Source: a virus (lineage: Duplodnaviria > Caudoviricetes). Taken from it: a stretch of DNA of 64,000 bases. Position 1 is the stretch's first letter; each line of letters opens with the position of its first letter. Positions 1 through 64,000 of this stretch are shown one piece after another. The position numbers and the translations under genes are program-made. Location: the IMG/VR virus record IMGVR_UViG_3300014206_000007, positions 155,919 through 219,918 of that record. The stretch is one strand, 5' to 3'. The notes under the pieces are model-generated. The model was given only the letters and a program-made list of their open reading frames with translations. It had not been told where the DNA came from and searched no databases.

Positions 1-44
1 TAAATAAAACTTAAAATTTATAGAAAGTTGGTGAAAAAATAGAT

Positions 45-1010
45 ATGGGATATCAACCAGTAAGTTATTTGTCCTATCGAAATGGGCAAGATAACGATGA
101 AAGAGTTCACATAGATGGAAATTTGCAACCGCCATCATTCCAAAGCATGTATCAAAATTTTGATCGCTTTTATTCAATATATCCCGATACAGAATTGGTT
201 GATTTAAAACAATACATTTTTTTAGTTCGACCCGAACTAAATGTTTTGTCAGAATCCAATCCAAACGTAGTTAGCGAAACATGTTCGAAGGATAATTGGA
301 TGAAGCTAATGGCAAAAGATAATAATATAATGATGAGGCATCTTACAACTGCATTAGACCCAAATCATGATTTTATGACATTTTTAGTTGGAAGAACCGA
401 ATCATTACAGATACCAGATTATAGTCTAAAAAATTATAGTATAAGTCAACCATATACAAATTTCTTGATGCCATATGCAACAAATGCAATTGAGTCAAGA
501 ACAGGAGGAACATTTGATATTATTTTTAGAGAAGATAATAAACTTCGTGTTAATAAATTATTTTATACATGGATGTATTATATAGATGCGGTTAATAGAG
601 ATATCTTTACACCAAAATATAAGTATATCATATATAATAAATTTGATTATGTTACTAGTGTATACCATTTTGTATGTGCCCCTGATGGGGAAACCATATT
701 ATGGTGGAGTAAGTATACAGGATGTATACCAATAAATGTACCAAATAGTAACTTGAGTTTTAATCTTAGAGGTCAAGCAGATAATAAAATATCAGTATCA
801 TTTGCATACTTCTTACATGAAGCAATGACTCCAGATATTTTAGCGGACTTTAATCAAAATTCAAGAGCAAGCATGAATCAATATGTTCCGACATATGATG
901 AATATTCACATGGTTCTGGAAACGCCTTAGTTGGGGCTCCATTTATATATAGAAAAGATTCAGAAGCATATCAATATTATCTAAGATGGAGAAGACCTAG
1001 ACAATTTTAA
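45..1010 (+). CDS. Tail tube/baseplate-hub-like structural protein
   Basis: 321 aa; F-D-I-x-F-R-E-D..F-Y-T-W and G-C-I-P..S-F-A-Y pattern typical of T4 gp19/48/54-like tube fold; directly upstream of baseplate gene. Confidence 0.6.
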   Translation: MGYQPVSYLSYRNGQDNDERVHIDGNLQPPSFQSMYQNFDRFYSIYPDTELVDLKQYIFLVRPELNVLSESNPNVVSETCSKDNWMKLMAKDNNIMMRHLTTALDPNHDFMTFLVGRTESLQIPDYSLKNYSISQPYTNFLMPYATNAIESRTGGTFDIIFREDNKLRVNKLFYTWMYYIDAVNRDIFTPKYKYIIYNKFDYVTSVYHFVCAPDGETILWWSKYTGCIPINVPNSNLSFNLRGQADNKISVSFAYFLHEAMTPDILADFNQNSRASMNQYVPTYDEYSHGSGNALVGAPFIYRKDSEAYQYYLRWRRPRQF

Positions 1011-1038
1011 AAAATAATATAAAGGAGGTATAGTTATT

Positions 1039-3978
1039 ATGGACTATAGTAATTTATCAGAAATTAAAAAATATTGGCTTGAAGAAATTGCACCAAACTA
1101 TTTTGATATGGAAAATACAAATAATTACCAAGTTGGTATATTTGGCTATATAAATGAAATAATTGGAAATACTGCTGAAGATTCATTCAATGCTATCAAT
1201 ATAGCAAGAAGAGAATTCTATCCAGTAACCGCTCAATATAAGCAGTCCTTATATAAAATGGCTGCAACACAAAAAATTGATTTACCATTAACAACTCCAG
1301 CATCTTCTAAAGCAATTCTAATATTCAAAGAAGATGAAATAGTGAGTAATGGTACTTATAATAATGGAGTCTATACATGTGTAATTGATAGTAGTTTACA
1401 AATTATGGCAGGAGATATTCCATTCCTTTTGGACTATCCAATAGTTATAATTTCTAAAAGAGAAGGAAATAAGTGGATACACACATCTCACTATCAAATT
1501 GATATAGAAAACTCTTTAAGTAATAACCCAAACCGTTATATCATGAATAAAACAATTATCCAGAGTGGGGTAAGATATGTTTTATTATCGGTATCATTAA
1601 AGCAACTTTCACTTGAATCGATGTCTCAATTGGTAGTGAAAGATAATATAGTTAATACAGTAACAATGGATTTTAGATTTAGTGGAAATTTAGCTAACTT
1701 CGAAGTTTTTTATCGTGAAGTAACTGGCTCTACTAATGATATCCAATTAAAGAAAGTTTTAAAGGGTGGCTCAGCACCACCTAATCCATTCTGTTATTAT
1801 GAAATCGTCGATCCAAATATAATAAGATTGACATTTAAGAAGAATGTATATTTCAATCCTGCATTTAATTCAGAAATTATATTAAATGCATATACATCTC
1901 TAGGAGATGCAGGAAACTTTGAAGTATTTAAAGATGCATTAACATGTACTGCAAAATCAGAAAAATACCCTTATAATAATAAGATGATTATTACTGGTAA
2001 AATTAATGGTAGTAGTAGAGGTGGAGTTAATGCTGTCGTAGATGAAGAATTTAGAAAATTAATTACTGATGCATATAGCACCAATAATACAATTACTACA
2101 TCTAATGATTTACAAATTTACTTTGATAAAGTTGCCAGAATTAATCAAGATGCACAAAAAACTAAAGTTCTTTTTAGGAAGAAACGTGATGATGCATTGG
2201 TTAGATTATATGGTGCATATATTTTATTAAAAGACACATATAATAATATTGTGCCTACAAATACCGTCGACCTTAATTTATGGAAGAATGATATAAGTCC
2301 AGCTGGTCCTGACTCATCTAATCGTATATTTATAAAACCAGGAACACTTTTTGAATATGAAACAGGAGTGTTTACTGCAAAAAAGGTAAGCGATTTAACA
2401 ATAGTTGATGATTTAAATGTGTATGATGATAATAGTAGATTTATTTTCTCAAATCCATTTCTTATCGCACTCACATTAGACCCTAATGTAGTTGGTTACT
2501 ACTTAAACTCAATCAATTCAATTAAACCAATTGAATATAAATATGTAAATGATAATACACTAAATCAGTTTATTGGAAGTAATCTTAAATTCTACAGAAA
2601 TGCATTGATAGGAGAAAATTTCTATAAAATTTCAATGACAATTTCGCCAGCATCAGAAATTGATCCGGCTACTATTGTAACGGTTAATTCTCCAGCAGAG
2701 GTCGCTAATGTCATTAGAGCTCCAAAAAATGGAATATTATTAAATATTCAATATGAAACTGATGGAGTTTATGCTAATTTCTTATATGACGATGCAACTA
2801 CTCAGAAAATTCAAGTAAATAATATCGTTAAAAAGAATATCGTTTCTGGAGCATTTGAATATGTTACTGGATATGATATCCAAATTGAAGCATCTAAAAG
2901 ATTTATACAAAATGATATCCTTGCAATAAAAAAAGATACCGATCTTGGTAGAGTAAGAATTGGGTTAGACTTTAAAAATATTTTATATGACAATCTCTAT
3001 TATATTCCATTTACTATTGAGAACTATGATGCCAATTTAAATAGTTATGATATTGCGGCATATATATCAACTGACGATACCCTTACTCTCGAAGCACATT
3101 TATTAATTGAACATGGGATTATTAATAACACTGGTATAGAGAATGACAATATTACAATTCCAATGAACCAATTGGATGCTGAAATACATGTCTTCTTCAA
3201 TAACTATGATACTAACTATTCCCATCAATATGACGGATTTGACTATTTTAGAAGTTATACGTTAACTAATACTTATAGCCTAGATGGTACTGAAGAAAAT
3301 TATAAAGTATCATTAATTCAGCAAATTGATTTTATCCGTAGCACAATGACATTTACAGATAATCTCGAAGACCCAACTAATTTTGGAATCGTGTTAAAAG
3401 AAGTACCAGTATCTAAAGCTAACTGGTGTAAATCAATATCGAATTTTAGATATCTAATCGATAATATTTATGATAACTATCTAAAATTATCAGATACATA
3501 TTACACATTAGAAAATAACTATGGTATTGACTTAAAATTCTTTAATACTTACGGTAAATCAAGATTCTTTAATGTTGGTCTTAAAAATATTACTAGTGTA
3601 TTGGATAGTGTCAACTGCTCATTTAGTTTTGGAGTTTACTTGACTTCATTAACCTCACCAAATGTATTTTTAACTGAATTTAGACAATTTGTAAAAGACT
3701 ATATAGAATCAATTAATTCAGTGAGTGTTTCCGGACAATCATTGTATATAATGAATCTTATTACTAGTCTGAAAATGAAGTTTTCTGAAATTGGTTATAT
3801 TGAATACTATGGTCTTAATAGCTATAGCCACGAAGCACAAAAAATTGAAGGATTATCGAATGCTCAAATTGTAGCTTCGGGAATAACTGACTATATTCCT
3901 GAATTTATTAATATACATTCAGTTCAAGAAGGCGCTGAGATGGTTCCGCAAATTAATATACTATTACTTGATTCATAA
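1039..3978 (+). CDS. Baseplate wedge protein (gp6-like)
   Basis: 979 aa, AAGGAGG RBS; REFYPVTAQ..SLYKMA, YTSLGDAGN, SRGGVN..TITTSNDL motifs resemble jumbo-phage baseplate wedge proteins. Confidence 0.65.
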   Translation: MDYSNLSEIKKYWLEEIAPNYFDMENTNNYQVGIFGYINEIIGNTAEDSFNAINIARREFYPVTAQYKQSLYKMAATQKIDLPLTTPASSKAILIFKEDEIVSNGTYNNGVYTCVIDSSLQIMAGDIPFLLDYPIVIISKREGNKWIHTSHYQIDIENSLSNNPNRYIMNKTIIQSGVRYVLLSVSLKQLSLESMSQLVVKDNIVNTVTMDFRFSGNLANFEVFYREVTGSTNDIQLKKVLKGGSAPPNPFCYYEIVDPNIIRLTFKKNVYFNPAFNSEIILNAYTSLGDAGNFEVFKDALTCTAKSEKYPYNNKMIITGKINGSSRGGVNAVVDEEFRKLITDAYSTNNTITTSNDLQIYFDKVARINQDAQKTKVLFRKKRDDALVRLYGAYILLKDTYNNIVPTNTVDLNLWKNDISPAGPDSSNRIFIKPGTLFEYETGVFTAKKVSDLTIVDDLNVYDDNSRFIFSNPFLIALTLDPNVVGYYLNSINSIKPIEYKYVNDNTLNQFIGSNLKFYRNALIGENFYKISMTISPASEIDPATIVTVNSPAEVANVIRAPKNGILLNIQYETDGVYANFLYDDATTQKIQVNNIVKKNIVSGAFEYVTGYDIQIEASKRFIQNDILAIKKDTDLGRVRIGLDFKNILYDNLYYIPFTIENYDANLNSYDIAAYISTDDTLTLEAHLLIEHGIINNTGIENDNITIPMNQLDAEIHVFFNNYDTNYSHQYDGFDYFRSYTLTNTYSLDGTEENYKVSLIQQIDFIRSTMTFTDNLEDPTNFGIVLKEVPVSKANWCKSISNFRYLIDNIYDNYLKLSDTYYTLENNYGIDLKFFNTYGKSRFFNVGLKNITSVLDSVNCSFSFGVYLTSLTSPNVFLTEFRQFVKDYIESINSVSVSGQSLYIMNLITSLKMKFSEIGYIEYYGLNSYSHEAQKIEGLSNAQIVASGITDYIPEFINIHSVQEGAEMVPQINILLLDS

Positions 3979-3981
3979 AAT

Positions 3982-4009
3982 TATTGGAGAGATAAAATTC
4001 TCTCCAATA
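3982..4009 (+). terminator. Intrinsic terminator hairpin
   Basis: TATTGGAGAG/CTCTCCAATA inverted repeat followed by T-rich tract. Confidence 0.7.
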
Positions 4010-4030
4010 TTTACTTTATTTATATACGAA

Positions 4031-4042
4031 AACAGACTAATA
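4031..4042 (+). promoter_or_regulatory. Late-type promoter AACA-N6-TA
   Basis: AACA GACTAA TA upstream of virion-type gene; motif recurs before structural genes. Confidence 0.6.
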
Positions 4043-4068
4043 AAAATAAAATATTTTAATCGAAAGGT

Positions 4069-5655
4069 GTGAAAATTTTTATGATGATAAATAAAGCAAT
4101 ATTAGAAAATAAGCTCCAAGATAAATTTAATAATTTAACTCTTCATTCAATAATCAATGAAGCATTCCTTGGTGGTTTATTATTTGGAAAGACCGAATTA
4201 ACTAGAGAACAAACTCTTGACTTAAGCAAATATTCATATAAAGTTCTAGAATCTGTTGGTGGATTTAAGGCATTGGAATATGCAATGGAAAATGAAAACC
4301 AACTAGATAGATTGGTACTATTATCAAAAATTTATGATGTTTGTACTGAGTCATCTGCATCCATGGCAAAATACCATGTAAAAGCTAATGAAGCTGCTAC
4401 TACTGAAAAAGGTTTACAAGAAATTGTAGATAAAGCAACTTTCACAAAAGAAGAATATGCAAAGTTTATAAAAAATGCTAAGAGTATTGATATCGACTAT
4501 ATCTCCAAGATAATCAAAGATAAAGTAATTAAAGTTATCAATGATGAACGTGAAGAATATGAGAAAAATGAACAGTTAGAAAAAGAAATAATCGATACTG
4601 TTAAAGATGAAAATTCTACAGAAAATGATGATGCAACATTAGAAAGCTATTTAGATATAGTATTAGATAAATCTTTTATAAGAGAACCTATATCATTATT
4701 TTCTAAACTACAAGATATTGCAATTGAGAATTTGATGCATTCAGATATGTCTCTATTGCTAAAGGCTAATACTGAGATTCCAATGAATGTTATTAACACT
4801 GTAACATTTGAAGAATCACTGGATACATTATCAAGAAATAATGTTAAAAATCCACTTCAAGCTCTAGAAAGTGCTTGTGTATCATTAAATAATGATAAAA
4901 CTGATATAGAAAAAGCTAAAGTTTTTGAGCTATCAACTATATCATCAATCGTTATTTATACTGCATTAGAAACTTTGAATACTTTTAATCTATATACTCC
5001 ATCTAAGGATGAAATTAGAAAAGTCTTAGAATGTGAAAATTCTTATGACGAAAGTCTAGATTTATCCATCAATAATGTTAGTAATATTATTAAGAGTAAA
5101 CTATCCGAAATTCAAAATAAATGTCTAGATAATAACTGCATGAATCAGAAAGAAATGATTAAAACGAATGTTGAATTAGAAAAATATCGTGAGATCATAT
5201 ATAAGTTTATAGAAAATGAAAAATATGCTGATGCAGTTCAGACATTATGTAATGAAATAAGTAATACAATTGAACTTATCGGAATAAAATTGAAAAAACT
5301 TGCTACTGTAAAGGTAGCTCCAACTAAATTATCATCTTTTGAGAAAAGAGAAAAAGAAACCTTTATTAGCGAATTGAATAAGATTGCAAGACAATTGACA
5401 GCAAAACCTAATGTAGGTGAACTTAAAATAAATCTAAACCCAGAAAATGAAAATCCAGTATTCTTAAATATTGAATTTAAAGAGCCTAGTGGTGTTAAGG
5501 TTGATCAGACTAATATCCCTATTAGACATAGACCAGCATTTGGTTCTGTTATAGAATATATTAAAGAATCAGTATCAACATCCAAGCTATCAACTAATGA
5601 TAACTTAAGAATTTATATCTATGATATAAATACTGGCAGTCGTACAAATTTATAA
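4069..5655 (+). CDS. Putative virion (internal head) protein
   Basis: 528 aa helical; several A-L/M-E sites (ALE, AME, ALES) like phiKZ-type prohead-protease sites; true start may be 4081. Confidence 0.5.
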   Translation: MKIFMMINKAILENKLQDKFNNLTLHSIINEAFLGGLLFGKTELTREQTLDLSKYSYKVLESVGGFKALEYAMENENQLDRLVLLSKIYDVCTESSASMAKYHVKANEAATTEKGLQEIVDKATFTKEEYAKFIKNAKSIDIDYISKIIKDKVIKVINDEREEYEKNEQLEKEIIDTVKDENSTENDDATLESYLDIVLDKSFIREPISLFSKLQDIAIENLMHSDMSLLLKANTEIPMNVINTVTFEESLDTLSRNNVKNPLQALESACVSLNNDKTDIEKAKVFELSTISSIVIYTALETLNTFNLYTPSKDEIRKVLECENSYDESLDLSINNVSNIIKSKLSEIQNKCLDNNCMNQKEMIKTNVELEKYREIIYKFIENEKYADAVQTLCNEISNTIELIGIKLKKLATVKVAPTKLSSFEKREKETFISELNKIARQLTAKPNVGELKINLNPENENPVFLNIEFKEPSGVKVDQTNIPIRHRPAFGSVIEYIKESVSTSKLSTNDNLRIYIYDINTGSRTNL

Positions 5656-5662
5656 AAGATAA

Positions 5663-5698
5663 AAAGTATATAGTAATCGAATGATTACTATATACTTT
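5663..5698. terminator. Bidirectional terminator
   Basis: 16-bp perfect inverted repeat between convergent genes. Confidence 0.8.
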
Positions 5699-5705
5699 AT
5701 TTTTA

Positions 5706-5936
5706 TTATTTATCTAGTTCTTTAATCATAACATCGTTTCCCATCTGGGATGTAAATATATATAAATCCATAACTCCAGAGCTTTTTATTTGCTTTTCTT
5801 TTAATTTATTAATTATATTAGAGCGTACTTCACTCTCTTTGCTATTTTCTATCATGTAAAACTTATCATCTTTTTTAGATTTCGAATATAGCTCTAATAA
5901 TACTTCAGCAATTAATGATTCTTTTTGTATCGCCAT
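5706..5936 (-). CDS. Hypothetical protein
   Basis: ORF; start moved to MAIQKES after AAGGGGAGATG-type RBS. Confidence 0.6.
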   Translation of the reverse strand: MAIQKESLIAEVLLELYSKSKKDDKFYMIENSKESEVRSNIINKLKEKQIKSSGVMDLYIFTSQMGNDVMIKELDK

Positions 5937-5970
5937 AAAAAAACATCTCCCTTTATATAGATTATTAAAT

Positions 5971-6600
5971 TTATGTGGCATATTCATATTCAACAGTATC
6001 CAAAATTAGATTTTTATATGCCGTTGAATTTTCAACTTTCCGTTTATTAAATTTACAATCAAAGCCGTCTTGGTATTCTAGGAATAATTCTACTCTTGGT
6101 TTAATTGAAAAGTATTTTTCAACAGTTCCAATTTGAATGATATTATCATTAATTAATAAAATACCTTGTAGCATATCTGAATATGCTTTACCTAAATTAT
6201 CCCAATCAGGATCTTGTATTGGACAAATAATTCCTTTTTCAGCTAAATATAGCTCTGTATTTGTCATTGATGATGGAGATAATTGATATGTTTTAACTAA
6301 TAATTTAGTTCGAGTAAATATGACTCCTAAATCGTCAATATATTCTTTTATGATTTTTTTATTTTGCTGCGCTCCTTTAACATAAAAATGCTTTGATTTA
6401 AATTGATACCTTGGTCTTGGAGTAGGTTTAGGTATTATTGGTAAAAGTATATTAATCTTTTTCCATTCTAGTTTATTAATTCGATTTTCCTCCTCCATGA
6501 TCTTATCTTTATTTAAGTTTAAGTTATTTTCCAAATAAATTAATATTTCCTCTTTTATATTTGAAAGATGTCCGAACTTTTCTTCATATTCTTTATCCAT
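5971..6600 (-). CDS. rusA: RusA-family Holliday junction resolvase
   Basis: PKPTPRPR N-motif and PDWDNLGKAYSDMLQGILLINDNII..EKYFSIKPRVE = RusA D-x-D-N..K...D...DD signature. Confidence 0.8.
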   Translation of the reverse strand: MDKEYEEKFGHLSNIKEEILIYLENNLNLNKDKIMEEENRINKLEWKKINILLPIIPKPTPRPRYQFKSKHFYVKGAQQNKKIIKEYIDDLGVIFTRTKLLVKTYQLSPSSMTNTELYLAEKGIICPIQDPDWDNLGKAYSDMLQGILLINDNIIQIGTVEKYFSIKPRVELFLEYQDGFDCKFNKRKVENSTAYKNLILDTVEYEYAT

Positions 6601-6610
6601 AAAAATGCTC

Positions 6611-8347
6611 CTATCGATTTTGTATTTGGAATATTTTACTTAATGCATTTGATAAGCTATCAGTAATTCCCCTAAATTCATTAGCCGGAATATCAGTAAA
6701 TTTATTTTTGATGGCTGCTGTAGCAATATCAATTTTTGCATTTAAATTATTCATCTTTAAATCAACTCCACATAATGTACCTAGATATTCAACTAACGCA
6801 GTATTCTGCAATGCCAAGAATGGTTTTGCTGTTGACGATACCATTAGCTGTGAATATAATGGAGTTATATCAAAAGTTACTTCAAATTCCGTTGGAATTC
6901 CATGTACTGTCCATGATGTATTGTCTGGGCCACCTCTAACAATATTCATATTTGTGATTATTGCTAAGTCTGAATTAAACCATCCTTTTTGGAAGGCTCT
7001 TACAATAAATGGATAGGTGTACATATTATTCGATAGTTGCTTTGGTAAGGATAAAGCTAATAAGTGCATTATTGGAACCATGCATCTTAAGAAAATAGAT
7101 AATTTATTACCATATAATGATGTAAATTTCAAACTACATGACATAGATTTTGAATAATTTACACCATCAACCATTTGTGGAAATACTAATCTTCCACCTT
7201 TAAAATAGTTTTTAGTTAAACCCATAAAACTCTTTATAAATCCATCGTTTTCTGATCCATTAAAAATTGATTGTAAATCATTTTCTAACGCTGAATCAGT
7301 TATTGAACCTATTGGTCCGCCGAATAAGAATTCAAGATTTCTGGCTACGCTATTTAAAGATGAATTGTTAATAATTTCTTCCAATTGTGATGCTGTAGTA
7401 TCGGTAGATATATTTTCATTAACACTAGTACCTTGATTTGTTACAAAGAAGTGCACATATGAATTATCTCCAACAGCACTACTTACTAATCTATCATAAG
7501 CACCTTTCATATCACCAAATACTGAATTTGAATTAGTAGCTGATGCCTTTTCAGGCTCTAACCAATAATCATAATTAAAGTTTTTAAGTTTCTGTGTTCC
7601 ATATGGAATTTTCTCATCACCGATTCCCATTAATATAGCCATCATTCTACATAAGTAGTTAACTACATTCATATATTCTTTTCGGTTTTGTTTAAATTCA
7701 TACAATTTACCATTTAATACGTTACTATCATTATCACTTAAAATCTTAGATTTTAATGCTGAATCTCCAGTTGTTATTCCTAATACTCTTTCATAGAATG
7801 CATTTTTCTGGTCTTTTGAAAAACCTGGTAAATAGTTAACCGTCCCAGGGCATAATGATAGTATACTAGGATTCGATAACATTGAATTTGCAAAAGCTCT
7901 TCCAACACCAGGTGTAATGTCATTGATATATTGAATATCGACATTCATATTAAATTGTGGTGGACATCCAAAAGCTCTTATATATCTATAAAACAATGTT
8001 TTGTATCCTGCCGTATTGACAGTTGTTTCAACAATAGTTTTACCAGTATCATCTATTGTATCATAATTTTCACTATAATCAATTTGATCTGGTTCTGCAT
8101 ATCCATATGCAGGTGGTTGAGATGTTGATGGAGGTGGAGTGCTTTCAGTAACTTTTGTTAGATAAACTCCAGAACACCACCCATTAACGGGAGATGTAAT
8201 ATGTATCCATCCATTTTTCGTTTCATTATTTTCACTTCGTAATGTAGTATTATACGGGAATGCTGAACCTGCAAGTCCATAAGAAACTCCTGGTCCAGAC
8301 CTTATATTTAATGCGCCACTGGCGTTTACTTTATATACAGTACTCAT
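6611..8347 (-). CDS. SH3b-domain virion/baseplate protein
   Basis: N-terminal ALNIRSGPGVSY..GWIHI..GWCSGVYL (SH3b); remainder resembles jumbo-phage tail/baseplate proteins. Confidence 0.65.
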   Translation of the reverse strand: MSTVYKVNASGALNIRSGPGVSYGLAGSAFPYNTTLRSENNETKNGWIHITSPVNGWCSGVYLTKVTESTPPPSTSQPPAYGYAEPDQIDYSENYDTIDDTGKTIVETTVNTAGYKTLFYRYIRAFGCPPQFNMNVDIQYINDITPGVGRAFANSMLSNPSILSLCPGTVNYLPGFSKDQKNAFYERVLGITTGDSALKSKILSDNDSNVLNGKLYEFKQNRKEYMNVVNYLCRMMAILMGIGDEKIPYGTQKLKNFNYDYWLEPEKASATNSNSVFGDMKGAYDRLVSSAVGDNSYVHFFVTNQGTSVNENISTDTTASQLEEIINNSSLNSVARNLEFLFGGPIGSITDSALENDLQSIFNGSENDGFIKSFMGLTKNYFKGGRLVFPQMVDGVNYSKSMSCSLKFTSLYGNKLSIFLRCMVPIMHLLALSLPKQLSNNMYTYPFIVRAFQKGWFNSDLAIITNMNIVRGGPDNTSWTVHGIPTEFEVTFDITPLYSQLMVSSTAKPFLALQNTALVEYLGTLCGVDLKMNNLNAKIDIATAAIKNKFTDIPANEFRGITDSLSNALSKIFQIQNR

Positions 8348-8433
8348 TTATTTCAACTCCTTTTTACTTAAGAATATTAATAACTTTGTTAATGCTTATT
8401 TAGAGTATTAACAGTATCTTATTAAATTGTAAA

Positions 8434-8443
8434 TATATATTAT
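8434..8443 (+). promoter_or_regulatory. Early-type promoter TATATATTAT driving an ORF-less unit
   Basis: Exact copy of the motif found before accessory operons. Confidence 0.55.
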
Positions 8444-8449
8444 TTTAGT

Positions 8450-8624
8450 AAGAAATAAAATAACACCCCCCTTCACCCCTCGTAATAGGTAAAAGCAGGC
8501 GCAGTAAATAAGCCTAAACAAATTTCCGTTTGGAGTTCCTATTCTCCTCCTTACTATTATAGTCCTAATACCGATAGGTCATAATAGATTTAAAAAGAGA
8601 TTGCATATGCAATCTCTTTTTTTT
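8450..8624 (+). ncRNA. Putative small RNA with C-rich anti-SD tracts
   Basis: Promoter 8434, no ORF, GC-rich stems, ACACCCCCCTTCACCCCTC and TTCTCCTCCTTAC tracts, ends in terminator 8592-8624. Confidence 0.55.
8592..8624. terminator. Bidirectional terminator
   Basis: AAAAAGAGATTGCA-TA-TGCAATCTCTTTTTTTT. Confidence 0.8.
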
Positions 8625-8630
8625 GTTATC

Positions 8631-11600
8631 TTATCTACCTCGTGCAATAAGTTCATGAATTTCTCTTAATGAGAACTGACTCTTATCTGAAGTTGATTGT
8701 TTATTATTAGCTATAATAATTGGTTTTGCTCCCTTAACGGATTTATTATTGTTAAATTCACCATATACAATTGGTGCTTTATCTGGTTTATCTCTCATAA
8801 ATTCAATTCCATCTTTAACTACATCAATTAAAAGATTCAATTTATCTTCAACGCCAGTAGTATTAACTGCGATATCCAACTTATTGATTAAGTCTTCTTT
8901 TCTCAGTCTTCTACTCTGATATGCATCTCCATATAAAACATCTTCATCTTTATCCTTGACACGATTCATAGATGTTATATTGAATTTATTACTCTTATCT
9001 GCTTTAAGCAGATTTTCTTTATCTTTATCTGATATTAATGCTCCATATCCTTCGATAATAGAATTAATGTCATAATTTGCTGGGTTAATGTCTGAACCAT
9101 ATTTCTGATTAGCTCTTACTTCATAATGTAAATGGTTACCAGTACTTTCACCAGTCGTTCCAACATATCCTATTATTTGTCCTTTAGATACTGAGCTATT
9201 TTCTGGTATAGGTGATTTAGAATTCATATGGGCAAATAGATGATGATACCCAATATTATCTTTTATCAAAAGTTTATTACCATAACTATTATCATAGCCA
9301 TTTAAAATTACTCTTCCACTTACTGGTGTTGGTATTGGAGTTCCACCGGATGCTCCAAAATCTATTCCAGTATGTTTACTATATTTTCCAGTAATTGGGT
9401 GTTTCCTCATACCATAATCACTGGTTAATCTTCCTCCTAATGTCTTACTGAACCAATTTTTTATTGATGTATTAGTATTCATCAATGGCTTAGCCTTATT
9501 GGAAATATCAGTAGGTACTTTAGTTCCAGAGGAATTAGTGTTAGTTGCTTTATTTGCTTCTCTAGACGCCAAAACCATTTGTTTAGCATCAGAATAAGAA
9601 ACATTATTTAATTTCATTTGCATTTTGGCTTCTTCGATTATTGCTAGATTATCAATGATACTAGCTGCACCAGATAAATTACCATCTGGTCCGCCTTCAC
9701 CATAAGTGATTCCCATATTAAATCCAGCACTTCTTCTTGGACCATATTGCATTATATCGTATTTAGATAGATTTGATGATTCTATTATTTTATTTAACTT
9801 ACTAGAATATTTACTATCTGTCGCATATCCAGCCGTTTGTAGAGCAGATGTTGCCACTCTATAATTCTTAGTACTTCTTACAGCAGAATATCTTGGACTA
9901 TTCATTAATTTTGCATAGTCTAATATAGAATCCTCAATTGAATCATAATCTCTAAATTTTGCTATTGTGGAATATGTGTTGCCATATCCATCTTCTTCTT
10001 TTGTCAATTTTTCTTGAACTTTTCCAGTCCATCCTGAGCCCGCTTTGATTCCAAATATATTATTACCAATAGAACTTTTACCCCAGCCAGTTTCTAATAT
10101 AGCTTGTGCAATCAATACTGATGGTAGAATGCCATATTTATCTTTAGCTTTTAATGCTCCAGGCAAAATTTTATCAATAAATTTTGAAGAATCTTTACTG
10201 CCAGAATCATCGATTATTGCATCGATATTTATATTTCCGTCTTCGTCTATATACATCCCATTATCATTGAATATTCTAGTGTATGTAGCTCCACCTAATA
10301 AACTATCAATCCAATGTGTTCCAATTGATCCAACTTTACTAAGAATATCAGCGAGTCCGCTTAATCCTGATAATAAACTACTCTTAGGTTTTTGAGTTGG
10401 CTCAGTAGTATTAAATTGAGCTTGATTTTCAATAACCTTTTCGTCTTTATAACTTTTAGCAGAATCCCATATTGATAATGCAGGTAATGATGGTTGGTTT
10501 GGAGTTGATTTGTTTTTATTTGGTAATTGTGCGTTAAGAAAATCCATAGTTGATGGTAATTTTGGTAGACTAGTTTTATATGGAGCGCCAGGTCCATAAT
10601 TAACTTTATCTTTACTATATGACCATCCGTTAGTCATATCCTGTTGAATATTATCTGAATTATATGATTTAATTCTTCCATCAAGTGGATCTTGTATCAT
10701 AACATTACCGTTTGAATCTATTCCAGTAACTGCAACTACATGACCTGCCTTTGTAAATGGCGAGTCCATTTTACCATTACTCTTTCCTGATAATATTACC
10801 GGATTTCCACTTTTTATATTTTGAATTAAATTATTTTTTGATACTTTTGATGATTGAAGTCCTAATTTCCTTGCACCCTCAGTAAATAAATCTTCTTTAC
10901 TACCACCTTTAGCAATATATCCACTATCTTTTGCTAGTTTCGCAACAGTTAATGGGTCGATATCACGATTAGTTGTATTAGATGCTACATATGATAATGC
11001 AGTAGGACCACATCCTCCAGTATTCATTGTACTTCTTTTTCCATTAGGCAATGTACCTAATGAATAGTTAGCCCATCGTGGATCGGATTGTGAAGGTCCA
11101 TAGGATATATTATCTTTCTTATTAGCCATTTGACCATTGCCATAAAGATAATCAAGTCTTCCACTTCCAATATTACCACCAGATGGTGTTTTAAATGCTT
11201 CTTTTACCGATGATCCAAAATTCTTTAATCCGTTCCATGACTTAGTTGCCCATGATGGATTTTTCAAATCTTGGTAAGCTTTAGTCGATAAGTTTGTGCT
11301 ATTAGATGAATTATAGTTTGCGGTTTCTGTATCAAGAATCTGTTGGTTAGCTTTTAATTCCTTAACCATATCAGCACTACTAACACCGTTTATTTTTGAT
11401 AACTTTTCATATACAGTAGTTGCCATATCAAGTTTCAAATCATTTTTACTAATCTCAGAAGTTACCTCAAGTAGTATATCAAATATTGGTCCGATACCTA
11501 AACCGAGAATAGTTTTAAATGTAGATGAAATAGCAATCATTAACCAGTCAACACTGTCTTCACCAACTCCAAATAATTTATCAGCTTCAAATGCTCCTGA

Positions 11601-14600
11601 TATAAGGTCATATCCTGAGAATACTAAAGTCGCTAAACCAATAGTTGCTACACCAGTTCCAACTTTAGCAGTTGCTTCAACTGTTGCATTTGCTATTTTT
11701 GATGCGGCTTTTACAAAGAATGTATCTGAACCTTTAGCAAGTGTAGTTAATAATTTATCTTTCATTGCTTTTATAAATACAGTGAATCCACTTGGGACTC
11801 TATTGAATAATTTTACTATAGTTTTATTTGTACTTAATTCTGCCAATTTCTTAAATACTTCATCAACAAAACTTAGTACTTTCTTCTTAGAAGTTGCAGC
11901 TAATGCATCAGATGCATACATTGATTTCAATGCAATCGTTTCAGCAACATCTTTAACTGCTTTAGTTCCTTTAGATGTGTTAAGTGTAGTCCTTAATAGA
12001 TTAGCAGGAGTTTCAAACATTCTTGAACCTAATTTTGCACCCTCTTTAGCTCCAGATGCTAAATTAACATTCTTCAATCCCGGAATAAATCCTCCAACTG
12101 TTCCAGCAGCTCCTCCACTAACTCCACCTAAAATTGAACCCATCATACGGGCATTCTTTGGATTTGCAATAGAATTTCTGAATGTATTTAATGACCCAGT
12201 TATTAATCCCTCATTCTGTACCGTTTCAGGCTTACCCGTTTTTTCATTAAATATTATTCGACTTCCTCCAATAACTTGCTTTCCATTTTTATATGTCTTT
12301 ACATTAGTTCCATTCTTTCTAGCTTCGGCTGCCTCTTTACCATCAACTTCTTCGACTTTAGAACCAGCTATACTATCATATAACTTTTCTCCACTACCTT
12401 TTACAATCGCAACTCCAGCTTTAATTAAAGATGGAATTATTTCGACGATTAATCCAGCACTAGATTCGATAATTCCTGGTAAATACTTTCCAGCGGCACT
12501 TGATATTGCACCAATAGCATCTGGAATCTTATCAGAGAGAGTTGGTAATACAGATTCAGTCATAAAATCAACTATTTTTGTATATAAGTTTGGTAGCTTA
12601 TTCTTTAATAATGTGATTCCACCACCAGCTAATAATAATTTTGTTATATTATCAGTATTACTAAACCAATCAAATACAGAGCCAAACATACCACCAAATC
12701 CACTAGAGATTTTCGTTATAGATGCATTTTCAGAATCATCTGTAATAATTTTAGCTTCATCCTTTTTAGTATCAACTTTACTTGAAATTAAATCAGTGAA
12801 TTTAGCTTTTAACGATTTAGATTTTTCTGTTTCTACAGCTTCTCGTTGTTTTCTTGAATCTGATTGATTCTTTTTAAATATTGAATTAAATAGCGATTTA
12901 ATTCCTTTATTATTTATAGTCGACATCTCATCTTCAGAGATATTTGCACTATCAATAATTTCAGCGTCTATTGGTTCTCCAATATTTTTATCGCGTTTCT
13001 TTCTATCATATTTTCCACCAAATAATACTTCATTTAATGAATCCAATCTATCTAGAATATTAACTAATAATGAAGATTTTTTTGGTTGGTTTTTAGCCGT
13101 ACCCAATTCTCCGATAATATCAGAATAATCTGCGTCAATTATATTGGAATCGGTTGAATTTCTTTTAATATTTGAATTTGATAAGGCTCTAATCATAATT
13201 TCATTTGAATTTGGAATGATAGTTGAATTATCATCTGAAACAATAGTTGCTTCATCAGGGCTATCTGTCCATCTACTTTTATTTTTATTATACCAAGATT
13301 TTAAATCTCCTCTAGTATATTCCTCAGATTGTCTATAATTATCCCATTCAAAATTTGGTACATCAGAATATTTATTAATGTCTTCATCCGTCATAGTACC
13401 ACTATTTTTATTAATGTTATATTTCTTAAATGCGGAGTTTAATGTTCTTTCTTTTCTAGCTTTCTTCTTCTTTGAATAGTCTTTATGAATTTGATCTTCT
13501 GCCATTTTGTACATAGCATCTCTCAAATCATCAACCATACCAGTCATACGATCTTGGTATTCAGAAGTTTTCTCTCTAGCATGTTTCTGTTCTAATGACT
13601 CAAGCATTAATGGAGATTTTATAGATGATCCCATCCCACTAGGCATTTCAGCAGATGATTTAGATTTCTCAAATCTATCTTTCCAGTCATCCTTATTAAA
13701 GATTAAATCTTTTAAATTCTTTTCAGTCGATATACTATCTGTAGATAAACCAGCTTTTACTAATTCATTCTTTCTTCTCTTGATCATTTCATCAGTCCAA
13801 AAGACTTCCTTATACTGGTCTTCTTTAGCATATTTCTTTCTTAATGCATCTACACGCTTCCACTTATTTTGCTCGTCTCTATCTTTCTTCTGGGCTTCTT
13901 TATTTTCTCGTTTATCTTTTCTTACATCTCTCCAACGTAAACTATTACGTCCTTCTAAACCCATACGTTCATCATAACTTTCACGAGCAGCATCTAATGT
14001 ATCTTTATCGCTTACTACTCTTTTAATATCTTTAGCTCTTCCAAATAATTTTTGGAGATTTCCAAATATATTATCAGAATATATTCCTTCTTCATCTTCT
14101 TTGCCCCATTTAGCAGATAACACATCTTTAGATGCTCCAGCATAATTTTTCCAGAATTTCATTTCTTCCTTAGTTCTAGTTGGAGCTGCTATCATAGATC
14201 CTAATCTTACTGCCGCAACTATTGGAGTAGATGCCGCTTTTAGGCCAAAGCTTGTTGCTTTAATGGTCATTTTTCCGATATTTCCTAATAATGATGTAAA
14301 CGGATTAAATATTTTCTGCATTGTCGCTTTAAATATAGAAGTAATCCCATCAGTTATTGTATCGAATTTTTCTTTTACAAAATCGGATATATCATCCTTT
14401 AATCCACCTAATGCATCAACTAATGGTCCGAATGCTAATCTAAATGGATATTCAATTTTATCTTTTGCCCAATATGCAAAGTTTGTCATTTCATCATGTA
14501 CTGTTTGCTTAACTGGGTCAAATATATTTACTACTAAACTATTACGTACTTCATTTAATAAACCATTTTTGAGTCTCTTTCCTGTAGGTTTACCATTTTC

Positions 14601-17600
14601 ATCTAATTCTTCAGTTCCAAATAAAAACTGTTTAAATCTATCAGTTTGAGAAGCTATTCCAAGTCCTAACCCAACTAGACCCATTCCAACTGGTCCGCCC
14701 ATTGATAAAGCTGAGCCAACTAGACCCATTTTACTTAAAGTTAATCCTGTTAATGCTCCAATTCCTAAACCTTTTAAACCAGACTTTAGATATGGCTTAG
14801 ACTTTGCAAATCCTGCTGAGAATTTATTCATTCCTTTAGAAAGAACCCCGCCAACACGTTTATTGTCTTCATTCTTTTCACCGAATAAAATACTTTTTAT
14901 CTTATCATTATTTAAGAATAATCCCGTACCCATGCCTAATAATGCACCACCAATTGGTCCACCTGGTAATAATGCATTAGCAACAACGCCAAATGGTCCT
15001 GTTGGTCCACCAAATACGACGTGTTTCATTGCTCCTAATGTTCCGGCTCCAATTATAACTGGAAGATTCTTTTTAAATGAATCTTGTAATCTTTGTGATA
15101 TTAATCCTCCAACTTTCTTTCCATCTTTTTCACTATATTTACCAAACATGAATTCTTGGAAAGTTTTTGATTGGGATAATATCGATAATCCCATTCCTGC
15201 AATAGCTCCACCGACTGGTCCAGTTGGTAAGAATAAGCCTCCTAATAATCCTAATGACCCTCCAGATAATAATGATACTCCTGCTCCAGCTATACCCGCT
15301 GTCAACATCCTTGGAAGATTCTTTTTAAACTTTTTAAGAAAACTTTCTTCTTTTTCTTCTGGAGTTTCTTTGTCGTCACCAAATAAAGCTACAGCAAATC
15401 TGGTTCCACTCTCTTTTATATGATCCGTTGTATTGATAACTGCTTCTTTAACAGTATCATGTACTTCTTCGTTTGTTATAACCATTGGTAATAATGATGC
15501 ATTAGTAGTATTTTTAATTACAGCTTCATTAGAATTCTCTTTATTATTAGAAGTATTCGTTGCTGTATTAGTATTTTCTACTGTTGCTTCATCATTTTTT
15601 TCTTTCTTTTTGGTTATATCCATCCAAGAAAACATACTCTTATATATGTCATTTTCTTTATATTCATCGGATTTAAAAACATACTTCATCGTGTTATCAA
15701 ATGTAGTATTATAACCTGATTTTATATTACTCAAAACACTATCTGGATTTGCTTTATGTTTCTTACCTTGCCTATTAGTATATTCCTTTCCAGTAAATGA
15801 GTATTTCAAATAATCAAAACTATCAAGTAGCATTTTTGTTAATCCGGAAAATATCCCATCTTTTTCATTAAATAAATAGGAACGAATCTTATTTCCAAGC
15901 TTTTTAACATTTTCGTTTTCCCAAAATTTATTAAAGAATCCAGTTTTGCCAAATAATTTAGAAACTATACCCGAGAAAGAACTAAACATTCCTAACACTG
16001 ATGCCTTAATAGAATCAGACATCTTAGTTCCAGCATTAATAAATTTTCCCAGTCTACTATCATCTGCCGAAGCAGTTTCTTTATCAGTTTCAAATTTTGC
16101 TTCTGAATTTTCGGAAATAACTTTTTTATTCATTGCTAAATCAGCATCGATATCTTTCGATGATTTTTTCATTATAGAATCATAATTTTCATTATTAAAC
16201 TTTGATTCTTGTTTCTTTAAGAAATCGTTAGAAATTCCTTGATTTCCTATTCCAGAATTAGTTAATCTAGATGATGCAGGAGCAATCTTAGCTGTATTTG
16301 CTAACGGCGGTCCACGTTTTGATCTTCTTCTAGCTGCTAATTCATCTGGAGCTTTTTCATCCACTGCAACTTGCCTTTTAGAGGTAGACGCTTTTACTGT
16401 ATTATTATCTACTAATGTAGTGATATCAACATCTGGAAGTTCAGCTTCTATATTTCTGGTACCTTGTGGTTTATTATATCCCATCATTTTACTGAAAAGA
16501 TAATCATCAGCTTTATTAACTTTCTTTTCTACTGTATCTCCAAACTTTTCAACTCCGCTAATTCTAAATCTATCTAAAAATTTCTTAGATTTAGTCTTAA
16601 CTAGTTGAGAATAGAGTTCTTTCTTTACAATATCTTCACCAATACTCATATCGAAAGGGTTATCTCTCATAGCTTTATTATACTTCTTCATCAATTGAGG
16701 AGTTATTTTAAATTTACTATCAAATTCTGGGAAAGATTGAGCAATATCTAAAATATCCTGCTTAATACTACTAGGAGATGATGATGTTCCTGTTCCACCA
16801 TATCCAGAATTTTCAAATAAATCAATTTTTCTCTCTTTATTAAGTTTAGAAGAATTTTCATTATTGAATAGATTTCGATATACTGATCCTTCAATAGTTC
16901 TTTCAAGGGATTTTGATTGTTCATTCATCGCCTTAATGGAGCTCTGGAGATTCTTTTCCATAGACATAATTACATCTTTAAATTCCTCATTAGGTAAAAC
17001 ATTTTGAAGGATTCCAGATGCTTGCGTTGTATAACTCTTATAGTCTAAAGTACCACTAAGACGTTGATTTAATAGTTCATTCAATTGCTGCTGGATATCT
17101 TTTATTTCATTTTCCTGAACCATATTATCTTCCAAATAAGTAGTCATTTTATTCAATGAATCATAAAACTCCATTTGTACTGTAGAGTCTCTATCTTCAT
17201 AAAATTGCTTTTCGATTGAACTCTTTGAACGAAATACACCAGCGTCCATATCATAATAGCGTTTTTCTTGCTTAGTTAGAACTGATTCTATACTAGCAAG
17301 ATATGAAGGAATAACTTCAACTAATGAACGTTGCGCTTCACCATTCCATGATAATGCTTCTTTATGGAAATTTCCCATATTAACATTTTTCTGATTTGGA
17401 CGTTTAGCTCCAAGAAGTTCACCCATGAATCTCATAATGCTACTTTTACTATAATCATTACCTATGTCACCAACTCTATATAATGCATTTTCAAAATATG
17501 CCTCTAGATTTTTATCCGCTTTTTCTAATGATTTCGTTATTCCTTTTGGAATTGTCTGTTTTATTCCAGCTTCCAATAGTATTTTAGGTAAACGGATAGG

Positions 17601-18500
17601 AGTATTATCTCCAAATGCACTTTGCATATCATACATCATTTTTACCATATTAAACATAGAGCCAACTATAGTATTATTAAAATTCTTTTTAATGAAGTCT
17701 TTATAACCTTTAGGATTAAATCCTCCACTAATAAATCCTAGCGGGTCTTCAGGAAAACTCATATCACTATTTGGGTCCATACTCTTTTCAAGTCTATTTA
17801 AAGTTTCCAAATTCTTATCAAAATATTCCAACATTGCCTGATTAACTACACTAGTATTTTGATTTTGAAACTCCATTAGACCAATAATATTCTGATTAAT
17901 AGAAGTTAAATTAATATTAATTGCCATAATACCAGAATTTATTTTATTGATACCAAACATTGCAATGTTGGCTTGCTTTAATGATGCCATTTGGGCACTT
18001 TTAATTGTCGAAGATGAAAGCACATTAGTCATTTCTTTAATGCTATCTACGGTAGCATTACTTCCAACTAATACTGCCTTTCCAATAACCTTATCACCTT
18101 CGGTTATAGATTGCGTATCATCAGAGCCACTTTCATCAGAATCATCTGATGATGTGTCTGAATCATAATCATTATTATAGTAATCTATATCACTAGATAT
18201 CTCGTATAAATCTGATTGATTTTTTTGAAGAGAGAAATTCCCTGAACGGATATCTTCCATTGCTGATGCAATTACATCCTTTGCTTGTCTTCCGATTGAT
18301 GATGAATCAAGCGATCTATTTTGGGAATTGACTAGTGTCTTAGTATTTCTTATAAACGATATCGTATCTTTTGCTGCATCTGCAGTTGATATAGCTGTCG
18401 AACTAAGATTTGGGGTTATACTTTTCAATACATTTAACGATGAGAAAGCTATCGATTTAGATGCATTTTTAACCCAAATATTTGCTTTAGGCTTATTCAT
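8631..18500 (-). CDS. Giant tape-measure-like virion protein with C39-like peptidase, glucosaminidase and M23 peptidase domains
   Basis: 3289 aa; Gly-rich hydrophobic repeats (GGPIGGALLG); QSDPRW..GCGPTA..HVVAV..DP (C39-like, ~11095-10620); AQAILETGWG..NNIFGIK..YATD (glucosaminidase, ~10190-9750); HTGIDF..HLHYE (M23, ~9440-9080). Confidence 0.85.
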   Translation of the reverse strand: MNKPKANIWVKNASKSIAFSSLNVLKSITPNLSSTAISTADAAKDTISFIRNTKTLVNSQNRSLDSSSIGRQAKDVIASAMEDIRSGNFSLQKNQSDLYEISSDIDYYNNDYDSDTSSDDSDESGSDDTQSITEGDKVIGKAVLVGSNATVDSIKEMTNVLSSSTIKSAQMASLKQANIAMFGINKINSGIMAININLTSINQNIIGLMEFQNQNTSVVNQAMLEYFDKNLETLNRLEKSMDPNSDMSFPEDPLGFISGGFNPKGYKDFIKKNFNNTIVGSMFNMVKMMYDMQSAFGDNTPIRLPKILLEAGIKQTIPKGITKSLEKADKNLEAYFENALYRVGDIGNDYSKSSIMRFMGELLGAKRPNQKNVNMGNFHKEALSWNGEAQRSLVEVIPSYLASIESVLTKQEKRYYDMDAGVFRSKSSIEKQFYEDRDSTVQMEFYDSLNKMTTYLEDNMVQENEIKDIQQQLNELLNQRLSGTLDYKSYTTQASGILQNVLPNEEFKDVIMSMEKNLQSSIKAMNEQSKSLERTIEGSVYRNLFNNENSSKLNKERKIDLFENSGYGGTGTSSSPSSIKQDILDIAQSFPEFDSKFKITPQLMKKYNKAMRDNPFDMSIGEDIVKKELYSQLVKTKSKKFLDRFRISGVEKFGDTVEKKVNKADDYLFSKMMGYNKPQGTRNIEAELPDVDITTLVDNNTVKASTSKRQVAVDEKAPDELAARRRSKRGPPLANTAKIAPASSRLTNSGIGNQGISNDFLKKQESKFNNENYDSIMKKSSKDIDADLAMNKKVISENSEAKFETDKETASADDSRLGKFINAGTKMSDSIKASVLGMFSSFSGIVSKLFGKTGFFNKFWENENVKKLGNKIRSYLFNEKDGIFSGLTKMLLDSFDYLKYSFTGKEYTNRQGKKHKANPDSVLSNIKSGYNTTFDNTMKYVFKSDEYKENDIYKSMFSWMDITKKKEKNDEATVENTNTATNTSNNKENSNEAVIKNTTNASLLPMVITNEEVHDTVKEAVINTTDHIKESGTRFAVALFGDDKETPEEKEESFLKKFKKNLPRMLTAGIAGAGVSLLSGGSLGLLGGLFLPTGPVGGAIAGMGLSILSQSKTFQEFMFGKYSEKDGKKVGGLISQRLQDSFKKNLPVIIGAGTLGAMKHVVFGGPTGPFGVVANALLPGGPIGGALLGMGTGLFLNNDKIKSILFGEKNEDNKRVGGVLSKGMNKFSAGFAKSKPYLKSGLKGLGIGALTGLTLSKMGLVGSALSMGGPVGMGLVGLGLGIASQTDRFKQFLFGTEELDENGKPTGKRLKNGLLNEVRNSLVVNIFDPVKQTVHDEMTNFAYWAKDKIEYPFRLAFGPLVDALGGLKDDISDFVKEKFDTITDGITSIFKATMQKIFNPFTSLLGNIGKMTIKATSFGLKAASTPIVAAVRLGSMIAAPTRTKEEMKFWKNYAGASKDVLSAKWGKEDEEGIYSDNIFGNLQKLFGRAKDIKRVVSDKDTLDAARESYDERMGLEGRNSLRWRDVRKDKRENKEAQKKDRDEQNKWKRVDALRKKYAKEDQYKEVFWTDEMIKRRKNELVKAGLSTDSISTEKNLKDLIFNKDDWKDRFEKSKSSAEMPSGMGSSIKSPLMLESLEQKHAREKTSEYQDRMTGMVDDLRDAMYKMAEDQIHKDYSKKKKARKERTLNSAFKKYNINKNSGTMTDEDINKYSDVPNFEWDNYRQSEEYTRGDLKSWYNKNKSRWTDSPDEATIVSDDNSTIIPNSNEIMIRALSNSNIKRNSTDSNIIDADYSDIIGELGTAKNQPKKSSLLVNILDRLDSLNEVLFGGKYDRKKRDKNIGEPIDAEIIDSANISEDEMSTINNKGIKSLFNSIFKKNQSDSRKQREAVETEKSKSLKAKFTDLISSKVDTKKDEAKIITDDSENASITKISSGFGGMFGSVFDWFSNTDNITKLLLAGGGITLLKNKLPNLYTKIVDFMTESVLPTLSDKIPDAIGAISSAAGKYLPGIIESSAGLIVEIIPSLIKAGVAIVKGSGEKLYDSIAGSKVEEVDGKEAAEARKNGTNVKTYKNGKQVIGGSRIIFNEKTGKPETVQNEGLITGSLNTFRNSIANPKNARMMGSILGGVSGGAAGTVGGFIPGLKNVNLASGAKEGAKLGSRMFETPANLLRTTLNTSKGTKAVKDVAETIALKSMYASDALAATSKKKVLSFVDEVFKKLAELSTNKTIVKLFNRVPSGFTVFIKAMKDKLLTTLAKGSDTFFVKAASKIANATVEATAKVGTGVATIGLATLVFSGYDLISGAFEADKLFGVGEDSVDWLMIAISSTFKTILGLGIGPIFDILLEVTSEISKNDLKLDMATTVYEKLSKINGVSSADMVKELKANQQILDTETANYNSSNSTNLSTKAYQDLKNPSWATKSWNGLKNFGSSVKEAFKTPSGGNIGSGRLDYLYGNGQMANKKDNISYGPSQSDPRWANYSLGTLPNGKRSTMNTGGCGPTALSYVASNTTNRDIDPLTVAKLAKDSGYIAKGGSKEDLFTEGARKLGLQSSKVSKNNLIQNIKSGNPVILSGKSNGKMDSPFTKAGHVVAVTGIDSNGNVMIQDPLDGRIKSYNSDNIQQDMTNGWSYSKDKVNYGPGAPYKTSLPKLPSTMDFLNAQLPNKNKSTPNQPSLPALSIWDSAKSYKDEKVIENQAQFNTTEPTQKPKSSLLSGLSGLADILSKVGSIGTHWIDSLLGGATYTRIFNDNGMYIDEDGNINIDAIIDDSGSKDSSKFIDKILPGALKAKDKYGILPSVLIAQAILETGWGKSSIGNNIFGIKAGSGWTGKVQEKLTKEEDGYGNTYSTIAKFRDYDSIEDSILDYAKLMNSPRYSAVRSTKNYRVATSALQTAGYATDSKYSSKLNKIIESSNLSKYDIMQYGPRRSAGFNMGITYGEGGPDGNLSGAASIIDNLAIIEEAKMQMKLNNVSYSDAKQMVLASREANKATNTNSSGTKVPTDISNKAKPLMNTNTSIKNWFSKTLGGRLTSDYGMRKHPITGKYSKHTGIDFGASGGTPIPTPVSGRVILNGYDNSYGNKLLIKDNIGYHHLFAHMNSKSPIPENSSVSKGQIIGYVGTTGESTGNHLHYEVRANQKYGSDINPANYDINSIIEGYGALISDKDKENLLKADKSNKFNITSMNRVKDKDEDVLYGDAYQSRRLRKEDLINKLDIAVNTTGVEDKLNLLIDVVKDGIEFMRDKPDKAPIVYGEFNNNKSVKGAKPIIIANNKQSTSDKSQFSLREIHELIARGR

Positions 18501-18548
18501 TATTAATCACCTACTTTATGTGTATATTTTTATTTAAATATAAATCAT

Positions 18549-18560
18549 TAACATTATGTT
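18549..18560 (-). promoter_or_regulatory. Late-type promoter AACA-N6-TA
   Basis: AACA TAATGT TA ~50 nt upstream of giant tail gene. Confidence 0.6.
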
Positions 18561-18584
18561 TTTGGGTTAAAAATGAGATAAAAA

Positions 18585-18621
18585 AAGGAGAATACCGAGT
18601 TTTATTCTCGGTATTCTCCTT
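18585..18621 (-). terminator. Intrinsic terminator
   Basis: AAGGAGAATACCGAG/CTCGGTATTCTCCTT 15-bp stem, T-run on minus strand. Confidence 0.8.
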
Positions 18622-19024
18622 CTGGATATCTTAATTTTATAATTATAAAGTTATTTCTTATATTAACAAAATATACCTTCTTTTTATCAGCGAATATAAA
18701 ATCAATGAAGTTATATATTCATTATTTACTAATGCCCGCATATCACCTTTTTTATTTTAAAGAATAGTCAATTCGTTTAAACGATTCGTCTAACGATTAT
18801 AAAAACCTAATTAAAGGCTTTTAAAAGTTTTCCTCAAAACTTTATTGATTAGATGTCTCATAACAAAATTTCAAATATTCCTCTAATAAAATATGGTAAT
18901 AATTAGGAAATCTATAAATCATAAATATAAATTATCAAATCTTTAGCATTATGCTGACAAATATAGCATATTAATAAAAATATAAAAAACTCCTTTCGAT
19001 AATTTCTATAATCAAAATATAAAA

Positions 19025-19313
19025 TAAAAAAATGAAGGAATATAAATCAATACTTGTTAAAATAGAAATACCATTTCTACTTAAAATATTTATATTCCTT
19101 TTAGCCATGATAATAATAAAAATTGTATTTTTTTATCAATCGTTCATAGTGGAAAAGATTATATACTAATATAATTGCATTAATATAGTCTCTTCCAATA
19201 CTGTATAACATCTTCATGGGATACAATATATAAAACTATGAAGCTTATCATTATCATGTAAGCTAACATGGATAGACTGCATATACCATATGCAATTTCT
19301 TTTCCATAAATTT
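19025..19313 (-). ncRNA. Putative structured late non-coding RNA (~290 nt)
   Basis: AACA-N6-TA at 19313-19324, nested stems (19106-19114/19250-19258; 19143-19150/19235-19242; 19151-19164/19183-19196), terminal hairpin 19035-19100 then T-run; no RBS-led ORF. Confidence 0.45.
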
Positions 19314-19339
19314 ATTTTTTTGTTATGACAAATTAAAAA

Positions 19340-19407
19340 AAAATAATCTATAGATAGATTAGTAAATTTTTGGTTATAATTTACTAATCGCCTCTATAGA
19401 TTATTTT
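19340..19407 (-). terminator. Long terminator hairpin after HU-like gene
   Basis: AAATAATCTATAGA..GATTAGTAAATT / AATTTACTAATC..TCTATAGATTATTT with T-run on minus strand. Confidence 0.65.
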
Positions 19408-19456
19408 AAATAATATTCTCAACCGTTGCTTTAATAATTTAATTATCAATGCTTAG

Positions 19457-20032
19457 TTATTTAACTTCTTCTTTTAGCCATCCTGGAATTTTATTGGATG
19501 CTTTTAGTGCTGTATGTTCTTTTGTCTTTACTCTCTTGCCAGTAGGAATAGATTCATACTCTCCATTATCCTTTTTGACAATCTTTCTTGTATCAGTTGT
19601 CTTATCATTTACAGTTACCTGTGATATAGACATTTCGCCTTCAGTTACTGAAGTGATCGGTAATTTGAACTTTCTTCCTGTACTTGTATAATCCTTTACG
19701 ATTATTCCGGCTAATTCTGATACAGCCTCAGCATGTTCTTTGCTGAATGTAACAGTTTGAAGTTTGTTTAATTCATCTTTGTCAATTCCGAATTGTTTTA
19801 ATACAGGTTTCAATGATTCCCTATATTTTTCAACTGGTTTTATTGTAACTACACTTGGCTCCTTGTCGCCGTTTTTGATGAATACTTCAACTTCATGTTC
19901 TGGTGTATTCAATAACGATTGTGTCATTGTTACCAGGTCAGATTTTGAATAGCTGCTTGATCCATTTTTCTTTACCTTAGCAGTAATTTGTGAACATAAT
20001 TCATTATATTGATTTTTAGCTTTTTTACTCAT
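19457..20032 (-). CDS. HU/IHF-like DNA-binding protein (divergent)
   Basis: Basic 191 aa; C-terminal beta-arm TRKIVKK..IPTGKRVKTKEHTALKAS resembles the HU RNPxTG arm. Confidence 0.45.
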   Translation of the reverse strand: MSKKAKNQYNELCSQITAKVKKNGSSSYSKSDLVTMTQSLLNTPEHEVEVFIKNGDKEPSVVTIKPVEKYRESLKPVLKQFGIDKDELNKLQTVTFSKEHAEAVSELAGIIVKDYTSTGRKFKLPITSVTEGEMSISQVTVNDKTTDTRKIVKKDNGEYESIPTGKRVKTKEHTALKASNKIPGWLKEEVK

Positions 20033-20144
20033 GTTATCTCTCCTTTAATTTGTAATTATGATAATTTATGAAATTAGTTGTATTACTTATAAAATTATAC
20101 GACCATTCCTAATTATCGTGCGAGAAATTAGAGGAGTAAATTTA

Positions 20145-21557
20145 TTACTCCTCATTATCTGATGGAGAAGCAGATGTATGAATATCTACCTCAGCATTAC
20201 CTTTCAATTCCACTTCACTTGATACTCCGCCAATATAAACAGCTCCGGTTTCGATATTCACTGCTGGTTCTTTAGGAGCTCTTGGACGCCTTGGTTGAGA
20301 ATTTATCATTGAAATCATTTGTTCTCTTGTATACGGTCCATCGTCTTCGATTATTTCATAATCACTTGGCATAAATGGACCATCTTCCTGATTTACTCTT
20401 TTAAGAGTTTCTTCATACTGCGGTCTTCTGCTATCAGCATAAAATTCTTCTTCTTCATCGTCATCTTCTTCAACAGTTGCTTCGCTAATAAATTTGACAA
20501 TCTTATCCTGATCTTCAGCTAAACGAGATATAACTCTTTCCATAGTACCCATACTTTTCTTTAAATTAGTAAGTTCTCTTTGAGTTTTATCATCGCATAT
20601 TACGGGTGCTACTGGAGTTCTTGTTGGTGCGGGAGCTTTCATATCTGATACTTTTCTATTTTTTAGATAGTTTTCAATTACGTAAGCATCTGATTGATTT
20701 ATTCCAGTTTGTGTATTTGCTACCTGTTGTACAAATGATGCTAATTTTGAATAATTGTCACTCATAATATCTAGACGGCTAATGATATCATCTTTATCAT
20801 AACGATCTAAATCATCGTCATCATCATCTTCGTCGTCCTCGTCATCATCATCGTAAAACTCATCATCGTCATCTATAAATCGAGGTGAAGGTTTTACCTT
20901 TTTTTTTGACTTTTTTGATAAATGTTTTTCCATGTATGATGATAATTCGTCATCATCGTCCTCGTCATCATCATAAAAATCATAGTCTTTGCTTAACGCC
21001 TTTGAAATAAATATATCGTCGTCATCGTCATCATAGAAACCGCCGCCGATTCCATTGTATTTACGATTTACCAAACTATTTAAAGCTGAATATTTCTTCT
21101 TATATTGTTTTTTCCTTGAGACAATATTCAATTGCTTTCTAAGTTTCTTGATTGCATCCTTATAAAGTTCTTTGATATATTCGTATTCTTTCAATTGATC
21201 TTTGTCTTTTTTCTTACCCTTTTTCTGAGCTTTCTTGAAGTTTCTTTCAAGTTCAGTAATTCTAGCATCAATCTGCACAAGTTCATCTATGCTTGAATAA
21301 ATACTAGGAGTATTTGTCATTTTGATTAATTGATCAATTCCGAAATCTACAAATAATGCCAGATGCTCTTTATTGCTTCTGCAATCATTTATTCTTGATA
21401 CAAGATGCTTATATCCATAAACATCATAAATTACATTATCCACATTCTCAATGTAGATAAGTTGACCATATGAATCTATTACTAGATTCTTAATCTTTTT
21501 CATAATGAACTTAATCATTACTATAGATTTTTCTGTTATATCATTTTTATTGATCAT
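20145..21557 (-). CDS. Hypothetical protein with Asp/Glu-rich and Lys-rich tracts
   Basis: 470 aa ORF with poly-D tracts and coiled coils. Confidence 0.75.
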   Translation of the reverse strand: MINKNDITEKSIVMIKFIMKKIKNLVIDSYGQLIYIENVDNVIYDVYGYKHLVSRINDCRSNKEHLALFVDFGIDQLIKMTNTPSIYSSIDELVQIDARITELERNFKKAQKKGKKKDKDQLKEYEYIKELYKDAIKKLRKQLNIVSRKKQYKKKYSALNSLVNRKYNGIGGGFYDDDDDDIFISKALSKDYDFYDDDEDDDDELSSYMEKHLSKKSKKKVKPSPRFIDDDDEFYDDDDEDDEDDDDDDLDRYDKDDIISRLDIMSDNYSKLASFVQQVANTQTGINQSDAYVIENYLKNRKVSDMKAPAPTRTPVAPVICDDKTQRELTNLKKSMGTMERVISRLAEDQDKIVKFISEATVEEDDDEEEEFYADSRRPQYEETLKRVNQEDGPFMPSDYEIIEDDGPYTREQMISMINSQPRRPRAPKEPAVNIETGAVYIGGVSSEVELKGNAEVDIHTSASPSDNEE

Positions 21558-21587
21558 ATCTTATTTCACATCCTTTTTTAGTTTAAT

Positions 21588-22088
21588 TTAAAAATCATCA
21601 TCGTCGTCATCGTCAAAGTCGTCGGCATCTTCATCAAATAATTCTTCTTCATCTTCTTCTTCCAAATCAAAATTATCGATAGTTGGAGATAGATTTTCAA
21701 GATCAGCATCAGACCAGCCAGTTTCTTCTTCAATAACTCTTATTAATGTCTTATACAAGAATTCGTCAATTGTACTTAATTTCAATGTAAGTACTTTTTC
21801 AATTATGTCATCTTTGCGATTCTGAAGTTTCCATTTTAATGAATCTGGAGCACTTTCGAGTATCTTGTCATATGCTTTCTTGAGATACTGCTCGTCGAAA
21901 TAGTTAATAGGATTGTATCCTAGGGTCTTATCATAAACTTCGCCCATCTCACTTCTATCATCTGATGGATTCATAAGTTTTAATAGATAATCAACATCTC
22001 TTTCAGACTCTGCTGTAACAGTTCTCATTAGGTAATCCCAAAAAGGTCTACCTTTCAATTGATCTAAACTCTTCATTTTGTCTAGCAT
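21588..22088 (-). CDS. Hypothetical protein with acidic tail
   Basis: ORF, RBS AAGGGAGA, ends DDFDDDDDDDF. Confidence 0.75.
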   Translation of the reverse strand: MLDKMKSLDQLKGRPFWDYLMRTVTAESERDVDYLLKLMNPSDDRSEMGEVYDKTLGYNPINYFDEQYLKKAYDKILESAPDSLKWKLQNRKDDIIEKVLTLKLSTIDEFLYKTLIRVIEEETGWSDADLENLSPTIDNFDLEEEDEEELFDEDADDFDDDDDDDF

Positions 22089-22242
22089 ATTTTTTATTTC
22101 TCCCTTCAAAATTTTAATAAATTTGTGTTAGTTGTTACATATATCATTGTATAAATATGATTTTTTATTTACTAATACTATACAGATTCTAGTCCGCTAC
22201 GAATATTCTAAAACCTGCTCGTTTTACCCTTTATCTGTAGTA

Positions 22243-22252
22243 ATAATATATA
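22243..22252 (-). promoter_or_regulatory. Early-type promoter TATATATTAT
   Basis: Exact motif upstream of the 22088-20145 operon; an AACA-N6-TA also lies at 22118-22129. Confidence 0.55.
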
Positions 22253-22325
22253 TCTATTTTTGATAATAAATAATGATTTTTCTCTATAAAATGAGATAAA
22301 AAGACATATAATTTTTATATACAAA

Positions 22326-22337
22326 AACATTCTGTTA
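22326..22337 (+). promoter_or_regulatory. Late-type promoter AACA-N6-TA
   Basis: AACA TTCTGT TA upstream of RNAP beta gene. Confidence 0.6.
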
Positions 22338-22383
22338 ATTATAGGTAAAGATAATATTAAAATAATTAAGGATGGTGATATAA

Positions 22384-25300
22384 ATGCTTTACGATCAAAT
22401 CGTACCAATGCGATTATATAATAATCAAACAAAATTACTACTACCTCGTGGGGATAAAGTAGGGTTTTTTAATGCAATATTTATGCTATCAAAAAATCAA
22501 AATTTTACATTAAATATAATGAATACAGAGTTTTTTGGAGATAGGGAATCATATTATAAATACTATTATATCGAATCGATATATAAGACAAAAATCGGTC
22601 CAAAGAATGTCATCCAAAATAAAAAGAAAGAAGTTATTGATAACTTCACAGCTATGAAATTTGCGGATCATATAAAATTCGTTCCGTATAGTTCAAGAAA
22701 AACGCATTTTTCAAAAGGTTTTAATACGATAATTGACTTAGGAAAATGGCATGAATTATTTTTCCAATACATAATTAAAACTACTCCTAAGTTTGTATGT
22801 GAAAGTTACATTAATTACTTAATGTCAAGAGTAAATGAATCATTCTTCAATGAATATGAAAAAGTTCTTTTCATTGATTTATATGATTGGATTGGTAATA
22901 CTAAAGAAGGAGAAAAGGCAATAAAAATTAGTTCTAAATCTCTAGATAACCCAATAAATATTATACTATATACATTATATAAATTTCCAGAGTTAGTTTT
23001 AACTTTAGGTAAATTAGATGTTATAATAGCCGATTCTAAATCTAATCAGTTTTTAAAGATTCCAAGTTCTAAATTGAATAAACTTAATATTCAGAAAATA
23101 AAAACATTATTAACACAATTTGATGGACTGGAATTTATTGAAGAAGAGTTAGAAGCTCAAATTGACCCAAATACCGCATCTGTTAATAAAATAGTAAATA
23201 AAATTATACCAACTTCTTCTAAAGATGAGATTGAAAAAAGAAAAATGAATATTATTAATTCATTAAAGCATAATCTTGTAGGAGATATTGATGATATTTC
23301 TGATGAAGTTATTGATGACCAGCATAATACTGATTCAATAAAACTCGAAGATGATGATGAAGATCAATTAATAACTAAGACGGCAAATGATTACCTTGAT
23401 GAGAATCAAGAATTATTATCTGGTGTAGATGATAAAGATGTATTGAAAGAACTTGAAGAGTTCATCAAGAAAAGAGTTTATGTAGCAAAAATACTTCCAA
23501 CTAAATCTCCAAAAGAAATGGAACGAATTCAAGAGCTTCAAGATATACAGAAAAGTGTAATTGGATTACCATCTTTTGAAGATTTAAAAAGCAAAATGGT
23601 TGATGAAACAGATTTTTCAGATTTTGTTACTACGGCAAATCCTAACATAGTAAAATCATCATATGTTAATTTCGATAAAAACTATAACCAAAAGAAATTA
23701 GAAAAGGATATAGATAATTCCGTCGGAATATTAAGTAGAGCTATGCATGGTATTTACATTACTGATAAAACTGAAGAAGATGCATCAGACCAATTGAATT
23801 TGAAGAAGACAGTAACTTACTCATTAGAAGATGAACGTGGAAAGAAAATGGCTCTTAAATTTGATATTCCTATAATATTAGAAGATAAATATCTTTATAT
23901 TAACGGATCAAAAAAGACCATTCAACATCAGCTAATTTTAAAACCTTTAGTTAAAACTTCTCCAAATACAGTTCAGATAGTTTCATTCTACAATAAAATC
24001 TTTATTGAAAGAAAGGGTGATACAGAATTAATTGCTTCATCTTTGAAAAAGTTTTTATTGAAAAATTCAGAAGAATTTAAACTTAAATTTGGAAATGCAT
24101 TAGTTAAAAATAATGAATATCGAACTTCACTTGAATTCGATATATTAGCAAAAAATATATATAGCTTTACAATTGGCCAAAATGTATTTATTACAGATAT
24201 AAATGACCTCCATTCTATATTAACTAAAAATAATATTCCATTTGATAAAATAGACCAAAAGAAATATTTTATTACTGGGTATAATAAAAAGACAAAAGAA
24301 GTCTTATATATTGACAAGAAAACTGACTATAGTGAGCACATTATGTCATTTATGTCAGACTCAGATAAGAGCCAATTAGCAAATCAAAAAGTTGGTAAGA
24401 GACTTATGTATGCTCAATGTACAATAATGGAAAAACATATTCCACTAATATTATTTATGTTATTCTGTGATGGTTTTAAATCAGTTATGGAAAAATCAAA
24501 TGTTGAATATAAAATAATTGATAAAAATGAAGCAGAAAAATATGATAAATTTGTATATGGAGTAACTCAATTAGCTGATAAAGCTATATTATGGAAAAGA
24601 TATCCATTACAAAATTCATTATTGATGAATGGATTGCAACCTCTTCAAATGGAATTATATTCATCAGAAGAGCTAGAAAGTAAAGAAACTTATATCTATT
24701 TATTATCACAATATTATGCATATGCAAATATGGCATTTAACTTAGATCAGTATAAAGACTTTATGATTGATGATGTTACTAAAGAAATTTTAATGGACTT
24801 CAATCTCCCAACTGATTTAGTATCACTATTGGCATATTCAGCAACATTATTGTCTGATAATGAGTATATACCAGAAAATGATTTAAATAATATGAGAATT
24901 CGTAGCAATGAATTAATACCTTTCCATATTTATAATACAGTAGTAAAAGCATATAATTCTTATAGAAAGACACAACATAAAAAGAATCCTACTAAAATAT
25001 CAGTTAAGCAAGATGCTGTTATTTCAGCAATAATGGAATCAAAATTAATTGAAGAGCATTCTGTTTTAAATCCTGTCTTGGAATTAGAGAAAAATAGAGC
25101 AGTTACTTATAAAGGAGATAGAGGTATTAACTTAGAGAAAGCTATGACAATTTCAAAGCGTGGTTATGATGAGTCTATGCTTGGAATATTAGGTATATCT
25201 ACTAGTACCGATGCAAACGTTGGTATTGTAAGACAGTTAACATTAGAGCCTAATATAACTTCAACTAGAGGATATATTCAAACCACTGGTTTAAAAAATG

Positions 25301-26577
25301 TTGATAAATTAAATTCCGCTAATCTATTAACACCTGCTGAATTATTGACTCCTCTTGGAGTCCAACATGATGACCCAACGCGTACATCAATGGCATATAA
25401 GCAATCAAAATATATGCTCATGATTGAAGATTCAGACCCTGTTATGATTGGTAATAAAGTAGAATCAATTGTTCCATATCATATGTCAGATGAATTTACT
25501 ATTGTCTCAGACGATAATGGTAAAGTTATTGATGTTGATAATGGACTAATAGTTATCCAATATAACAATGGAGCATATAAAACTATTGATACTAATCCAC
25601 AAGTTAAGAAAAATTCATCTTCAGGTTTCTATGTTAAGAATACATTAACATGTGAATTAAAACTGAATGATAAAGTAAAAAAAGGCCAAATATTGGCATA
25701 TAATAAAAATGCATTTAAACGAGGTTTCGATAACGATGATGTATCAATGAATTTAGGAGCATTAGCTAAAGTAGCATGTGTTCCAAACTGGGATATATTT
25801 GAAGATAGTAAACCTATAACAAAATCATTATCTGAAAGAATGGCATCTGTTATGCTTTCTGAAAAAGAAGTAGCTTTAAGCAAAAATTCATATGTAGACT
25901 TTATGGTTAATATCGGTGACCATGTAAATACTGGAGACGTATTAATAAAATTTGATAGTGCTCATGATGACCCATTTGCTGCCGCTTTTCTAGATGCAAT
26001 AAGAGAAGACCAGAAAGAAGATATAATTGCAGATAATATTACAACTATAGCATCAAAATTTACAGGTGTAGTTGCAGATATCAAAATATACTGCACAGTT
26101 GACCCAAATGAACTAAGTCCATCATTAGAGAAAATCGTAAAATCATATTATCGTAGAGTAAATAAGAAAATTAATATACTAGATAAATATTCTAATGAAG
26201 GAGATAGTAGTTATTATAAGAGTGGTAATTTAATAACTGAAGTTCCAGAAAAGATTACCCCAAATATACAAGGAAAGATAAGAGGAACAAAAGTTGATGA
26301 AGGAGTATTAGTTGTATTCTACATTGAATATAAGGATTTAATGAGTAAAGGAGATAAATCATGTTCTGAATTTGCATTGAAAGGTATAGTATCTCATGTA
26401 ATTGAGGAAGGATTAGAACCTTATTCTGAATTTAGACCTGAGGAAGAAATATCTACATTTGTAGCTCCTTTGGCAGTATCAGCAAGAAAGACTCCGTCAT
26501 TATTTTTAGCAATGTTTGGTAATAAACTTCTTATTGAAGCTAAGAATCAGTTAAGAGAAATTTATTACGAAGAATAG
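22384..26577 (+). CDS. rpoB: Phage multisubunit RNA polymerase beta-like subunit (probably virion RNAP)
   Basis: YINGSKKTIQHQL, TSTDANVGIVRQL, HDDPTRTSMAYKQSK, FEDS, KGDK..KGIVS match conserved beta regions; ~450-aa N-terminal extension. Confidence 0.9.
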   Translation: MLYDQIVPMRLYNNQTKLLLPRGDKVGFFNAIFMLSKNQNFTLNIMNTEFFGDRESYYKYYYIESIYKTKIGPKNVIQNKKKEVIDNFTAMKFADHIKFVPYSSRKTHFSKGFNTIIDLGKWHELFFQYIIKTTPKFVCESYINYLMSRVNESFFNEYEKVLFIDLYDWIGNTKEGEKAIKISSKSLDNPINIILYTLYKFPELVLTLGKLDVIIADSKSNQFLKIPSSKLNKLNIQKIKTLLTQFDGLEFIEEELEAQIDPNTASVNKIVNKIIPTSSKDEIEKRKMNIINSLKHNLVGDIDDISDEVIDDQHNTDSIKLEDDDEDQLITKTANDYLDENQELLSGVDDKDVLKELEEFIKKRVYVAKILPTKSPKEMERIQELQDIQKSVIGLPSFEDLKSKMVDETDFSDFVTTANPNIVKSSYVNFDKNYNQKKLEKDIDNSVGILSRAMHGIYITDKTEEDASDQLNLKKTVTYSLEDERGKKMALKFDIPIILEDKYLYINGSKKTIQHQLILKPLVKTSPNTVQIVSFYNKIFIERKGDTELIASSLKKFLLKNSEEFKLKFGNALVKNNEYRTSLEFDILAKNIYSFTIGQNVFITDINDLHSILTKNNIPFDKIDQKKYFITGYNKKTKEVLYIDKKTDYSEHIMSFMSDSDKSQLANQKVGKRLMYAQCTIMEKHIPLILFMLFCDGFKSVMEKSNVEYKIIDKNEAEKYDKFVYGVTQLADKAILWKRYPLQNSLLMNGLQPLQMELYSSEELESKETYIYLLSQYYAYANMAFNLDQYKDFMIDDVTKEILMDFNLPTDLVSLLAYSATLLSDNEYIPENDLNNMRIRSNELIPFHIYNTVVKAYNSYRKTQHKKNPTKISVKQDAVISAIMESKLIEEHSVLNPVLELEKNRAVTYKGDRGINLEKAMTISKRGYDESMLGILGISTSTDANVGIVRQLTLEPNITSTRGYIQTTGLKNVDKLNSANLLTPAELLTPLGVQHDDPTRTSMAYKQSKYMLMIEDSDPVMIGNKVESIVPYHMSDEFTIVSDDNGKVIDVDNGLIVIQYNNGAYKTIDTNPQVKKNSSSGFYVKNTLTCELKLNDKVKKGQILAYNKNAFKRGFDNDDVSMNLGALAKVACVPNWDIFEDSKPITKSLSERMASVMLSEKEVALSKNSYVDFMVNIGDHVNTGDVLIKFDSAHDDPFAAAFLDAIREDQKEDIIADNITTIASKFTGVVADIKIYCTVDPNELSPSLEKIVKSYYRRVNKKINILDKYSNEGDSSYYKSGNLITEVPEKITPNIQGKIRGTKVDEGVLVVFYIEYKDLMSKGDKSCSEFALKGIVSHVIEEGLEPYSEFRPEEEISTFVAPLAVSARKTPSLFLAMFGNKLLIEAKNQLREIYYEE

Positions 26578-26579
26578 AA

Positions 26580-26620
26580 AAGAATGGATATTGTAGAAAA
26601 AATCTACAATATCCATTCTT
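26580..26620. terminator. Terminator hairpin
   Basis: 18-bp perfect inverted repeat immediately after stop. Confidence 0.8.
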
Positions 26621-27213
26621 GATTTATTTAAAGACCTCGACTTGTTATAATAAACATTCAGGTTGGGAGTGTATCCGTTTTAATAATAATATAAATAAAA
26701 GATATTATTTTAAAAAGCGCGAATACTCATATGCTTTATTATAAGTCGAGATCATTATTCTTATGTTATGTAAAATTTTACAAAAATATTCAAAATATGC
26801 TATAATTCATTTTGCTCGATATTTAATAGTCAAAAAATAGTAAAAAAAATCAATCGAAATTTTAATGATATATTTATTATATAAATAAATTTAGTATAAT
26901 TTAAATAAAAAATAAAAAATTTAATATAAGAAATAATATAAAAGATTTTTGTAATTAAGTATAAATATTTAACAGTATATGATATCTAAAATAAATTAAA
27001 ATGAAAAATTGTAATAACATAATATGTTTTATATGTAAAAAGAATAATATAAATAAATTAAGAAATAATTAGAAAAAATAATATCCTTAATAAAAAATAA
27101 ATATATCTTTGATGTATTAAAGTCGGAATTTTTCTTTTTTCCTATCTCCCTTCAAATAAAAACTTTTAAATAATATATTATAATTATAGTATATTAAATA
27201 AAGGAGAGATAAT

Positions 27214-27480
27214 ATGAAAAAAATAATAAATATGAGAGAATTAAGAAAAGATAAAACTCTTGAGGATATGAAAGATTTATTTAAATATAATCAAGAAAAA
27301 ACTTTTAACTCATTAGGACAATTAATAAAGATATCTGATAATTATGGTGGAGAAGTTAATTATGAGTATGATTCCAATGGCAACAATATTAAAATTGAAT
27401 ATCATACAGGAAAAATAATTCTAATGACTTATGATGAAAATAATGTAATGATATCTAAAAAAGAAATATTGAAGGAGTAA
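27214..27480 (+). CDS. Small YD/RHS-repeat protein
   Basis: TFNSLGQLIKI, YEYDSNGNNIKI, MTYDENNVMI repeats; AAGGAG RBS; TATATTAT at 27174-27181. Confidence 0.65.
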   Translation: MKKIINMRELRKDKTLEDMKDLFKYNQEKTFNSLGQLIKISDNYGGEVNYEYDSNGNNIKIEYHTGKIILMTYDENNVMISKKEILKE

Positions 27481-27484
27481 TAAA

Positions 27485-27580
27485 ATGATTAAAGAAATAA
27501 TTATGGTATTTATTTCATTTGGAATTGCATTATCAATTGTAAATAAATCAATATTTTTTATTCATAATACCCAATTATAA
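27485..27580 (+). CDS. Small membrane peptide (31 aa)
   Basis: AAGGAG RBS; MIKEIIMVFISFGIALSIVNK. Confidence 0.45.
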   Translation: MIKEIIMVFISFGIALSIVNKSIFFIHNTQL

Positions 27581-27696
27581 TTAATATTATATATCTTATC
27601 ATGCTTAATCATGGGAATAGAAATATACATGTTAAAATATATCTGGAAATACATACTTATTTTATTAAAAAATATGAAAGAATAGAGGATAAATTA

Positions 27697-27954
27697 ATGG
27701 CAGGTCTAACTAAATTAGATATAATAAAATTATATCTTACCCATCTGATATCATTATTTATAGCTTCATTAATAATCGAAATAATTGAAACTCGTTCATT
27801 TGGCTTTTTACATTATGGCTTATCTCAATGGAAATTATTATTATTTGTATGCATAATGTGGTCAGCTATATCAACAATGATTGTTATTTCATTTCGTAGC
27901 ATTAAAAAAGAACTTAAAGATATTAAAGAAATTGATAAAAAAATAAATAAATAA
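27697..27954 (+). CDS. Membrane protein, 2 TM
   Basis: Two hydrophobic segments, basic tail; start after GAGGA RBS. Confidence 0.6.
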   Translation: MAGLTKLDIIKLYLTHLISLFIASLIIEIIETRSFGFLHYGLSQWKLLLFVCIMWSAISTMIVISFRSIKKELKDIKEIDKKINK

Positions 27955-27975
27955 TTTTATAAATGGAGGATTTAT

Positions 27976-28236
27976 ATGAATAATAAAGTTATAATTTACA
28001 GTGGACCAGTATGTGCATTCTGTGCATCATTAAAGGATTATCTAGAAAATAGAGATATCCCTTATGAAGAAAAAGATACAAGTGACCCAGTTAATAAGAA
28101 AGAATTAATAAGTATGGGATACATGGGTGTCCCAGTAATAAAATTTGGTGAAGAAGTTCATCAAGGCTTTAGTAATAAAGAAGATAGGGAATGGGTGCAG
28201 GAACATATCGTCAATGCAATAAATGGAGGCAAATAA
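27976..28236 (+). CDS. nrdH: Glutaredoxin/NrdH-like redoxin
   Basis: VIIYSGPVCAFC..GYMGVPVIKFG..QGF; CxxC and cis-Pro motif. Confidence 0.85.
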   Translation: MNNKVIIYSGPVCAFCASLKDYLENRDIPYEEKDTSDPVNKKELISMGYMGVPVIKFGEEVHQGFSNKEDREWVQEHIVNAINGGK

Positions 28237-28238
28237 TA

Positions 28239-28511
28239 ATGAATATTAATGAAATTGCAGGAAAGGATCTAGATGAAAGATATATAAATCTTGTAAAGAA
28301 AAGAGAATGCTTTAAGAAATTAAAAGAATCTAAAAAGGAACTAACTCGTTATTCCACATTTGTATGCCCAAGAACTCATAAGATATTCTCAGTAGTAAAT
28401 AAGAAGGATATAGATACTGAATTTGAATTAATATCATTATGTGATAGGGAATGCAATTTAGATAGTAAAGATTTGAATCTTCAGAAACCACCAGATATTT
28501 ATAGGTACTAA
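28239..28511 (+). CDS. Hypothetical protein
   Basis: GGAGG RBS before MNINEIAG. Confidence 0.6.
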   Translation: MNINEIAGKDLDERYINLVKKRECFKKLKESKKELTRYSTFVCPRTHKIFSVVNKKDIDTEFELISLCDRECNLDSKDLNLQKPPDIYRY

Positions 28512-28519
28512 AATAACAT

Positions 28520-28557
28520 ATAAAAAAAGATAATAGAAAAATATTATCTTTTTTTAT
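28520..28557 (+). terminator. Terminator hairpin
   Basis: AAAAAAAGATAATA/TATTATCTTTTTTT. Confidence 0.6.
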
Positions 28558-28582
28558 AAAACGTTTTATGATATAATTTACG

Positions 28583-28592
28583 TATATATTAT
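28583..28592 (+). promoter_or_regulatory. Early-type promoter TATATATTAT
   Basis: Exact motif after terminator, before 3-gene operon. Confidence 0.6.
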
Positions 28593-28634
28593 TTTAGTAT
28601 AAATATAATAAAAATTATTCTATGGAGGTTTAAA

Positions 28635-29039
28635 ATGAGTTTAGGAGATATACTTGGTGGAATGCTTTATGTTGCAGGTGCAATGGCTGCACAAGAAGTG
28701 GAAAATGAAAAATCTAATAGAGAGATAGAAAAAATAAATGTTGCTCTTAGAGAAGAATTTGGAAATAAAAATATTGTAGATATACTAAATGGATATCTAT
28801 CTAGTAGTCAAAAAGAGTTGTTATTAAAAGCATTAGAAGCACATGAAATATATCCAGCACAGACTAAGGATATTATGAATGATATTGATGCTGGTTGGAC
28901 TGCTGACGATATTGCAAAATTTGACAAAAAATATTATTTATATTCAAACGATCCCGATTATATAGCTAGTATATTATCTCATATACCTAGATATAAAACA
29001 TTTGCAAGATATAAAGCTTATAAAAAATTAGGAATTTAA
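28635..29039 (+). CDS. Hypothetical protein
   Basis: GGAGG RBS, 134 aa. Confidence 0.7.
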   Translation: MSLGDILGGMLYVAGAMAAQEVENEKSNREIEKINVALREEFGNKNIVDILNGYLSSSQKELLLKALEAHEIYPAQTKDIMNDIDAGWTADDIAKFDKKYYLYSNDPDYIASILSHIPRYKTFARYKAYKKLGI

Positions 29040-29573
29040 TAATATTCTATGGAGGAATAGAAAATGATAATAAAAAAATATACTGGACATATGCATCGAA
29101 ATAGCCCATATGAAACAGATAGTGATTGTGGAAATTGTGACGGAGCAAGATGCGAGAATTGTATTATTAAATTCGTTAGTACTGAAACTAACAAAGTATG
29201 TGATACAATAGACGAAAGCAAAGAAAATGAAAAAGCTTTCAAAATGTTAGTACATGATTTATCATCTTATAATATAGCATTTTTTATTAAGGATGATAAA
29301 CTTTATTGCATAACTATAGATGGTAAAAAAGATGCTATATTATGCAATGAAGAATCACCATTATATCAAGAGTATCTTGATATAACGAAACAAAAAGTTA
29401 CACGTTATACCGAATGTAAGTGTGTTGATAAAGATGATGTCAATAATCAATGTTCTAAATATGGCTGTGATGATAGCTCTTGCTACATTGAAATGAAGCG
29501 TGGTAAAAGAACAGAGAAAAAGTGGTATATGTAATTCAAATATAATAATATTCTATGGAGGAATAGAAAATGA
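29037..29573 (+). repeat. 31-bp direct repeat (29037-29067 and 29543-29573) containing RBS and ATG
   Basis: TAATAATATTCTATGGAGGAATAGAAAATGA identical twice; partial copy TATTCTATGGAGG near 28616. Confidence 0.85.
29064..29534 (+). CDS. Cys-rich hypothetical protein
   Basis: CGNCDGARCENC and C-terminal Cys cluster. Confidence 0.7.
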   Translation: MIIKKYTGHMHRNSPYETDSDCGNCDGARCENCIIKFVSTETNKVCDTIDESKENEKAFKMLVHDLSSYNIAFFIKDDKLYCITIDGKKDAILCNEESPLYQEYLDITKQKVTRYTECKCVDKDDVNNQCSKYGCDDSSCYIEMKRGKRTEKKWYM

Positions 29574-30010
29574 GAAAATATGAAAGTTTATCTTTGCAGA
29601 TTACAAAAATAATGGAAGCATTACAAACTGATAATATGATCGCAAATGATCATAATAAGGATTTATATAAAGTTGAAGAAATAGTCTTATTATCCAATGG
29701 ATACATTGGTGCATTATTAGCAGATTATGCAATGTATTGCATCAATAAAATTTATATTGGTAGAGATGGTAAGCCACGTATTTCTCAATCTTCAGTTGGT
29801 CCTGTTATTGAATCTAAGTTAGATTTACTTTCTGGTAAATTTAATTGGTCACAACATAAAGAGTATTGTCCTATATTAAAAAAATGGCATATTAACGGAA
29901 CAGTAGAAACGTATGCTCCAAATGACATGGTAGAAGAGGCAATGGTCTATATTGAAAATGAATTAAAAGAAGCATTAAGTGATTATGACGGAGAATTCGT
30001 TATAATCTAG
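29570..30010 (+). CDS. Hypothetical protein
   Basis: GGAGG RBS, 146 aa. Confidence 0.7.
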   Translation: MRKYESLSLQITKIMEALQTDNMIANDHNKDLYKVEEIVLLSNGYIGALLADYAMYCINKIYIGRDGKPRISQSSVGPVIESKLDLLSGKFNWSQHKEYCPILKKWHINGTVETYAPNDMVEEAMVYIENELKEALSDYDGEFVII

Positions 30011-30043
30011 AAGCAGAATAATATCTGCTTCTTTTTTTTCTAG

Positions 30044-30053
30044 TATATATTAT
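30044..30053 (+). promoter_or_regulatory. Early-type promoter TATATATTAT
   Basis: Exact motif just after terminator 30009-30039. Confidence 0.6.
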
Positions 30054-30085
30054 TTTAATATAATAAATTGAAAGGAAATGATAAT

Positions 30086-30631
30086 ATGAAAATAAAAAAT
30101 GATGAATATGGGATTACCTATATTGCAAAATATAATGAAAATATAATAGCAATTTCGACAGATAAAGATATAATAAAAGAATATATGAAAAATATTAGAA
30201 AATTAAATAAAAATGAATACGATATAGAAGAATTTGAGGCTGATACTTCATATTATTATATTCAATATGAAGATTATGTATTAACTGAATTTTATTCATT
30301 CTTTATTCCATTAATAGATATCAGAATAATCGAAATGGAATATTCTAGTATCGATAAAGATTTGACTAGTTTATTAAATAGATTAAAGTATTTCTCATTC
30401 TTATTTAATAGAATAGAGGATGATACTACACTTAATCATTCGATAGAACTAATAAAAGATATTGAAAATATTTCAAATAAAAATAAAAAGATGGAAAAGT
30501 TGAGCAAGGCTCATTATTTAAACCATCCAATTTTATCATGTAATATAAATCAATATTTCAATTTTATTAAGAGATATAAAGAATATCAAGATTTAGAAAA
30601 AAGATATAAAGAACGATGTTCGCTTGATTAG
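30086..30631 (+). CDS. Hypothetical protein
   Basis: AAAGGA RBS, ~181 aa. Confidence 0.7.
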   Translation: MKIKNDEYGITYIAKYNENIIAISTDKDIIKEYMKNIRKLNKNEYDIEEFEADTSYYYIQYEDYVLTEFYSFFIPLIDIRIIEMEYSSIDKDLTSLLNRLKYFSFLFNRIEDDTTLNHSIELIKDIENISNKNKKMEKLSKAHYLNHPILSCNINQYFNFIKRYKEYQDLEKRYKERCSLD

Positions 30632-30663
30632 TATATAGTCAAGTTTATCATCGTTCTTTTTTA

Positions 30664-31146
30664 TTATTCTTTTCGTCTAAACCTTGATGCTAGTGTTAAA
30701 ATTCCTTCTGTAAAAACTCGAATATTTTTAGGTGCTTTCCAGTAATTGTCAGATTTTTCATCAACTGACAATTCAAGCATTGCATTTAAATATTCAACAA
30801 ATCTATCATATGGCATTCTCGTCATTAATTCTCCAGCTTCCTCGAAGAATAAATCTAATTGATTTTCTCTTTTACAATATCTGTATCCAGGTAAAGTTCT
30901 ATCTGAATATAAGTATGGAGTTTCCATGATAATAATATCATTTCCATTTATTTTTGTAGTAAAGATTAGTACATAATCAATTGGAAGAGTGGAATCGTGA
31001 TTTAGATTTGCGTATGTCAATGTAAAGTTTGGAAAGCGTTTTTCATATTCGCTTAATAAATCTTTAAATAGTTTTTTCCTAGGTCCAGGTAGAATATATA
31101 ACTTCTCCTCTTTAGGAATATTTAATTTTTTATATTTACTAATCAT
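30664..31146 (-). CDS. Hypothetical protein
   Basis: AAAGGAG RBS, 160 aa. Confidence 0.7.
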   Translation of the reverse strand: MISKYKKLNIPKEEKLYILPGPRKKLFKDLLSEYEKRFPNFTLTYANLNHDSTLPIDYVLIFTTKINGNDIIIMETPYLYSDRTLPGYRYCKRENQLDLFFEEAGELMTRMPYDRFVEYLNAMLELSVDEKSDNYWKAPKNIRVFTEGILTLASRFRRKE

Positions 31147-31234
31147 ATTTATACACTCCTTTAAATAAATTTTATTATTATATTATTGATATAATAATTA
31201 TAAAATATAAAAATGAAATGAGGTTGAAATCAAA

Positions 31235-32278
31235 ATGAAAAAGATAATCATATTAAATAAAAATAAAAGTGTTGAAATCGTTAAAGAAAAGAATTTTAAA
31301 TATGAAAAAAAGATGGAATTTATTCTGATTCCATTAAATAGTTATGAGTTAGATGATGTATTTGTATGTGTAAAGGCAAATAAGTATATGAATTTTGATA
31401 ATGCAAAGTTAGAAATAACTTTAGCTAATGCCGTAAATGATATTGATTATGACGATTTTAATAGTATTACACCATTCAATAACTTAAATATTACGACATC
31501 ATCAATAATAGAATTGTATAATTATATTCAATCAATAAATCGTTTAGAGTATCTTAATGACCTACTAAATGCCAATTTAGAATGTACTACTCAGCGAGTA
31601 ATTGATATTTTAACTTTCAAGATTGTATTATATAAGAATAATGAATGTATATTTGAGTATACATTTAAGAGAATTAATGATGCAGATGACGTTGAATCAT
31701 TAGAATATGATTTAGGAGTATTGGATTATGGATTTCATGATATATTTAAGGGAATAAAAGATATATATGGTGTGATATCTGATGATGTATTTATTAATAA
31801 AAATAATAATAAATGGTCATTTAAAGATGATAATTATACTGAATCATTATGTGGCATTATATTGCCTCATACACATACTTTATATTTTGTGAGTCCACGT
31901 GAGTATTATGAAATAGGAAAAGTGCTTGAGCAGACGATTGTTATAGAACTCAATATGGTTGTTATGGAAGATCAAATAAATATTAAAAATTTTCAATCTG
32001 TAGATGATGTTGCAGATTTTTTATCATCTGGTAACTGTGAATATTATGATTCGTTTTCACTTTATATAAATCGAGTAATCATGTTAGAATATATGATATA
32101 TGCAAAATTTTTATATTCATCAATAATTTTATCGTATCAAACAGATATCGGTTTAGAAGGATTTAATATAATAACTACAATCATAAATGGTAATCAGAAA
32201 TTTAGTGTAATATTTGATAAAGATACTATTCCACATCATAGTCAATATGAATATATTTTAGAAAGGATGAGAAAATAA
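31235..32278 (+). CDS. Hypothetical protein (paralog-like of next gene)
   Basis: N-term IIILNKNKSVEIVK resembles next ORF's IILNKDGTYEIIK. Confidence 0.75.
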   Translation: MKKIIILNKNKSVEIVKEKNFKYEKKMEFILIPLNSYELDDVFVCVKANKYMNFDNAKLEITLANAVNDIDYDDFNSITPFNNLNITTSSIIELYNYIQSINRLEYLNDLLNANLECTTQRVIDILTFKIVLYKNNECIFEYTFKRINDADDVESLEYDLGVLDYGFHDIFKGIKDIYGVISDDVFINKNNNKWSFKDDNYTESLCGIILPHTHTLYFVSPREYYEIGKVLEQTIVIELNMVVMEDQINIKNFQSVDDVADFLSSGNCEYYDSFSLYINRVIMLEYMIYAKFLYSSIILSYQTDIGLEGFNIITTIINGNQKFSVIFDKDTIPHHSQYEYILERMRK

Positions 32279-32279
32279 G

Positions 32280-33212
32280 ATGAATATCATTCTTAACAAA
32301 GATGGAACATATGAAATTATTAAAAATGAGGCGAAAATAGAGAGAAGTATTAAAAATGCTAAATATATAATAATCGATATTTCCACCGCATTAAAAGGCC
32401 CAGTGTGTACACTGATTAAGCCAAAATATTTATCTAGTGAAAAAGTTGATTGCCAAATTGATTTATTGCTAATTTATGCGGCAACTGATTGCCCAGCATC
32501 CGACACTTCAACTTTTCACTATAGTTTACCATTAGATAGTATAAATCATCGATACAATATATATCCATTAATGAAACAGATGATAGATTTTAATTACTAT
32601 AAATGTGAATTTGACATTGTAGATACAGAAATAACAATCGATAATATTTCAGTATTATTTGATGGAAAAGTTGCTATAGAAATAAATGAAGATATAATGG
32701 ATGAATACATCGATAAAACCTTTAAGCAATTGAAATTAATAACTAGTGTATTGGAACTTGAAGATGAAAATCATATTATTTTAAAAAATAATAAATGGTA
32801 TGCTTCATCAGAGATACCCACGCATTTCGATTATATTCTATATAATATAAAAGGAAATGAAAGTTTATATTTATTGACTGAGAAGCAGTTTAATAGATTT
32901 TGTCTAATCGACTCAGTATCAATAAAAATGTACAGATGTTATGATGATATCACATATCATAAATCAACGACTGATGTTTTTGAGGATGAAGATAATTATA
33001 TTACTACAACTGGAATTAGTAATATATTAACTTCATGCCTATACTTCCCTCAATATATCGAATTAGAGAAGAATATATATAACAGTAAGATGGCATTGAC
33101 AATATCAATAGAAACACCTATAAAAATATATAATTTAAAGATAACTGAAAAAGAATTTAATAATAACCCAATCGAATTATTTAATATCATAAATAAACTT
33201 TTACAGTTATAA
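32280..33212 (+). CDS. Hypothetical protein
   Basis: 310 aa, coupled to the previous gene. Confidence 0.75.
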   Translation: MNIILNKDGTYEIIKNEAKIERSIKNAKYIIIDISTALKGPVCTLIKPKYLSSEKVDCQIDLLLIYAATDCPASDTSTFHYSLPLDSINHRYNIYPLMKQMIDFNYYKCEFDIVDTEITIDNISVLFDGKVAIEINEDIMDEYIDKTFKQLKLITSVLELEDENHIILKNNKWYASSEIPTHFDYILYNIKGNESLYLLTEKQFNRFCLIDSVSIKMYRCYDDITYHKSTTDVFEDEDNYITTTGISNILTSCLYFPQYIELEKNIYNSKMALTISIETPIKIYNLKITEKEFNNNPIELFNIINKLLQL

Positions 33213-33258
33213 ACTAACTTAATAAAAATTTCTAATAAATATTGAGAGGACTAATATA

Positions 33259-33414
33259 ATGAAAACAAAAATTGAATTGATGGAAGAATCAATTGTTAAC
33301 CAAATTAGTGAACTGGATAATGAATTAGCAAATCCAGAAAATTTTAAAATAAATAAATCGCAAGAGAATGCTACATTTGTAGAACTTTTAGAAGGGGATG
33401 ATAAAAATGAGTAA
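33259..33414 (+). CDS. Small hypothetical protein (51 aa)
   Basis: GAGAGGA RBS; MKTKIELMEES..; overlaps next start. Confidence 0.55.
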   Translation: MKTKIELMEESIVNQISELDNELANPENFKINKSQENATFVELLEGDDKNE

Positions 33415-33865
33415 AATATCATGGAATTTGCAAGAAATTAACAAGGAAAACCCAATGGTGGTTTTAATGTTTAAAAAGAATGATGATTTAAATAATATCA
33501 TTCTTGAAACTACTAGTAGTTTCATAAAAAATAGCGTACTCATACTGATTATTGGAATCATAGTTCCAATAATCTTATGGGGATGGGCATTAAATAGAGC
33601 ATTTATAGTTGTATTTTTAGCTGATATGATTATAAACTCGGTATTATTATGGGTAGGTGTAAAAAATTCATATGCAGATGCAATATATCGAATGATTTAC
33701 ACTGAAGAATTTAAAACTGTATATGTCAATGAAGAGCAAATCAATGACATAATTGAAAAGATAAACATTCTTAAAGGAAGAATACAGCTTTTAAAAGATA
33801 AAATGTTATTTGACAATATAGTAGTTTTAATTTTACTATTAACGGCTATATTAAAACTAATTTAA
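33407..33865 (+). CDS. Membrane protein, 3 TM
   Basis: Three hydrophobic segments; AAGGGG RBS. Confidence 0.7.
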   Translation: MSKISWNLQEINKENPMVVLMFKKNDDLNNIILETTSSFIKNSVLILIIGIIVPIILWGWALNRAFIVVFLADMIINSVLLWVGVKNSYADAIYRMIYTEEFKTVYVNEEQINDIIEKINILKGRIQLLKDKMLFDNIVVLILLLTAILKLI

Positions 33866-33874
33866 GAGGAGAAA

Positions 33875-34165
33875 GTGAAAATGCTTATTAAAATATTTAA
33901 AAAAATATTTAGAAAAAATAATTCATCAATTTTTGATGAAGATGATGAATTAGAAAGGCCTGCGATTAGAAAAAAATTAGAAGAAATGAAATTAACCGAA
34001 ACTGATCGATTTAGAAAAGCAGCAATTACTGTATTATTAGGACCTGCTGATGGCAACATTATATTACAAATGCCAGAAGTAATTGATGTAATAGAAAATG
34101 ATGACCCTGGATTTGAAAAATTAGCTGATACTATATTCATAATAAGAAGAGAGTTGGGAATTTAA
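33875..34165 (+). CDS. Hypothetical protein
   Basis: GAGGAG RBS. Confidence 0.65.
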   Translation: MKMLIKIFKKIFRKNNSSIFDEDDELERPAIRKKLEEMKLTETDRFRKAAITVLLGPADGNIILQMPEVIDVIENDDPGFEKLADTIFIIRRELGI

Positions 34166-34185
34166 TTAAAAAGGAGAGAATAAAA

Positions 34186-34683
34186 ATGTTTAATGAATTT
34201 ACTAGTAGAAATGCAACTTTACTAAAATTGATTGAAAATGATTATTACAAGAATTCATTTTCAAGTTATTATGTCCCAGATATTGAAATAATGGAAGATG
34301 GAAGAATTTTCATTAAATCAAGTAAGCCTATAGTGGAAAATAATGTTTCTTCGATAGTTAAATTTATACTTATAAATATTGATGGTAAAATAACTCCGGA
34401 TAGTTCATCGCAATTTATTGAACTATTAAATGGGGGCTATTTAGTTCGACTGGTTGTAAATAGACCAATCATTAAAGAGAATATTCAATTATCATATGTA
34501 GTTGATATTAATAATATACCTCTATCAAAAATAGGTAGTACGGTTAATGATCAGATTATATATCAATATGGTTTTGACTCTATACCGTTATATTATGGCT
34601 CAGAGCAAATTGCCGCTGAAACTGTAAAATTATTATCAAATAATGAAGAGGTATTTAAGAAATTTATTATGCCGATTTTATAA
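34186..34683 (+). CDS. Hypothetical protein
   Basis: AAGGAG RBS. Confidence 0.7.
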   Translation: MFNEFTSRNATLLKLIENDYYKNSFSSYYVPDIEIMEDGRIFIKSSKPIVENNVSSIVKFILINIDGKITPDSSSQFIELLNGGYLVRLVVNRPIIKENIQLSYVVDINNIPLSKIGSTVNDQIIYQYGFDSIPLYYGSEQIAAETVKLLSNNEEVFKKFIMPIL

Positions 34684-34695
34684 GGAGATTTCGCT

Positions 34696-35466
34696 ATGTT
34701 TTATTTAAATAAAGATCGCCCATTTATAATTAATTCAGAAATAATAGAATGGGATATTAAGTCAGCAAATTTATCAATTATAAAAGAGTATAATTTGCTT
34801 TCTGAAGGTAAGATTGAAAAAATTGAAAAAATGGATAAGCAGGATAGAGTAATCTTCGTAGGGAAAGAAATGGCTAAAGATCCTGCTTTTTCAAAAATAC
34901 TTGAAGAATCATTCAATTCTATAATAGATAAATTTATAGAATTGAATGATTTAGATAAGAATTATGATGTATTAACAATAAAGAGAGATGCAGTATTTAT
35001 TATTAATAAAAAGCCATTAGTAACTAAAATTGGTAATAATATAAATTTTATTCCAAAAAATACTTATACTTCATTTATTTATATTAAGCCATATGAGTTT
35101 TATTTTACTAATAATGGCAATATTGAAATAAAAGGTTTATCAAAAAACTTTGAAACTGAAATTAAACCTTTACATGAAAATGGTATACTTGAATTCTTAA
35201 ATGACGTAGTTGCAATTGCTGTAAATAGCAATATGAATTTTAAGAAGATGAATACTTATTTGAGCGAATTTGTAACAGCATATAAAAACCGAGAATTACC
35301 ATTTGATTACTATCGTGAATTTAATGCAAGTAGTAAATTTAAGTATGTAATGTATGAAAATGAAATGCTAATGGACAATATTGATGATTCAATATTGGAT
35401 AGTATTGATATTCAGTATAATTATATAAATATAATATTACCATTAATACAGCTTATCAATATATAA
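34696..35466 (+). CDS. Family-B DNA polymerase-like palm fragment
   Basis: IIEWDIKSANLSII (motif A-like), TIKRDAVF (motif C-like), IEIKGL; only 256 aa. Confidence 0.6.
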   Translation: MFYLNKDRPFIINSEIIEWDIKSANLSIIKEYNLLSEGKIEKIEKMDKQDRVIFVGKEMAKDPAFSKILEESFNSIIDKFIELNDLDKNYDVLTIKRDAVFIINKKPLVTKIGNNINFIPKNTYTSFIYIKPYEFYFTNNGNIEIKGLSKNFETEIKPLHENGILEFLNDVVAIAVNSNMNFKKMNTYLSEFVTAYKNRELPFDYYREFNASSKFKYVMYENEMLMDNIDDSILDSIDIQYNYINIILPLIQLINI

Positions 35467-35487
35467 ATATTTAAAGGTGGGACAGAT

Positions 35488-35883
35488 ATGAATGAACCAG
35501 TATTAAGTAAAGCACATCCACATGGATATGACCATCGATTTGTGACTATTGACGCAATTTTAGAATTAAAAAAAGCTGCTCAATTAGCAGCAAATAAAAT
35601 CGGTTATCCAGTTTATTTAGTAGGATCAGTATTATATAAAGAAATTCCAAGAGATATTGATATATCTATAATAATGCCATTATCAGATTATGAACAAAAG
35701 TTTGGACCACTTCCTACTGATCAAGTAAGATATGGTGGCTATTTATTAAAAGTAATTAATATGACATTTGAAGATGTAAAGGATTTATACTTTTGCATCG
35801 ATTATCATTTAGATGTAAAAATATGTCCAGATACATGGTGGCCCGAAAAACCAAAATATTTATTTGCATCACCACAAAAATAA
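35488..35883 (+). CDS. Minimal nucleotidyltransferase (Pol beta superfamily)
   Basis: VYLVGSVL..RDIDISII..LDVKI = hGS..DxD..D. Confidence 0.7.
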   Translation: MNEPVLSKAHPHGYDHRFVTIDAILELKKAAQLAANKIGYPVYLVGSVLYKEIPRDIDISIIMPLSDYEQKFGPLPTDQVRYGGYLLKVINMTFEDVKDLYFCIDYHLDVKICPDTWWPEKPKYLFASPQK

Positions 35884-35905
35884 AAAAAAATAGAGAAATG
35901 GGGAT

Positions 35906-36394
35906 ATGAAATTGATTAATTTAGCAGGAGTACAAACTTGCGATGATATCATTAAAAAAGAATTAGAACTAGCTGAAATTGAACTTGTATCTGTTGGTAA
36001 AAGAGAACGAAGTGAAGTACCATCTGAATATATTGGTAAATGTAATAATTTCATACTTAGTAGAGCGTGGTATTATTGGGTTGTGACAGGTTATATGCCT
36101 TTAAAATATGCTAAAGAAATATATGCTAATTTTAAAGACTTAAATATTAGAGCAGCCGGACATTGTTGTAATCCACCACCAGAAGAATGGTGTGAATGTA
36201 AAGATTATTTTAAAAAATGTAAAACAGATTTTGAAAAATTTTACAATAATGAAATTTCATATGAAGAATGTGATAAAAGATTGAAAGAAATTAGGGCTCA
36301 AGGGGATCAATTTGTGACTTGTTATCATATAGATACACAAGAAGGGTTGAATAAATTTGCTGAAATAGTAAAGAAAAATAATATCATAGGTTAA
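35906..36394 (+). CDS. Hypothetical protein
   Basis: 162 aa; RAWYYWVV, YHIDTQEGL. Confidence 0.7.
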   Translation: MKLINLAGVQTCDDIIKKELELAEIELVSVGKRERSEVPSEYIGKCNNFILSRAWYYWVVTGYMPLKYAKEIYANFKDLNIRAAGHCCNPPPEEWCECKDYFKKCKTDFEKFYNNEISYEECDKRLKEIRAQGDQFVTCYHIDTQEGLNKFAEIVKKNNIIG

Positions 36395-36425
36395 AAAAGA
36401 AATATAGAATAGAGATTATTAATCT

Positions 36426-36818
36426 CTATTCTATATTATTTAAATCGTTTATTTTTTCGGTTAAGTAATCCTTAACTTGCCTACATATTATAGTTACAAT
36501 TGCTTCTTCAGTTAAAAATAACCCTGCCTTAAAGTAAAATTCCTTTGATAAAGACTTCGTAATATTAGTTACAATATCTTTATAATAATTTTCGAAGTTT
36601 GCATTTGTCATAGCTCCACGCTTAACAAATATATTTTTTTCGTACATTTCTATTTCTGTATTTATTACAGTTTTCAATATAAGTAAGATATTCTCGATAC
36701 TCATATCACTCGTCTTTAGCTTGTAAGGAGCATAGATAAATTGATAAAATGCATAAAAAAATGCATATGCAAGTATAAACACAAAGAACGTAAAAATGAA
36801 TATAATAAAAGTATTCAT
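36426..36818 (-). CDS. Membrane-anchored hypothetical protein
   Basis: N-terminal TM helix; AGGAGG RBS. Confidence 0.7.
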   Translation of the reverse strand: MNTFIIFIFTFFVFILAYAFFYAFYQFIYAPYKLKTSDMSIENILLILKTVINTEIEMYEKNIFVKRGAMTNANFENYYKDIVTNITKSLSKEFYFKAGLFLTEEAIVTIICRQVKDYLTEKINDLNNIE

Positions 36819-36821
36819 TAT

Positions 36822-36977
36822 TTATGCCTCCTGAACTAATAACATTGGTGCTGGTGTATTTCTTCCACCATATTTTTCGTATGCTTTATTAGTAGCATCT
36901 TTTACATCATTTGCATATAGGTACTCTGTTAATTTTTCTTCTTCCATATCATACCATGTTATTTTAAATTTTTTCAT
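36822..36977 (-). CDS. Small hypothetical protein (51 aa)
   Basis: AAGGAG RBS; MKKFKITWYDMEEEK.. Confidence 0.6.
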   Translation of the reverse strand: MKKFKITWYDMEEEKLTEYLYANDVKDATNKAYEKYGGRNTPAPMLLVQEA

Positions 36978-37036
36978 TATTATACATCTCCTTATTTTTT
37001 TATTAATGAATTTACTTAGTTGTATATGTATGAATT

Positions 37037-37200
37037 AAAAAATCTCAAAATGTGGGACACAAGTTGAACACCCGACATCCTGTCTTAGCGACAGGGTGGA
37101 TGTTCAACTTGTGTCCAAAGGTCTCAAACAAAAACAGATGACTATTGGCGAGCTGCCAAAGGGGACGTTAGTCAATTACATTTCTGTTTATCGTATTTAT
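37037..37200 (-). ncRNA. Putative structured small RNA (two long hairpins)
   Basis: GC-rich ORF-free island; 16-bp perfect stem 37055-37070/37101-37116 plus inner stem; second hairpin 37132-37189; TATATTAT at 37212-37219 on minus strand. Confidence 0.5.
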
Positions 37201-37239
37201 TTTTTTATTTAATAATATAATTAAAGTATTACTCTCATT

Positions 37240-37854
37240 TTATGCAGTTACTAGTTTATTTTTCTTTGCAGCTTTTTTAGCTTGTGCATTATCATAATAT
37301 CTTTTCTCTTCTTTATATGCATCAGCGAATTTATCAACGTTATGCAAGAATAAATTGAATCTATATTGTATATTACGTTTTACTGCACTCTTTGTATTCT
37401 TACTCATTTTATCAGTATATCTACTATATTGGAAATCTAGCATAAATGTAAGACTTCCATCACTACCAAACACTGGAATTACTTTTACGTCAGTAAGTTC
37501 ATCAGATGGCATCATTGAGAATATGGGTGTAAAGTAAGAAAGTATTTTTGATCCTCTTGATTCTGGCTCTGGCATTTTATCAACCACATCTTTCATTTTA
37601 GCGATTAATGCTCCACCTTCTTTTAATTTTGCAATTGCTGCGTCATACTCATGCTGACGTCTAAGTTTTTTTGCTTCTTTCATTAATTCTCTTGCTTTTT
37701 TAACATCATCAGCTTTAATTAATTTAGCCATATCCATATTAGCACCCTCTAATGCAGAATCGTCTAATAGTAAATCTTGGTTAAAATCACTAGCAAAGCA
37801 TATCATGTTATTTTCGCATGATTCTATTACTATTTCTAATTTTTCATCATACAT
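37240..37854 (-). CDS. Putative virion (internal head) protein
   Basis: Acidic propeptide ending SALE|GA then basic mature region, as in phiKZ-type processed head proteins. Confidence 0.55.
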   Translation of the reverse strand: MYDEKLEIVIESCENNMICFASDFNQDLLLDDSALEGANMDMAKLIKADDVKKARELMKEAKKLRRQHEYDAAIAKLKEGGALIAKMKDVVDKMPEPESRGSKILSYFTPIFSMMPSDELTDVKVIPVFGSDGSLTFMLDFQYSRYTDKMSKNTKSAVKRNIQYRFNLFLHNVDKFADAYKEEKRYYDNAQAKKAAKKNKLVTA

Positions 37855-37869
37855 AATTAAATCCTCCTA

Positions 37870-38505
37870 TTATAGTTTAATATATTTCTTAATTTCGACA
37901 GTATCTAATATTCCTCTATCGAAACTAGGATTCGTTTTACAAAGGTTCATATAAGTCCATATTTTATACTTATGCTCATCATCTAGACAATCGCTATATA
38001 ATTTTAAGAATTCGTTTAGATTTCCGATTCCTTGATTGAAATTATTGAAAATATCCCTATTATGAACTCCTTCATGTGCAGTTACTGTCATCATTACTAC
38101 TTGAACTCTTAATGCAAAGTGTTCTTCAATTACTTTATTAGCAACTCTAAATGTGGATATCTTGTATCCATGATTTAAAAACCAATTTAACATTACTGAT
38201 GTTATGTCATATAGTGTAAATATAGGTCCATGGTGCATTTCTATTGTCGCATCAGTATCATATATTTTAGAAAATACCTGACAAAAATTTATGCCTAGTA
38301 TATTTTTTACATATGATATGAATGCAGAATACTCTTTACTAGTTCTCACTATATTTTCTACATTTTTTACAAATTTACTATATAATATTGCATCAGAAAA
38401 ATATTCTTTATCCTTATAAAACATTATAGATGAATACGGATCATCAGTTGCCTCAATAAATTTTGATATATCACCTTTGTATTCAATATTCGGTAAACTT
38501 TTCAT
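37870..38505 (-). CDS. HNH-like protein (paralog of 46975-47670)
   Basis: C..IEMHHGPIFTLYDI..H..V.M...HEGVH. Confidence 0.55.
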   Translation of the reverse strand: MKSLPNIEYKGDISKFIEATDDPYSSIMFYKDKEYFSDAILYSKFVKNVENIVRTSKEYSAFISYVKNILGINFCQVFSKIYDTDATIEMHHGPIFTLYDITSVMLNWFLNHGYKISTFRVANKVIEEHFALRVQVVMMTVTAHEGVHNRDIFNNFNQGIGNLNEFLKLYSDCLDDEHKYKIWTYMNLCKTNPSFDRGILDTVEIKKYIKL

Positions 38506-38549
38506 TTTATCACATCCTCTTTTTAATATCATTTAATGAGAGTTTTAAT

Positions 38550-38561
38550 TATTAAGTTGTT
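38550..38561 (-). promoter_or_regulatory. Late-type promoter AACA-N6-TA
   Basis: AACA ACTTAA TA. Confidence 0.6.
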
Positions 38562-38583
38562 AATGATACGGAAATGTGAATAA

Positions 38584-38611
38584 AAAAAAGATGACGTTTC
38601 GTCATCTTTTT
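38584..38611 (-). terminator. Intrinsic terminator
   Basis: AAAAAGATGACG/CGTCATCTTTTT. Confidence 0.75.
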
Positions 38612-38629
38612 CCCTCTCAAACTATTTAT

Positions 38630-39031
38630 TTATAATCTATCATCTTCAACGGCTTCAAACTTTTTCATATTAATATGATTTATACATTCATAAATACAAT
38701 CGATGTTTTCTACAAAATCAGTAGCCAGTCTTTCACTTTGAATATTTTCATATCCATGAGTAATAATAGTATCATAACAATATTTTTCTTTATTATAGCT
38801 TAGTTTTAATATACATATCCATGCTGGATATAAATGAATTCCATCAGATACTATCTGATTAATTAAAATACCCTCAGAAGTTACTTCGATACTAATATTT
38901 TCATTATTAAAATCATAGCCACTATTGAGATTAAGTTCAATAAAATTAGTCTTAAGTTTCCCAAGTGCTGAGTTAATACATGTACCTATCATATGATATT
39001 CATGAAGTCGCTTATTGATATCATATTTCAT
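38630..39031 (-). CDS. Hypothetical protein, repeated ~120-aa domain family
   Basis: YHMIGTCINSALGKLK matches YNMIGTSIKTTLEQIQ of neighbour. Confidence 0.7.
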   Translation of the reverse strand: MKYDINKRLHEYHMIGTCINSALGKLKTNFIELNLNSGYDFNNENISIEVTSEGILINQIVSDGIHLYPAWICILKLSYNKEKYCYDTIITHGYENIQSERLATDFVENIDCIYECINHINMKKFEAVEDDRL

Positions 39032-39047
39032 AATATATTCCCCCCTA

Positions 39048-39770
39048 CTAATTATATTTATTTCTTTTTAATTGATCTTCTAGAATATCCATGTGATCAT
39101 TAACTACATTTATTAGATCAGAATAATCGAAATTATAATTATGATTCCTTAAATTAAACGAGAATTTTTGGAATTCTTTAATATAGAGTATATAACCCAG
39201 AGTTTTATGATTACCAACATGATTGATATATCTAAATCTAATTTCATTTGATCTATCAATTGACATAGTTAAATTATCAGATGATATAGTTTTATTATTA
39301 GACAAGAATTCAATCTTGATATTATCTAGGAGCATACTAATTATACTACCAATCGTCCAATATAAACCTATTCTCGATTTAATTTCGTCAACCGAAATAA
39401 AAGTAATCTTTTTATTCATAAACTGACGACGTAAATCTCGAATCATTGAATCTAGTAATTCTAATGCGCTATCAATTTTTATGTGTTGGTAGCATATTCC
39501 AGTTTTAGATACAAACCTCAAATTGTCATTATCGACATTTATTATTGATAATATAGAACGGCTCGATTCATCTTCACTATCAAATTCGTTTGATGCTTTC
39601 ACATATTCAATAATAATATCATTATTTATAATCCTAACAAATATTTCATTTTCAGAAAATGATGGATTATCAATGACAAAATCTTTTTGAATCTGCTCTA
39701 ATGTCGTTTTAATACTAGTACCAATCATGTTGTAGGTACTTAAATTTTCTTTGATTTGTTGAATCTCCAT
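39048..39770 (-). CDS. Hypothetical protein, two copies of ~120-aa domain
   Basis: Internal repeat YNMIGTSI..F..DN..FS / YWTIGSII..F..NN..IS. Confidence 0.7.
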   Translation of the reverse strand: MEIQQIKENLSTYNMIGTSIKTTLEQIQKDFVIDNPSFSENEIFVRIINNDIIIEYVKASNEFDSEDESSRSILSIINVDNDNLRFVSKTGICYQHIKIDSALELLDSMIRDLRRQFMNKKITFISVDEIKSRIGLYWTIGSIISMLLDNIKIEFLSNNKTISSDNLTMSIDRSNEIRFRYINHVGNHKTLGYILYIKEFQKFSFNLRNHNYNFDYSDLINVVNDHMDILEDQLKRNKYN

Positions 39771-39894
39771 TTGCAATACCCCCATATTTTTTTATAAAAA
39801 ATTTATATTTTATTAATCGTCTGTGAAGTTATATAAGTCATCTTATGCTAGATGTATCCTCATTTTACTCACATCTTTGTTAATATACTGTCAA

Positions 39895-39904
39895 ATAATA
39901 TATA
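39895..39904 (-). promoter_or_regulatory. Early-type promoter TATATATTAT
   Basis: Exact motif; another at 40159-40168. Confidence 0.6.
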
Positions 39905-39998
39905 CTCTATTATAAAATAAATCAAAAAAAAGAGATTGAATAATCTCTTTTTTATTTAAAATACATATTAAATATGTAATTATTTTCTCATAAGTTTA

Positions 39999-40127
39999 TT
40001 ATAATAATGCTATTATAATCATTAGTAAAACCCCGATAGTTGCAAAAGCCCATGAGAATGCATTAGATTTTTCACACTCATCAACCACTTTATTATAACC
40101 TCTTGCTATACTATTAGATTTTTTCAT
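39999..40127 (-). CDS. Small membrane protein (42 aa)
   Basis: GGAGG RBS, own promoter (40159-40168) and terminator (39925-39953); C-terminal TM. Confidence 0.6.
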   Translation of the reverse strand: MKKSNSIARGYNKVVDECEKSNAFSWAFATIGVLLMIIIALL

Positions 40128-40210
40128 TATATTACCTCCATTATTATATTCTATATTAATAATATATACATATATTTACATAAAATACGGTTTAATAATG
40201 AATATAATAT

Positions 40211-40567
40211 TTATTCCTTTAGCTGGATTACTAAGCGATTAGTATTTTTATCCCATGAAAAATTCTCAAATTTATCAGTGCGTAAATAATATAAAATGGG
40301 TATTCTTTGCTCATCTAATTCAGTTTGCATAAGAGCAAGTTGGTTTATAGGCTTCCCGTCTAACGGAATAAAATAATCTTGTACTCTATTTCCAGTATGC
40401 TCATTGGCATCTTTTTCAAAGTAAATCATAGTTCCAAATGTAGTATAAATCAATCCAGAATAATCCTTTGACCCAGTTGTTACATCATAGTCGACTCCAC
40501 TACTAAGTAATAATTGACCATCTTGAGAATATAAATTCTTTTTACAACGCATTTTTAATACTGACAT
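40211..40567 (-). CDS. Hypothetical protein
   Basis: GAGGGG RBS. Confidence 0.65.
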   Translation of the reverse strand: MSVLKMRCKKNLYSQDGQLLLSSGVDYDVTTGSKDYSGLIYTTFGTMIYFEKDANEHTGNRVQDYFIPLDGKPINQLALMQTELDEQRIPILYYLRTDKFENFSWDKNTNRLVIQLKE

Positions 40568-40607
40568 ACAAATACCCCTCTCTATCATATAATAACGAAT
40601 TGATTAA

Positions 40608-40637
40608 AAAAAGGAGTAGACTATTCTACTCCTTTTT
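40608..40637 (-). terminator. Intrinsic terminator
   Basis: AAAAAGGAGTAGA/TCTACTCCTTTTT. Confidence 0.75.
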
Positions 40638-40648
40638 ATTATTTATTA

Positions 40649-41509
40649 TTAAAACTCATCATCATATCCAATATCTTCCCTATCCTCATATAAGTTATTC
40701 TCCATAAGGATTAGAGTAGGATTATCAGAATTCAGACATCCATCAATATTTTTGACAAATTTAGTTAATACATTTTTAATGGCAATAGCCGTACATGCTT
40801 TTTCTTCCATAGTTGGTCGGATTGTAGGTACTTCATTTGGCTGAATTTCTACAATATATTCTACCGGATTTTCTAATACTGGAGTGCATACAAATGTTTC
40901 ATTAAATGTAAACCCGTTATCAGTACTATATGCCATTTTTCCATTCTTGATATTGATAATGATTTTTCCATCTTTAAATATTGTATTATTAAATGCTCTG
41001 AAGTAATCAAAAGTAGTATTACTTCTATATACGGCATTTGATAATTTATGGAATACATTATTTATCAAATTATTTATCATTATATATTGATATGAATGTT
41101 CGATAATTCTACGAATATTCATTATAGGATTAGCTTTATCGGCGGTTACAATACAATCAACTAGTAATTGTATGTGATCATTTGCAATCTTTGCAAGATT
41201 GTCAAAATTAAATGATTCTGCCCCTTTTTCAACATCTAACACATATTTCAAAGTATTTAAATCTGGTTTAAGCCTTCCGATAATAACATCTTCTCTTGGA
41301 AAAGTATTTGAAGTTCCGGCTAGAATAAATATAATATCACCCTCTGGAAGGGTAGATACTTCAAAACGTGGAAATTTCTTATTTCTATTATTAGAGTATA
41401 ATGTATCACGTAATCGGTAATTTAGACTACTGAGTAAGACATTAATGTCTATGATATACTCTAACGATGGTAATACTTCTTTAAGACTAAGTGCATTTGA
41501 TTTTTTCAT
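40649..41509 (-). CDS. Hypothetical protein (distant member of repeated-domain family)
   Basis: GGAGGG RBS; two-domain repeat-like layout. Confidence 0.7.
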   Translation of the reverse strand: MKKSNALSLKEVLPSLEYIIDINVLLSSLNYRLRDTLYSNNRNKKFPRFEVSTLPEGDIIFILAGTSNTFPREDVIIGRLKPDLNTLKYVLDVEKGAESFNFDNLAKIANDHIQLLVDCIVTADKANPIMNIRRIIEHSYQYIMINNLINNVFHKLSNAVYRSNTTFDYFRAFNNTIFKDGKIIINIKNGKMAYSTDNGFTFNETFVCTPVLENPVEYIVEIQPNEVPTIRPTMEEKACTAIAIKNVLTKFVKNIDGCLNSDNPTLILMENNLYEDREDIGYDDEF

Positions 41510-41553
41510 TAAATTTCCCTCCAATTTTTTTCTAAAAAAGAAAGAGTAGATAT

Positions 41554-42087
41554 CTACTCTTTCTCCAATTTCTTTTCTAACTCTTTTAGCTTATTAGCAA
41601 GTTTATTAACATACTTGCCTTTAATTTCTGATTTTAGAACTTTCTTATTGTCTTCGATATCTTCGTAGAAGTAGAAAATTTCATAATCGTCATCATCAAT
41701 ATCGAATACTTTTTCAACATTCTTTTTGATTTTCTTTGCATAGTGTTTATATGCCTTATTTTTAACAACGACAAATAAATTCACATCGCCACTATGCTGA
41801 ACCAATGCTTTCATTAATGCCATTGAAGCTACTTTAAATTCTTTTCCTTTAAAGAATTTATCTTCCATCTTTTTGAGTTTACCTTTATCAATTACATCTT
41901 CACCATCTTTTTCTCTGGCCTTTAATAACTTACTAGGTGGATTCATTCCTCCTAATGCTATTACATTTGCAAACTTTGTCAAGTTTCCAGTTTCATCATC
42001 AGTTGCATCAAATAAGATATAATCCTTTGGCTCAACAAATTTCTTTGCACTCTTTTTCCATTTTTTCTCACTAATTAAAAATATCAT
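41554..42087 (-). CDS. Lys-rich hypothetical protein
   Basis: AAAGGAG RBS before MIFLISEKKW; upstream in-frame extension overlaps tRNA-like RNA. Confidence 0.7.
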   Translation of the reverse strand: MIFLISEKKWKKSAKKFVEPKDYILFDATDDETGNLTKFANVIALGGMNPPSKLLKAREKDGEDVIDKGKLKKMEDKFFKGKEFKVASMALMKALVQHSGDVNLFVVVKNKAYKHYAKKIKKNVEKVFDIDDDDYEIFYFYEDIEDNKKVLKSEIKGKYVNKLANKLKELEKKLEKE

Positions 42088-42142
42088 ACCTATTTCTCCT
42101 TTTAATTTTATTTTTTTGTATTTGTGCACTATAATAATATAT

Positions 42143-42280
42143 CGTTGATAGTAGGATTTGAACCTACACGGGACTTTTACATCTTCCATATTTTCATACA
42201 GCCATAGTTAATTCTTTGACCAGCCAATTCTCATATTACATGAGGACGTCAGCAGTGTCTTCCAGTTTCACCATATCAAC
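42143..42280 (-). tRNA. tRNA-Leu-like RNA with expanded anticodon and variable arms (138 nt)
   Basis: Acceptor GTTGATA/TATCAAC; Leu-type D arm GTG-AAACTGGAAGA-CAC; T arm GTAGG-TTCAAAT-CCTAC; oversized central region; no encoded CCA. Confidence 0.65.
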
Positions 42281-42301
42281 GATACTTTAATATACTTGTA
42301 G

Positions 42302-42538
42302 TTAATGATCTATCATTTCACCATACAGAGTATTTAACTTTACTAGAGCTTTTTGTGCCTCACCATCTGATGAAGACCGATCATGTATATTCTCTAGAAT
42401 ATTCATATACCATTTATCAGCCAACTCTTTGCTGGAATACATCTTTTTAGTAATACCTAACACTTTAGTTCGGCTGGGTCCATCCAATTCCAATAATGCA
42501 AATATATATTTATCCGCATCAGTTTTAAAATACTTCAT
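42302..42538 (-). CDS. J-domain-like small protein (HPD motif absent)
   Basis: VLGIT..KWY..I...IHDR....A..A..KLN.LY..M follows J-domain helix pattern. Confidence 0.45.
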   Translation of the reverse strand: MKYFKTDADKYIFALLELDGPSRTKVLGITKKMYSSKELADKWYMNILENIHDRSSSDGEAQKALVKLNTLYGEMIDH

Positions 42539-42550
42539 ACTCATCACTCC

Positions 42551-43060
42551 CTACTCAATTAATGTTGCACTATTAAAGTCGGGCATTTCGAGTTTATTTA
42601 ACATAGTTATTACTTTATTTTCCATATTTTCTAAGTCAACATTCATTCGTCTTCTTATATCCATAACACTATATCGTGTTTTACAATCAGAATTGCTACA
42701 TATAAATCCTGTATAATTCGTATTGTACCTTAATGATCCTTTACATTTAGGGCAAGTTAATGCACTTTCTTGACCTTTATTAGGATATAAATATCCATAA
42801 TCAAGAATTACTATATCATCATTGTCACGATAACCCCAGTTATAATAATTCTTTAAATTATAACCGATATCATCAAAGATATAAGCTCTACTTATATCTT
42901 TTAATATAGACTTTATAGCTTCCTCATTTGCCGTAAATTGATCATGGTCAAATACATTGACATATTCACATATTAGTATTAACATATTACATTCATATGC
43001 TTTTGTTAAATATTCTGGAAGTTCAATACTTCTTTTATATTCAGTAAAATTGTCAACTTG
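42551..43060 (-). CDS. Protein-kinase-like gene, exon 2 (C-lobe plus Zn ribbon)
   Basis: QVDNFTE (alphaC Glu), ICEYV hinge, DDIG....NWG catalytic loop, ILDYGY, CPKC..CSNSDC. Confidence 0.75.
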   Translation of the reverse strand, partial: QVDNFTEYKRSIELPEYLTKAYECNMLILICEYVNVFDHDQFTANEEAIKSILKDISRAYIFDDIGYNLKNYYNWGYRDNDDIVILDYGYLYPNKGQESALTCPKCKGSLRYNTNYTGFICSNSDCKTRYSVMDIRRRMNVDLENMENKVITMLNKLEMPDFNSATLIE

Positions 43061-44477
43061 CGTCATTTTCATATAGATTCGTTAAATCTATACAGTTCTT
43101 TTATGAACTTCCCTATCTCTCAATAGGATACAAGACTATATCTTCCTTAATATATACTTTTACCATATATATTTAAAGCCCCATGTTTCCATTTAAAGGA
43201 ATTACTATAGACTAATATCATCTATAAACCTACCACTTGGCTGTACTCTACTCATTTCGTGTATTATTTTCATAATACCTTATTTTCAATCCATCTACAC
43301 AATTAAGTGTATTTACATATTTCTATGAATATGGATGTCTAACTTTGGATAGTCGTTGAACTCATTTATTTGATTTATTTATTTTATATAATTTTGATAT
43401 GGATTTTCGCACATTTCCATATTTTATATCACATACATATTTTAATGGTACATTTGTTATTTTTTCTATTTGTAATGGAGTAATATTCTTTTCTAATAAT
43501 TGACATACTTTATGAATAATATCATTACTATATTTATATTTATTTTCAAAGTATTTATCAAAATTATATTTAGAAGATATATCTTTCCAAAATTTTGTTC
43601 CATACACTAAATGATGACATAATTCTTTTATAGTTGATAAAGATATATTTTTATTAGAAAATTTATTATATATTTCTTTAGGTAATGCTCCATTTTCTAA
43701 TAATTTACATATCAATTCTATTTCATCATTATTCCATAAATTTTTCCTAGTCTTAATTATATTTATGGCATGACGTGTATTTTCTAATGGAGTGGTTTCT
43801 TCTAAATTATCAAACCAATTATTCCATGGCCTTCCATCTAAATGATTTATGTGATATTCATTTTTAATTTCATTATTTGACCATGTATAATATACTAGCC
43901 TATGAATAAATATAGTATATCGAATATTATTATCATCATATAAGGATATTATATGATATCCTCCTTTTTTAATTTTATGATGTAATATTATTCGTTTTGA
44001 TTTAGAATAGATTACTCCATTTTTTGTAATATAATATCGACTAAAATTATTTATTTTTCTAAATCCATATGCTTCGATATTTTGTTCAAAATTATTTGGG
44101 ATTAAATAATAAATATTTTTTCGTGATACATTATTATCATTACCATCCTTATATAAAATATCAAATATAAATTGACCACAAAAAGTATATGCCATAATAG
44201 TTGCTAATTGATATTTATTAAATTTTATAGTTATATTTTTTAATGTTATGAAATCATAAATATTACATTCTTTATCAATATAATAATTTTCATTATTATA
44301 TTCCGTGGGATATAATTTATTTATATTATCACCACCTATATTAATATTGTGCGAATAAATCAAATAAACTAGCTGCGTGATTGACTCTATTCAATACCTT
44401 GTTACTTAATATATTAAGTAGTATTGACTTAACGAGTTCGTCCCCGCAATTAATGGGGTTACGAGGCCTAATTGTTA
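43061..44477 (-). mobile_element. Group I intron (1417 nt)
   Basis: P1: exon CGAGGU pairs with intron GCCUCG, U.G at 5' splice site; R element GTTCAACGACTA (~43350-43361); S element AAGATATAGTC (~43134-43144); ends in G at 43061; splicing restores frame. Confidence 0.88.
43362..44363 (-). CDS. Intron-encoded HNH homing endonuclease (NUMOD4-HNH with HTH repeats)
   Basis: YYITKNGVIYS; IHRLVYYTW..INHLDGRPWNNWFDNLEETTPLENTRHA; two C-terminal helical repeats; start uncertain. Confidence 0.85.
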   Translation of the reverse strand: MIYSHNINIGGDNINKLYPTEYNNENYYIDKECNIYDFITLKNITIKFNKYQLATIMAYTFCGQFIFDILYKDGNDNNVSRKNIYYLIPNNFEQNIEAYGFRKINNFSRYYITKNGVIYSKSKRIILHHKIKKGGYHIISLYDDNNIRYTIFIHRLVYYTWSNNEIKNEYHINHLDGRPWNNWFDNLEETTPLENTRHAINIIKTRKNLWNNDEIELICKLLENGALPKEIYNKFSNKNISLSTIKELCHHLVYGTKFWKDISSKYNFDKYFENKYKYSNDIIHKVCQLLEKNITPLQIEKITNVPLKYVCDIKYGNVRKSISKLYKINKSNK

Positions 44478-44720
44478 ACCTCGATAATCTAAAGCTATTT
44501 TCACTACAAACCCATTATAATGAAAAGCAATTCTATTAGTTCCAGTTCCCAATTCATGGAAATCTGGACCTAATATTTCTTTTATCATTTCTGCTTTTTC
44601 ATTATTATCTGGAATATCAACTCTGCATGAGTGATAGTGTAATTTCTTTAACATTTCTTTTGAGAAGAAATGATTAATTAGAAATTTCTTATTGTCATCT
44701 TGTAAACGTGGTAATGCCAT
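44478..44720 (-). CDS. Protein-kinase-like gene, exon 1 (N-lobe)
   Basis: AAGGAGG RBS; ELGTGTNRIAF (Gly loop) ..VVKIA (catalytic Lys); apparent TAA stop is the first intron triplet. Confidence 0.75.
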
Positions 44721-44737
44721 TTTTGCTACCTCCTTTA

Positions 44738-45832
44738 TTATTCGTCATCATCGCTTTTATAGATATCACTCAATTTAAAATTAATTGAATTTCCTTTATT
44801 TGCAAATGATATTTTATTTTTTAACAATATTCTTTCGAGACTTGAATCTGCATCACTTTGTCTTTCTAGTCTTCTCTTTTCGTCTTTGCTTTTCTTTTTC
44901 CACTTTTTCAATTCTTTCTTAGTCATAGGTCCGCCGTCATATGCACCTAATTGTCTTCTAAGAAGTTTAACTGCGGTTCTATCCATGCTCTTCGATTTAG
45001 CTCCAATTAAATCTATACCATTTTCATATAATTCTTTTAATAATTCAATCTGAGCAACTTCAGCACGTTTTACATATCTACCATTAACTATTATTGGGGT
45101 ATTTGACATCAATGCATCATCCATTAATTCATCTGGAATTAATAATGAGTCTTCTGCTTCTTTGTAGATTTCACTGATAGATTTCTCTTTATAGATACCA
45201 TCTTCACTATATCCACCTCTATTAACTTGATTGAAGTATTCTATAATGAAATCAGTTCCTCTATTATTGCCAACTGTACTATACAAATTCTTTCGTCTAG
45301 TTTTAGCAGAAATTTCTTCTTTCATCTTTTTAAGAATCTTTCTACTTTCTTTTCCAGGCTTTTCAAATGCCGCATCTTCAGTAATATCTTTTCCAAATTC
45401 ATTCGGAAAAGTTTCTCGTGCGATTTTAAGTATATCGATATCATTATCGACTGCTTCATTATACTTTCTAGATGGTATTACTCCAGCCCTTAGATATTCT
45501 TTATTTTTTCTATTTTTCTTTAAGCGTGGTCTAGGTGGAAGAATCTCATCTAGCATTCCTACTTTATAACTATTTTTTATTAATGACCAACTTCCGTATT
45601 TATCAATAAGTAATTCTATATATTCATTATACAGATTTATTGCATCTATATAATCAAAATAATTTGAATATTTACGTCGTATTGATTTCGCCTTCATTAT
45701 AAGTGGGTCATTAGATACACCTTTAGAATAATAATCCTCTCCAAAATCATTAATCATTGGGTTAAATAAATATTCCGGAAATATGTTATCAGGTGAACTT
45801 GCGACAAACTCTAATTCGTCATTATAAGTCAT
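44738..45832 (-). CDS. Hypothetical protein
   Basis: 364 aa, AAAGGA RBS, early-type promoter 45890-45899. Confidence 0.75.
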   Translation of the reverse strand: MTYNDELEFVASSPDNIFPEYLFNPMINDFGEDYYSKGVSNDPLIMKAKSIRRKYSNYFDYIDAINLYNEYIELLIDKYGSWSLIKNSYKVGMLDEILPPRPRLKKNRKNKEYLRAGVIPSRKYNEAVDNDIDILKIARETFPNEFGKDITEDAAFEKPGKESRKILKKMKEEISAKTRRKNLYSTVGNNRGTDFIIEYFNQVNRGGYSEDGIYKEKSISEIYKEAEDSLLIPDELMDDALMSNTPIIVNGRYVKRAEVAQIELLKELYENGIDLIGAKSKSMDRTAVKLLRRQLGAYDGGPMTKKELKKWKKKSKDEKRRLERQSDADSSLERILLKNKISFANKGNSINFKLSDIYKSDDDE

Positions 45833-45889
45833 ATTTCATCTCATCCTTTCATTGCAATCTTTTAATTTTACTTGCTTTATACTGAATAA

Positions 45890-45899
45890 ATAATATATA
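45890..45899 (-). promoter_or_regulatory. Early-type promoter TATATATTAT
   Basis: Exact motif heading the kinase operon. Confidence 0.6.
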
Positions 45900-46006
45900 T
45901 TTATAAAGAATATTTATCAGTATATCTATACGCTAATATGTACTGATGATTATAGAATATAAAACAGTATACTCTTATACCTATAATATATTGACATAAA
46001 AAGATA

Positions 46007-46055
46007 TAAATGATAACTTAATTTGTGATATAAATACAAATTAAGTTATCATTTA
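46007..46055 (-). terminator. Terminator hairpin
   Basis: 20-bp perfect inverted repeat abutting stop codon. Confidence 0.7.
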
Positions 46056-46532
46056 TTATACATTATCCAATTCTTCAGCTTCATATTCATATAGATCGTA
46101 TATGTATTTTATATAAAATTCATTAAAGTTTTTTAGACTATCCTTAAAAGATTTCACAAGATATAATGTTATTTTATCTAATACTTCTTTAATGTCATCA
46201 TTACTAGTTATCTTATTCTCAGGTATACTAATAACGATATAATTTCTCGAAACGATTTCGATACTATTTTCTTCATTTGTTAAAATTAAGAATAACCCTA
46301 ATAGAGGGTCTAATGATTCCGTCTTACATAATAGTCCAACTGCCAATTGTCCACTGGCGATACTATTTCTATTTCTAGTATTTTTAGGATAAGTGCGATT
46401 TAAATTTCTTAAAATATCTGCTATCGATAAATCTGTTACATCTAAATCTATTTGAGCATAAGTCACATCTTCGATTTCTTCTGGTAAGAATGACTTAATA
46501 AATTCTTGTTTTGTCATAATCATATGAATCAC
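46056..46532 (-). CDS. Hypothetical protein
   Basis: GAGGTG RBS; start uncertain. Confidence 0.65.
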   Translation of the reverse strand: MIHMIMTKQEFIKSFLPEEIEDVTYAQIDLDVTDLSIADILRNLNRTYPKNTRNRNSIASGQLAVGLLCKTESLDPLLGLFLILTNEENSIEIVSRNYIVISIPENKITSNDDIKEVLDKITLYLVKSFKDSLKNFNEFYIKYIYDLYEYEAEELDNV

Positions 46533-46658
46533 CTCATTTTTTTAAATTTAAAAATATTTAGAGATACGTTATCTCTAAACTAAATATTTATATTTTATGT
46601 TAGTATAAAATAATTATAATTAAAAAATATAAGAATATGCTGCTGCATATTCTTATAA

Positions 46659-46952
46659 TTATCCCCCATTGATAGATGATGTGCTATCCAATATTTTGTA
46701 TGTTCCATCATCAGTGAGTTCAAATAGACCATATTGACCACAAACCTTTTCGTTAACTTTACTTGATATAAGAGTTTCATATGAATTACTTGGATTATCT
46801 GATTTGATTAGTTTAGCATTTTTTTCATATTCTTTTCTATATCTAATAAATTCATTGAATGCGTCTGATAACGAGCCGTTAAAATCATCAGGTAAAATGA
46901 ATGTTAGGTCTTTAATCAATAATATTTTTTTTGGTAAAGCCACATAAACCAC
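46659..46952 (-). CDS. Hypothetical protein
   Basis: AAGGGG RBS region; 97 aa. Confidence 0.55.
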   Translation of the reverse strand: MVYVALPKKILLIKDLTFILPDDFNGSLSDAFNEFIRYRKEYEKNAKLIKSDNPSNSYETLISSKVNEKVCGQYGLFELTDDGTYKILDSTSSINGG

Positions 46953-46974
46953 CCCTTGTATGCAATTGTGGATC

Positions 46975-47670
46975 TTATTCTTCTGATAGGGAACTTAATA
47001 CTTTACCCCATTCTTCAGGAATTTCAGGGAATTTAAATCCATCAACTTCAATGTATACATATTCGGGGTCTAGTACATCAGACATTACATCTCCGCATTT
47101 TAAACTTAAATTTACCTTTAATTCTATTTTTTGTTTAATATTGTCTGGAATAAATTCTTCATATTCATCATAGAATTCACCATAGTTTTGATAAATATAC
47201 TGTAATGGTAAAAAGATTTTATCATTACCAACTAATTCATGAATTGTCTTAGATAATGGTACTAATCCAATTTTTTCGTCATAATGTAACATCATAACTT
47301 CATCGGATATTAAGTATGGATTAATTGGTTGAGATAAATCTTCAAATTTAGTTAATACAATATCACATATATCAAATAATGTAAATGGTTCATGGTGCAT
47401 TTCTATACTATATCTTTTACCATTTCCAGATCGTATATTTTTTAAAATGCTACATCGATTCATATCTAAGTGAGTCTTGAGAAACTTCATATATTCTTTA
47501 TATTCATCACTTTTTCTAATAATAGATTCACATGTTTTTATGAATTTTACTCTGTCCTTATTATTTTTAAAAACGTATTTAGGTCTTTCTGGCAATTCTT
47601 CAATCTCCATCTTTACTGTTTTTGATGGTCTTTCGACTGAATTACTACTGTTATTCTTATATAAAATCAT
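46975..47670 (-). CDS. HNH-like protein (paralog of 37870-38505)
   Basis: C..IEMHHEPFTLFDI..H..LVPLSKTIHELV. Confidence 0.55.
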   Translation of the reverse strand: MILYKNNSSNSVERPSKTVKMEIEELPERPKYVFKNNKDRVKFIKTCESIIRKSDEYKEYMKFLKTHLDMNRCSILKNIRSGNGKRYSIEMHHEPFTLFDICDIVLTKFEDLSQPINPYLISDEVMMLHYDEKIGLVPLSKTIHELVGNDKIFLPLQYIYQNYGEFYDEYEEFIPDNIKQKIELKVNLSLKCGDVMSDVLDPEYVYIEVDGFKFPEIPEEWGKVLSSLSEE

Positions 47671-48409
47671 TATATTTCACCTCTCCTAATCTAGATAATA
47701 TAGTTTGCTTGCAGAAGAGATATTCTTCAACACTCAAGAACGAATGTACTTTAAGCTTATTATGATATTTATTATCTATTGATACTATTTGATTATAATT
47801 TAACCCTCCATACAATGTTGAATTATAAGGTATATGAATTTCATCAATTGATATATCGTTATAAAGCAATTCTATTTTTTCTGGAGTCATGTATTGTGAA
47901 AAATACATAGTCTTAGTACCATCTTTTATAATAATATCATAATAATTTCGGTCATTATTCGCATTTGACGGAATAAATGTAATCAATATGAAAGTCTCAT
48001 AATTATAATAACTTGATGAATTATAGTAATACAAATTATTATATACTGGAGAAATACCTATTGACAATTGATCTACTCTAATTTGTGCGTTTTCAAATTC
48101 TGCAGATGTTGACATTGGTGGGCTTAGTGGGAACACCCATTTTGCATTTGGTTTAATATTTTTTATTTTCATGTATAAATTAAAAATGTCAGATATAAAT
48201 AATACATCTAACGATGGAACTATAAAATATATTTGATTGTATGTTATTAATTTGCTTATCTTATATGCGTCAATAAATGACTCAGGAGTTAAAAGGACCA
48301 TTATTAATGTGCCATGTGATTCGTCAGTAATTCCGTATAATGTAGAGACATATTTACTGTCTATTGGCTGTTTAAAAAGTCCTAAATATCCAGATACAAT
48401 ATTTGCCAT
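47657..48409 (-). CDS. Degenerate metallo-beta-lactamase-fold protein
   Basis: Layout IYFIVPSLDVLFISD / YDIIIKDGTKTMYFSQY / LKVHS parallels MBL strands without HxHxDH; AAGGAGG RBS; AACA-N6-TA at 48437-48448. Confidence 0.35.
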   Translation of the reverse strand: MANIVSGYLGLFKQPIDSKYVSTLYGITDESHGTLIMVLLTPESFIDAYKISKLITYNQIYFIVPSLDVLFISDIFNLYMKIKNIKPNAKWVFPLSPPMSTSAEFENAQIRVDQLSIGISPVYNNLYYYNSSSYYNYETFILITFIPSNANNDRNYYDIIIKDGTKTMYFSQYMTPEKIELLYNDISIDEIHIPYNSTLYGGLNYNQIVSIDNKYHNKLKVHSFLSVEEYLFCKQTILSRLGEVKYNDFI

Positions 48410-48535
48410 ACTTTTTGCCTCCTTAGGAAACTTCATTACTAAAATGTTTAATTTATTTTTAACTTATTTTAAGCTCAAAAACAACGTTTATAATAAATTA
48501 ATTTTTAAATAAATGAAAGAAAGGGTGAAAAATAA

Positions 48536-50971
48536 ATGCCTGATAATAATCGATTTACCAGTTCAATTCATTTGTCATCATCAGCATTCTTATCAGAATT
48601 GATGGATATAGGCAAAGGGATTATATGGAAAAATTCTTATTTAGCAAATAAATATGAAGATCCAAATTATAGAATTCAAACTGAAATGTTTATGTCTGCA
48701 TCAAAAAATCTATTACCATTTGAGATAATACATCAATTTGACTATGCAACATTAATTACTGCAGGTTTATCTCCAACTGCGGCTACAGCAGCAATGGATG
48801 ATAAATATACAATTCCTTTATCATTAAGGGATACATGTGCAAATTTATATCGAAAAAGTTTATTGGATAAAAATTCAATAACTGGAAGATACATTAATTA
48901 TGATGAGCACAATAATTATTATCGACAGTTAATGGGACTTCCCGATATTGAAGATACTGATTTTATTTATATCATCAATAACTTGGATATAGATCAAAAT
49001 ACTCCATTACATTTATTACCATTAACCGATAGATATAATTTAGAGCAATCTGGATACTTAGATACTTTATTAGCTCAGTATCCTACAAAGAAATATATAA
49101 GACATTTAGCATCTAAATCAATAGATCCATATATTGCTAGATTGGCTGAGAAATTTAGTATATTATATATAACTCCTTCTGATTCTGATACATTAGATGA
49201 AGATTTTAAAGATGCATATGATAATTGTAGGTACACTATAATTAGAGTATATTATAATGCAGTATTTAAAAAAGATAATGAATTATATGATAACTTTTTG
49301 GCTATGTGTATTTTATTTATGACTATGCAATATATGTTTTATAAATACTTAGATGTCGATATTACAAGAGACTTTTATGATTTAGAATCTATTAAATATA
49401 TTTATGATAGTTATGGTGTTCCGTTCTATAGTTCTATACCACTAAACTACCATCAAAACATTATAAAAAATATAAATAGATTAATATCGTATAAAGGAAG
49501 TACTAGAGTATTCTTTGACTTATTCGATATCTTCAATTATAGTGGTGCTGATATATATGAATATTATATTATGAAAACTCATAGATTTGATCATAATGGG
49601 AATCCAATATTTGTATATAATCAAGATGGCTCACTAAATAAGCGTGAAATGTTTGATATAAAATTTGGTAAAGTTAAACTTTATAACGACCCACCATTAG
49701 AATTATCAAATACTGCAAACCATTTAACATACGAGGAGTTAACAGCACATGATCCATATTGGACATCTGATTCTGCATTATTAGATAAATTATATAATGA
49801 AGAGTATAACTTTCTCGAAACTAAGTATCTTGGCATCCAGACAATATTTAATATGATGAATATTGTCAATGAAGCTGCATATTTTATTCAAACTATAATA
49901 TCAAATAAAGTTGGATTAAAACTTACTACTTTATATTATAGTAATATTAACAGCAATATCAATATATTTGACATGCTAATTTATTTATCAGCATTAATAT
50001 GTAAAAAGTATGGATATGCTGGAAATATAGCATCGGAATTTCCAAGTGTTGCAAGAATTTTAGGATTTAATTTCAAGGATTTAGCAACTATCATTCAGAA
50101 TAATATTCGTCAGAATCCAATATTGAATGGTGATTCAGTTTTAAATACTCTATTATTAAATATGAATGTTAATAGCATTGCTTCAGTTAATTCAACATTT
50201 AAAACTATTACTACACTAAAACGACATTTAACTGAAAAAATAACCTCAGCTACATCTAGAGAAGAATATTTTGCATATTATAATCTAGAAAAAGTTATAT
50301 TATATAAAAATCTTTCTGATACTGCATATAAGAAATCAGATAATACTACAGCAGATTCATTTAAAGATTTATTAAATGATATAAATCCTGCATTATATAT
50401 CAGATTTTTATCAGTAGATTTAGATGTTGATGAAGAGATTGATACAATATTAATTTTATTTAAAAAAGCATGTAACGAATTAAAATATTTTGAATCAGCC
50501 GATGGTATTGATATAAGTAATGTAGTTCAATATCTGATCACTGTGCTAGACTTTTTTAAGAGTGCCAAATCAGAATTAACTGGATATAGTATTACATATA
50601 TAATATCAGCTAAAGGCATGAATAATATTAAATTTTTCTCTGAAATCGATTATCTAACCGAAAATATTTTGAATAAAGATGAAATTCATCGTTTAATCGA
50701 TAATATTGATAGAGTTACTGAAATAAATCGATTAAATAATGAGAATATTAATTTAACTGATGGTGTAGAATCCGTTTCCGAACCAAAAATACAAACTGAG
50801 ACTATTATGCCATTAAATGATAGCTTAAATAATACACTAAATGAAATAAAAATAAAAGATGACAGTGAATATTTATTTGATGTAATTAAAACTTCTATCG
50901 AAAACAATAGGCGTAATGAGGTTATGCAACTTAGTGATAAGTTAATATTATTAAGTGAGCAATTAGTATAA
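48536..50971 (+). CDS. Baseplate/virion structural protein
   Basis: 811 aa; EHNNYYRQLMGLP and SYGVP..KNINRLISYKGSTRVF resemble jumbo-phage baseplate wedge (gp7-like) proteins. Confidence 0.6.
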   Translation: MPDNNRFTSSIHLSSSAFLSELMDIGKGIIWKNSYLANKYEDPNYRIQTEMFMSASKNLLPFEIIHQFDYATLITAGLSPTAATAAMDDKYTIPLSLRDTCANLYRKSLLDKNSITGRYINYDEHNNYYRQLMGLPDIEDTDFIYIINNLDIDQNTPLHLLPLTDRYNLEQSGYLDTLLAQYPTKKYIRHLASKSIDPYIARLAEKFSILYITPSDSDTLDEDFKDAYDNCRYTIIRVYYNAVFKKDNELYDNFLAMCILFMTMQYMFYKYLDVDITRDFYDLESIKYIYDSYGVPFYSSIPLNYHQNIIKNINRLISYKGSTRVFFDLFDIFNYSGADIYEYYIMKTHRFDHNGNPIFVYNQDGSLNKREMFDIKFGKVKLYNDPPLELSNTANHLTYEELTAHDPYWTSDSALLDKLYNEEYNFLETKYLGIQTIFNMMNIVNEAAYFIQTIISNKVGLKLTTLYYSNINSNINIFDMLIYLSALICKKYGYAGNIASEFPSVARILGFNFKDLATIIQNNIRQNPILNGDSVLNTLLLNMNVNSIASVNSTFKTITTLKRHLTEKITSATSREEYFAYYNLEKVILYKNLSDTAYKKSDNTTADSFKDLLNDINPALYIRFLSVDLDVDEEIDTILILFKKACNELKYFESADGIDISNVVQYLITVLDFFKSAKSELTGYSITYIISAKGMNNIKFFSEIDYLTENILNKDEIHRLIDNIDRVTEINRLNNENINLTDGVESVSEPKIQTETIMPLNDSLNNTLNEIKIKDDSEYLFDVIKTSIENNRRNEVMQLSDKLILLSEQLV

Positions 50972-50998
50972 AATAATAATTTTATGGAGGTAAAAATA

Positions 50999-51898
50999 AT
51001 GGAAGAAATGAAAATATTAAAAGATAGATTAAACTTGACATCTAAAGATCAGATAATCTTGAGAGATGGACTAAGTCTTAATAAGATATTAACACCAAGA
51101 GAGCAAGAGCTTTCTGCAAAATCAGAATCATTAATCAAAGGGGTTTTATATGAGGTAAATGATGATGGTTATGGTAATGAAGTATTAAAAAGAATAAATT
51201 CAAATACAGTAGTATTTGCAGGAGCAGTACTAGCATTAGAACATTTAGCCGATGTCACAGCTTCATTCAAACCCGCCACATTAAATGAAATTTATAGTGT
51301 AAATTCAGCAACACCTGGAAATAATGCACAATCATTTATAAAATTATTTGGTGTAGGAACAGGAGGAGCGGCATTAGATTTTGGTAATGTTAATGACCCT
51401 TCAGTAAAACAAAGAGAAGTGTTAAATTTTATACCACTACGTTCAGGCGCTAGTATTGTTGGAACTACAGATTTAACAAAGTATTTTTTTAAGAAATTGG
51501 CAGTTTCCGGTACTGAATATAACTGGTATTTAAAAGAATTTGATTCAGCACCAACTATTAAAACTTTATGGAAAGATGCCGCTGAGCAAGATGCTGATGG
51601 TACTGAGATTGTAACAGAAATCTACAACTCGCCACGTACCGAAGGAATAGAATCTTTCGCAGAATTTAGAATTAAATTTAATTCATATGATGTAAGAGAA
51701 TATTTTGAATACATTGGTGAATTAGATATGGCACGATATAATTCCATTGGATTATTTACTGGACAGAAAGTAGATGTTGGTGGTGGAGTTATGGAATATG
51801 TAAACGTTAGACTCTTCTCAGTTGTCAATTTTGAAAATAGCTCTGTTAGAGAAAGAAAAGAATCGACATATGTATATAGAGTTTATTCACTAGTATAA
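50999..51898 (+). CDS. Virion structural protein (baseplate/tail-fibre attachment-like)
   Basis: NTVVFAG, LFGVGTGG, NSIGLFTG, YVYRVY C-terminus. Confidence 0.55.
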   Translation: MEEMKILKDRLNLTSKDQIILRDGLSLNKILTPREQELSAKSESLIKGVLYEVNDDGYGNEVLKRINSNTVVFAGAVLALEHLADVTASFKPATLNEIYSVNSATPGNNAQSFIKLFGVGTGGAALDFGNVNDPSVKQREVLNFIPLRSGASIVGTTDLTKYFFKKLAVSGTEYNWYLKEFDSAPTIKTLWKDAAEQDADGTEIVTEIYNSPRTEGIESFAEFRIKFNSYDVREYFEYIGELDMARYNSIGLFTGQKVDVGGGVMEYVNVRLFSVVNFENSSVRERKESTYVYRVYSLV

Positions 51899-51903
51899 TT
51901 ATA

Positions 51904-51930
51904 ATAAGGAATACAATTGTATTCCTTATT
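51904..51930 (+). terminator. Intrinsic terminator
   Basis: ATAAGGAATAC/GTATTCCTTAT plus long T-run. Confidence 0.75.
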
Positions 51931-52000
51931 TTTTTATTTTTTTTCATGAACGTTACTATAATACTAGAAATAAGAAGATTTGAATAAAGGAGATGATTAA

Positions 52001-53233
52001 ATGGCTGCAGGAATGTTAAGCGAAGATTTGAAAAAAGAGCTATTGTCATTAAAAAAAGAAAATTTAACTGTATCGTTTATTACGAAAAACTTCGGAAATA
52101 CAACTAAGATGGAAAAAGGAAAATTTGTTGTAACTCCGCCTAAATTTGATACACAATTAAATGTAAATTTAGCCGCAGGCGAATTTATTAATAAAGAAGC
52201 GGTAACTACAACTGTAGGTATAATTTTATTTAATAAATTATTAATTGAAGGAAAGATTGATAATATAATCCCAAATGGTTTTTATAACAAGGTTATGACA
52301 AAAAAACAATTTGGAGAAATTATGTCATATATTTCTTCTGCTCTTAATAAGAAAACTATAAAAATAAATCCGACAGTTATTGATTTTCTAAAAGCGTATG
52401 AATTTTATGGACTTAAATTAGTTGCCATATTTTCACCAAGTTATACTATGGGTATAATGAAACCAAATAAAGAAATAATAGCAGAACGAGAAAAATTAGT
52501 TAAAGAAAGTAAGCTAGAAACTGTCCAAGACATGAGTCATTTGGAAGATAAACTTGTAAGTAAAGCTAGAGAAATATTGAAAAATGATCCAGGTATGACA
52601 CTATTTGATTCAGGGTCACGTGGTTCATTTGATAATGATTATAAAACTATGTCAGTTGCAGTTGGACCAGTAGAAAATGTAGTTACTGGTAAATTTGATT
52701 TTGTAAAATCTAACTATATAGATGGATTACAAAAAGAAGATTTAGTTGCGGCAGGAAATATAGTTGTAACATCAGAATATCCAAAAGCAGTTGGTACACA
52801 AGTTGGCGGATACTTAACTAAACAATTTTATGCAGTATACCAATCAATTATAGTCGATAGTGCTGGAACTGATTGTGGTACTACTAAATGTATAAAAGTA
52901 TTTATAACCCCAGCAAATTCCCATTTATTCTTATATCAATATATTAGAACTGAAAATGGAAAATTAATCTTATTAACTGAAGATAATATCAATAATTATA
53001 TTAATAAAACGGTGAATTTACGTTCACCAATGTATTGTACTACAGATAAAATATGCAGTAAGTGCGCGGGGGAAAGATTTGGAAATATGGATATTGAAAA
53101 TATTGGTTTAACTACTGGTAAAATATCAAATAACCTGATGAATAAGCGTATGAAGAAAAGACATAATATGAAGGTTAAATTAGATAATGTTAATGTGGAT
53201 ACATTATTAATAAAAAATCTAAATAGGGGGTAA
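52001..53233 (+). CDS. rpoC: Phage RNA polymerase beta'-like subunit, C-terminal part
   Basis: TTVG..LFN, SGSRGS, YIDGL, GYLTKQF (bridge helix), DCGT, RSPMYC, ICSKCAG, NIGL. Confidence 0.88.
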   Translation: MAAGMLSEDLKKELLSLKKENLTVSFITKNFGNTTKMEKGKFVVTPPKFDTQLNVNLAAGEFINKEAVTTTVGIILFNKLLIEGKIDNIIPNGFYNKVMTKKQFGEIMSYISSALNKKTIKINPTVIDFLKAYEFYGLKLVAIFSPSYTMGIMKPNKEIIAEREKLVKESKLETVQDMSHLEDKLVSKAREILKNDPGMTLFDSGSRGSFDNDYKTMSVAVGPVENVVTGKFDFVKSNYIDGLQKEDLVAAGNIVVTSEYPKAVGTQVGGYLTKQFYAVYQSIIVDSAGTDCGTTKCIKVFITPANSHLFLYQYIRTENGKLILLTEDNINNYINKTVNLRSPMYCTTDKICSKCAGERFGNMDIENIGLTTGKISNNLMNKRMKKRHNMKVKLDNVNVDTLLIKNLNRG

Positions 53234-53238
53234 GGTCT

Positions 53239-53547
53239 ATGAACCTACCAGGGAATAAATCTTCTATTACTGAACTCGAAAATCGAACTATTAAAGAAGC
53301 AGAATTGTATGTAATGGACCCAGACATAACAATGTTAGCGGTAGCAAAGTTTTTTAAATTATCTCAAACATGCATACATCATGACTTCCACACTAGACTT
53401 AAAGATCTTAATCTTGAACTTTATAAAAAAGTATTAGAAAAGATTAAGCTAGTTAACAAACTTAAGACAATTAAAGGCGGCGAATCAGCAAGAGTATATT
53501 TTGCTAATCGTAGACAAATTTTAATATCTATGAAAAATAAAAAGTAA
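53239..53547 (+). CDS. spoIIID: SpoIIID-like sporulation transcription regulator
   Basis: ENRTIK..TMLAVAKFFKLSQTCIHHDFHTRLKDLN.EL.KKV..I....K..KGGES aligns with SpoIIID TVRxIAKEFGVSKSTVHKDLTERL..IN..L..EV..RGGEAT. Confidence 0.8.
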   Translation: MNLPGNKSSITELENRTIKEAELYVMDPDITMLAVAKFFKLSQTCIHHDFHTRLKDLNLELYKKVLEKIKLVNKLKTIKGGESARVYFANRRQILISMKNKK

Positions 53548-53582
53548 TATATAACCCAAAGGAGACTTAAAATCCTTTGGGT

Positions 53583-53592
53583 TATATATTAT
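53583..53592 (+). promoter_or_regulatory. Early-type promoter TATATATTAT overlapping terminator arm
   Basis: Motif lies in 3' arm of hairpin 53547-53589. Confidence 0.55.
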
Positions 53593-53646
53593 TATAATGA
53601 GATGAAAAAAATATTAACATAAAAATATAAAAGGAGGATATAAAAA

Positions 53647-54288
53647 ATGAAACTATCTTTTGACACGGAGTTTACGGGACTCCATTCAGGCACAACTTTA
53701 ATAAGTATAGGTATTGTAACTGAGAGAGGGGATATATTTTATGGAGAGTTAACTGACTATGATGCCGCACAACTCAATGATTGGTTAAATGAAAATGTAA
53801 TTAATAATCTATTGGCTGATACTCTTAGTAAAAGACATACCCTCACTGCATATCTTAAGCATTACGCTAAAGAAAATAATCTTATTGTTGGGTTAGCGCA
53901 TGGTGATAAAAAAGAAGTAAAGAGGTTATTAACAAAATGGTTATCTCGCTTAGATGCTGATAAAATTGAATGGGTATCAGATGTATCCCATTATGATTTT
54001 ATGCTATTAATTGATTTATTATATGATAATGCATTAAATATTCCAGATAATCATTCTAAGTGCTGTCATGATGTGAATCAAGATTTGGGTAATTTCTGTA
54101 TAAAAGCTAATAATGATATGGAAGCATTTGACTTATCTAGAGAAACAATGGTTGGTGAAGATTATATTAAATTAGTAAGTAATATAATTGGAACTGGTAA
54201 TAAGCATAATGCATTATTTGATGCATTTATAATAAAAAGGTTATATGAAATATGGTCATTAGACCCCGAAAATGCAGTAAGATATTAA
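53647..54288 (+). CDS. DEDDh 3'-5' exoribonuclease (Rv2179c-like)
   Basis: SFDTEFTGL..LISIGIV, YDF, HNALFDA. Confidence 0.85.
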   Translation: MKLSFDTEFTGLHSGTTLISIGIVTERGDIFYGELTDYDAAQLNDWLNENVINNLLADTLSKRHTLTAYLKHYAKENNLIVGLAHGDKKEVKRLLTKWLSRLDADKIEWVSDVSHYDFMLLIDLLYDNALNIPDNHSKCCHDVNQDLGNFCIKANNDMEAFDLSRETMVGEDYIKLVSNIIGTGNKHNALFDAFIIKRLYEIWSLDPENAVRY

Positions 54289-54309
54289 TTCTTTGAAAGG
54301 GGAACTTAA

Positions 54310-55764
54310 ATGTTTGGATCAAAAATTGAAAATGTAATGGTGGAGAAGCTAAATTTAAATTTAGAATGTTATTTAGACTTCTTAAATGGAAAAGGGATTA
54401 AGATTGATTCAGTTGAGTCATATGACAAGAATAATGATAAAATTCTTCATGGACTTCAGTCTGAATTTTTCGGAACTGATTTTGGAGATGATTATGCGTT
54501 CCAAGAAAGATATTCATGTAAATGTAAAAAGTACATTGGCAAGATGTATGAAGGAGAAATATGTGATGTTTGTGGCACATCAGTAGAATATAGTGATACT
54601 GATTTAACTAAAACTGGCTGGATAATACTCAGTTCATTCTCTGTTATCTCTCCAATATACTATGCTAAATTAACTGATGCATTAGGTTCCTCTGGTGGAG
54701 AAAAAGTGCTAGGGAAAATTATTAACGTTGAAGTGTTAGATGAAGAATCTGTTGAATGTATGGAAAAATTCAACATGGAGAAAAAGAAGCATCCTTTTAT
54801 TAATAAAGGGACTATATGGTTAAAAGAACATCTATGGGAAGTTCTTGATTATTATGAGAAAAAGAAACCCAGTAAAGTTAAATTATTTAAAGAATTAAAG
54901 GAAGATATTGGATTGATATTTACTTCATGCATTCCAGTATATTCATCATTATTAAGAACTGAATTACCAGGAATAACTGGACATAAATTATATAAACTTA
55001 AAATTAATACTAGCTATCAATCAGTTATCAGAATTGCAAACTTTGTAAATAGTATATCGGATTATAGTCCAGAGATGCTAATGAGTATTGATATTCAATT
55101 AGCAGCAATCCAAAAAGAATTAACAGATATATTCACTGAAGTTTATAAAGAGTTAACTGGTAAAAAAGGTATAATACTATCTAAGGTTATGGGTGGAAGA
55201 TACAATTTTGCAGCAAGAAATATTATTGTATCTAGTTCAGGAAGACTAAGGGCTGATGAAATTGAAGTCGGGTATGTTGTATTTATGGAATTATTTAGAT
55301 ATGAGATAATCAATTTTTATTCCAAGATTCAAAATTGCACTATAGTTGAAGCATCTAATGTGTGGAAGAAAGGTCTAACTCATTTTAATCCGACACTATA
55401 TAATATAATGCAACATATGACAACTGATAAAAAATGCTCAAAATATCTTAATGTTATCATAAATAGAAATCCGTCAATTGACTATGGCTCATTTATGTTT
55501 ATGAGAATAGTAAAAGTTAAACCGAACATTGATGATAAAACTTTAACTATTCCAAGTAACTGCTTAAAACCAATGAATGCAGACTTTGATGGCGACATTT
55601 TGAATATATTTAGAATATTTGGATCTCATTTTGCAAAGGAATTTTCAAAGAATATGAATCCAAGATATAATCTTTATATAGATAAAATGAATGGTAGAGT
55701 TAATCCTGATACCATGCCAATTAAGGATGAAGTCATTGCATTTTACACGTTTAATAATATTTAA
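54310..55764 (+). CDS. rpoC: Phage RNA polymerase beta'-like subunit, N-terminal catalytic part (probably non-virion RNAP)
   Basis: Zn finger CKC..CDVC, GKKG..GGR.NFAARNII, INRNPSI, MNADFDGD. Confidence 0.92.
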   Translation: MFGSKIENVMVEKLNLNLECYLDFLNGKGIKIDSVESYDKNNDKILHGLQSEFFGTDFGDDYAFQERYSCKCKKYIGKMYEGEICDVCGTSVEYSDTDLTKTGWIILSSFSVISPIYYAKLTDALGSSGGEKVLGKIINVEVLDEESVECMEKFNMEKKKHPFINKGTIWLKEHLWEVLDYYEKKKPSKVKLFKELKEDIGLIFTSCIPVYSSLLRTELPGITGHKLYKLKINTSYQSVIRIANFVNSISDYSPEMLMSIDIQLAAIQKELTDIFTEVYKELTGKKGIILSKVMGGRYNFAARNIIVSSSGRLRADEIEVGYVVFMELFRYEIINFYSKIQNCTIVEASNVWKKGLTHFNPTLYNIMQHMTTDKKCSKYLNVIINRNPSIDYGSFMFMRIVKVKPNIDDKTLTIPSNCLKPMNADFDGDILNIFRIFGSHFAKEFSKNMNPRYNLYIDKMNGRVNPDTMPIKDEVIAFYTFNNI

Positions 55765-55798
55765 AAATATAGCATGGATATCCTTCCATGCTATATTT
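55765..55798 (+). terminator. Intrinsic terminator
   Basis: 14-bp stem plus T-run. Confidence 0.75.
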
Positions 55799-55837
55799 AT
55801 TTTTTATCAAAATTTTGGTTTGGGAGATGAAAAATAA

Positions 55838-56014
55838 ATGATAAAATTAATACATTCCCTCATTGTAAAATATTTACTTTCGTGTGGTGGAGCTTTTCAT
55901 CATAACGAATATGGCGAAAATGGTAGATATATCGTAATTATGAACGAAGAGGAATATCACAAATTTCAAGAATCTAAATATTGTAATAAATGTAATAAGT
56001 GCTGCTTCAAATAA
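55838..56014 (+). CDS. Small hypothetical protein (58 aa)
   Basis: GGGAG RBS; CGGAFHH..CNKCNKCC. Confidence 0.5.
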   Translation: MIKLIHSLIVKYLLSCGGAFHHNEYGENGRYIVIMNEEEYHKFQESKYCNKCNKCCFK

Positions 56015-56046
56015 AAATTCTTAGCCGTATATTAATTGAATAGGCG

Positions 56047-56056
56047 TATATATTAT
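56047..56056 (+). promoter_or_regulatory. Early-type promoter TATATATTAT
   Basis: Exact motif; also at 63946-63955. Confidence 0.6.
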
Positions 56057-56084
56057 TTATATACAAATAAATGGAGGTGTCAAT

Positions 56085-56207
56085 ATGGAAGTTTTAATAT
56101 TAGCATTAATGGTTTATGTAATTGGATATCTTGCAATGCAGAAAATTTGCGAAGCATTTGCATGGGCATTTAGAACTATTAGAGATATTATAAAAATAAA
56201 CTTATAA
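56085..56207 (+). CDS. Small membrane peptide (40 aa)
   Basis: GGAGGTG RBS; hydrophobic N-half. Confidence 0.55.
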   Translation: MEVLILALMVYVIGYLAMQKICEAFAWAFRTIRDIIKINL

Positions 56208-56285
56208 AATATATAAAACACCTTTAGATAAAGAGAACTTAATATACAAAAGAAAAATATTTTTAATTATATTTAGGAGGTTAAT

Positions 56286-56726
56286 ATGGGACTAATTAAA
56301 AAGTTTAAAAAATCGATATATGATTATATCGATAATCGTGTAGATAAGACACGAGAATATTTTGTTGAAGAAATTAACGAATTGAAATATCAAAATGCTC
56401 TATTAAGAGAAGAAATGGCACTTCTGAATTCAAAGGAAGAGTGCCGTATTAAGCTTATTAAGGACAAATTATTATTTTTTGCAAAAGATAATGATGGTAT
56501 GGCTAAAAGTATAGTATTACAGCTTCAAAATTCATATATTACACCTAGAGGAAACTATAAAATTGAAAAGTATGAAAAGAGTAAAACTATACCAAACAGC
56601 CACGAATTAATTATCACGTTTCACACTAAAAGTAATCTATTTGCAGCATTATATTTAATTGCAGACGATTGCCTAATTCCTGTTGAATCTGCAAAAGTAT
56701 GGAGAACGATAAACTATTGCTTATAA
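56286..56726 (+). CDS. Hypothetical protein (tandem paralog A)
   Basis: MGLIKK..IYDYID..KLLFF..LQL.NSY..EKYEK shared with next gene. Confidence 0.75.
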   Translation: MGLIKKFKKSIYDYIDNRVDKTREYFVEEINELKYQNALLREEMALLNSKEECRIKLIKDKLLFFAKDNDGMAKSIVLQLQNSYITPRGNYKIEKYEKSKTIPNSHELIITFHTKSNLFAALYLIADDCLIPVESAKVWRTINYCL

Positions 56727-56753
56727 TGAATTAATCAATGGAGGAAGAATAAT

Positions 56754-57215
56754 ATGGGATTAATTAAAAAAATAACCAAACCAATATACGATTATATCGA
56801 TAAAGCAATAATTAATATACAAGATTACGTTAATAGTGAATCGTTAGATGTTGAAAAAGAACTTACTGAGATGCGACATGAAAATGCAATAATGAAAGAA
56901 GAAATTCTATTTATGACTTCTAAAGATGAATATAGACTTAAATTTATTTATGGAAAACTATTATTTTTTACTAGGGATAGTAAAAATAATATTAAAAAAA
57001 TATCTCTTCAACTTCCTAATTCATACTTTTCAAATAAAATGGATTATCAAGTTGAAAAATATGAAAAGAATGAACTTATGCCAAATACATATGCTTTAAT
57101 CATTTCATTTAAAAGTGGAGTTTATTATGAGCGTCAGGCAATGTTTTGGATAGATGAAGATTGTAATGATGATATAGAAGCTTCAATTGATCCTATTAAA
57201 TTATGGGTAAGCTAA
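56754..57215 (+). CDS. Hypothetical protein (tandem paralog B)
   Basis: Shares motifs with previous gene. Confidence 0.75.
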   Translation: MGLIKKITKPIYDYIDKAIINIQDYVNSESLDVEKELTEMRHENAIMKEEILFMTSKDEYRLKFIYGKLLFFTRDSKNNIKKISLQLPNSYFSNKMDYQVEKYEKNELMPNTYALIISFKSGVYYERQAMFWIDEDCNDDIEASIDPIKLWVS

Positions 57216-57246
57216 TATTAAAAATAAAAGGGAGGAATAATATTAT

Positions 57247-57876
57247 ATGAAAACTCAAATGTATACACCAGATCATGGTTATGTTAAAACGAATGCAGTA
57301 TCAATATTTTTAGGAGGACCTATTAACGGTGCACTTGAATGGAGAGATAAATTCATGACTCACTTTCAGGAAAAATATTCAGAATTTGATGAAAGAATTG
57401 CATTTCTTAATCCACAACGCAAAGAAGCTTTTAAAAAGAGTACTGACATTAATCAGAATGAATATCAATGGCAAGTTGTATGGGAAGCTTATCATTTAAA
57501 CTCCGCGGATATCATTCTATTTATTATACCAGAAAAAGAATTCGAGATTGAGAATTATGCAAGAACTACACGCTTTGAACTTGGTGAATGGATGGCTAAA
57601 AATAATATACTTAGCACCCATCCAAATATTCAAGATAGTGATTTAAATTTTCCACATATTCTTATATGTATCGATGATTCATTTGCTGGCAAAAGATATA
57701 TAAATAACAAAGTAGATTCATCACAATTGAATAGCAAAATACAGTCTTTTGAATCATTATCACAATTAGAAAGTAGACTATTCGGAATAGTTCAACAAAT
57801 TTCTAGACAAAAACATGCTGGCACATTAAATATTCCAAATAATAATCTTTCGGATTTTATAGGGAAGTCAAATTAA
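57247..57876 (+). CDS. Nucleoside 2-deoxyribosyltransferase-like protein
   Basis: SIFLGGPI..WR..FLNPQR..QVVWE..ADIILF..TRFELG. Confidence 0.75.
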   Translation: MKTQMYTPDHGYVKTNAVSIFLGGPINGALEWRDKFMTHFQEKYSEFDERIAFLNPQRKEAFKKSTDINQNEYQWQVVWEAYHLNSADIILFIIPEKEFEIENYARTTRFELGEWMAKNNILSTHPNIQDSDLNFPHILICIDDSFAGKRYINNKVDSSQLNSKIQSFESLSQLESRLFGIVQQISRQKHAGTLNIPNNNLSDFIGKSN

Positions 57877-57881
57877 TAAAG

Positions 57882-57921
57882 GTTAAGGATAGAGGATAAT
57901 TTAATTATCCTCTATCCTTAA
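57882..57921 (+). terminator. Terminator hairpin
   Basis: TTAAGGATAGAGGATAAT/ATTATCCTCTATCCTTAA. Confidence 0.7.
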
Positions 57922-58006
57922 TAAATTTCGCATTTTATATTTTTTGTAAATTATAATTACTCAGTGAAAAAAATTATAACTATATTAAAAAAGGAGTTAT
58001 AAAATT

Positions 58007-58627
58007 ATGAGTAAAATATGGTTTACAGCAGATACACATTTTAGTTCAGAAAGAACATTTGAACTTTCAAAACGTCCATTCATGTCAGTAAATACAATGG
58101 ATAAAGTTTTAATAAAACGCTGGAATGAGAGAATCGCTCCAGAAGATACAGTATTTCATCTAGGAGATTTTGGCGAATATAAAATCGCAAACGCATTAAA
58201 TGGAAATATTCGATTAGTATTTGGTAATTATGAGTGGGCAGATTATAATAATTCAAATAATATAAGCATAAGTTCCGCTTTACAATCTACCGAAAAAATG
58301 AAACTATACTATGAAAATATCGTCATTGATGAGAACTCTAATGAAGATCGAATTGAAAAAATGCTTTTTGACATTATTTCAAGTCAAGTTAAATCTACTA
58401 AGATTAAAAAGATTATATTATCACATGAGCCAAAAATATATTCAGAGCCATTAAAAGACAGTGGAGTATTAAATCTATTTGGTCATATCCATGGTCGTCA
58501 ACTTATAAAACTATATGGTATGGATGTTGGTGTAGATGGTCATCATTTTAATCCTATAAGTGTGGATGATGTATGCTTCTATATTAATGCATTATTGGAG
58601 CATTATGATGAATATGTATTTAACTAA
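58007..58627 (+). CDS. Calcineurin-like metallophosphoesterase
   Basis: FTADTH, HLGDF, GNYE, SHEP, GHIH. Confidence 0.88.
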   Translation: MSKIWFTADTHFSSERTFELSKRPFMSVNTMDKVLIKRWNERIAPEDTVFHLGDFGEYKIANALNGNIRLVFGNYEWADYNNSNNISISSALQSTEKMKLYYENIVIDENSNEDRIEKMLFDIISSQVKSTKIKKIILSHEPKIYSEPLKDSGVLNLFGHIHGRQLIKLYGMDVGVDGHHFNPISVDDVCFYINALLEHYDEYVFN

Positions 58628-58643
58628 ATAAGGAGAAAATTAA

Positions 58644-58871
58644 ATGAATACACTAAAGATAATATTATTAATTATAATTATTGCAGTACCAATGATAATG
58701 TTAATTTATTCATTATCGTTATTAGCTGCAAGTACAAAGATGTATAAAAGTCAAGTTCTATTTACTAGAAGAATACTTAAATTATTGAATATTGATGATA
58801 GTATATATGATGAACTTGAAAAATATAATTCAGTTGATTTAAATGGAATTTCAAAAATAAGTTGGTATTAA
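58644..58871 (+). CDS. Membrane-anchored hypothetical protein
   Basis: N-terminal TM; AAGGAG RBS. Confidence 0.6.
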   Translation: MNTLKIILLIIIIAVPMIMLIYSLSLLAASTKMYKSQVLFTRRILKLLNIDDSIYDELEKYNSVDLNGISKISWY

Positions 58872-58899
58872 AAGTAACATATAAAAGGGAGGACAATTA

Positions 58900-59955
58900 A
58901 TGAAAAAAGTTATTTTAGAAGGACTAAATATTAAGCATTATTCTCATACTGATTTAGATGGAGTATTTCCTATAATTCTCACTAAAAAGATATTGAGTTT
59001 AAATCCAAAAGCTTTTCTAAAAGGAACACAGAAATATTTTAACATAGAACCAAATGAACTATATAATGAAATTGAAAAAAGTATAGTAGAAATAAAAAAT
59101 GGCGAATGTGATTTAGTAATAATAACAGATTTGACATTTAATCAAAAAGAATATTCATTAATTCATAATTTTGGATTAGATGATCATTTTCTGATATTCG
59201 ATCATCACGTTTCTGATTTATTTCCTAAATATACATCGGAATTTTTAACTGATAATATAACTATTAAGACACATGATATTGATCAAGATGGTAATAAGTT
59301 TCAATTGTGCGGTACTAGATTATATTATGATTACTTAATAAGATGCGGATATATTGATCCATCAGATCTTCATCTAGCAAGTTTCGAGCAATTTGTTGAG
59401 TTGGTTAGACTATATGATACATACGAGTTTAATGAAAAAATGAACGCCAATAATCCTATGGCTAAAGAAGCTCCAAGATTAAATAGTCTATATCATTTAC
59501 TTGGAATTGACCTATTTACTCAATATCTAACAGACTTTGGACTTGGGGATTATTCATCGGTATTTATTGGTACAATGAAATATCCATATATTGAAGCATT
59601 ATTAGCAAACGCGGAAAATGAAGAGAAAAAATATATTGATAAACGAGTTAAAGCTGCTGAAATTAGAGATATGGTAATTGATTATACAACATATTCCATT
59701 GCTGTTACATTTGCAGAAAAGAATCAATCTGAAATTGGAAGAATTCTATATGAAAATGGAGCAGATATTGCAGTTATGATTGGAGCAAATGCATTTAGTC
59801 TTAGAACTAAAAAAGGTAGTGGTATTAATTTATGCAAAATTGCTAAATCGATGTATGGTGGAGGTCATGTTGAATCAGCAGGATTTCCAATGACTAATAA
59901 AATAGTATCTTCTATATTTGATACAATAAAAGAAGGAATGTTAAAAGCTCTATAG
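58900..59955 (+). CDS. DHH/DHHA1 phosphoesterase (NrnB-like)
   Basis: SHTDLDG, ITDL, FDHH, YD, SLR, GGGHVESAG. Confidence 0.88.
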   Translation: MKKVILEGLNIKHYSHTDLDGVFPIILTKKILSLNPKAFLKGTQKYFNIEPNELYNEIEKSIVEIKNGECDLVIITDLTFNQKEYSLIHNFGLDDHFLIFDHHVSDLFPKYTSEFLTDNITIKTHDIDQDGNKFQLCGTRLYYDYLIRCGYIDPSDLHLASFEQFVELVRLYDTYEFNEKMNANNPMAKEAPRLNSLYHLLGIDLFTQYLTDFGLGDYSSVFIGTMKYPYIEALLANAENEEKKYIDKRVKAAEIRDMVIDYTTYSIAVTFAEKNQSEIGRILYENGADIAVMIGANAFSLRTKKGSGINLCKIAKSMYGGGHVESAGFPMTNKIVSSIFDTIKEGMLKAL

Positions 59956-60037
59956 ATAATAATATAAGGCGGTATCGATAAATATTAATTGTCGGTACTA
60001 CCTTATATTAAAATATAATTTATAGGAGAAGTTAAAT

Positions 60038-60373
60038 ATGGACTATAGAGAAATTACTATTGAAGAATTTATAAAAGATTTTAAATCTTTTGGTACATCA
60101 AATGAAATAGTCGAATGCTTTACTAAGGGATATTGCTACTGGTTTGCATTCATATTAAAAAATAGATTTCCTAAGGGGGAAATATATTATAATGCAATGA
60201 ATCACTTTGTACTTAAATATAATAATAGATTATATGATATAACTGGTGATTGTACTGATAATTGGGATAATGAATTTTTAATGCATTGGGACTCATTCGT
60301 AGATATAGAAAAGGGTTCAAGTTATTTAAATTCATTATTTCAAAATACGATATTAAAAAATAAGGAGATTTAA
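60038..60373 (+). CDS. Hypothetical protein with papain-like Cys-His-Asp pattern
   Basis: GYCYWFA..NHFVL..LYDITG. Confidence 0.55.
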   Translation: MDYREITIEEFIKDFKSFGTSNEIVECFTKGYCYWFAFILKNRFPKGEIYYNAMNHFVLKYNNRLYDITGDCTDNWDNEFLMHWDSFVDIEKGSSYLNSLFQNTILKNKEI

Positions 60374-60376
60374 ACT

Positions 60377-60949
60377 ATGAAGTTATTTAACATTCGCAAG
60401 GACAATATTTCGGATAGGTTTAACACACCTGCATTAGTTTTAAATGGAAAGAAGAGAATACATGTACCAATTGAAAATTTTGAAAATCTTAATTCGGAAA
60501 ATTTTAAAATTGTATCTGATACAGTAGGACCAAAAATAGTTACATCAAACTATAAAGCTACTAATGAACCTGATTACATAACCCGAATTAATTGTAAAGG
60601 TCAATTCAAAATTGGAAGTTATGGAACTGCATATGTCCTTTCAAATAATGCAGACAATGTCAGAATAATAACATACGGATATGAACTTTGTGAAAACGAA
60701 GAACGTGATTATGGTTTATATTTCGACTGGTTAGTTACAGTTAAATCACCGGCAGTGGTTTATGTGAAACCATGTAGTCATAGTATAAAACATGGTAATA
60801 CGTATTTCATAATATTTAATGAAGATAAAGCAGAGATAGTTTATGCTAAGTCAATTAATCAATATAAAAATGCAAATAACATGCAATTCAGCACTAATCT
60901 ACATGAATATGTGGATTTTGGTACACTGAAACAACCGCAATTATACTAA
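60377..60949 (+). CDS. Hypothetical protein
   Basis: AAGGAG RBS, 190 aa. Confidence 0.7.
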   Translation: MKLFNIRKDNISDRFNTPALVLNGKKRIHVPIENFENLNSENFKIVSDTVGPKIVTSNYKATNEPDYITRINCKGQFKIGSYGTAYVLSNNADNVRIITYGYELCENEERDYGLYFDWLVTVKSPAVVYVKPCSHSIKHGNTYFIIFNEDKAEIVYAKSINQYKNANNMQFSTNLHEYVDFGTLKQPQLY

Positions 60950-60967
60950 AATATGAGGGGGTTTTCC

Positions 60968-61390
60968 ATGTTAACAAGTCTCGGAAATTTATTAAATATT
61001 GGACTCGATATTAAAGATGGACTTCAAACAGCATTGGAAGAATTTATTACGGCAAACGCACATTTAAAGAAATTTAGTAAAGATAAAATGAAGATTAATA
61101 TAACTGATAATGATTCAGTTATAATTTCATTGCAAAGAGAAAAAGGTAGTTCGATTATTGATGACGTTGTTATATTTTCGTATGACGAAGAATATCGTCA
61201 ACTTACTGGAAATGTAACTCCAAAATATTTATCATCGAATATAACTATTGCATCTACCTTAGATGCAATGAATACGAATTTATGCTCTTCAATCTCATTC
61301 CTACGAAAACTTAGTCATCAAGAGAAAACTAATAGCACTAAAGTTGCAATTGGTTTTCATCTCGAAACTAATGATAGCAATAATAAATAA
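60968..61390 (+). CDS. Hypothetical protein, repeated ~120-aa domain family
   Basis: LNIGLDIKDGLQTALEEFITAN..FSKDKMKINI similar to 39048-39770 repeats. Confidence 0.65.
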   Translation: MLTSLGNLLNIGLDIKDGLQTALEEFITANAHLKKFSKDKMKINITDNDSVIISLQREKGSSIIDDVVIFSYDEEYRQLTGNVTPKYLSSNITIASTLDAMNTNLCSSISFLRKLSHQEKTNSTKVAIGFHLETNDSNNK

Positions 61391-61449
61391 TAATAAAAAA
61401 CAGTTACATTAATTCAAGCATTTAAATATATTTATAGGAGGTAAATGTT

Positions 61450-62073
61450 ATGAAATTAATCTCAAGTGAAGAAGCAAGAAAATTTATTACTAACGTTGAA
61501 AATATTGGTGGAATATTTGATTACAAAGGAGCAAAAGATCCAGGTGTATGGATGGGAGCAAAAGAAATTCCATTTACATTGGCTCAGAGTATAATTAATG
61601 ATATCGATTTTCCATTAGATTTTCTAGACGTCGATTTAATAATTATGCCATTCAGATTAATGCAATTTGATTTTAAGCGAGGATTATTTACCGGTGGAGA
61701 ATATAATGGTAGAGCATATCCGACTCATATAATTTATGGCGCTAGACATGCACAAGAAATAATTACTAAAGAATCAGTTGGCGATTTATTTATTCATGAA
61801 ATAGGTCATAGCTTAATGTATAAACAAATGAACTGCGACTACGCAATGCATATGAAAAATAAAATATTTAAAGAATATATTAAATTGAGAAGAATTCCAA
61901 GTAAATTTACAGCAAAAAGTACTTGGGAAAAAAGGCCAGCAGAAATATTTGCTGAAGATTTTAGATACCTATTTGGTGATAAATATATGAGTGATCCACC
62001 TTATGATTCATATAAATATATCGATCCACCAAAAGATGAAATAAAGCAATTTATGTTAAACTTATTGAAATAA
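61450..62073 (+). CDS. Zinc metallopeptidase-like protein
   Basis: FIHEIGH and downstream EIFAEDFR. Confidence 0.7.
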   Translation: MKLISSEEARKFITNVENIGGIFDYKGAKDPGVWMGAKEIPFTLAQSIINDIDFPLDFLDVDLIIMPFRLMQFDFKRGLFTGGEYNGRAYPTHIIYGARHAQEIITKESVGDLFIHEIGHSLMYKQMNCDYAMHMKNKIFKEYIKLRRIPSKFTAKSTWEKRPAEIFAEDFRYLFGDKYMSDPPYDSYKYIDPPKDEIKQFMLNLLK

Positions 62074-62139
62074 AAAATAAAGAATAGAATATCTTACGAT
62101 ATTCTATTCTTTAAAAAGATAATAAGATTGGAGGCAAAA

Positions 62140-62550
62140 ATGAATAGAGAATTTCCAAAATGGACAAATGCAAATACTGTATTAAGTAATTTAATTAATA
62201 AATCTTTTGGCGTTTATATTACAATTGATAAAAATGATAATACTAGTGTTATCGTAGATTTTATAAACACTGATGATTGTGGATGCATCCCAACTGAAGA
62301 TAAAGACCATTTCTTTTCAATATACCATCATTTTATGAGAAAATATAATAATAAGTTTAAATTGCAAGATGTCTTTAAACAGTATGAGGGAAAGTTTAAT
62401 AATGAGCATATAAGAAAACAGTTAGAACATGAGATTGCTGCAATAATTAAGGAATATGAAATATCTAACCGTTGTAAATTAAAAGATGCTCTTATAAATG
62501 ATTGCTTAGGACTATCTCCGGCATTTACTTATAAAGTAGGAAGAAAATAA
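62140..62550 (+). CDS. Hypothetical protein
   Basis: GGAGG RBS. Confidence 0.65.
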   Translation: MNREFPKWTNANTVLSNLINKSFGVYITIDKNDNTSVIVDFINTDDCGCIPTEDKDHFFSIYHHFMRKYNNKFKLQDVFKQYEGKFNNEHIRKQLEHEIAAIIKEYEISNRCKLKDALINDCLGLSPAFTYKVGRK

Positions 62551-62579
62551 AGAACCCGCTAAGGTTCTTTATTTTTTTT

Positions 62580-63875
62580 TTATATTTTTGGTTTATCCAT
62601 ACTATGATTATCAATATCATTAATCAATGAATCATTTAATTTAAGATTATTGATATAAATAATAAGTCTATAAGTAGATGTCTTCTCTAATTTAAATACA
62701 TCAATATTCAAATTATTCCAATCTGCTATAAAATCCGTACCTTCAACAAGTTCAACATTATCTTTTAAAATGATAGCTTTTATAAACGTAGAGATTGGTA
62801 TATTTAATTGAGTATTTTCTCTAATAACATTTATTGCTGCACTTTCAAATAATGGTGAAATATCTAAGGTATCTTTTGTCTTTCCAACTTCGTAATCAAC
62901 ATTAAATATTGAGGAAGTGTATAATCTAAATCCATCTAAATATGATGGATATCTATTATGTATATTCTCAATAGTGTATATAGGAATAAATTCTGTTGTG
63001 CCGGAATATGGTTCATATACAGCCAAATCAAACTGTACTTTATTTTGAATATTTGTATCTCCTTCTAATATAAATAGTCCCGGTAAATTAAATTCGACCG
63101 AAATTCTAAAGTTAATATTATAGGCATCACCCATCATATTTTTCATATTACCTTCATCAAATGATAAATCATATAATGTCATAATTGTATCATGATTATA
63201 ATACATGAAAAATTCATCTCTTCCAGAAGCATTCTTCATTTTATAAGTAATAGGATAATTAGATCGGTTATTTAAATACTGTAATAATATTGGAAGCATA
63301 TTCTGAGTTTTATCAGTTATATCCAATTCTGTTATTTTTCCAATATATTCAATCATTGACCTTGGAATCATCGATTCCAATGAAGAACGATGAATAAATG
63401 AACGATCCCATACCATTTGATTTACCATAAATTTATATAAATCTAATTGCTGATGCAAAGTCGCTAATGTAATAGTTACATCAAATTCTATTCTATCTCT
63501 ATTCATTTTATACTTTAGATTAAATTCTTTCTCCGGATCTTTTAATATTGGAAATAGATGTCGTTTATCAATACCATATTCAATATTATCATAGTTTTTA
63601 GTTAATGGAATATTATTCAAGAACGCATCTGAATCATTAGGTTGATATGATGGTTTAATGATTAAATATGGTTTTCTTCTTTTCTTTATCTCATTCATAT
63701 TATTATTTCCGCCGAATTGACGATATAGATTACGATATGCAATTTCGGATGAAATATTTGTATATTTAAAAAATTCATATGGAAATTTTGCTAGTATATA
63801 TTCTCTAACCGAACAACTTATATTACCATAAGTGGTACTACTAGATGATGATGCAATAGAAAATATTTTTTCCAT
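62580..63875 (-). CDS. Putative virion structural protein
   Basis: 431 aa, preceded by AACA-N6-TA (63910-63921); TYGN..KPYLIIKP..ITYKMK pattern of jumbo-phage structural proteins. Confidence 0.55.
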   Translation of the reverse strand: MEKIFSIASSSSSTTYGNISCSVREYILAKFPYEFFKYTNISSEIAYRNLYRQFGGNNNMNEIKKRRKPYLIIKPSYQPNDSDAFLNNIPLTKNYDNIEYGIDKRHLFPILKDPEKEFNLKYKMNRDRIEFDVTITLATLHQQLDLYKFMVNQMVWDRSFIHRSSLESMIPRSMIEYIGKITELDITDKTQNMLPILLQYLNNRSNYPITYKMKNASGRDEFFMYYNHDTIMTLYDLSFDEGNMKNMMGDAYNINFRISVEFNLPGLFILEGDTNIQNKVQFDLAVYEPYSGTTEFIPIYTIENIHNRYPSYLDGFRLYTSSIFNVDYEVGKTKDTLDISPLFESAAINVIRENTQLNIPISTFIKAIILKDNVELVEGTDFIADWNNLNIDVFKLEKTSTYRLIIYINNLKLNDSLINDIDNHSMDKPKI

Positions 63876-63909
63876 AAAATATCACCTCGTTTCTTTTATT
63901 TGCTTAAAT

Positions 63910-63921
63910 TAACGAGTTGTT
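63910..63921 (-). promoter_or_regulatory. Late-type promoter AACA-N6-TA
   Basis: AACA ACTCGT TA. Confidence 0.6.
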
Positions 63922-64000
63922 TTTATAATCAATATTTATAGAAAATATATATTATTAATGTAATATAAACGTAACTGGAGGAGTATGATATGAATAAAAA

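Follow-up and report, generated by a model that had tools for sequence, protein, structure and literature searches.

Small RNAs of Firmicutes, such as RsaE/RoxS and Staphylococcus aureus RNAIII, carry unpaired C-rich motifs that are complementary to G-rich ribosome-binding sites (RBSs). On the side of the phages, early transcription in the jumbo phage AR9 has been mapped by dRNA-seq, which defined the promoter used by the injected virion RNA polymerase as AAATATATATTAT-N6-G(+1) (PMC5312081). The nucleotide at which transcription starts after the N6 spacer is mostly G, with A in three promoters; some single mismatches in the promoter are tolerated; and 41 of the 41 mapped early starts were assigned to protein genes, with UTRs of 26 to 340 nt (PMC5312081). 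RNA-seq of AR9 further revealed strong termination at predicted terminators. For phiKZ, dRNA-seq led to the prediction of one 75-nt sRNA, which Northern blotting did not confirm, and according to a suggestion of the same study, sRNAs of phiKZ, if they exist, would be late (PMC8244752).

Here we describe a locus that, like the phage sRNAs discussed in general terms before (PMC8244752; review PMC12197685), is a candidate non-coding regulator on a phage genome but, unlike what was suggested for phiKZ, is predicted to be transcribed early, by the virion polymerase. It resembles RsaE/RoxS and RNAIII in that it would yield a short terminated RNA with C-rich motifs complementary to G-rich RBSs and differs from them in having no Rfam match and in being phage encoded and confined to one phage lineage. 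The phage sequence comes from metagenomes; the virus record comprises 219,918 bp with direct terminal repeats and a GC content of 27.9%, and the window analyzed here is its final 64 kb (positions are those of the window unless marked as genome positions). The phage and AR9 are not closely related, and the unit described here is ORF-less, unlike the early units of AR9, yet both phages share the same 13-base early consensus, 6-nt spacer, and purine start (Lavysh et al. 2017, PMC5312081), as well as AACA-N6-TA late promoters and operon ends marked by intrinsic terminators. AR9 possesses two multisubunit RNA polymerase gene sets, and Pfam models recovered two beta-like loci and one beta'-like locus in the present genome.

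The locus occupies a 283-nt intergenic gap (8348-8630) that separates two minus-strand virion genes. The downstream gene (6611..8347) encodes a 578-aa virion structural protein with an SH3-like domain at its N terminus; it is distantly related to proteins of Bacillus, Staphylococcus, and phiKZ-like jumbo phages, and its homologues are common across metagenomes. A single-protein IMG/VR scan retrieved no relatives of this protein, whereas alignment-based scans did find relatives. The upstream ORF (8631..18500, minus strand) codes for 3,289 aa, with C39-like cysteine peptidase, glucosaminidase, and M23 peptidase domains in the C-terminal 800 aa, and its product resembles a giant lysin of the tail or tape-measure-like type. 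A late-promoter-like AACA-N7-TA sequence for the 578-aa gene is found at 8380..8392 on the minus strand, divergent from the early promoter described below. Its N7 spacing is atypical, the spacing enriched genome-wide being N6 (61 intergenic sites with the AR9 late motif AACA-N6-TA versus 7 to 21 at other spacings), and the AACA at this position is kept in the related loci L005, L006, L007, L009, L013, L019, L023, and L027. Most relatives with a gap of at least ~80 nt display the order stop codon, terminator hairpin, AACA-N6/7-TA, RBS, and gene; an AR9-type late promoter thus seems, on the evidence of these motifs, to be common to a large uncultured phage family represented in wastewater, bioreactor, gut, and other metagenomes. 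Among the Logan contigs from related phages, three stop exactly at the palindromic terminator before the 578-aa homologue (L006:1-22 and L007:1-18), probably because the assembly broke at the inverted repeat and not for a biological reason. The sole Rfam match in the window is a tRNA at 42143-42280 on the minus strand (30.5 bits, just over the threshold); it covers 138 nt, and the tRNA-like gene may therefore contain an insertion.

An earlier note on this DNA had placed an early-type promoter at 8434-8443, and we found this segment to be the 3' part of an exact copy of the AR9-type 13-mer AAATATATATTAT at 8431-8443 on the plus strand. The exact 13-mer occurs 12 times in the genome, against about 1 occurrence expected under Markov models of orders 1 to 5. 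One copy sits in the terminal repeat, leaving 11 that are unique; 10 of these are intergenic, although intergenic DNA makes up only ~10% of the genome and 0.2 to 0.5 intergenic copies would be expected by chance, and most are followed, 25 to 60 nt downstream, by an RBS and ATG in the same orientation. A purine is found 7 nt after the motif at every one of the 11 exact sites (A in 8 and G in 3), and at the present site it is A8450, the start of transcription predicted from the sequence. On the basis of these observations, we judge that the AR9-type 13-mer is clearly in use in this phage genome. A looser 16-mer promoter pattern with 3 mismatches showed no enrichment (20 versus 20.6 sites), which leaves the exact or near-exact motif as the only informative one. 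At this locus, the 13-mer is unchanged in the strains of all four metagenome runs considered below, while the adjacent coding sequence differs by ~5%. Further exact 13-mers in the window are found at 45890-45902 (minus strand) and 63943-63955 (plus strand), the latter lying within the terminal repeat and being identical to the copy at genome position 66. Elsewhere in the window, a GC-rich intergenic stretch at 37037-37219 (minus strand) displays two long hairpins and contains CCCCUUUG; upstream of it, the promoter-like TATATTAT departs from the full 13-mer at four positions, which makes an early promoter doubtful there.

Transcription from A8450 would run toward a bidirectional intrinsic terminator at 8592..8629, with a 13-bp stem and a 4-nt loop; its U tail is eight nucleotides long on the plus strand (U8) and five on the minus strand (U5). 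The strong terminator previously proposed was recovered in place, at 8592-8621 with a T8 run. It also ends the minus-strand 3,289-aa gene and is conserved in the related phage locus L005, and a terminator scan of the 1-kb region yielded 3 sites against 0.2 in shuffled sequences. Between promoter and terminator, neither strand has an RBS-led ORF, as the earlier note had said, and the indels that distinguish strains would shift the frame of any ORF on both strands, indicating that the element is non-coding. Together, the A8450 start, the lack of an ORF, and the terminator predict a plus-strand RNA of ~172 to 178 nt, extending from 8450 to ~8625. The claim that the transcribed body is GC rich also stands: the inserted segment (see below) has a GC content of 40% (C, 26%; G, 14%) against an intergenic mean of 25%, a value that exceeds the mean by ~2 standard deviations and ranks among the highest 1.6% for intergenic windows. 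Given its position between the terminator and the late-promoter-like site, late minus-strand transcription should largely bypass the element.

Two other exact early promoters lead into comparable stretches. The first unit (L038:55-454; genome ~63154-63553, minus strand) starts at 63553 and consists of the exact 13-mer, ~375 nt in which no ORF is led by an RBS, and a strong 13-bp terminator with T8; its fold has a z score of -1.6. The other (L039:110-374; genome ~136709-136973, minus strand), starting at 136973, consists of the exact 13-mer, ~250 ORF-less nt, and an 11-bp long-range stem with T8; it shares the TTTAGT spacer of 8444-8449, and its fold has a z score of -2.6. Neither unit has an Rfam match. 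Thus, 3 of the 11 exact early promoters lead into ORF-less terminated stretches, a recurrence that speaks for a class of such units and against an accident. The promoter, the +1 purine, the missing ORF, the terminator, and the two sister units provide good support, at the level of sequence logic, for the early, discrete, non-coding plus-strand unit envisaged in the earlier note, and we consider it probable that a discrete early plus-strand RNA is made. Separately, a ~40-nt motif with GACGGCCCCCGA is repeated 218 nt apart at genome positions 97301 and 97519, among the most GC-rich intergenic regions.

Comparison with related phages revealed that most of the predicted RNA is an insertion. We fetched 26 related loci, 21 of which have the same gene junction; the gap at that junction measures 7 to 154 nt in these relatives, against 283 nt here, and in none of the 21 is the insert present or a good opposite-strand early motif found in the gap. 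In an alignment with L005, the closest relative (88% identity of the 578-aa protein), the terminator matches well, as does the AT-rich region of the promoter, while ~130 nt, corresponding to 8462..8591, are missing. The homologous promoter place in L005 reads CAATCTATATTAT, with 2 mismatches, and faces the terminator with nothing between them, suggesting that the promoter may be older than the insert and have no connection with it. We considered the L005 homologue as a dead promoter and dropped this reading, since AR9 tolerates some single mismatches (PMC5312081). Sequence searches likewise recovered no counterpart of the element: when 50,697 phage records were queried with the region by blastn, none matched it; nothing of significance emerged from four related phage records of IMG/VR searched at the DNA level; and in the complete genome and all the loci that we had fetched, blastn-short and nhmmer found the single-copy element and nothing else. 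Neither a 23-mer across the second C-rich tract in JGI metagenome contigs nor a gapped pattern of both tracts in IMG/VR produced a match. The one exact match of the first C-rich tract in IMG/VR (L004) is a GC-rich unrelated contig with only a 19-mer in common, and occurrences of the two-tract pattern in GTDB, in a Planctomycetia MAG and a Saccharibacteria MAG, have no similarity beyond the pattern; we attribute these to chance. The absence of the element from the 21 relatives means that there is no deep conservation or covariation, and the unit is, on these comparisons, a credible candidate for a lineage-specific early non-coding RNA.

Variation within the lineage was followed by comparing contigs from four independent metagenome runs, three of them labelled wastewater, over 8000-9000. 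The contigs fall into five sequence variants; the insert is present in all of them, and no deletion joint was seen. Among the sequencing runs, four that bear an RNA-Seq label are probably DNA. The promoter, the CUCCUCC motif at 8544-8550, and both stems of a hairpin at 8554-8587 are unchanged in every variant. In contrast to this invariance, the A-rich 5' leader at 8453..8462 (plus strand), consisting of (AAATA)x2, differs in copy number among strains, an extra AAATA after 8452 being found in contigs from all four runs. The first C-rich tract shows an expansion of C6 to C8, a C>T change at 8466, and the loss of one T at 8472, with its C-richness kept. The variant X3a is the most diverged, with six substitutions in the central domain (~10% divergence). 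Hence, of the conservation in relatives to which the earlier note had looked, the part concerning related phages failed, whereas the element is kept among close strains with CUCCUCC invariant and the first tract C rich throughout.

The predicted RNA has, downstream of its A-rich leader and first C-rich tract, a central domain at 8484..8543 (plus strand) that would be closed by an AAUAGG/CCUAUU stem (8484-8489 with 8538-8543) and whose interior varies among strains. The earlier note had drawn this domain as a three-way junction. In the reference, this structure has an ensemble probability of ~1% and lies 2.8 kcal/mol above the minimum free energy fold, and it is not the predicted fold in 4 of the 5 variants. 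The closing stem itself has a probability of 0.01 in the reference versus 0.8 to 0.99 in X3a. Two X3a substitutions account for this difference: 8537 T>A converts a U.U mismatch to a U-A pair, and 8492 A>T converts A.G to U.G, in which a pair is possible on the plus strand only. With both changes, the closing stem grows from 6 to 9 bp and becomes dominant. The hairpin at 8554..8587 (plus strand), with 7+1+4 bp and a 7-nt loop, was found where it had been described and appears in every predicted fold; its substitutions, at 8570 and 8572, both lie in the loop, leaving the stem free of changes. With the terminator included, both strands trivially fold better than shuffled sequences. For the body without the terminator, the plus strand folds at -20.5 kcal/mol (z about -1) and the minus strand at -37.2 kcal/mol (z of -2.6). 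Most of the advantage of the minus strand is due to a hairpin at 8502-8463, whose 15 bp include six G.U pairs and which is followed by a U-rich tail; all four strain substitutions within that hairpin break pairs. The stability of the minus strand falls in three variants, while that of the plus strand is kept or improved. These variants constitute moderate evidence in favor of the plus strand, moderate because the events are few and the stem was examined after the fact.

Both C-rich tracts of the earlier note lie on the plus strand at the positions it gave. The first, ACACCCCCCUUCACCCCUC (8463..8481), is predicted to be single stranded, with an unpaired probability of 0.76 to 0.81 in the reference and of 0.76 to 0.98 across the variant models, in agreement with what had been proposed. 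The second, UUCUCCUCCUUAC (8542..8554), contains the core CUCCUCC (8544-8550), which resembles the anti-Shine-Dalgarno (anti-SD) sequence of the 16S rRNA, as does CUCCUCCUU. Its description as unpaired holds only in part: in the reference, the tract is open only about half of the time (0.42 to 0.54), with CUCCUCC (0.42 unpaired) half sequestered by GGAG at 8532-8535, whereas CUCCUCC opens when the central stem forms, as in X3a (0.93). C6 runs are rare in the genome (4 on the plus strand and 0 on the minus strand), and ~20 phage genes have GGGGG-type SDs. We compared the duplexes of each tract with 216 predicted phage initiation regions against shuffled controls. For the first tract, pairing with phage SD regions did not exceed what composition alone provides (-9.1 versus -9.0 for shuffled sequences); for the second, it was only marginally better (-10.9 versus -9.6 +/- 0.6, ~2 standard deviations). 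None of the 216 regions stood out as a target for either tract, so that this comparison does not favor the anti-SD idea, and the SD complementarity seen here is what any RBS complement would show. On the minus strand, both tracts read as ordinary RBS-like sequences cooriented with the genes. Rfam models recovered nothing at the gathering score and, at E values of up to 10, only a weak minus-strand PyrR-leader match and terminator-driven noise; the known C-rich sRNA families of the RsaE/RoxS and RNAIII type gave no match at either level. ARAGORN and Rfam detected no tRNA or tmRNA in 8300-8700. As judged from complementarity, translation silencing through the anti-SD tracts is plausible.

Bringing these features together, we propose that the injected virion RNA polymerase would start at A8450, 7 nt past the exact 13-mer, and transcribe ~175 nt up to the bidirectional terminator, the body of the RNA being the 130-nt C-rich insertion confined to this phage lineage. 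The RNA would be laid out as an A-rich 5' leader, an open C-rich tract, a variable central domain, a CUCCUCC linker, a hairpin, and the terminator hairpin. The open C-rich tract would pair with G-rich SD regions of host or phage mRNAs, the CUCCUCC linker would join this pairing when the central stem forms, and the pairing would lower translation of the target mRNAs early in infection. The reading that an early RNA is produced, is subject to selection, and works through SD pairing is one we advance tentatively, and four others have to be weighed against it.

The element could be passenger DNA, that is, a young foreign or filler insertion between a preexisting early promoter and terminator that is transcribed early with no selected function, its anti-SD look being a by-product of C-rich composition. 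Its absence from all 21 relatives together with the lack of any homologue in searches, the near-consensus motif of L005 facing the terminator without an insert, the nonsignificant plus-strand fold, the ~10% divergence of the X3a central domain with the varying length of the first tract, and the want of a preferred target among the phage initiation regions all fit such an origin. Neutral filler, however, sits less easily with the retention of the element in all five variants with promoter, CUCCUCC, and hairpin stems intact, with two X3a substitutions that both add pairs extending one stem, with a GC content of 40% that persists against a 25% GC intergenic background, or with the two similar ORF-less early units in the genome, which suggest a class and not an accident. 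We regard this reading as unlikely. A real early sRNA could also act by another route, as a decoy or sponge for a host or phage RNA-binding protein or nuclease, which might for example involve mimicry of the 3' end of the 16S rRNA by CCUCCUU, or by pairing with one specific host RNA. The same transcription-unit evidence that serves the anti-SD explanation serves this one; moreover, CUCCUCCUU, which is like the 16S anti-SD end, is the sole invariant tract, and the first tract has no general advantage in SD pairing. The idea is nevertheless purely speculative, no protein-binding motif or known family having been detected, and we consider it unlikely.

The remaining two readings dispense with a functional plus-strand RNA. 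If the 13-mer were a chance copy or inactive here, no plus-strand transcript would be made, and the gap would be an enlarged spacer. Chance alone would place about one exact copy in the genome, the copy at this locus is the sole exact intergenic 13-mer facing opposite-strand genes, and the loose motif is unenriched; but 10 intergenic copies are seen where chance would give 0.2 to 0.5, the +1 purine and T-rich spacer match those of other sites (TTTAGT recurring in the 136973 unit), and the motif is invariant among strains despite the ~5% difference in nearby coding sequence, so that we find this reading decidedly unlikely. A role for the minus strand, as a terminator- or attenuator-like leader between the 3,289-aa and 578-aa genes or as a decayed gene start, appears to us highly improbable. 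It would draw on the stronger fold of that strand (-37.2 versus -20.5 kcal/mol; z of -2.6), on the 15-bp G-rich hairpin at 8502-8463 followed by a U-rich run, and on the tracts being RBS-like (AAGGAGG and GAGGGGUGA) in the direction of the genes. It would also draw on a weak full-length PyrR-leader-like match (E = 0.34), the minus strand being similar to the PyrR attenuator leader (RF00515) in its succession of a hairpin, a second hairpin, and a terminator-like hairpin with a U-rich tail. Yet little transcription should cross an element placed between a strong terminator and a conserved late-promoter-like site; the four hairpin substitutions all break pairs, and stability falls in three variants; 6 of the 15 pairs are G.U; and neither RBS-like tract is followed by a start codon, with indels breaking a 37-aa frame. 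A PyrR binding site on this strand was rejected, as the match reaches 23.1 bits against a gathering threshold of 54 and has no pyr gene context.

Returning to the SD-pairing RNA, the element is young and lineage specific and is not an established regulator, and the weight of the case is limited by a phage known from metagenomes, by an unconserved element, and by a mechanism read from complementarity. The candidate is directly testable, because its start, its end, and its candidate functional tracts are all defined. To our knowledge, a host-takeover or timing device of this kind is undescribed for virulent Firmicute phages. More broadly, AR9-type jumbo phages might carry an early non-coding RNA layer made by the virion polymerase, with three units here and the present one as a translation silencer that would present two anti-SD tracts to host or phage mRNAs in the first minutes of infection, a generalization for which we give low odds at present. 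Provided that the RNA is made, it would represent an sRNA synthesized by a multisubunit RNA polymerase that is packaged in the virion, and it would show that a phage can acquire a new regulator in a single step, through an insertion placed between an early promoter and a terminator already present.

Follow-up and report, generated by a model that had tools for sequence, protein, structure and literature searches.

The giant open reading frame and its neighborhood

The window analyzed here, a 64,000-nucleotide stretch of DNA from a 220-kb uncultured phage, contains a giant open reading frame, P0001 (positions 8631 to 18500, on the minus strand, as are all of its features described below), which encodes a tape-measure-like putative virion protein of 3289 aa. 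A tail-tube-like gene (45 to 1010) and a virion structural gene (6611 to 8347) lie nearby, and no chaperone or sheath gene was recognized among the neighbors of the giant gene. The gene order, which runs from RNAP beta to the giant gene, followed by an SH3 virion protein and RusA, and on to a tube-like protein, is common to a 257-kb relative.

The N-terminal body (aa 1 to 2452; 11145 to 18500) is devoid of Pfam domains and includes hydrophobic Gly-rich segments at aa 1062 to 1285, 2008 to 2036, and 2276 to 2348. At the other end, the C-terminal tail (aa 3248 to 3289; 8634 to 8759) ends in a conserved L-x-x-I-H-x-x-I-A helix, whose His residue is invariant in homologues; this tail is possibly an anchor to the tail tip. 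P0001 does not match the Pfam tape-measure families, and its sole PHROG tape-measure match runs through the M23 domain. Judging by its sequence, P0001 is most likely a tape-measure-like virion protein with a string of enzymes as its last 840 residues.

No cultured relative was found by megablast of 12 kb or by tblastn with the first 2440 aa, the C39 region, and the final 140 aa; the latter yielded uncultured fecal contigs at best, plus one 25%-identical match in an Enterococcus phage. The genome of Bacillus phage AR9 gave no match to a profile of the C39 region with its flanks.

The C39-like peptidase domain and the wall hydrolases

The first enzyme of the string is a C39-like papain-fold Cys peptidase domain (aa 2469 to 2630; 10611 to 11096), recognized by Pfam, AF2, and Foldseek. 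Pfam places Peptidase_C39_2 (PF13529) at aa 2493 to 2605, with 54.3 bits against a cutoff of 24, and adds a weak C70 match to the AvrRpt2 family. A search of the phage genome for C39-type domains found only the copy in P0001. The catalytic residues are the oxyanion Gln2471 (11088 to 11090), Cys2497 (11010 to 11012), His2587 (10740 to 10742), and Asp2604 (10689 to 10691), the Gln-Cys-His-Asp set of the clan CA papain-like peptidases; Cys2497, in the sequence GGCGPT, is the sole Cys of the entire protein. The tetrad, in the form QCHD or QCHN, is present in 101 of the 127 domain copies in the family, and Q, C, and H are invariant across a 110-row alignment of the C39 region. The embedded peptidase is nearly universal in the family and appears to be catalytically intact.

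AF2 predicts a papain-like fold with pLDDT values of 93 to 98 across aa 2470 to 2629. Foldseek matches of this fold include ComA, PCAT1, staphopain, StbD-CT (8ssk, the top match), and PeiR, with E values from 1e-6 to 1e-4; superposition on ComA and PCAT1 gives TM scores of 0.76 to 0.79 (normalized to the target chain) and rmsd values of 2.6 to 3.0. The best sequence match of the domain profile in the PDB is the pseudomurein endoisopeptidase PeiR (E = 4e-7). A complex prediction for the C39 core (aa 2463 to 2631) with a linker peptide (aa 3221 to 3264) scored 0.02, which counts neither way.

Two further enzymes follow. A glucosaminidase domain (PF01832, GH73-type; aa 2782 to 2910, 9771 to 10157; 109.4 bits against a cutoff of 30.2) also matches PHROG endolysin families. 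The Peptidase_M23 domain (aa 3042 to 3133, 9102 to 9377, within a fold that spans aa 2999 to 3147; 85.6 bits against a cutoff of 28.7) retains invariant metal ligands, H-x3-D and H-x-H (H54, D58, H134, and H136 of alignment A3). These are the only two domains of P0001 that match phage lysins. In each of the seven proteins scanned, C39 precedes all other enzyme domains, and the hydrolases downstream of it vary.

YG motifs in the linkers

The dipeptide YG is unevenly distributed in P0001. It occurs 13 times in aa 2450 to 3289, compared to 3.7 expected (shuffle p about 5e-4), and once, at aa 567, in aa 1 to 2449, compared to 4.7 expected. Among all dipeptides of the C-terminal 850 aa, YG is the most overrepresented (z = 4.7). 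The initial annotation had noted that YG recurs in the linkers of this region. In the 419 aa of these 850 that lie outside the three folds, Gly follows 8 of the 16 Tyr residues, compared to 1.34 expected (shuffle p = 5e-5), and all eight sites listed are present, with the low base of the Gly codon at 11139, 11097, 10593, 9741, 9699, 9042, 8928, and 8760. That list left out five YGs located inside the glucosaminidase (aa 2789 and 2839) and M23 (aa 3029, 3073, and 3134) folds. Two of those in M23, in the contexts S-x-YG-x-R and GYGN, are conserved family motifs rather than linker signals. The remaining proteome of the phage contains 187 YGs, compared to 151 expected, which is no notable enrichment.

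Three of the eight sites flank the peptidase. Site A (DYLYGNG; aa 2453 to 2454, 11139 to 11144) corresponds to the family consensus phi-G-[Y/F/N]-G-x-G, and its Gly is kept in 97 of 110 homologues. Site B (NISYG; aa 2467 to 2468, 11097 to 11102) lies at the edge of the C39 fold, 3 residues before the oxyanion Gln2471, with Gly2468 located 29 residues upstream of Cys2497; in the AF2 model its Tyr makes a beta bridge. The 110 homologues have Tyr (92) or Phe (8) and Gly (100) at this site. Site C (KVNYGPG; aa 2635 to 2636, 10593 to 10598) is found 5 residues past the last C39 strand, in a segment with a pLDDT of about 65, and is likewise preserved (Tyr in 94, Phe in 7, and Gly in 105 of the 110); past it, conservation collapses.

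The IMQYGP site (aa 2919 to 2920, 9741 to 9746), 9 residues after the glucosaminidase, is unique to this phage, and its closest relative has QNGP. The next site, GITYGEG (aa 2933 to 2934, 9699 to 9704), has a Gly that is invariant in 6 homologues. The last three sites all lie in disordered segments. Just after M23, the IIEGYG site (aa 3152 to 3153, 9042 to 9047) has a G-Y-G that is invariant in the 6 closest homologues and present in only a subset of 30. At DVLYG (aa 3190 to 3191, 8928 to 8933) and PIVYG (aa 3246 to 3247, 8760 to 8765; consensus phi-x-Y-G-x-G), the Gly is at least 90% conserved in 30 homologues, with Ile or Val often in place of the Tyr of the former; these two Gly residues are the only columns of the disordered C-terminal segments conserved to at least 90%. 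The pLDDT is below 50 at site A, EGYG, VLYG, and IVYG. Pro directly follows Gly at 3 of the 8 sites, and P0001 departs from the family consensus in having Ser, Asn, Thr, Leu, Val, or Gln instead of Gly before the Tyr.

The motif across the family

In 195 giant metagenomic relatives, the motif takes the form phi-G-[Y/F]-G(-x-G). Its strict version, [VILMA]-G-[YF]-G, occurs 0.20 times per 1000 aa before C39 and 2.52 times from C39 onward, a 13-fold higher density, and motif counts peak just before (93 of 195) and just after (96 of 195) the domain. In the 110 aligned C39 regions (30 to 50% identity), three copies of the motif flank the domain, with Gly in 97, 100, and 105 rows (88 to 95%), and outside these three copies conservation collapses. 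Giant M23-bearing proteins without C39 practically lack the motif, at 0.14 per 1000 aa compared to 2.13. Family-wide, GYG is found 325 times, compared to 89 expected, the enrichment of YG as such is just 1.23-fold, and Pro right after the Gly is enriched 3.4-fold. YG at the domain borders, which the initial annotation had put forward as a signal that lack of conservation or enrichment in homologous linkers would count against, is both enriched and conserved there, and is a real short linear motif.

The 43 proteins that lack a [YF]G flank contain on average 1.9 intact C39-like copies and few GYG motifs, so that their C39-like domain resembles hydrolase cargo more than an enzyme for processing. 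Raw covariation between the flanking motif and the density of distal motifs (2.22, 1.71, and 0.41 motifs per 1000 aa) can be taken only as a trait of clades, because the C39 tree shows just 3 changes of flank state, giving 3 independent contrasts; for the same reason, the association of the motif with C39 is without phylogenetically independent support. Homologue P0005 was considered as a case of loss of the catalytic Cys with YG kept and was rejected: the copy in the alignment is a second, degenerate one, preceded in the protein by an intact copy. Some homologues are short; one of 316 aa, for example, begins two residues ahead of the oxyanion Gln. Such proteins may be fragments truncated at contig ends rather than natural gene splits.

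Possible processing of P0001 and alternative explanations

Because a YG tag located in floppy linkers is conserved in about 100 relatives and a seemingly intact Cys protease is embedded in the same protein, P0001 is likely cut like a viral polyprotein. It combines two of the features expected of one: an embedded protease with a predicted intact active site, and a recurrent, conserved motif at domain junctions in linkers that are accessible in the model. We tentatively propose, with somewhat less than even confidence, that the linker YG motifs are processing sites cut by the C39-like peptidase of P0001 itself; the cutting, its place after the Gly, and the embedded domain as its agent are what we infer from the sequence comparisons. 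The peptidase would begin with the bracketing sites, cutting them in cis, and the other linkers would be cut afterwards. The products would be the extended N-terminal body, the protease, both wall hydrolases together with an adaptor segment apiece, and a short C-terminal anchor. Release of these pieces is proposed to allow the separate enzymes to act on the host wall at infection. Against self-processing stand the enrichment of Pro after the Gly, a residue that papain-like enzymes usually disfavor right after a scissile Gly, and the deviation of the P0001 sites from the family consensus. Also against it count the clade-wise co-occurrence of motif and C39, the additional C39-like copies of the flank-less proteins, and the cell-wall isopeptidase PeiR as the best PDB sequence match.

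Chance, composition, or motifs intrinsic to the hydrolase folds might also produce an excess of YG. Such an origin would agree with 5 of the 13 C-terminal YGs lying inside folds, the two checked in M23 being family motifs, and with the small family-wide excess of the plain dipeptide. It is hardly credible in view of the linker-only p value, the first rank of YG among dipeptides, the surplus of GYG, and the conservation of the linker sites in homologues down to about 30% identity, and it was rejected on the basis of linker enrichment and conservation.

A stronger competitor, in our view only a little less probable than self-processing, is that YG is a conserved linker signal that involves no cutting. 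It could form a hinge, or it could mediate docking to the baseplate hub, the lumen of the tail tube, or a chaperone of assembly. P0001 would then stay whole, and its C39-like domain would act in penetration as one more wall hydrolase beside the other two, with endopeptidase or isopeptidase activity. PeiR as the best PDB sequence match points in this direction, as do the multiple C39-like copies of the flank-less proteins, which resemble interchangeable cargo, the frequent Pro after the Gly, and the lack of independent contrasts on the tree. C39-like peptidase domains are also reportedly found among the endolysin modules in a study of mycobacteriophage endolysins. However, a hinge or spacer needs no invariant Gly with a preceding aromatic residue at fixed distances from a fold edge in otherwise unconserved linkers. 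The C39 domain always comes first while the other hydrolases are shuffled, and the motif is found on both sides of the protease, as in self-excising proteases, with a close precedent for processing in cis.

The YG sites might instead be cut by another protease, either a host enzyme or a phage protease of head or tail maturation, with the C39-like domain acting on the cell wall. The motif does lie in accessible disordered linkers, and the activities that process lambda gpH, T5 pb2, and Tuc2009 Tal are either unidentified or not embedded in these proteins. This explanation appears unlikely, as YG is hardly enriched in the rest of the proteome, the genome has a single C39-type domain, and the motif would have to bracket the embedded protease this tightly by coincidence. 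Moreover, A-X-E is the signal after which the prohead protease of the phiKZ type cuts, and its substrates are head proteins (PMC10052503), which also removes the appeal made in the initial annotation to the maturation of jumbo-phage virions. A search with PF03420 (T4/phiKZ-type prohead protease) found no match in the phage genome, but the control genomes were equally silent. The reading of P0001 as a processed polyprotein in the initial annotation is partly supported, by the conserved linker motif, the bracketed and apparently intact Cys protease, and a precedent for cutting in cis, but not by the jumbo-phage analogy.

Self-processing by the C39-like domain, extended to the family, leads to a broader suggestion, to which we give somewhat less than an even chance: that a large clade of RNAP-encoding jumbo phages, none of them cultured, assembles its tail or ejection apparatus from a self-cleaving polyprotein, in which the protease excises itself and frees swappable hydrolases at phi-G-Y-G, and that sister lineages use other glycine "dialects." If true, a polyprotein strategy would be described here for the first time in a tailed-phage virion protein. 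This would provide a built-in answer to tape-measure processing, with a named protease, and would explain how one gene of 3000 to 5000 residues delivers several independent wall-degrading enzymes. The combination of a protease and a punctuation motif would also be a sequence rule for annotating hundreds of giant metagenomic proteins, and the excised hydrolases, whose natural borders the motif would mark, could be screened as enzybiotics. If YG is a docking or hinge signal instead, the strong conservation of this linear motif in so abundant a protein family still calls for an explanation.

Comparison with known systems

Self-processing by embedded papain-like proteases is well known from RNA-virus polyproteins and giant bacterial toxins; a literature search found no description of it in a tailed-phage virion protein. 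Lambda gpH (converted to H*), T5 pb2, and Tal of Tuc2009 and TP901-1 (cut in a Gly-rich stretch) are trimmed during assembly or infection, and pb2 and Tal are tail-internal proteins with a C-terminal M23 wall hydrolase. To our knowledge, none of them has a recognizable embedded protease or a recurring site motif, and the agent of tape-measure processing in model phages is not known. In MARTX and the large clostridial toxins, a giant delivered protein with a variable array of effectors contains an embedded conserved Cys protease (CPD, C80) that frees domains at linkers. The CPD has a clan CD fold, is activated by inositol hexakisphosphate, cleaves after Leu, and works in the eukaryotic cytosol. 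A Pfam search of P0001 for a C80 domain gave no match; the folds differ, and the analogy is one of logic only.

PeiR and PeiW (family C71; PDB 8z4h), which come from archaeal viruses, share a Cys active site with the P0001 domain, and PeiR, a cell-wall endoisopeptidase, is its closest match in sequence among solved structures. They differ in being stand-alone lytic enzymes that have no flanking motif and are not known to process themselves. The C39 leader peptidases of the PCAT/AMS type (ComA PEP, 3k8u/5xe8, and PCAT1) provide the best structural superposition and share the Cys/His/Asp arrangement. Their substrates have Gly at P1, directly before the cut, and double-glycine leaders have hydrophobic residues upstream of the cut. 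Here Tyr or Phe takes the place of the first Gly in Gly-Gly, and the putative substrate of P0001 is its own linkers rather than a bacteriocin leader. Pfam detects no ABC domain in P0001, and the protein is therefore not a PCAT. AvrRpt2 cuts after the Gly of its site. One report on this enzyme (10.1101/583054) gives the recognized sequence as P-x-F-G-x-W, which is an aromatic-Gly motif.

StbD-CT, a CdiA-like C39 toxin of Citrobacter rodentium (8ssk/8ssm), and Cpe1 (9l5u) are the top Foldseek matches, and each is a papain-fold C39-type peptidase that ends a very large delivered protein. Both are interbacterial toxins that cut topoisomerases and have one processing site and a Gly-Gly motif, at which the T6SS effector Cpe1 cuts its substrates (PMC12136450). 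P0001, which is known from sequence alone, has an aromatic-Gly motif, about 8 linkers, wall-hydrolase neighbors, and a putative phage virion carrier, and the sequence identity of its domain to these toxins is about 13 to 22%. The initial annotation had stated that C39 peptidases cut after Gly motifs, and the structurally similar StbD-CT is such a case: it processes itself in cis behind Gly157-Gly158, and its catalytic Cys183 follows 25 residues downstream (10.64898/2026.05.07.723447), a Gly-to-Cys distance nearly equal to the 29 residues in P0001.

Genomic context and relatives of the giant protein

The source virus record is complete (219,918 bp with direct terminal repeats), has a G+C content of ~28%, and encodes the beta subunit of a multisubunit RNA polymerase of the phiKZ/AR9 type (window positions 22384 to 26577, plus strand). 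Its largest gene (8631 to 18500, minus strand) codes for the 3289-aa protein P0001. Three enzyme domains are recognized by Pfam, all within the last 800 residues: Peptidase_C39_2 (aa 2493 to 2605, with a weaker match to the AvrRpt2 family C70), Glucosaminidase (aa 2782 to 2910), and Peptidase_M23 (aa 3042 to 3133). The first 2450 residues match no Pfam family; this N-terminal body contains Gly-rich hydrophobic segments at aa 1062 to 1285, 2008 to 2036, and 2276 to 2348. Neighboring genes include those for a tail-tube-like protein (45 to 1010), an SH3-bearing virion structural protein (6611 to 8347), and RusA. No tape-measure profile matches P0001, which we describe as "tape-measure-like" and which would reside in the virion.

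A homolog with 44% identity is encoded on a 257-kb contig (L002; NCBI GCA_023663985.1), whose binning with a Lachnospiraceae genome hints at host range and no more. This contig shares with window positions 1 to 26577 the order RNA polymerase beta subunit, small genes, giant protein, SH3 virion protein, RusA, two large unknown genes, and tube-like gene. A word-indexed search shows ~100 giant metagenomic relatives of 2000 to 5400 aa, on contigs of up to 280 kb. When the C39 region was searched exhaustively, 3135 proteins were retrieved at E ≤0.001; of the best 150, almost all are giant proteins that have the domain at approximately residue 2300 to 3000. Searches of cultured phages with the N-terminal body, the C39 region, and the C-terminal modules of P0001 found no carrier, and the C39 profile has no counterpart in the AR9 genome.

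YG motif in P0001 and its homologs

The initial annotation placed eight YG dipeptides in the C-terminal linkers of P0001, at positions that proved exact, and read them as a cleavage signal, perhaps for the embedded Cys protease. In the linkers, i.e., the 419 residues outside the three folds, these eight compare with 1.34 expected (shuffle P = 5e-5), and Gly directly follows 8 of the 16 tyrosines. Residues 2450 to 3289 contain 13 YGs versus 3.7 expected (shuffle P of ~5e-4), residues 1 to 2449 contain 1 versus 4.7 expected, and YG surpasses every other dipeptide in over-representation within the C-terminal 850 residues. Chance is excluded as the cause of this excess. The other five C-terminal copies are located within the folds of the glucosaminidase and M23; of the M23 copies, the two that were checked (S-x-YG-x-R and GYGN) correspond to conserved family motifs. 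The remaining phage proteome has only 187 YGs versus 151 expected.

The lone N-terminal YG (aa 567 to 568; window positions 16797 to 16802, minus strand; context NSGYGGTGTSSS) is found in a Ser/Gly/Thr-rich stretch and may be an additional site of the same kind; the closest homolog, P0002, has a GYG at the matching place, aa 563. Outside the window, two other minus-strand genes of the phage genome (C1) encode YG-rich proteins, of 595 aa (C1:72685-74472; 8 YGs versus 2.6 expected) and 2022 aa (C1:130564-136632; 17 versus 9.5), with one or two matches each to φ-G-Y-G (φ, hydrophobic residue).

Most linker YGs are retained in the six closest homologs (33 to 70% identity). Specifically, EGYG after M23 is invariant, as are the Gly of the post-C39 site and that of the ITYG site. 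In the wider family, the motif takes the form hydrophobic-G-[Y/F]-G, often followed by x-G, and GYG is observed 325 times versus 89 expected. Among 195 giant proteins containing a C39-like domain, the strict form [VILMA]-G-[YF]-G occurs at 0.20 per 1000 aa upstream of the domain versus 2.52 from the domain onward, with sharp maxima immediately before and immediately after it.

An alignment of C39 regions with their flanks (110 rows, 30 to 50% identity to P0001) shows three conserved copies. Site A (aa 2453 to 2454) reads φ-G-[Y/F/N]-G-x-G, with Gly in 97 of 110 rows. Site B (aa 2467 to 2468), [V/I]-G-Y-G, lies 3 to 6 residues upstream of the invariant oxyanion Gln (Tyr or Phe in 100 rows, Gly in 100). 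Site C (aa 2635 to 2636), φ-G-Y-G, has Tyr or Phe in 101 rows and Gly in 105, and conservation collapses beyond it. In 30 aligned C-terminal regions, Gly is at least 90% conserved both at the last site, φ-x-Y-G-x-G (aa 3246), and at aa 3190, where Tyr is often replaced by Ile or Val; many of these regions have an additional φ-[F/Y]-G-x-G ~12 residues upstream of M23. Pfam scans of six diverse family members show the motif bracketing each hydrolase domain likewise. Two distant members, P0059 and P0066, have GG[R/K]G eight residues upstream of the oxyanion Gln, at the place of φ-G-Y-G in the P0001 lineage, possibly a form of the bracketing motif particular to their lineage.

C39-like domain and structural setting of the motif

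The active site of P0001 is intact (Gln2471, Cys2497, His2587, and Asp2604), and the set is retained as QCHD or QCHN in 101 of 127 domain copies of the family. Cys2497, in GGCGPT (window positions 11010 to 11012, minus strand), is the sole Cys in all 3289 residues; a single Cys is also found in several close homologs (P0003, P0004, and P0005). Each of the seven proteins submitted to Pfam has the C39-like domain as its first enzyme domain, followed by a variable set of others (VgrG3-like C, glucosaminidase, NlpC/P60, amidase_2, phage tail lysozyme, and M23). Many homologs (P0005, P0006, P0013, P0018, P0019, and others, though not P0001) carry a second C39-like copy ~400 residues downstream of the intact one; in this degenerate pseudo-protease, Gly, Ser, Asp, or Ala stands in place of the catalytic Cys. 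In a few, a further intact copy, likewise flanked by GYG, is found near residue 700 to 1000.

AlphaFold2 models built with the 110-row (C39) and 30-row (M23) alignments give a confident papain-like fold for aa 2470 to 2629 (pLDDT of 93 to 98) and a confident M23 fold for aa 2999 to 3147. The C39 model leaves site A disordered and places Tyr2467 (site B) at the edge of the C39-like fold and site C five residues beyond the last strand of this fold (pLDDT of ~65). EGYG, VLYG, and IVYG are all located where pLDDT drops below 50; within these segments, no column reaches 90% conservation except the Gly residues of two YG motifs. An island of 2 to 4 conserved residues amid disordered, otherwise unconserved sequence is what characterizes a short linear motif recognized by the surface of another protein.

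A conserved ~45-aa segment upstream of the glucosaminidase (aa 2713 to 2757; window positions ~10230 to 10364, minus strand) has the pattern L-x-D-I-x-x-K-x-G-S-I-G ... G-G-x-K-Y-x-R-I-L-x-D-x-G. It is clearer in the homolog P0008, which has a near-copy downstream of the glucosaminidase too, as if each hydrolase had its own adaptor module.

Possible self-processing and alternatives

We tentatively favor the reading of P0001 as a self-processing polyprotein. The sequence data establish the motif, its conservation, its placement in linkers, and the intact active site, and from these we infer the cut, the scissile bond, and the enzyme. In this scheme, cleavage by the C39-like peptidase would follow the Gly of φ-x-[Y/F]-G, starting in cis at the bracketing sites and continuing at the other linkers. 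If every one of the eight linker Gly residues marked a cut, the products would be the body (aa 1 to 2454), a 14-aa spacer, the protease (aa 2469 to 2636), an adaptor with the glucosaminidase (aa 2637 to 2920), another 14-aa spacer, an adaptor with M23 (aa 2935 to 3153), two small pieces of 38 and 56 aa (aa 3154 to 3247), and a 42-aa C-terminal tail with a conserved I-H-x-x-I-A helix.

The motif and the protease occur together: giant M23-bearing proteins without C39 carry the motif at 0.14 versus 2.13 per 1000 aa, and family proteins without [YF]G flanks at C39 have few distal motifs (0.41 versus 2.22 per 1000 aa), an association that is a clade trait and, because only three changes of flank state occur on the C39 tree, has no independent statistical support, which weighs against self-processing. 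Two further observations do so: Pro is frequent right after the motif Gly, and the C39-like copies of the flankless proteins, with a mean of 1.9 intact copies, look like hydrolase cargo. A rival reading, only a little less likely, is that the motif serves as an uncleaved hinge or docking motif and that the C39-like domain is a third wall hydrolase. Cleavage of the YG sites by a different protease appears improbable. The prohead protease of phiKZ-type phages cleaves after A-X-E, with head proteins as its substrates, which makes it an unlikely agent for these sites; the SPN3US tape-measure protein is classed with the tail proteins (PMC10052503).

Comparison with known systems

The best Foldseek superpositions are with the double-glycine peptidase domains of ComA and PCAT1 (TM-score of 0.76 to 0.79, normalized to the target chain), and StbD-CT, Cpe1, and staphopain have the best E values. 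Among relatives with a solved structure, the pseudomurein endoisopeptidase PeiR is the best match by sequence. AvrRpt2 cleaves after the Gly of its recognition motif. This motif, P-x-F-G-x-W, is an aromatic-Gly one, and AvrRpt2 processes itself too (10.1101/583054). [quoted passage not shown] The C39 peptidase toxin StbD-CT auto-processes in cis between Gly158 and Ala159, following a linker Gly-Gly 25 residues upstream of the catalytic Cys183, and mutation of the Cys or of both Gly residues abolishes the cut (10.64898/2026.05.07.723447); in P0001, the distance from Gly2468 (site B) downstream to Cys2497 is 29 residues. In the literature, we found no phage tape-measure or tail protein described as containing both an embedded C39 protease and a punctuating motif. 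Self-processing polyproteins and C39 auto-processing are of a known kind, and the setting would be new.

Follow-up and report, generated by a model that had tools for sequence, protein, structure and literature searches.

Genomic context and features of the locus

The window analysed here is a stretch of 64,000 nucleotides that constitutes the final 64 kb (positions 155,919-219,918) of the phage record IMGVR_UViG_3300014206_000007, which has 219,918 bp, direct terminal repeats and a GC content of 27.9% and is judged complete; near-identical DNA was found in metagenomes from landfill, wastewater and river. The minus strand of the window carries the gene of a tRNA-shaped RNA of 138 nt, in which about 86 nt occupy the place of the anticodon and variable arms. 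The features of the locus are given below, RNA position p corresponding to window position 42281-p.

41554-42087, minus strand: downstream gene, 177 aa, with no assigned function
42143-42280, minus strand: whole tRNA-shaped RNA gene, 138 nt; the RF00005 match covers exactly these coordinates
42143-42150, minus strand: 3' strand of the acceptor stem, UAUCAAC (RNA 131-137), and discriminator G138; no CCA encoded
42151-42167, minus strand: T arm, GUAGG-UUCAAAU-CCUAC (RNA 114-130), from sequence and RF00005
42172-42183, minus strand: Hd, GAU-GUAAAA-GUC (RNA 98-109), which stacks on G94G95/C110C111
42189-42198, minus strand: Hc, small hairpin UAU-GAAA-AUA (RNA 83-92)
42201-42221, minus strand: H2, 21-nt hairpin GGUCAAAGAAUUAACUAUGGC (RNA 60-80), with an A.A mismatch and the hexaloop AAUUAA
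42223-42253, minus strand: H1 (RNA 28-58), GCUGA/UUGGC, internal loop CGUC/AA, then CUCAU-GUAAU-AUGAG
42235-42239, minus strand: tip loop of H1, GUAAU (RNA 42-46), hypervariable, containing 'UAA'
42256-42271, minus strand: Leu-type D arm (RNA 10-25), 3-bp stem and loop AAACUGGAAGA with the elbow GG
42274-42280, minus strand: 5' strand of the acceptor stem, GUUGAUA (RNA 1-7), 7/7 pairs with 42144-42150
42281-42285, minus strand: leader GUAUC, complementary to the trailer GAUAU (42139-42143)
42289-42294, minus strand: -10-like TATATT, about 8 nt 5' of RNA position 1, a consensus match only
42302-42544, minus strand: upstream gene, 80-aa J-domain-like protein, phrog_17986

Besides the gene of the 80-aa J-domain-like protein, a protein kinase gene lies upstream of the RNA. 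The preliminary description of this DNA, made from the sequence, had the RNA ending a kinase operon, and this stands in outline, with the kinase and J-like genes upstream; the kinase gene itself is interrupted by a group I intron, which carries an HNH endonuclease gene. A homing endonuclease gene is found 1 kb upstream of the RNA cassette. The 80-aa protein has relatives in Fusobacterium phages, the sole cultured-phage matches for a neighbouring protein, and these homologs in GenBank phages are not accompanied by the RNA. ARAGORN, run over the whole phage genome, detected no tRNA and no tmRNA, and Rfam rendered no tmRNA match either; the RNA described here is the sole tRNA-like gene of the phage.

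The TATATT sequence is part of a conserved CTACAAGTATATTAAAG located at the edge of the site at which the RNA is present or absent in relatives, and it is also kept in a relative that lacks the RNA (L106); promoter-like sites showed no enrichment over shuffles. Pairing of leader and trailer could lengthen the acceptor helix to 12 bp in a precursor. The leader reads AUAUC in the close relatives L107 and L112 and the trailer reads GAUAU in L100 and L112, while the distant relatives described below (L113-L115) have no such extension of the acceptor.

A tRNA frame of the leucine type

The 7-bp acceptor stem, U8, the Leu-type D arm and the T arm of the 138-nt minus-strand RNA were all seen as the preliminary description had reported them, and so were the GCUGA/UUGGC stem enclosing CUCAU-GUAAU-AUGAG, the GAAA-capped stem, the variable region of about 55 nt, the lack of CCA and the excess of about 50 nt over a normal tRNA-Leu. 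The D stem is formed by the pairs G10-C25, U11-A24 and G12-C23, and the D arm fits the tRNA-Leu D-arm pattern TGGTGRAAYYGGNAGACRC, and the variable region is present and enlarged, a long variable arm being the mark of class II tRNAs. The combination of this D arm and the T loop at the observed spacing occurs once in the window and in 0 of 100 shuffles.

The RNA scored 30.5 bits with RF00005, for which the gathering score is 29, and the homolog in L112 (L112:4635-4770) scored 30.6 bits. In the alignment, 69 nt replace the 17-nt anticodon arm and 15 extra nt precede the T arm, and it is because of the 69-nt insertion that the score barely exceeds the threshold. ARAGORN made no tRNA call at 42143-42280, either by default or with introns allowed, and at lowered stringency its only proposal was a poor model, Leu(aag), which assumes an intron of 60 nt. 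The folding stability was not higher than that of shuffled sequences (z is -1.1 when all 138 nt are folded and +0.6 when only the inner 88 nt are), so that the support for the structure is comparative and not thermodynamic.

Close relatives: conservation and empty sites

Close relatives were located using the flanking proteins as anchors, including the 80-aa J-like protein. A metagenome-assembled contig from NCBI (L112) carries a full copy of 136 nt, partial copies cover positions 1-67 (L107) and 96-138 (L100) of the RNA, and three further runs rendered assembled contigs that cover the gene (X2, X3 and X4). The RNA is kept at 93-95% identity in close relatives (94-95% in L107 and L100), as compared with 72-86% for the flanking genes, although this high identity could partly reflect recent exchange of the cassette and not purifying selection. 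X3 shows 0 differences in the 138 nt against 13 and one indel in the flanks, and for X2 a single difference, A40G, is listed. L112 departs from the window by eight differences and a 2-nt deletion; two of the differences make up a compensatory pair (A99:U108 to G:C), one is again A40G, which in both X2 and L112 keeps its H1 pair as G-U, and the tip loop, of 5 nt, accounts for four more.

The surroundings of the gene are less constant. In X4 the RNA is kept next to a different downstream gene, a gene of 180 aa replacing or preceding the 177-aa gene in both L112 and the X4 variant. Clean empty sites with the same flanks were found in L106, whose upstream protein is 83% identical, and in L108/L109 (70%). 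An ordinary tRNA at this site, which would have pointed to a pseudogene, was found in none of the relatives; in these the site either holds the expanded RNA, as here, or is empty. Since the RNA is kept while its neighbours change, and is either present or cleanly absent, the gene behaves as an optional cassette.

Other searches rendered little. The 3' half of the RNA was not found in IMG/VR by exact or near-exact search, the flanking proteins had no relatives in that database, and a metagenome scan with the 5' half of the RNA detected only L105, an unrelated AT-rich tRNA-Leu. None of the runs recorded as RNA contains the stretch. One RNA-labelled run (X18) has a 151-nt contig ending 8 nt inside the gene, which is probably DNA and has no bearing on expression.

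Distant relatives in unrelated phages

A search of IMG/VR for distant members, in which the central 23 nt served as the first query and a looser pattern as the second, identified three further genes: L113 (123 nt, on a 117-kb contig), L114 (155 nt) and L115 (158 nt). Another match, L116, was due to chance agreement with the pattern and has no tRNA features. The acceptor, Leu-type D and T arms of L113, L114 and L115 differ in sequence and are all fully paired.

The carriers have GC contents of 28, 40, 34 and 43%, and blastp between them detected from 0 to 5 proteins in common per pair: this phage and G001 share five, G002 and G001 show a single weak match, and the other pairs have none. No protein common to all carriers was found by blastp, but since two of the carriers are fragmentary (G002 is 9% and G003 22% complete), they may still have a phage-encoded partner in common. 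No protein neighbour of the RNA is conserved across carriers either. L113 and L114 are surrounded by genes of unassigned function and an endonuclease, the endonuclease-like ORF of L114 being located about 800 nt downstream of the RNA. The neighbours of L115 are Mu-like portal and head genes, and its RNA immediately follows the gene of a Mu-F-like head protein that bears a PBECR2 domain, a member of the barnase/EndoU/colicin E5-D/RelE nuclease group. The PBECR2 neighbour can be taken as a lead, from a single lineage, towards RNA-cleaving conflict systems.

Comparison of these genes made it possible to follow the pairings, a check by homolog covariation that the preliminary description had suggested. 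All the pairs of the acceptor, D and T arms are kept across five lineages, with 1-4 pair types each; in the acceptor stem the 7 pairs stay paired in all five, with 2-4 pair types each, and in the T arm 3 of the 5 pairs show double-sided changes. In the close relative L100, C137 has changed to U and its pair with G1 is kept as G-U. In the alignment of the shared region of H2, Hc and Hd, 93.7% of the pair cells are paired and five pairs have changed on both sides, as compared with 37-47% paired in controls made by sliding the alignment. All the helices other than H2 vary in sequence yet stay paired.

These data bear on the possibility that the gene is a decaying tRNA-Leu pseudogene, or a neutral relic of a tRNA gene that suffered an insertion. 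Such an origin would agree with the lack of an anticodon arm and of an ARAGORN call, with a fold no stabler than that of shuffles and with the absence of the gene from some close relatives. We consider it very improbable, however, since the conservation exceeds that of the flanking coding sequence, compensatory changes are present, the same architecture with an invariant 21-nt hairpin recurs in phages that share almost no proteins, and the site is never occupied by an ordinary tRNA in the relatives. Conservation and covariation indicate therefore that this is not a pseudogene, in line with the preliminary reading as a tRNA mimic and not a product of decay, and the identity of architecture and of H2 in unrelated phages suggests a probable role as a working small RNA.

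The arm at the anticodon position and the question of decoding

The base pairs of H1 were predicted with probabilities of 0.56-1.0. Its tip loop, in which the preliminary description had seen a UAA (Leu) anticodon, is the most variable spot of the RNA, being GUAAU in the window, GAUAU in L107 and AAUAC in L112; because it varies, the 'UAA' that it contains is not an anticodon. H1 is moreover lineage-specific, L113, L114 and L115 carrying at this position unrelated arms whose length ranges from 17 to about 52 nt. In L113 the 7-nt loop GAAAUAA, which lacks U33, caps a 5-bp stem, and the arm is branched and of about 50 nt in L114 and of about 52 nt in L115. In the window the sole arm of canonical size, CCUCA-UGUAAUA-UGAGA, has 4 of 5 pairs and a G at position 33, so that the 5-bp stem, the 7-nt loop with U33 and the readable anticodon of a tRNA are not found together. 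No relative was found to have a canonical anticodon loop, and it is because no such loop is conserved that the RNA is regarded as non-decoding. As far as can be judged by sequence comparison, these results show that the tRNA-shaped RNA cannot read codons and that the predicted arm at the anticodon position is a variable spacer specific to each lineage.

A73 is the discriminator that bacterial LeuRS needs as an identity element. The discriminator is G both in the 138-nt RNA and in L112, C in L114 and A in L115, and L113 has G or C according to the register, so that the A73 of bacterial tRNA-Leu is replaced by G in the RNA studied here.

The RNA might still be a real decoding tRNA if the extra sequence were excised as one or more unusual short introns, as the preliminary description had proposed as an option and in the manner of the tRNAs of Lak megaphages, for which introns have been described (PMC6784885). 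The 60-nt intron of the Leu(aag) model that ARAGORN offers at lowered stringency is consistent with this, as is the observation that the 21-nt loop of H1, once shortened by 14 nt, would read CUGAGAA, which might form an anticodon loop with GAG. In IMG/VR, tRNA-Leu(UAA) genes of other phages are interrupted by inserts of 50-70 nt within anticodon loops that are normal in other respects. About 35-40 nt would, however, have to be excised from the variable region as well. No single excision yields a 5-bp stem and a 7-nt loop with U33, and the part that would be removed includes the most conserved sequence, H2. In L113 the anticodon arm has no extra length and yet its loop is GAAAUAA. No group I core and no match to Rfam introns or ribozymes was detected within the gene, and a search of the phage genome found no Rnl1, Rnl2, RtcB or CCA-adding enzyme. 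An intron-containing tRNA is hardly to be expected in view of this evidence.

A conserved domain at the variable-arm position

The non-decoding RNA has its conserved part at the position of the variable arm, where H2 is followed by Hc and Hd. H2 is identical at 21 of 21 positions in the window, L112, L113, L114 and L115; it is invariant in sequence, without covariation, and RNAalifold predicts it independently. In Hc, the pair U83:A92 has changed to C:G in L113 (CAU-GCAA-AUG), the counterpart in L114 is UAUA-GAAA-UAUA, and L115 has a different hairpin, GGCC-UAAU-GGUC. In Hd, the compensatory change of A99:U108 in L112 gives GGU-GUAA-GCC, U100.G107 has become C-G in L113 and L114 (GAC-GAAA-GUC), and L115 has GGCU-UCAA-AGCC. 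RNAalifold alone recovers H2 and the T arm only, and since it misses Hc and Hd these are the weaker part of the structural model. Hc and Hd have just 3 bp each, and their support consists of one compensatory change apiece, together with an alignment in which L115 was adjusted by hand.

For the conserved region a covariance model, R1, was built; the RNA at 42143-42280, which was used in building it, scored 96.5 bits. The other members scored 71.5-97.6 bits, with one copy per record, and among 100 other loci (T4, T5 and 98 oversized tRNA-Leu-like genes) nothing exceeded 29 bits. The members of this H2 subfamily, to which the RNA of the window belongs, are recognised by GGUCAAAGAAUUAACUAUGGC followed by two short hairpins, directly 5' of the T arm.

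Searches for the domain elsewhere were negative. The 21-mer of H2 is absent from 185,579 bacterial and archaeal species genomes (two scans), blastn of the H2 domain rendered zero matches in E. coli genomes, and blastn of the 3' 80 nt of the RNA against GenBank phages detected no homolog, only chance and generic T-arm matches. The pairing of H2 to the 16S, 23S and 5S rRNA of E. coli was no better than that of shuffled H2, and a search of the phage genome for an antisense target or a second copy found only matches of 10-18 nt at chance level. An E-value scan of other Rfam families, including small ribozymes, riboswitches, Y RNA-like RNAs and mimics of the skipping-rope type, found nothing.

H2 was also compared with the 11-nt GAAA tetraloop receptor (CCUAAG/UAUGG). 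UAUGG is present in H2, but the other strand reads UCAAAG, the U at position 3 being A, and the receptor variants listed in the accessible text of PMC11381326 all retain the reverse-Hoogsteen U; H2 is not a canonical receptor and only resembles one. Each member has at least one GAAA-containing loop, and such loops are common.

An invariant sequence without covariation could also be expected if the 21 bases acted as DNA, as a recombination, homing or attachment site or as an operator, with an incidental tRNA shape. The presence or absence of the cassette between promoter-like AT-rich repeats and the homing endonuclease gene located 1 kb upstream are compatible with this. The 21-mer, however, never changes its place within the tRNA-shaped gene, the remaining helices of which co-vary as RNA, no host attachment partner was seen among the 185,579 genomes, and no endonuclease gene directly adjoins the RNA in the distant carriers, the ORF of L114 lying some 800 nt away. 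We regard a role of the 21 bases as DNA as extremely improbable.

Proposed function

The explanation that we favour, to which we would give a probability of about 70%, is that the gene produces a functional small RNA that does not decode, built on a leucine-tRNA frame, whose H2-Hc-Hd domain would bind a specific partner, probably of the host. The RNA would be transcribed together with the early genes of the kinase and the J-like protein, or else from the TATATT that shortly precedes it. With the top half of a tRNA intact (acceptor and T arm, D/T elbow), the transcript could be cut at G1 by the RNase P of the host and trimmed after G138 by a host 3' processing enzyme, and the tRNA fold would provide it with tRNA-like stability and a compact, nuclease-resistant shape. 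The H2-Hc-Hd domain would then be the working surface that binds one specific partner. An invariant H2 amid helices that drift and compensate, in unrelated carriers, points to a single specific partner that is probably host-encoded; since the carriers share almost no proteins and no conserved neighbour, a component conserved among hosts is a likelier candidate for this partner than a protein of the phages.

An optional cassette with differing neighbours is typical of accessory genes for host takeover or counter-defence. It can also be the case, though we think the odds are against it, that H2 on the tRNA frame is a horizontally spreading RNA effector with which unrelated phages bind one conserved host factor; a tRNA processing component, translation or an RNA-sensing defence can be given as examples of such factors. 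If so, it would be a tool for host takeover or counter-defence made of RNA and not of protein.

Within the favoured explanation, a special case is that the tRNA frame itself is the bait, the RNA being a tRNA-shaped decoy or sponge whose elbow and acceptor attract a host tRNA-handling enzyme and whose conserved domain adds affinity. Candidates would be a defence nuclease, a tRNA-modifying toxin, a synthetase, a CCA-adding enzyme or a T-box leader. The perfect retention of the tRNA top half in all five lineages, the patchy distribution of an optional accessory gene and the position of the L115 RNA next to the PBECR2-domain head protein would all fit a decoy. The preliminary description had included anticodon nucleases among the possible targets; with no conserved anticodon loop to imitate, those known are unlikely ones, and a discriminator that varies between G, C and A fits poorly with one synthetase. 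The PBECR2 neighbour, besides, appears in one lineage only, and the invariant element is H2 and not the tRNA frame. A decoy of this kind thus seems unlikely.

As regards the functional small RNA on a leucine-tRNA frame, H2 provides a defined target for mutation and R1 a tool for collecting further members. Should the partner turn out to act in defence or translation, the RNA would have to be regarded as an effector of the phage that is made of RNA.

Comparison with known systems

In the literature we found no description of the H2 family, and none of the function of T5 RNA1. The RNA shares with class II tRNA-Leu the 7-bp acceptor, U8, the 3-bp D stem with GG, the UUCAAAU T arm and a long extra region, but it differs in having no anticodon arm of 5 bp and 7 nt, no U33, a G as discriminator and about 50 nt in excess. 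Oversized tRNA genes with 'enigmatic introns' and conserved extra sequence have been reported in Lak megaphages (Devoto et al. 2019, PMC6784885). In those genes the removal of one insert from the anticodon loop gives a typable tRNA, which is not the case here, where the conserved block lies outside the loop. The three bacterial tRNA-mimic families of a 2026 preprint have other motifs.

In engineered tRNA scaffolds, the anticodon region is swapped for another RNA and the result is a correctly processed, stable chimera. That is a laboratory design, whereas the present gene is natural, and its frame may serve as a scaffold only.

The tRNA-like stable RNAs of phages T4 and T5 have long been without an assigned function, those of T4 for decades. 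T4 species 1 (rnaC, 139 nt) and species 2 (rnaD, 119 nt) are stable RNAs of similar size encoded beside tRNA genes, and rnaC has a tRNA-like T arm and acceptor end. It differs from the 138-nt RNA, however, in having no RF00005 match, only a weak tRNA-Sec-like alignment (17.5 bits), and no Leu-type D arm, and neither rnaC nor rnaD has sequence similarity to the 138-nt RNA.

A likeness in architecture is seen with T5 RNA1 (NC_005859, 30501-30644), annotated as 'tRNA-like stable RNA with unknown functions', which has about 140 nt and is not known to decode. It combines a D arm of the Leu type (UGCCGGAAUUGGUAGACGG) with a T arm and an extended variable arm. RF00005 matches it end-to-end with 24 bits, and where a 7-nt loop would be expected its anticodon stem holds 47 nt. 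The RNA at 42143-42280 is of the same type, with an acceptor stem and with Leu-type D and T arms that are separated by a non-canonical insert. On the other hand, the two inserts have no sequence in common and T5 RNA1 lacks H2, scoring 17.5 bits with R1 as compared with 71-98 for the members; T5 RNA1 lies within a tRNA cluster while this phage has no tRNA, and the expansion is in the anticodon loop in T5 RNA1 and, as a conserved one, at the variable-arm position here.

A pattern scan of IMG/VR rendered 98 matches, of which 71 have at least 6 of 7 acceptor pairs around an insert of 75-105 nt. With these 71 candidate loci from one scan, genes framed as tRNA-Leu and devoid of an anticodon arm appear to be common in phages, and they fall into an annotation gap, since tRNA finders skip them or could mislabel them as tRNA-Leu. 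A host-takeover role of an RNA effector such as that considered above, if true, might also explain the tRNA-like stable RNAs of phages such as T5. On the features compared, the H2 subfamily is a variant of the T5 RNA1-like design that is spread across unrelated phages.

The boundaries of the cassette and the genes around it

Two short contigs from close relatives terminate within the gene of the tRNA-shaped RNA: the end of L107 falls at RNA position 67, that of L100 at RNA position 96. The regions flanking the cassette, together with their counterpart in L106, a relative in which the RNA site is empty, are as follows.

Window 42281-42301: upstream flank of the cassette
Window 42088-42142: downstream flank of the cassette
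L106 810-864: empty-site counterpart

AT-rich, promoter-like repeats are found on both sides of the cassette, GTATATTAAAG upstream and GATATATTATTATAG downstream, and the upstream motif is retained at the empty site of L106. This arrangement suggests that the cassette was gained or lost via recombination between the promoter-like repeats.

Upstream of the RNA lie a small gene and a split protein kinase gene:

Window 42302-42544, minus strand: 80-aa protein
Window 44478-44720 and 42551-43060, minus strand: kinase exons
Window 43061-44477, minus strand: group I intron, 1,417 nt, interrupting the kinase gene
Window 43362-44363: HNH homing endonuclease ORF, 333 aa, inside the intron
Window 43113-43202: 3' core of the intron

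The 80-aa protein looks like a J domain in which HD replaces HPD (...NILENIHDRSSSDGEAQKALVKLNTLY...); it matches phrog_17986 as well as hypothetical proteins of the Fusobacterium phages Funu1 and JD-Fnp2, 3 and 5. The kinase gene is uninterrupted in the relatives L108 and L112, where it encodes 250 aa, residues 1-81 and 82-249 corresponding to the two exons of the window. Intron/endonuclease regions of Staphylococcus, Bacillus, Yersinia and Vibrio phages are 70-88% identical to the 3' part of the kinase intron.

Downstream of the RNA, the 2.2-kb contig L100 carries, after the 177-aa gene and on the strand opposite to it, a bacterial-type response regulator (Response_reg + Trans_reg_C; L100 787-1464). 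The window phage has no similar gene at the corresponding place, and the regulator in L100 could reflect a differing genomic context or a chimeric assembly.

Neighbours of the distant copies

In L115, a distant phage contig, the tRNA-shaped RNA lies directly downstream of a gene (9849-11045, minus strand) for a 398-aa Mu-F-like minor head protein, whose C-terminal PBECR2 domain belongs to the barnase/EndoU/colicin E5-D/RelE nuclease group. In L113, another such contig, the ca. 1.1 kb surrounding the RNA is nearly devoid of ORFs; at 6490-6562 (minus strand) ARAGORN called a tRNA whose anticodon, acca, has four bases, adjoining a tRNA-Lys(ctt), and Rfam found an additional tRNA at 7939-8016 (minus strand; 40.4 bits) that ARAGORN missed.

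Oversized tRNA-Leu-framed genes in IMG/VR

A scan of IMG/VR with a single pattern (Leu-type D arm, 75-105 nt, T loop) rendered 98 loci (L001-L098). Since at least six of the seven acceptor pairs are present in 71 of them, phages commonly carry predicted oversized genes with a tRNA-Leu frame, 120-153 nt in length. The discriminator is A in 41 and G in 13 of the 62 unique oversized genes. Two subgroups are listed here.

L019, L032, L037, L039, L044, L051-L053, L065, L071, L092, L096; also L021, L031, L056, L091: tRNA-Leu(UAA) with anticodon-loop insert
L008, L010, L022, L026, L034-L036, L041, L062, L086, L093, L095, L097: GUC-loop subgroup

In the first, the anticodon stem and variable arm are normal and the anticodon loop holds a 50-70-nt insert, frequently ending in CACCA and with minihelix-like folding. 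Some inserts possess a T arm of their own (e.g. GUGAGUUCAAAUCUCAC in L031), and each of these forms a predicted tRNA-like unit nested within a tRNA. The GUC-loop subgroup combines an acceptor UGUAGGG/CCCUACA and discriminator G with an anticodon arm of canonical size, whose loop is YUGUCUM (GUC), and a variable region of 65-90 nt in which GGGUUGACCAC is frequent; its members may be tRNA-Asp-like genes with a giant variable arm.

Follow-up and report, generated by a model that had tools for sequence, protein, structure and literature searches.

An uncultured jumbo phage with a 220-kb genome was found to carry an interrupted gene that we judge, with a probability of roughly 80%, to encode a minimal protein-kinase-fold enzyme ending in a Zn ribbon and to have been invaded by an IA-type group I intron that is mobile and splices itself. 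The gene lies within the 64,000-nucleotide stretch of this genome that was analyzed here (hereafter the window), and all of the features described below are located on the minus strand (-).

Two short open reading frames at the locus, 44475..44720 (81 aa) and 42551..43072 (173 aa), are both present, and the earlier note proposed that they join in frame (ALDYRG to QVDNFTEY) after removal of 43061-44477. An intronless allele from another metagenome (L001, whose 250-aa protein is P0003) proved to be contiguous at exactly this point. By using blastn, we aligned window 44800..44478 with L001 1858..2178 and window 43060..42404 with L001 2179..2843. Because these two blocks abut in L001, the insertion corresponds exactly to window 43061..44477, a length of 1417 nt. 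Exon 1 (44478..44720) therefore comprises 81 codons (M1..G81) that align with L001 up to base 2178, and its ATG is preceded at a distance of 8 nt by the Shine-Dalgarno sequence GGAGG (44729-44733). Exon 2 (42551..43060) contributes 169 codons (Q82..E250) and a stop codon at 42551-42553. Joining of nucleotides 44478 and 43060 would yield ..CGAGGU-CAAGUUGAC.., and P0003 reads ..VVKIALDYRGQVDNFTEYKRS.. across the same junction, so that an intronless homologue of the kind sought does align across G-QVDN. The joined window exons are identical to P0003 at 232 of 250 positions, and comparison of the two alleles (dN/dS of 0.07 at a dS of 0.66) reveals purifying selection on both exons. The match to a real contiguous gene, together with this selection, excludes a chance join. 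The view that ORF callers miss the gene was correct for the gene as a whole, which is not called, but callers do report its two fragments.

The insertion begins with an in-frame UAA directly after G81 and ends with a G. Alternatives to a group I intron are a programmed frameshift or bypass, a group II intron, and an intein, and the candidate start (44363) of an HNH endonuclease ORF residing in the insertion does share the frame of exon 1. However, the UAA after G81 and the end of this ORF, which does not lie in the exon-2 frame, mean that the insertion is not translatable through as an intein. Moreover, group II domain V and a reverse transcriptase are absent, the P, Q, R, and S elements of group I introns are present, and a search of Rfam yielded no group II match in the window or in 42000-45000. 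We consider explanations of this type to be scarcely credible. No tRNA was found with ARAGORN.

The RNA has the anatomy of a group I intron. P1 (44462..44483) is formed by exon nucleotides CGAGGU (44483..44478) and intron nucleotides GCCUCG (44467..44462) with six of six pairs, the last of which is the splice-site wobble U44478·G44462. In the relative L029, whose intron occupies this same site, P1 is identical; in another relative (L015) it is analogous (UUGGAU/GUCCAG), and both keep the U·G pair. At the opposite end, the terminal G (omega-G) at 43061 directly precedes exon 2. The 5′ strand of P3 (CCCCAU, 44453..44458) pairs with AUGGGG at 43184..43179 to form a long-range pseudoknot helix. 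The adjoining P4-P5-P5a-P5b arm (44374..44448) exhibits covariation with L015 and L029; within it, the P element ..AAUUGCGGGG.. (44448..44443) pairs with the Q element ..UCACGCAG.. (44380..44374) with one A bulged, and the remaining helices are P5 (44437-44434/44387-44384), P5a (44427-44421/44397-44391), and P5b (44419-44413/44410-44404). The 16-nt 5′ strand of P6 (44354..44369) pairs with 43379..43364 at all 16 positions and encloses the loop bearing the HNH ORF, and relatives without this ORF form a short P6 hairpin in the equivalent place.

The 3′ half of the core begins with the R element GUUCAACGACUA (43361..43350) and the 5′ strand of P7 (GACUAU, 43354..43349), which together occupy 43349..43361; the R element has no mismatches and is invariant across all related introns. 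The region 43145..43348, delineated from pairing and compensatory changes, contains, between P7 and P3′, a set of peripheral hairpins (P7.1, P7.1a/b, P7.2, and P7.3 in our labelling), followed by P3′ at 43184..43179 and P8 at approximately 43178..43145 with the loop UGGUAAAAG. The S element AAGAUAUAGUC (43134..43144), comprising J8/7 and the 3′ strand of P7 (AUAGUC, 43139..43134), likewise has no mismatches. Pairing and covariation define the last set of helices (43072..43128), namely P9 (43128-43123/43116-43111), P9.1 (43108-43105/43098-43095), and P9.2 (43092-43085/43079-43072). All core helices from P3 through P9 were found to be fully paired and to follow the canonical order; the pseudoknot of P3 and P7 is formed, the elements P, Q, R, and S are all there, and the strand order P3, P4, P4′, P6, P6′, P7, P3′, P7′ was checked in five introns.

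Introns occupy the same site in at least six diverged relatives (L004, L005, L006, L008, L010, and L029), each of which conserves a G before the exon-2 codon. The P3 helices of relatives take the forms CUCUG/CAGAG, CCUAUC/GGUAGG, CCUGA/UCAGG, and CCCUG/CAGGG, giving five complementary variants when that of the window is included. In a small, partly hand-aligned set of relatives, P3, P4, P6, P8, and P9 covary, and RNAalifold identified double changes in 15 of 29 pairs; the P8 and P9 hairpin sequences differ among nine introns. Similarity to introns or gene gaps was detected by blastn for the SP-15 DNA polymerase and Internexus gyrB genes, and the 3′ domain of the window intron shares ~72% identity, across 183 nt, with the annotated intron in the DNA-polymerase gene of Bacillus phage SP-15 (KT624200). 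Within the kinase-like family, introns interrupt two catalytic motifs, between G81 and Q82 and between D168 and Y169. An apparent third site near N106 and M107 (P0120/L028) was rejected. It arose because the gene caller began P0120 at an internal ATG; exon 2 in fact extends upstream to ..FTDNFTEFKRS.., and the L028 insertion is at the same site as the window intron or no more than 2 nt away.

Rfam returned no group I match for the whole window at gathering score or for 42000-45000 at E ≤ 10, and none for L015, L008, L007, L004, L010, L005, or L006. The window copy is missed because of the 1-kb ORF in P6. A 3′ slice of the intron (43111..43210) nonetheless gives a partial match to RF00028 (Intron_gpI) of 22 bits (E = 0.0013). 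Against a gathering cut-off of 50, the L029 intron, which occupies the same site and lacks an ORF, reaches 46.7 bits (E = 3e-9), a second, related intron of the same genome scores 51 bits, and the annotated SP-15 DNA-polymerase intron scores 36.6 bits. That the insertion as a whole is not called by Rfam would suit an account in which a non-splicing mobile element, composed of a free-standing HNH gene and flanking junk, separates the decaying halves of a pseudogene. We regard this account as very improbable, given that each core helix is intact and in group I order, that relatives bear ORF-less, Rfam-recognizable introns at the same site, that the exons are still in frame with all invariant residues kept, and that the purifying selection on both exons is strong. 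The proposal that the gene is split by a group I intron is thus borne out by the U·G pair of P1, the terminal G, the R and S elements, the pseudoknot, covariation, and the existence of a relative that is scored by Rfam, and we are nearly certain of this identification.

The ORF looped out of P6 (43362..44363) would encode 333 aa if translation were to begin at a TTG codon, although the start is uncertain and there is no clear ATG. This candidate start codon lies inside the 5′ strand of P6, and the P6 3′ strand ends within the stop codon (43364-43362). The predicted protein matches phrog_59, 'HNH endonuclease' (E = 3.9e-24), and its top sequence hit in the PDB is to 1U3E, 'HNH homing endonuclease' (E = 2.4e-5), which we take to be I-HmuI. 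The 1U3E alignment spans residues 108-198, including ..HINHLDG..NN..NL... The Pfam HNH_3 match (E = 3e-4, 20.8 bits) falls under the cut-off of 24.8. Among introns at this site, the ORF is located in the P6 loop in the window and upstream of P4 in L008, and is absent from L029.

IA-type group I introns are common in phages of Gram-positive bacteria, and the DNA-polymerase intron of phages SPO1 and SP82 encodes the HNH enzyme I-HmuI. The window intron resembles these and other HNH-bearing Bacillus phage introns, such as that of SP-15, in RNA class and core sequence, and shares with the SPO1/SP82 intron an HNH passenger of apparently similar kind. It differs from them in its host gene, which is kinase-like rather than encoding a DNA polymerase, gyrase, terminase, or other classical target. 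The source phage, which is large as in the SPO1/SP82/SP-15 context, probably infects a Gram-positive host. In the td intron of phage T4 (I-TevI), which belongs to subgroup IA2, the ORF is looped out of P6. The window intron, which we grade only to the IA type, likewise has extra hairpins between P7 and P3′, an endonuclease ORF looped from P6, a stop codon soon past the 5′ splice site, and a position at the codons of highly conserved residues. However, the endonuclease is of the HNH rather than the GIY-YIG type, and both the host gene and the host phylum differ.

The motifs that the earlier note listed for the joined 250-aa protein, comprising a Gly loop, VVK, an αC Glu, a catalytic D..N, DYG, and a C-terminal Zn ribbon, are all present. 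Among 40 diverse family members, T61, N62, R63, K74, E88, D145, N152, D168, and the cysteines C184, C202, and C207 are invariant, and G58 and G60 are conserved in at least 90%; the roles of these residues were assigned by their order and by predicted secondary structure rather than by superposition. Sequence searches against Pfam, NCBI-style families, and the PDB did not identify the protein as a kinase. Pfam searches with both exons, P0003, and the 40 family members returned weak Zn-ribbon matches only, with no kinase family at E ≤ 1 for P0003 or the 40 members, and no RIO1 match was found in the phage genome. A PDB sequence-profile search also gave only weak Zn-ribbon matches, the best being to the protein-arginine kinase activator McsA (E = 0.02), which we discounted as chance or a generic Zn ribbon. 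The sole PHROG match is to a family of 'unknown function', and hhalign assigned a probability of 0.2% to a match between the family profile and T7 gp0.7.

Searches of 50,697 phage records gave no match to the locus by megablast and none by tblastn with both exons, a long homologue, and a distant homologue, and so there is no BLAST-detectable relative among the cultured phages of this collection. The family, which is unnamed, is large: at 50% identity, it comprises 1,160 or more clusters. Many members have long C-terminal extensions, some of which bear the polyvalent-protein domain LPD28; a search for longer homologous proteins returned one protein only. Many relatives (P0004-6, P0022, P0023, P0026, and P0044) are recorded merely as exon-2 stubs.

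Structure prediction provided the evidence for the fold. An AlphaFold (AF2) model of the spliced protein (pLDDT of 85.2) presents an N-lobe, αC, a hinge, a catalytic loop, and the DFG strand in canonical order. Foldseek reported 33 PDB matches at E ≤ 1e-3, and all those listed are kinase-like, the best being RIO2, RIO1, PRPK, APH, and Lpg2603 with E values down to 1e-5. Eukaryotic kinases also figure among the structural matches. The TM-scores to solved kinases are modest (~0.4), and identity in the structural alignments with RIO, Bud32, and PRPK is 9-15%. VIA-align Z values range from 9.0 to 7.6 among the best 50 entries, the top value exceeding the stated background of 7-8 only slightly, and no clearly non-kinase fold appears there. 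Neighbors in BFVD are phage proteins annotated as kinases, many of them Ser/Thr. The nearest Atlas clusters with a Pfam family carry APH, Phage_T7_kinase, Kinase-PolyVal, or YrbL, and in a feature search of the Atlas one of the closest named clusters bears Phage_T7_kinase (score of 0.88); the Atlas structure search returned viral members of the family only, all of them unnamed. The assertion that this protein is a kinase thus holds at the level of the fold, where the structural matches are kinase-like and the catalytic residues conserved. Because no named kinase family was matched, we place the protein at the kinase-like superfamily level only. On the basis of the predicted model, we are confident that the spliced protein adopts a kinase-like fold.

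What the protein does is a more delicate matter. We lean toward an active phosphotransferase, and put the odds that it is a protein kinase rather than a small-molecule kinase at slightly below even. The intron could be real and the product something other than a protein kinase, such as a kinase-fold ATPase, a small-molecule or nucleic-acid-end kinase, or a pseudokinase scaffold that binds a partner through its Zn ribbon. RIO and Bud32 proteins are mainly ATPases or regulators, and APH enzymes phosphorylate antibiotics. These folds and PRPK, rather than classical substrate-binding kinases, are the nearest to the window protein. Furthermore, in the predicted model the C-lobe is nearly missing after DYG, and there is no activation segment, with the Zn ribbon alone following D168. 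The Asn of the putative catalytic loop is at D+7 rather than the usual D+5, the β3 'VVK' lysine K74 is lost in one subclade of the family, and sequence searches point to no kinase family. In contrast, the Lys, Glu, Asp, Asn, Asp, and Gly-loop residues are invariant or nearly so in the 40 diverse members, and this retention of the catalytic set argues against a dead scaffold. Many of the BFVD neighbors are annotated as Ser/Thr kinases, and similarly minimal phage kinases phosphorylate proteins, as described for the T7 kinase (PMC13645617). We therefore view a product other than a protein kinase as a serious but rather unlikely outcome.

The predicted model resembles RIO and Bud32/PRPK in its minimal kinase-like fold, N-terminal helical extension, and truncated C-lobe, and the protein shares with them the Gly loop, β3 Lys, αC Glu, catalytic Asp and Asn, and metal-binding Asp. 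Unlike these proteins, with which its sequence similarity is undetectable, it has the D+7 spacing, a viral context, and a C4 Zn ribbon directly after DYG. As a small phage-encoded kinase-fold protein, it is also comparable to T7 gp0.7 (Phage_T7_kinase) and to other phage kinases such as JSS1_004, whereas the T7 kinase has neither a Zn ribbon nor an intron. T7 gp0.7 is reported to phosphorylate many host proteins and to disarm defenses (PMC13645617), a role of the sort that the earlier note had suggested, and a functional parallel with the window protein may be drawn by analogy.

We propose that the gene would be transcribed from the minus strand as a single precursor. Left unspliced, this RNA could give rise only to an 81-aa stub, as translation would stop at the UAA that opens the intron. 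The intron would fold from P1 to P9, with the 16-bp P6 shutting off the endonuclease ORF, and guanosine-driven cutting after U44478 followed by ligation to C43060 would create the mRNA for the 250-aa protein. When phages co-infect a cell, the I-HmuI-like HNH endonuclease may move the intron into alleles that lack it, in which case its target would be the codons of the invariant ..ALD.RG/..DN.. at the kinase β3/αC junction. The window gene and the intronless allele have three synonymous differences within the first 9 nt of exon 2, which may influence recognition by the enzyme. The most probable function of the spliced product is to bind ATP and pass phosphate to host or phage proteins, presumably by using the Gly loop G58-T-G-T-N-R63 together with K74, E88, D145, N152, and D168. 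The earlier note had suggested an early gene; a sigma-70 promoter scan of 41400-48600 gave nothing above shuffled sequences and, in such AT-rich DNA, is uninformative on early or late timing.

None of these findings overturns current understanding. The intron is of a type ordinary for phages, and it extends the list of genes that phage group I introns occupy by one outside the classical set. Gene callers break the kinase-like gene into two 'hypothetical' fragments, and split calls and exon-2-stub records leave the family under-counted and mis-sized in databases. Invasion at two sites, with the ORF in P6, upstream of P4, or absent, offers a natural series for the study of homing and of ORF gain and loss. 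The intron probably marks the kinase-like gene as conserved and needed. A bolder and, at present, speculative reading is that the Zn-ribbon minimal kinase is the founder of a family of phage protein kinases, large and unnamed, that act in jumbo-phage host takeover or anti-defense, as the T7 kinase does, and that repeated intron invasion marks an indispensable gene. More modestly, this widespread unnamed family of jumbo-phage proteins, with a kinase fold and a Zn ribbon, is a reasonable candidate for host manipulation or counter-defense.

The minus strand of the window carries two short ORFs, of 81 aa (44720..44475) and 173 aa (43072..42551), with a 333-aa ORF (44363..43362) between them. The earlier note had proposed that removal of 43061-44477 joins the two outer ORFs into one gene. 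By using a word-indexed search with exon 2 (43060..42551) as the query, we recovered 28 relatives. One of these, a 250-aa protein (P0003, encoded by L001, a contig from another metagenome), shares 95% identity along exon 2, and its sequence runs uninterrupted across the junction (..VVKIALDYRGQVDNFTEYKRS..). L001 and the window also share an upstream 364-aa gene and a downstream 81-aa gene. When the two were compared by blastn, window 44800..44478 corresponded to L001 1858..2178, and window 43060..42404 to L001 2179..2843. Because these blocks abut in L001 (2178/2179), the insertion is exactly window 43061..44477 (1417 nt), and the proposed joining was thus borne out by an intronless allele. 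The joined exons are identical to P0003 at 232 of 250 positions, with a dN/dS of 0.07 at a dS of 0.66, and this ratio is low in each exon. The interrupted gene is therefore maintained as coding sequence, which would require that the insertion be removed at the RNA level.

The insertion has the anatomy of a group I intron. The last six bases of exon 1 (CGAGGU) pair with GCCUCG located ten bases into the insertion to form P1, with a U·G pair exactly at the junction, and the final base of the insertion is G. An in-frame UAA constitutes its first three bases. All four classical conserved elements were found, namely P (..AAUUGCGGGG..), Q (..AAUCACGCAGC..), R (GUUCAACGACUA) and S (AAGAUAUAGUC), the last two each with 0 mismatches. 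Helices P1, P3, P4, P5, P5a, P5b, P6, P7, P9, P9.1 and P9.2 were located computationally, each fully paired, and a P8 hairpin was seen with RNAfold. Four peripheral hairpins lie between P7 and P3′, of which P7.1 pairs at 6 of 7 positions and the other three are fully paired. Extra hairpins at this place typify subgroup IA, to which this intron probably belongs. In P6, 16 bp pair without a mismatch (44369..44354 with 43379..43364), and this helix encloses the endonuclease ORF. Its 5′ strand contains a candidate TTG start for the ORF, and its 3′ strand is overlapped at the end by the stop codon. ORF-less relatives form a short P6 hairpin at the corresponding place.

For comparison, we collected introns related to this one from further contigs. 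Introns at the same site are present in L004, L005 and L006 (contigs starting within the intron), in L008 (with a different ORF, upstream of P4), in the further contigs L010 and L028, and in L029, where the intron is complete, 324 nt long and ORF-less, and has an identical P1. In each of these, G directly precedes the codon equivalent to Q82. Five complementary versions of P3 were observed (CCCCAU/AUGGGG, CUCUG/CAGAG, CCUAUC/GGUAGG, CCUGA/UCAGG and CCCUG/CAGGG), and P4 and P6 covary as well. RNAalifold analysis of four 3′ domains recovered P7, P8, P9 and a single peripheral hairpin; 15 of 29 pairs show double changes. P8 and P9 hairpins occur in 9 of 9 introns with differing stem sequences. 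This covariation, together with P1, the terminal G, the four conserved elements and the core helices, supports the earlier assignment of a group I intron splitting the gene. Several gene-bearing metagenome contigs (L004, L005, L006, L010 and L011) start inside the intron. This is consistent with an assembly that broke either where alleles differ in having the intron or where one genome holds related copies of it.

The Rfam model Intron_gpI gave no match to the window copy of the intron as a whole. It matched the ORF-less L029 intron (46.7 bits, E 3e-9), a second intron in the window's own genome (51 bits, cut-off 50 bits; E 1.6e-10) and the DNA-polymerase intron of phage SP-15 (36.6 bits, E 3.3e-6), and the window 3′ slice alone yielded a partial on-target match (22 bits, E 0.0013) spanning P8-J8/7-P7′-P9. 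By blastn, the 3′ domain matches 77 phage records, mostly from Staphylococcus, Lactococcus, Vibrio, Enterococcus and Bacillus phages. These include the SP-15 DNA polymerase, the CDS of which is annotated as two joined pieces with an 'intron endonuclease' within, and Bacillus phage Internexus, where the match is the gap between two gyrB fragments. The second intron of the same genome (locus L025; G000:C1:48995-49255, plus strand, outside the window) is 74-76% identical and of the same RNA family, and it has its own 337-aa HNH_3/NUMOD4 ORF upstream of P3/P4; the exon downstream of it hits a PHROG 'terminase' family (E 1.5e-7).

The ORF of the window intron matches phrog_59 'HNH endonuclease' (E 3.9e-24), and its only PDB sequence match is the HNH homing endonuclease 1U3E (E 2.4e-5), which we take to be I-HmuI, encoded by an intron of Bacillus phage SPO1. 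A Pfam HNH_3 match falls below the cut-off. The start of this ORF is uncertain: the TTG lies inside P6, the next 56 codons contain no ATG, and a Shine-Dalgarno-like run (GGUGGUGA) is located 30 nt downstream of the TTG. Together, this intron and its HNH endonuclease form a phage mobile element of the usual kind. Between the intron-containing and intronless alleles, exon 1 is unchanged over its last 15 bases, and exon 2 differs by three synonymous changes within its first nine (window 43052-43060 versus L001:2179-2187; CAAGUUGAC versus CAGGUAGAU). These changes may influence how the homing endonuclease recognizes its site.

A homologous gene in L015 (IMGVR_UViG_3300011008_000027) is split at a second site, D168|Y169, inside the DYG motif. 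The 371-nt ORF-less intron (L015:3469-3839) is of the same RNA family as the window intron, with a P1 of UUGGAU/GUCCAG, U·G at the splice site, a terminal G and the same P, Q, R and S elements. A candidate third site (P0120/L028) was rejected on proving to be the first site or one within 2 nt of it. With introns at G81|Q82 and D168|Y169, two of the motifs best conserved in the kinase-like family have been invaded, a pattern usual for homing elements.

Sequence comparisons named no kinase family for the host protein. Pfam returned nothing beyond weak Zn-ribbon matches, a PDB sequence-profile search found no kinase, hhalign of T7 gp0.7 against the family gave no match, and the sole PHROGs match was phrog_4301, 'unknown function'. 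We employed AlphaFold2 with P0003 and 20 homologues, which produced a model (mean pLDDT 85.2, pTM 0.79) with the canonical kinase order of beta1, Gly-loop, beta2, beta3, alphaC, beta4, beta5, alphaD, alphaE, catalytic loop, beta7, beta8 and DYG, followed by a pair of Zn-ribbon hairpins and a helix at the C-terminus. Foldseek against the PDB recovered RIO2, RIO1, PRPK/Bud32, APH(2''), Lpg2603 and eukaryotic kinases (E down to 1.3e-5, TM ~0.4), and VIA-align gave Z up to 9.0 with no clearly non-kinase fold among the best 50 entries. In BFVD, two long uncultured-phage relatives (TM 0.71-0.72) were followed by phage proteins annotated as protein kinases, and the nearest Pfam-bearing Atlas clusters carry APH, Phage_T7_kinase, Kinase-PolyVal or YrbL. 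Among 1.84 billion representatives, a profile search returned 1,160 clusters at E<=1e-3, many of them 450-800 aa long with the domain N-terminal. Invariant in 40 diverse members are T61, N62, R63, K74, A76, D78, G81, D84, N85, E88, E104, N106, D145, N152, N155, D168 and three Zn-ribbon cysteines, with roles assigned from their order and the predicted secondary structure. Asp and Asn are spaced at +7 instead of the usual +5, and the C-lobe is minimal. The predicted model, structural searches and conserved residues thus uphold the kinase-like identity proposed earlier, as an assignment at the fold or superfamily level only.

In long homologues of about 450-800 aa (such as P0064 and P0079; L031:7793-9823), the kinase and Zn ribbon are N-terminal, and 2 of 10 long forms checked have the Pfam domain LPD28 ('large polyvalent protein associated') in the C-terminal extension. 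In one subclade (P0009-P0013 and P0018-P0020, protein alignment A1), a 12-residue insertion (..[DE]R.F[RKQ]GGAG) precedes beta3, the otherwise invariant K74 is replaced by E, I or S, and an Arg within the insert is invariant. This Arg could be a relocated catalytic residue, or the subclade could be a pseudokinase branch.

The virus record (219,918 bp; window, bases 155919-219918) has direct terminal repeats and is rated 100% complete. It carries genes for split subunits of a multisubunit RNA polymerase and an ORF of 3,289 aa; the phage is a jumbo phage. Relatives of the intron suggest a Gram-positive host. The kinase gene sits within a tight minus-strand cluster, with a strong GGAGG site lying 8 nt upstream of the ATG, the upstream 364-aa gene ending 17 nt before its start and the downstream 81-aa gene starting 3 nt after its stop. 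A gene for a Lys/Glu-rich protein of 350-390 aa lies directly upstream here (44738-45832, minus strand) and in L001:826-1920, L029:1292-2452 and L031:6716-7777, thus recurring in diverged relatives, one with a 676-aa long-form kinase. This protein gave no family match and may be a functional partner of the kinase. A promoter scan was uninformative on expression timing in this AT-rich DNA. In one relative, an IS607/IS605-type pair (serine resolvase and OrfB/TnpB-like protein; L007:959-2828) lies directly downstream of the intron-split kinase gene. A tRNA-like RNA in the window (42143-42280, minus strand; Rfam tRNA 30.5 bits, cut-off 29) has a 69-nt insertion in place of the anticodon arm, and ARAGORN calls nothing there.

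The novelty is modest and lies in the host gene. Its family is large and unnamed, combines a kinase fold with a fused Zn ribbon, and has been invaded at two catalytic motifs. By analogy with the T7 kinase (PMC13645617), the early-gene, host-takeover or anti-defence role previously suggested for this protein would be plausible.
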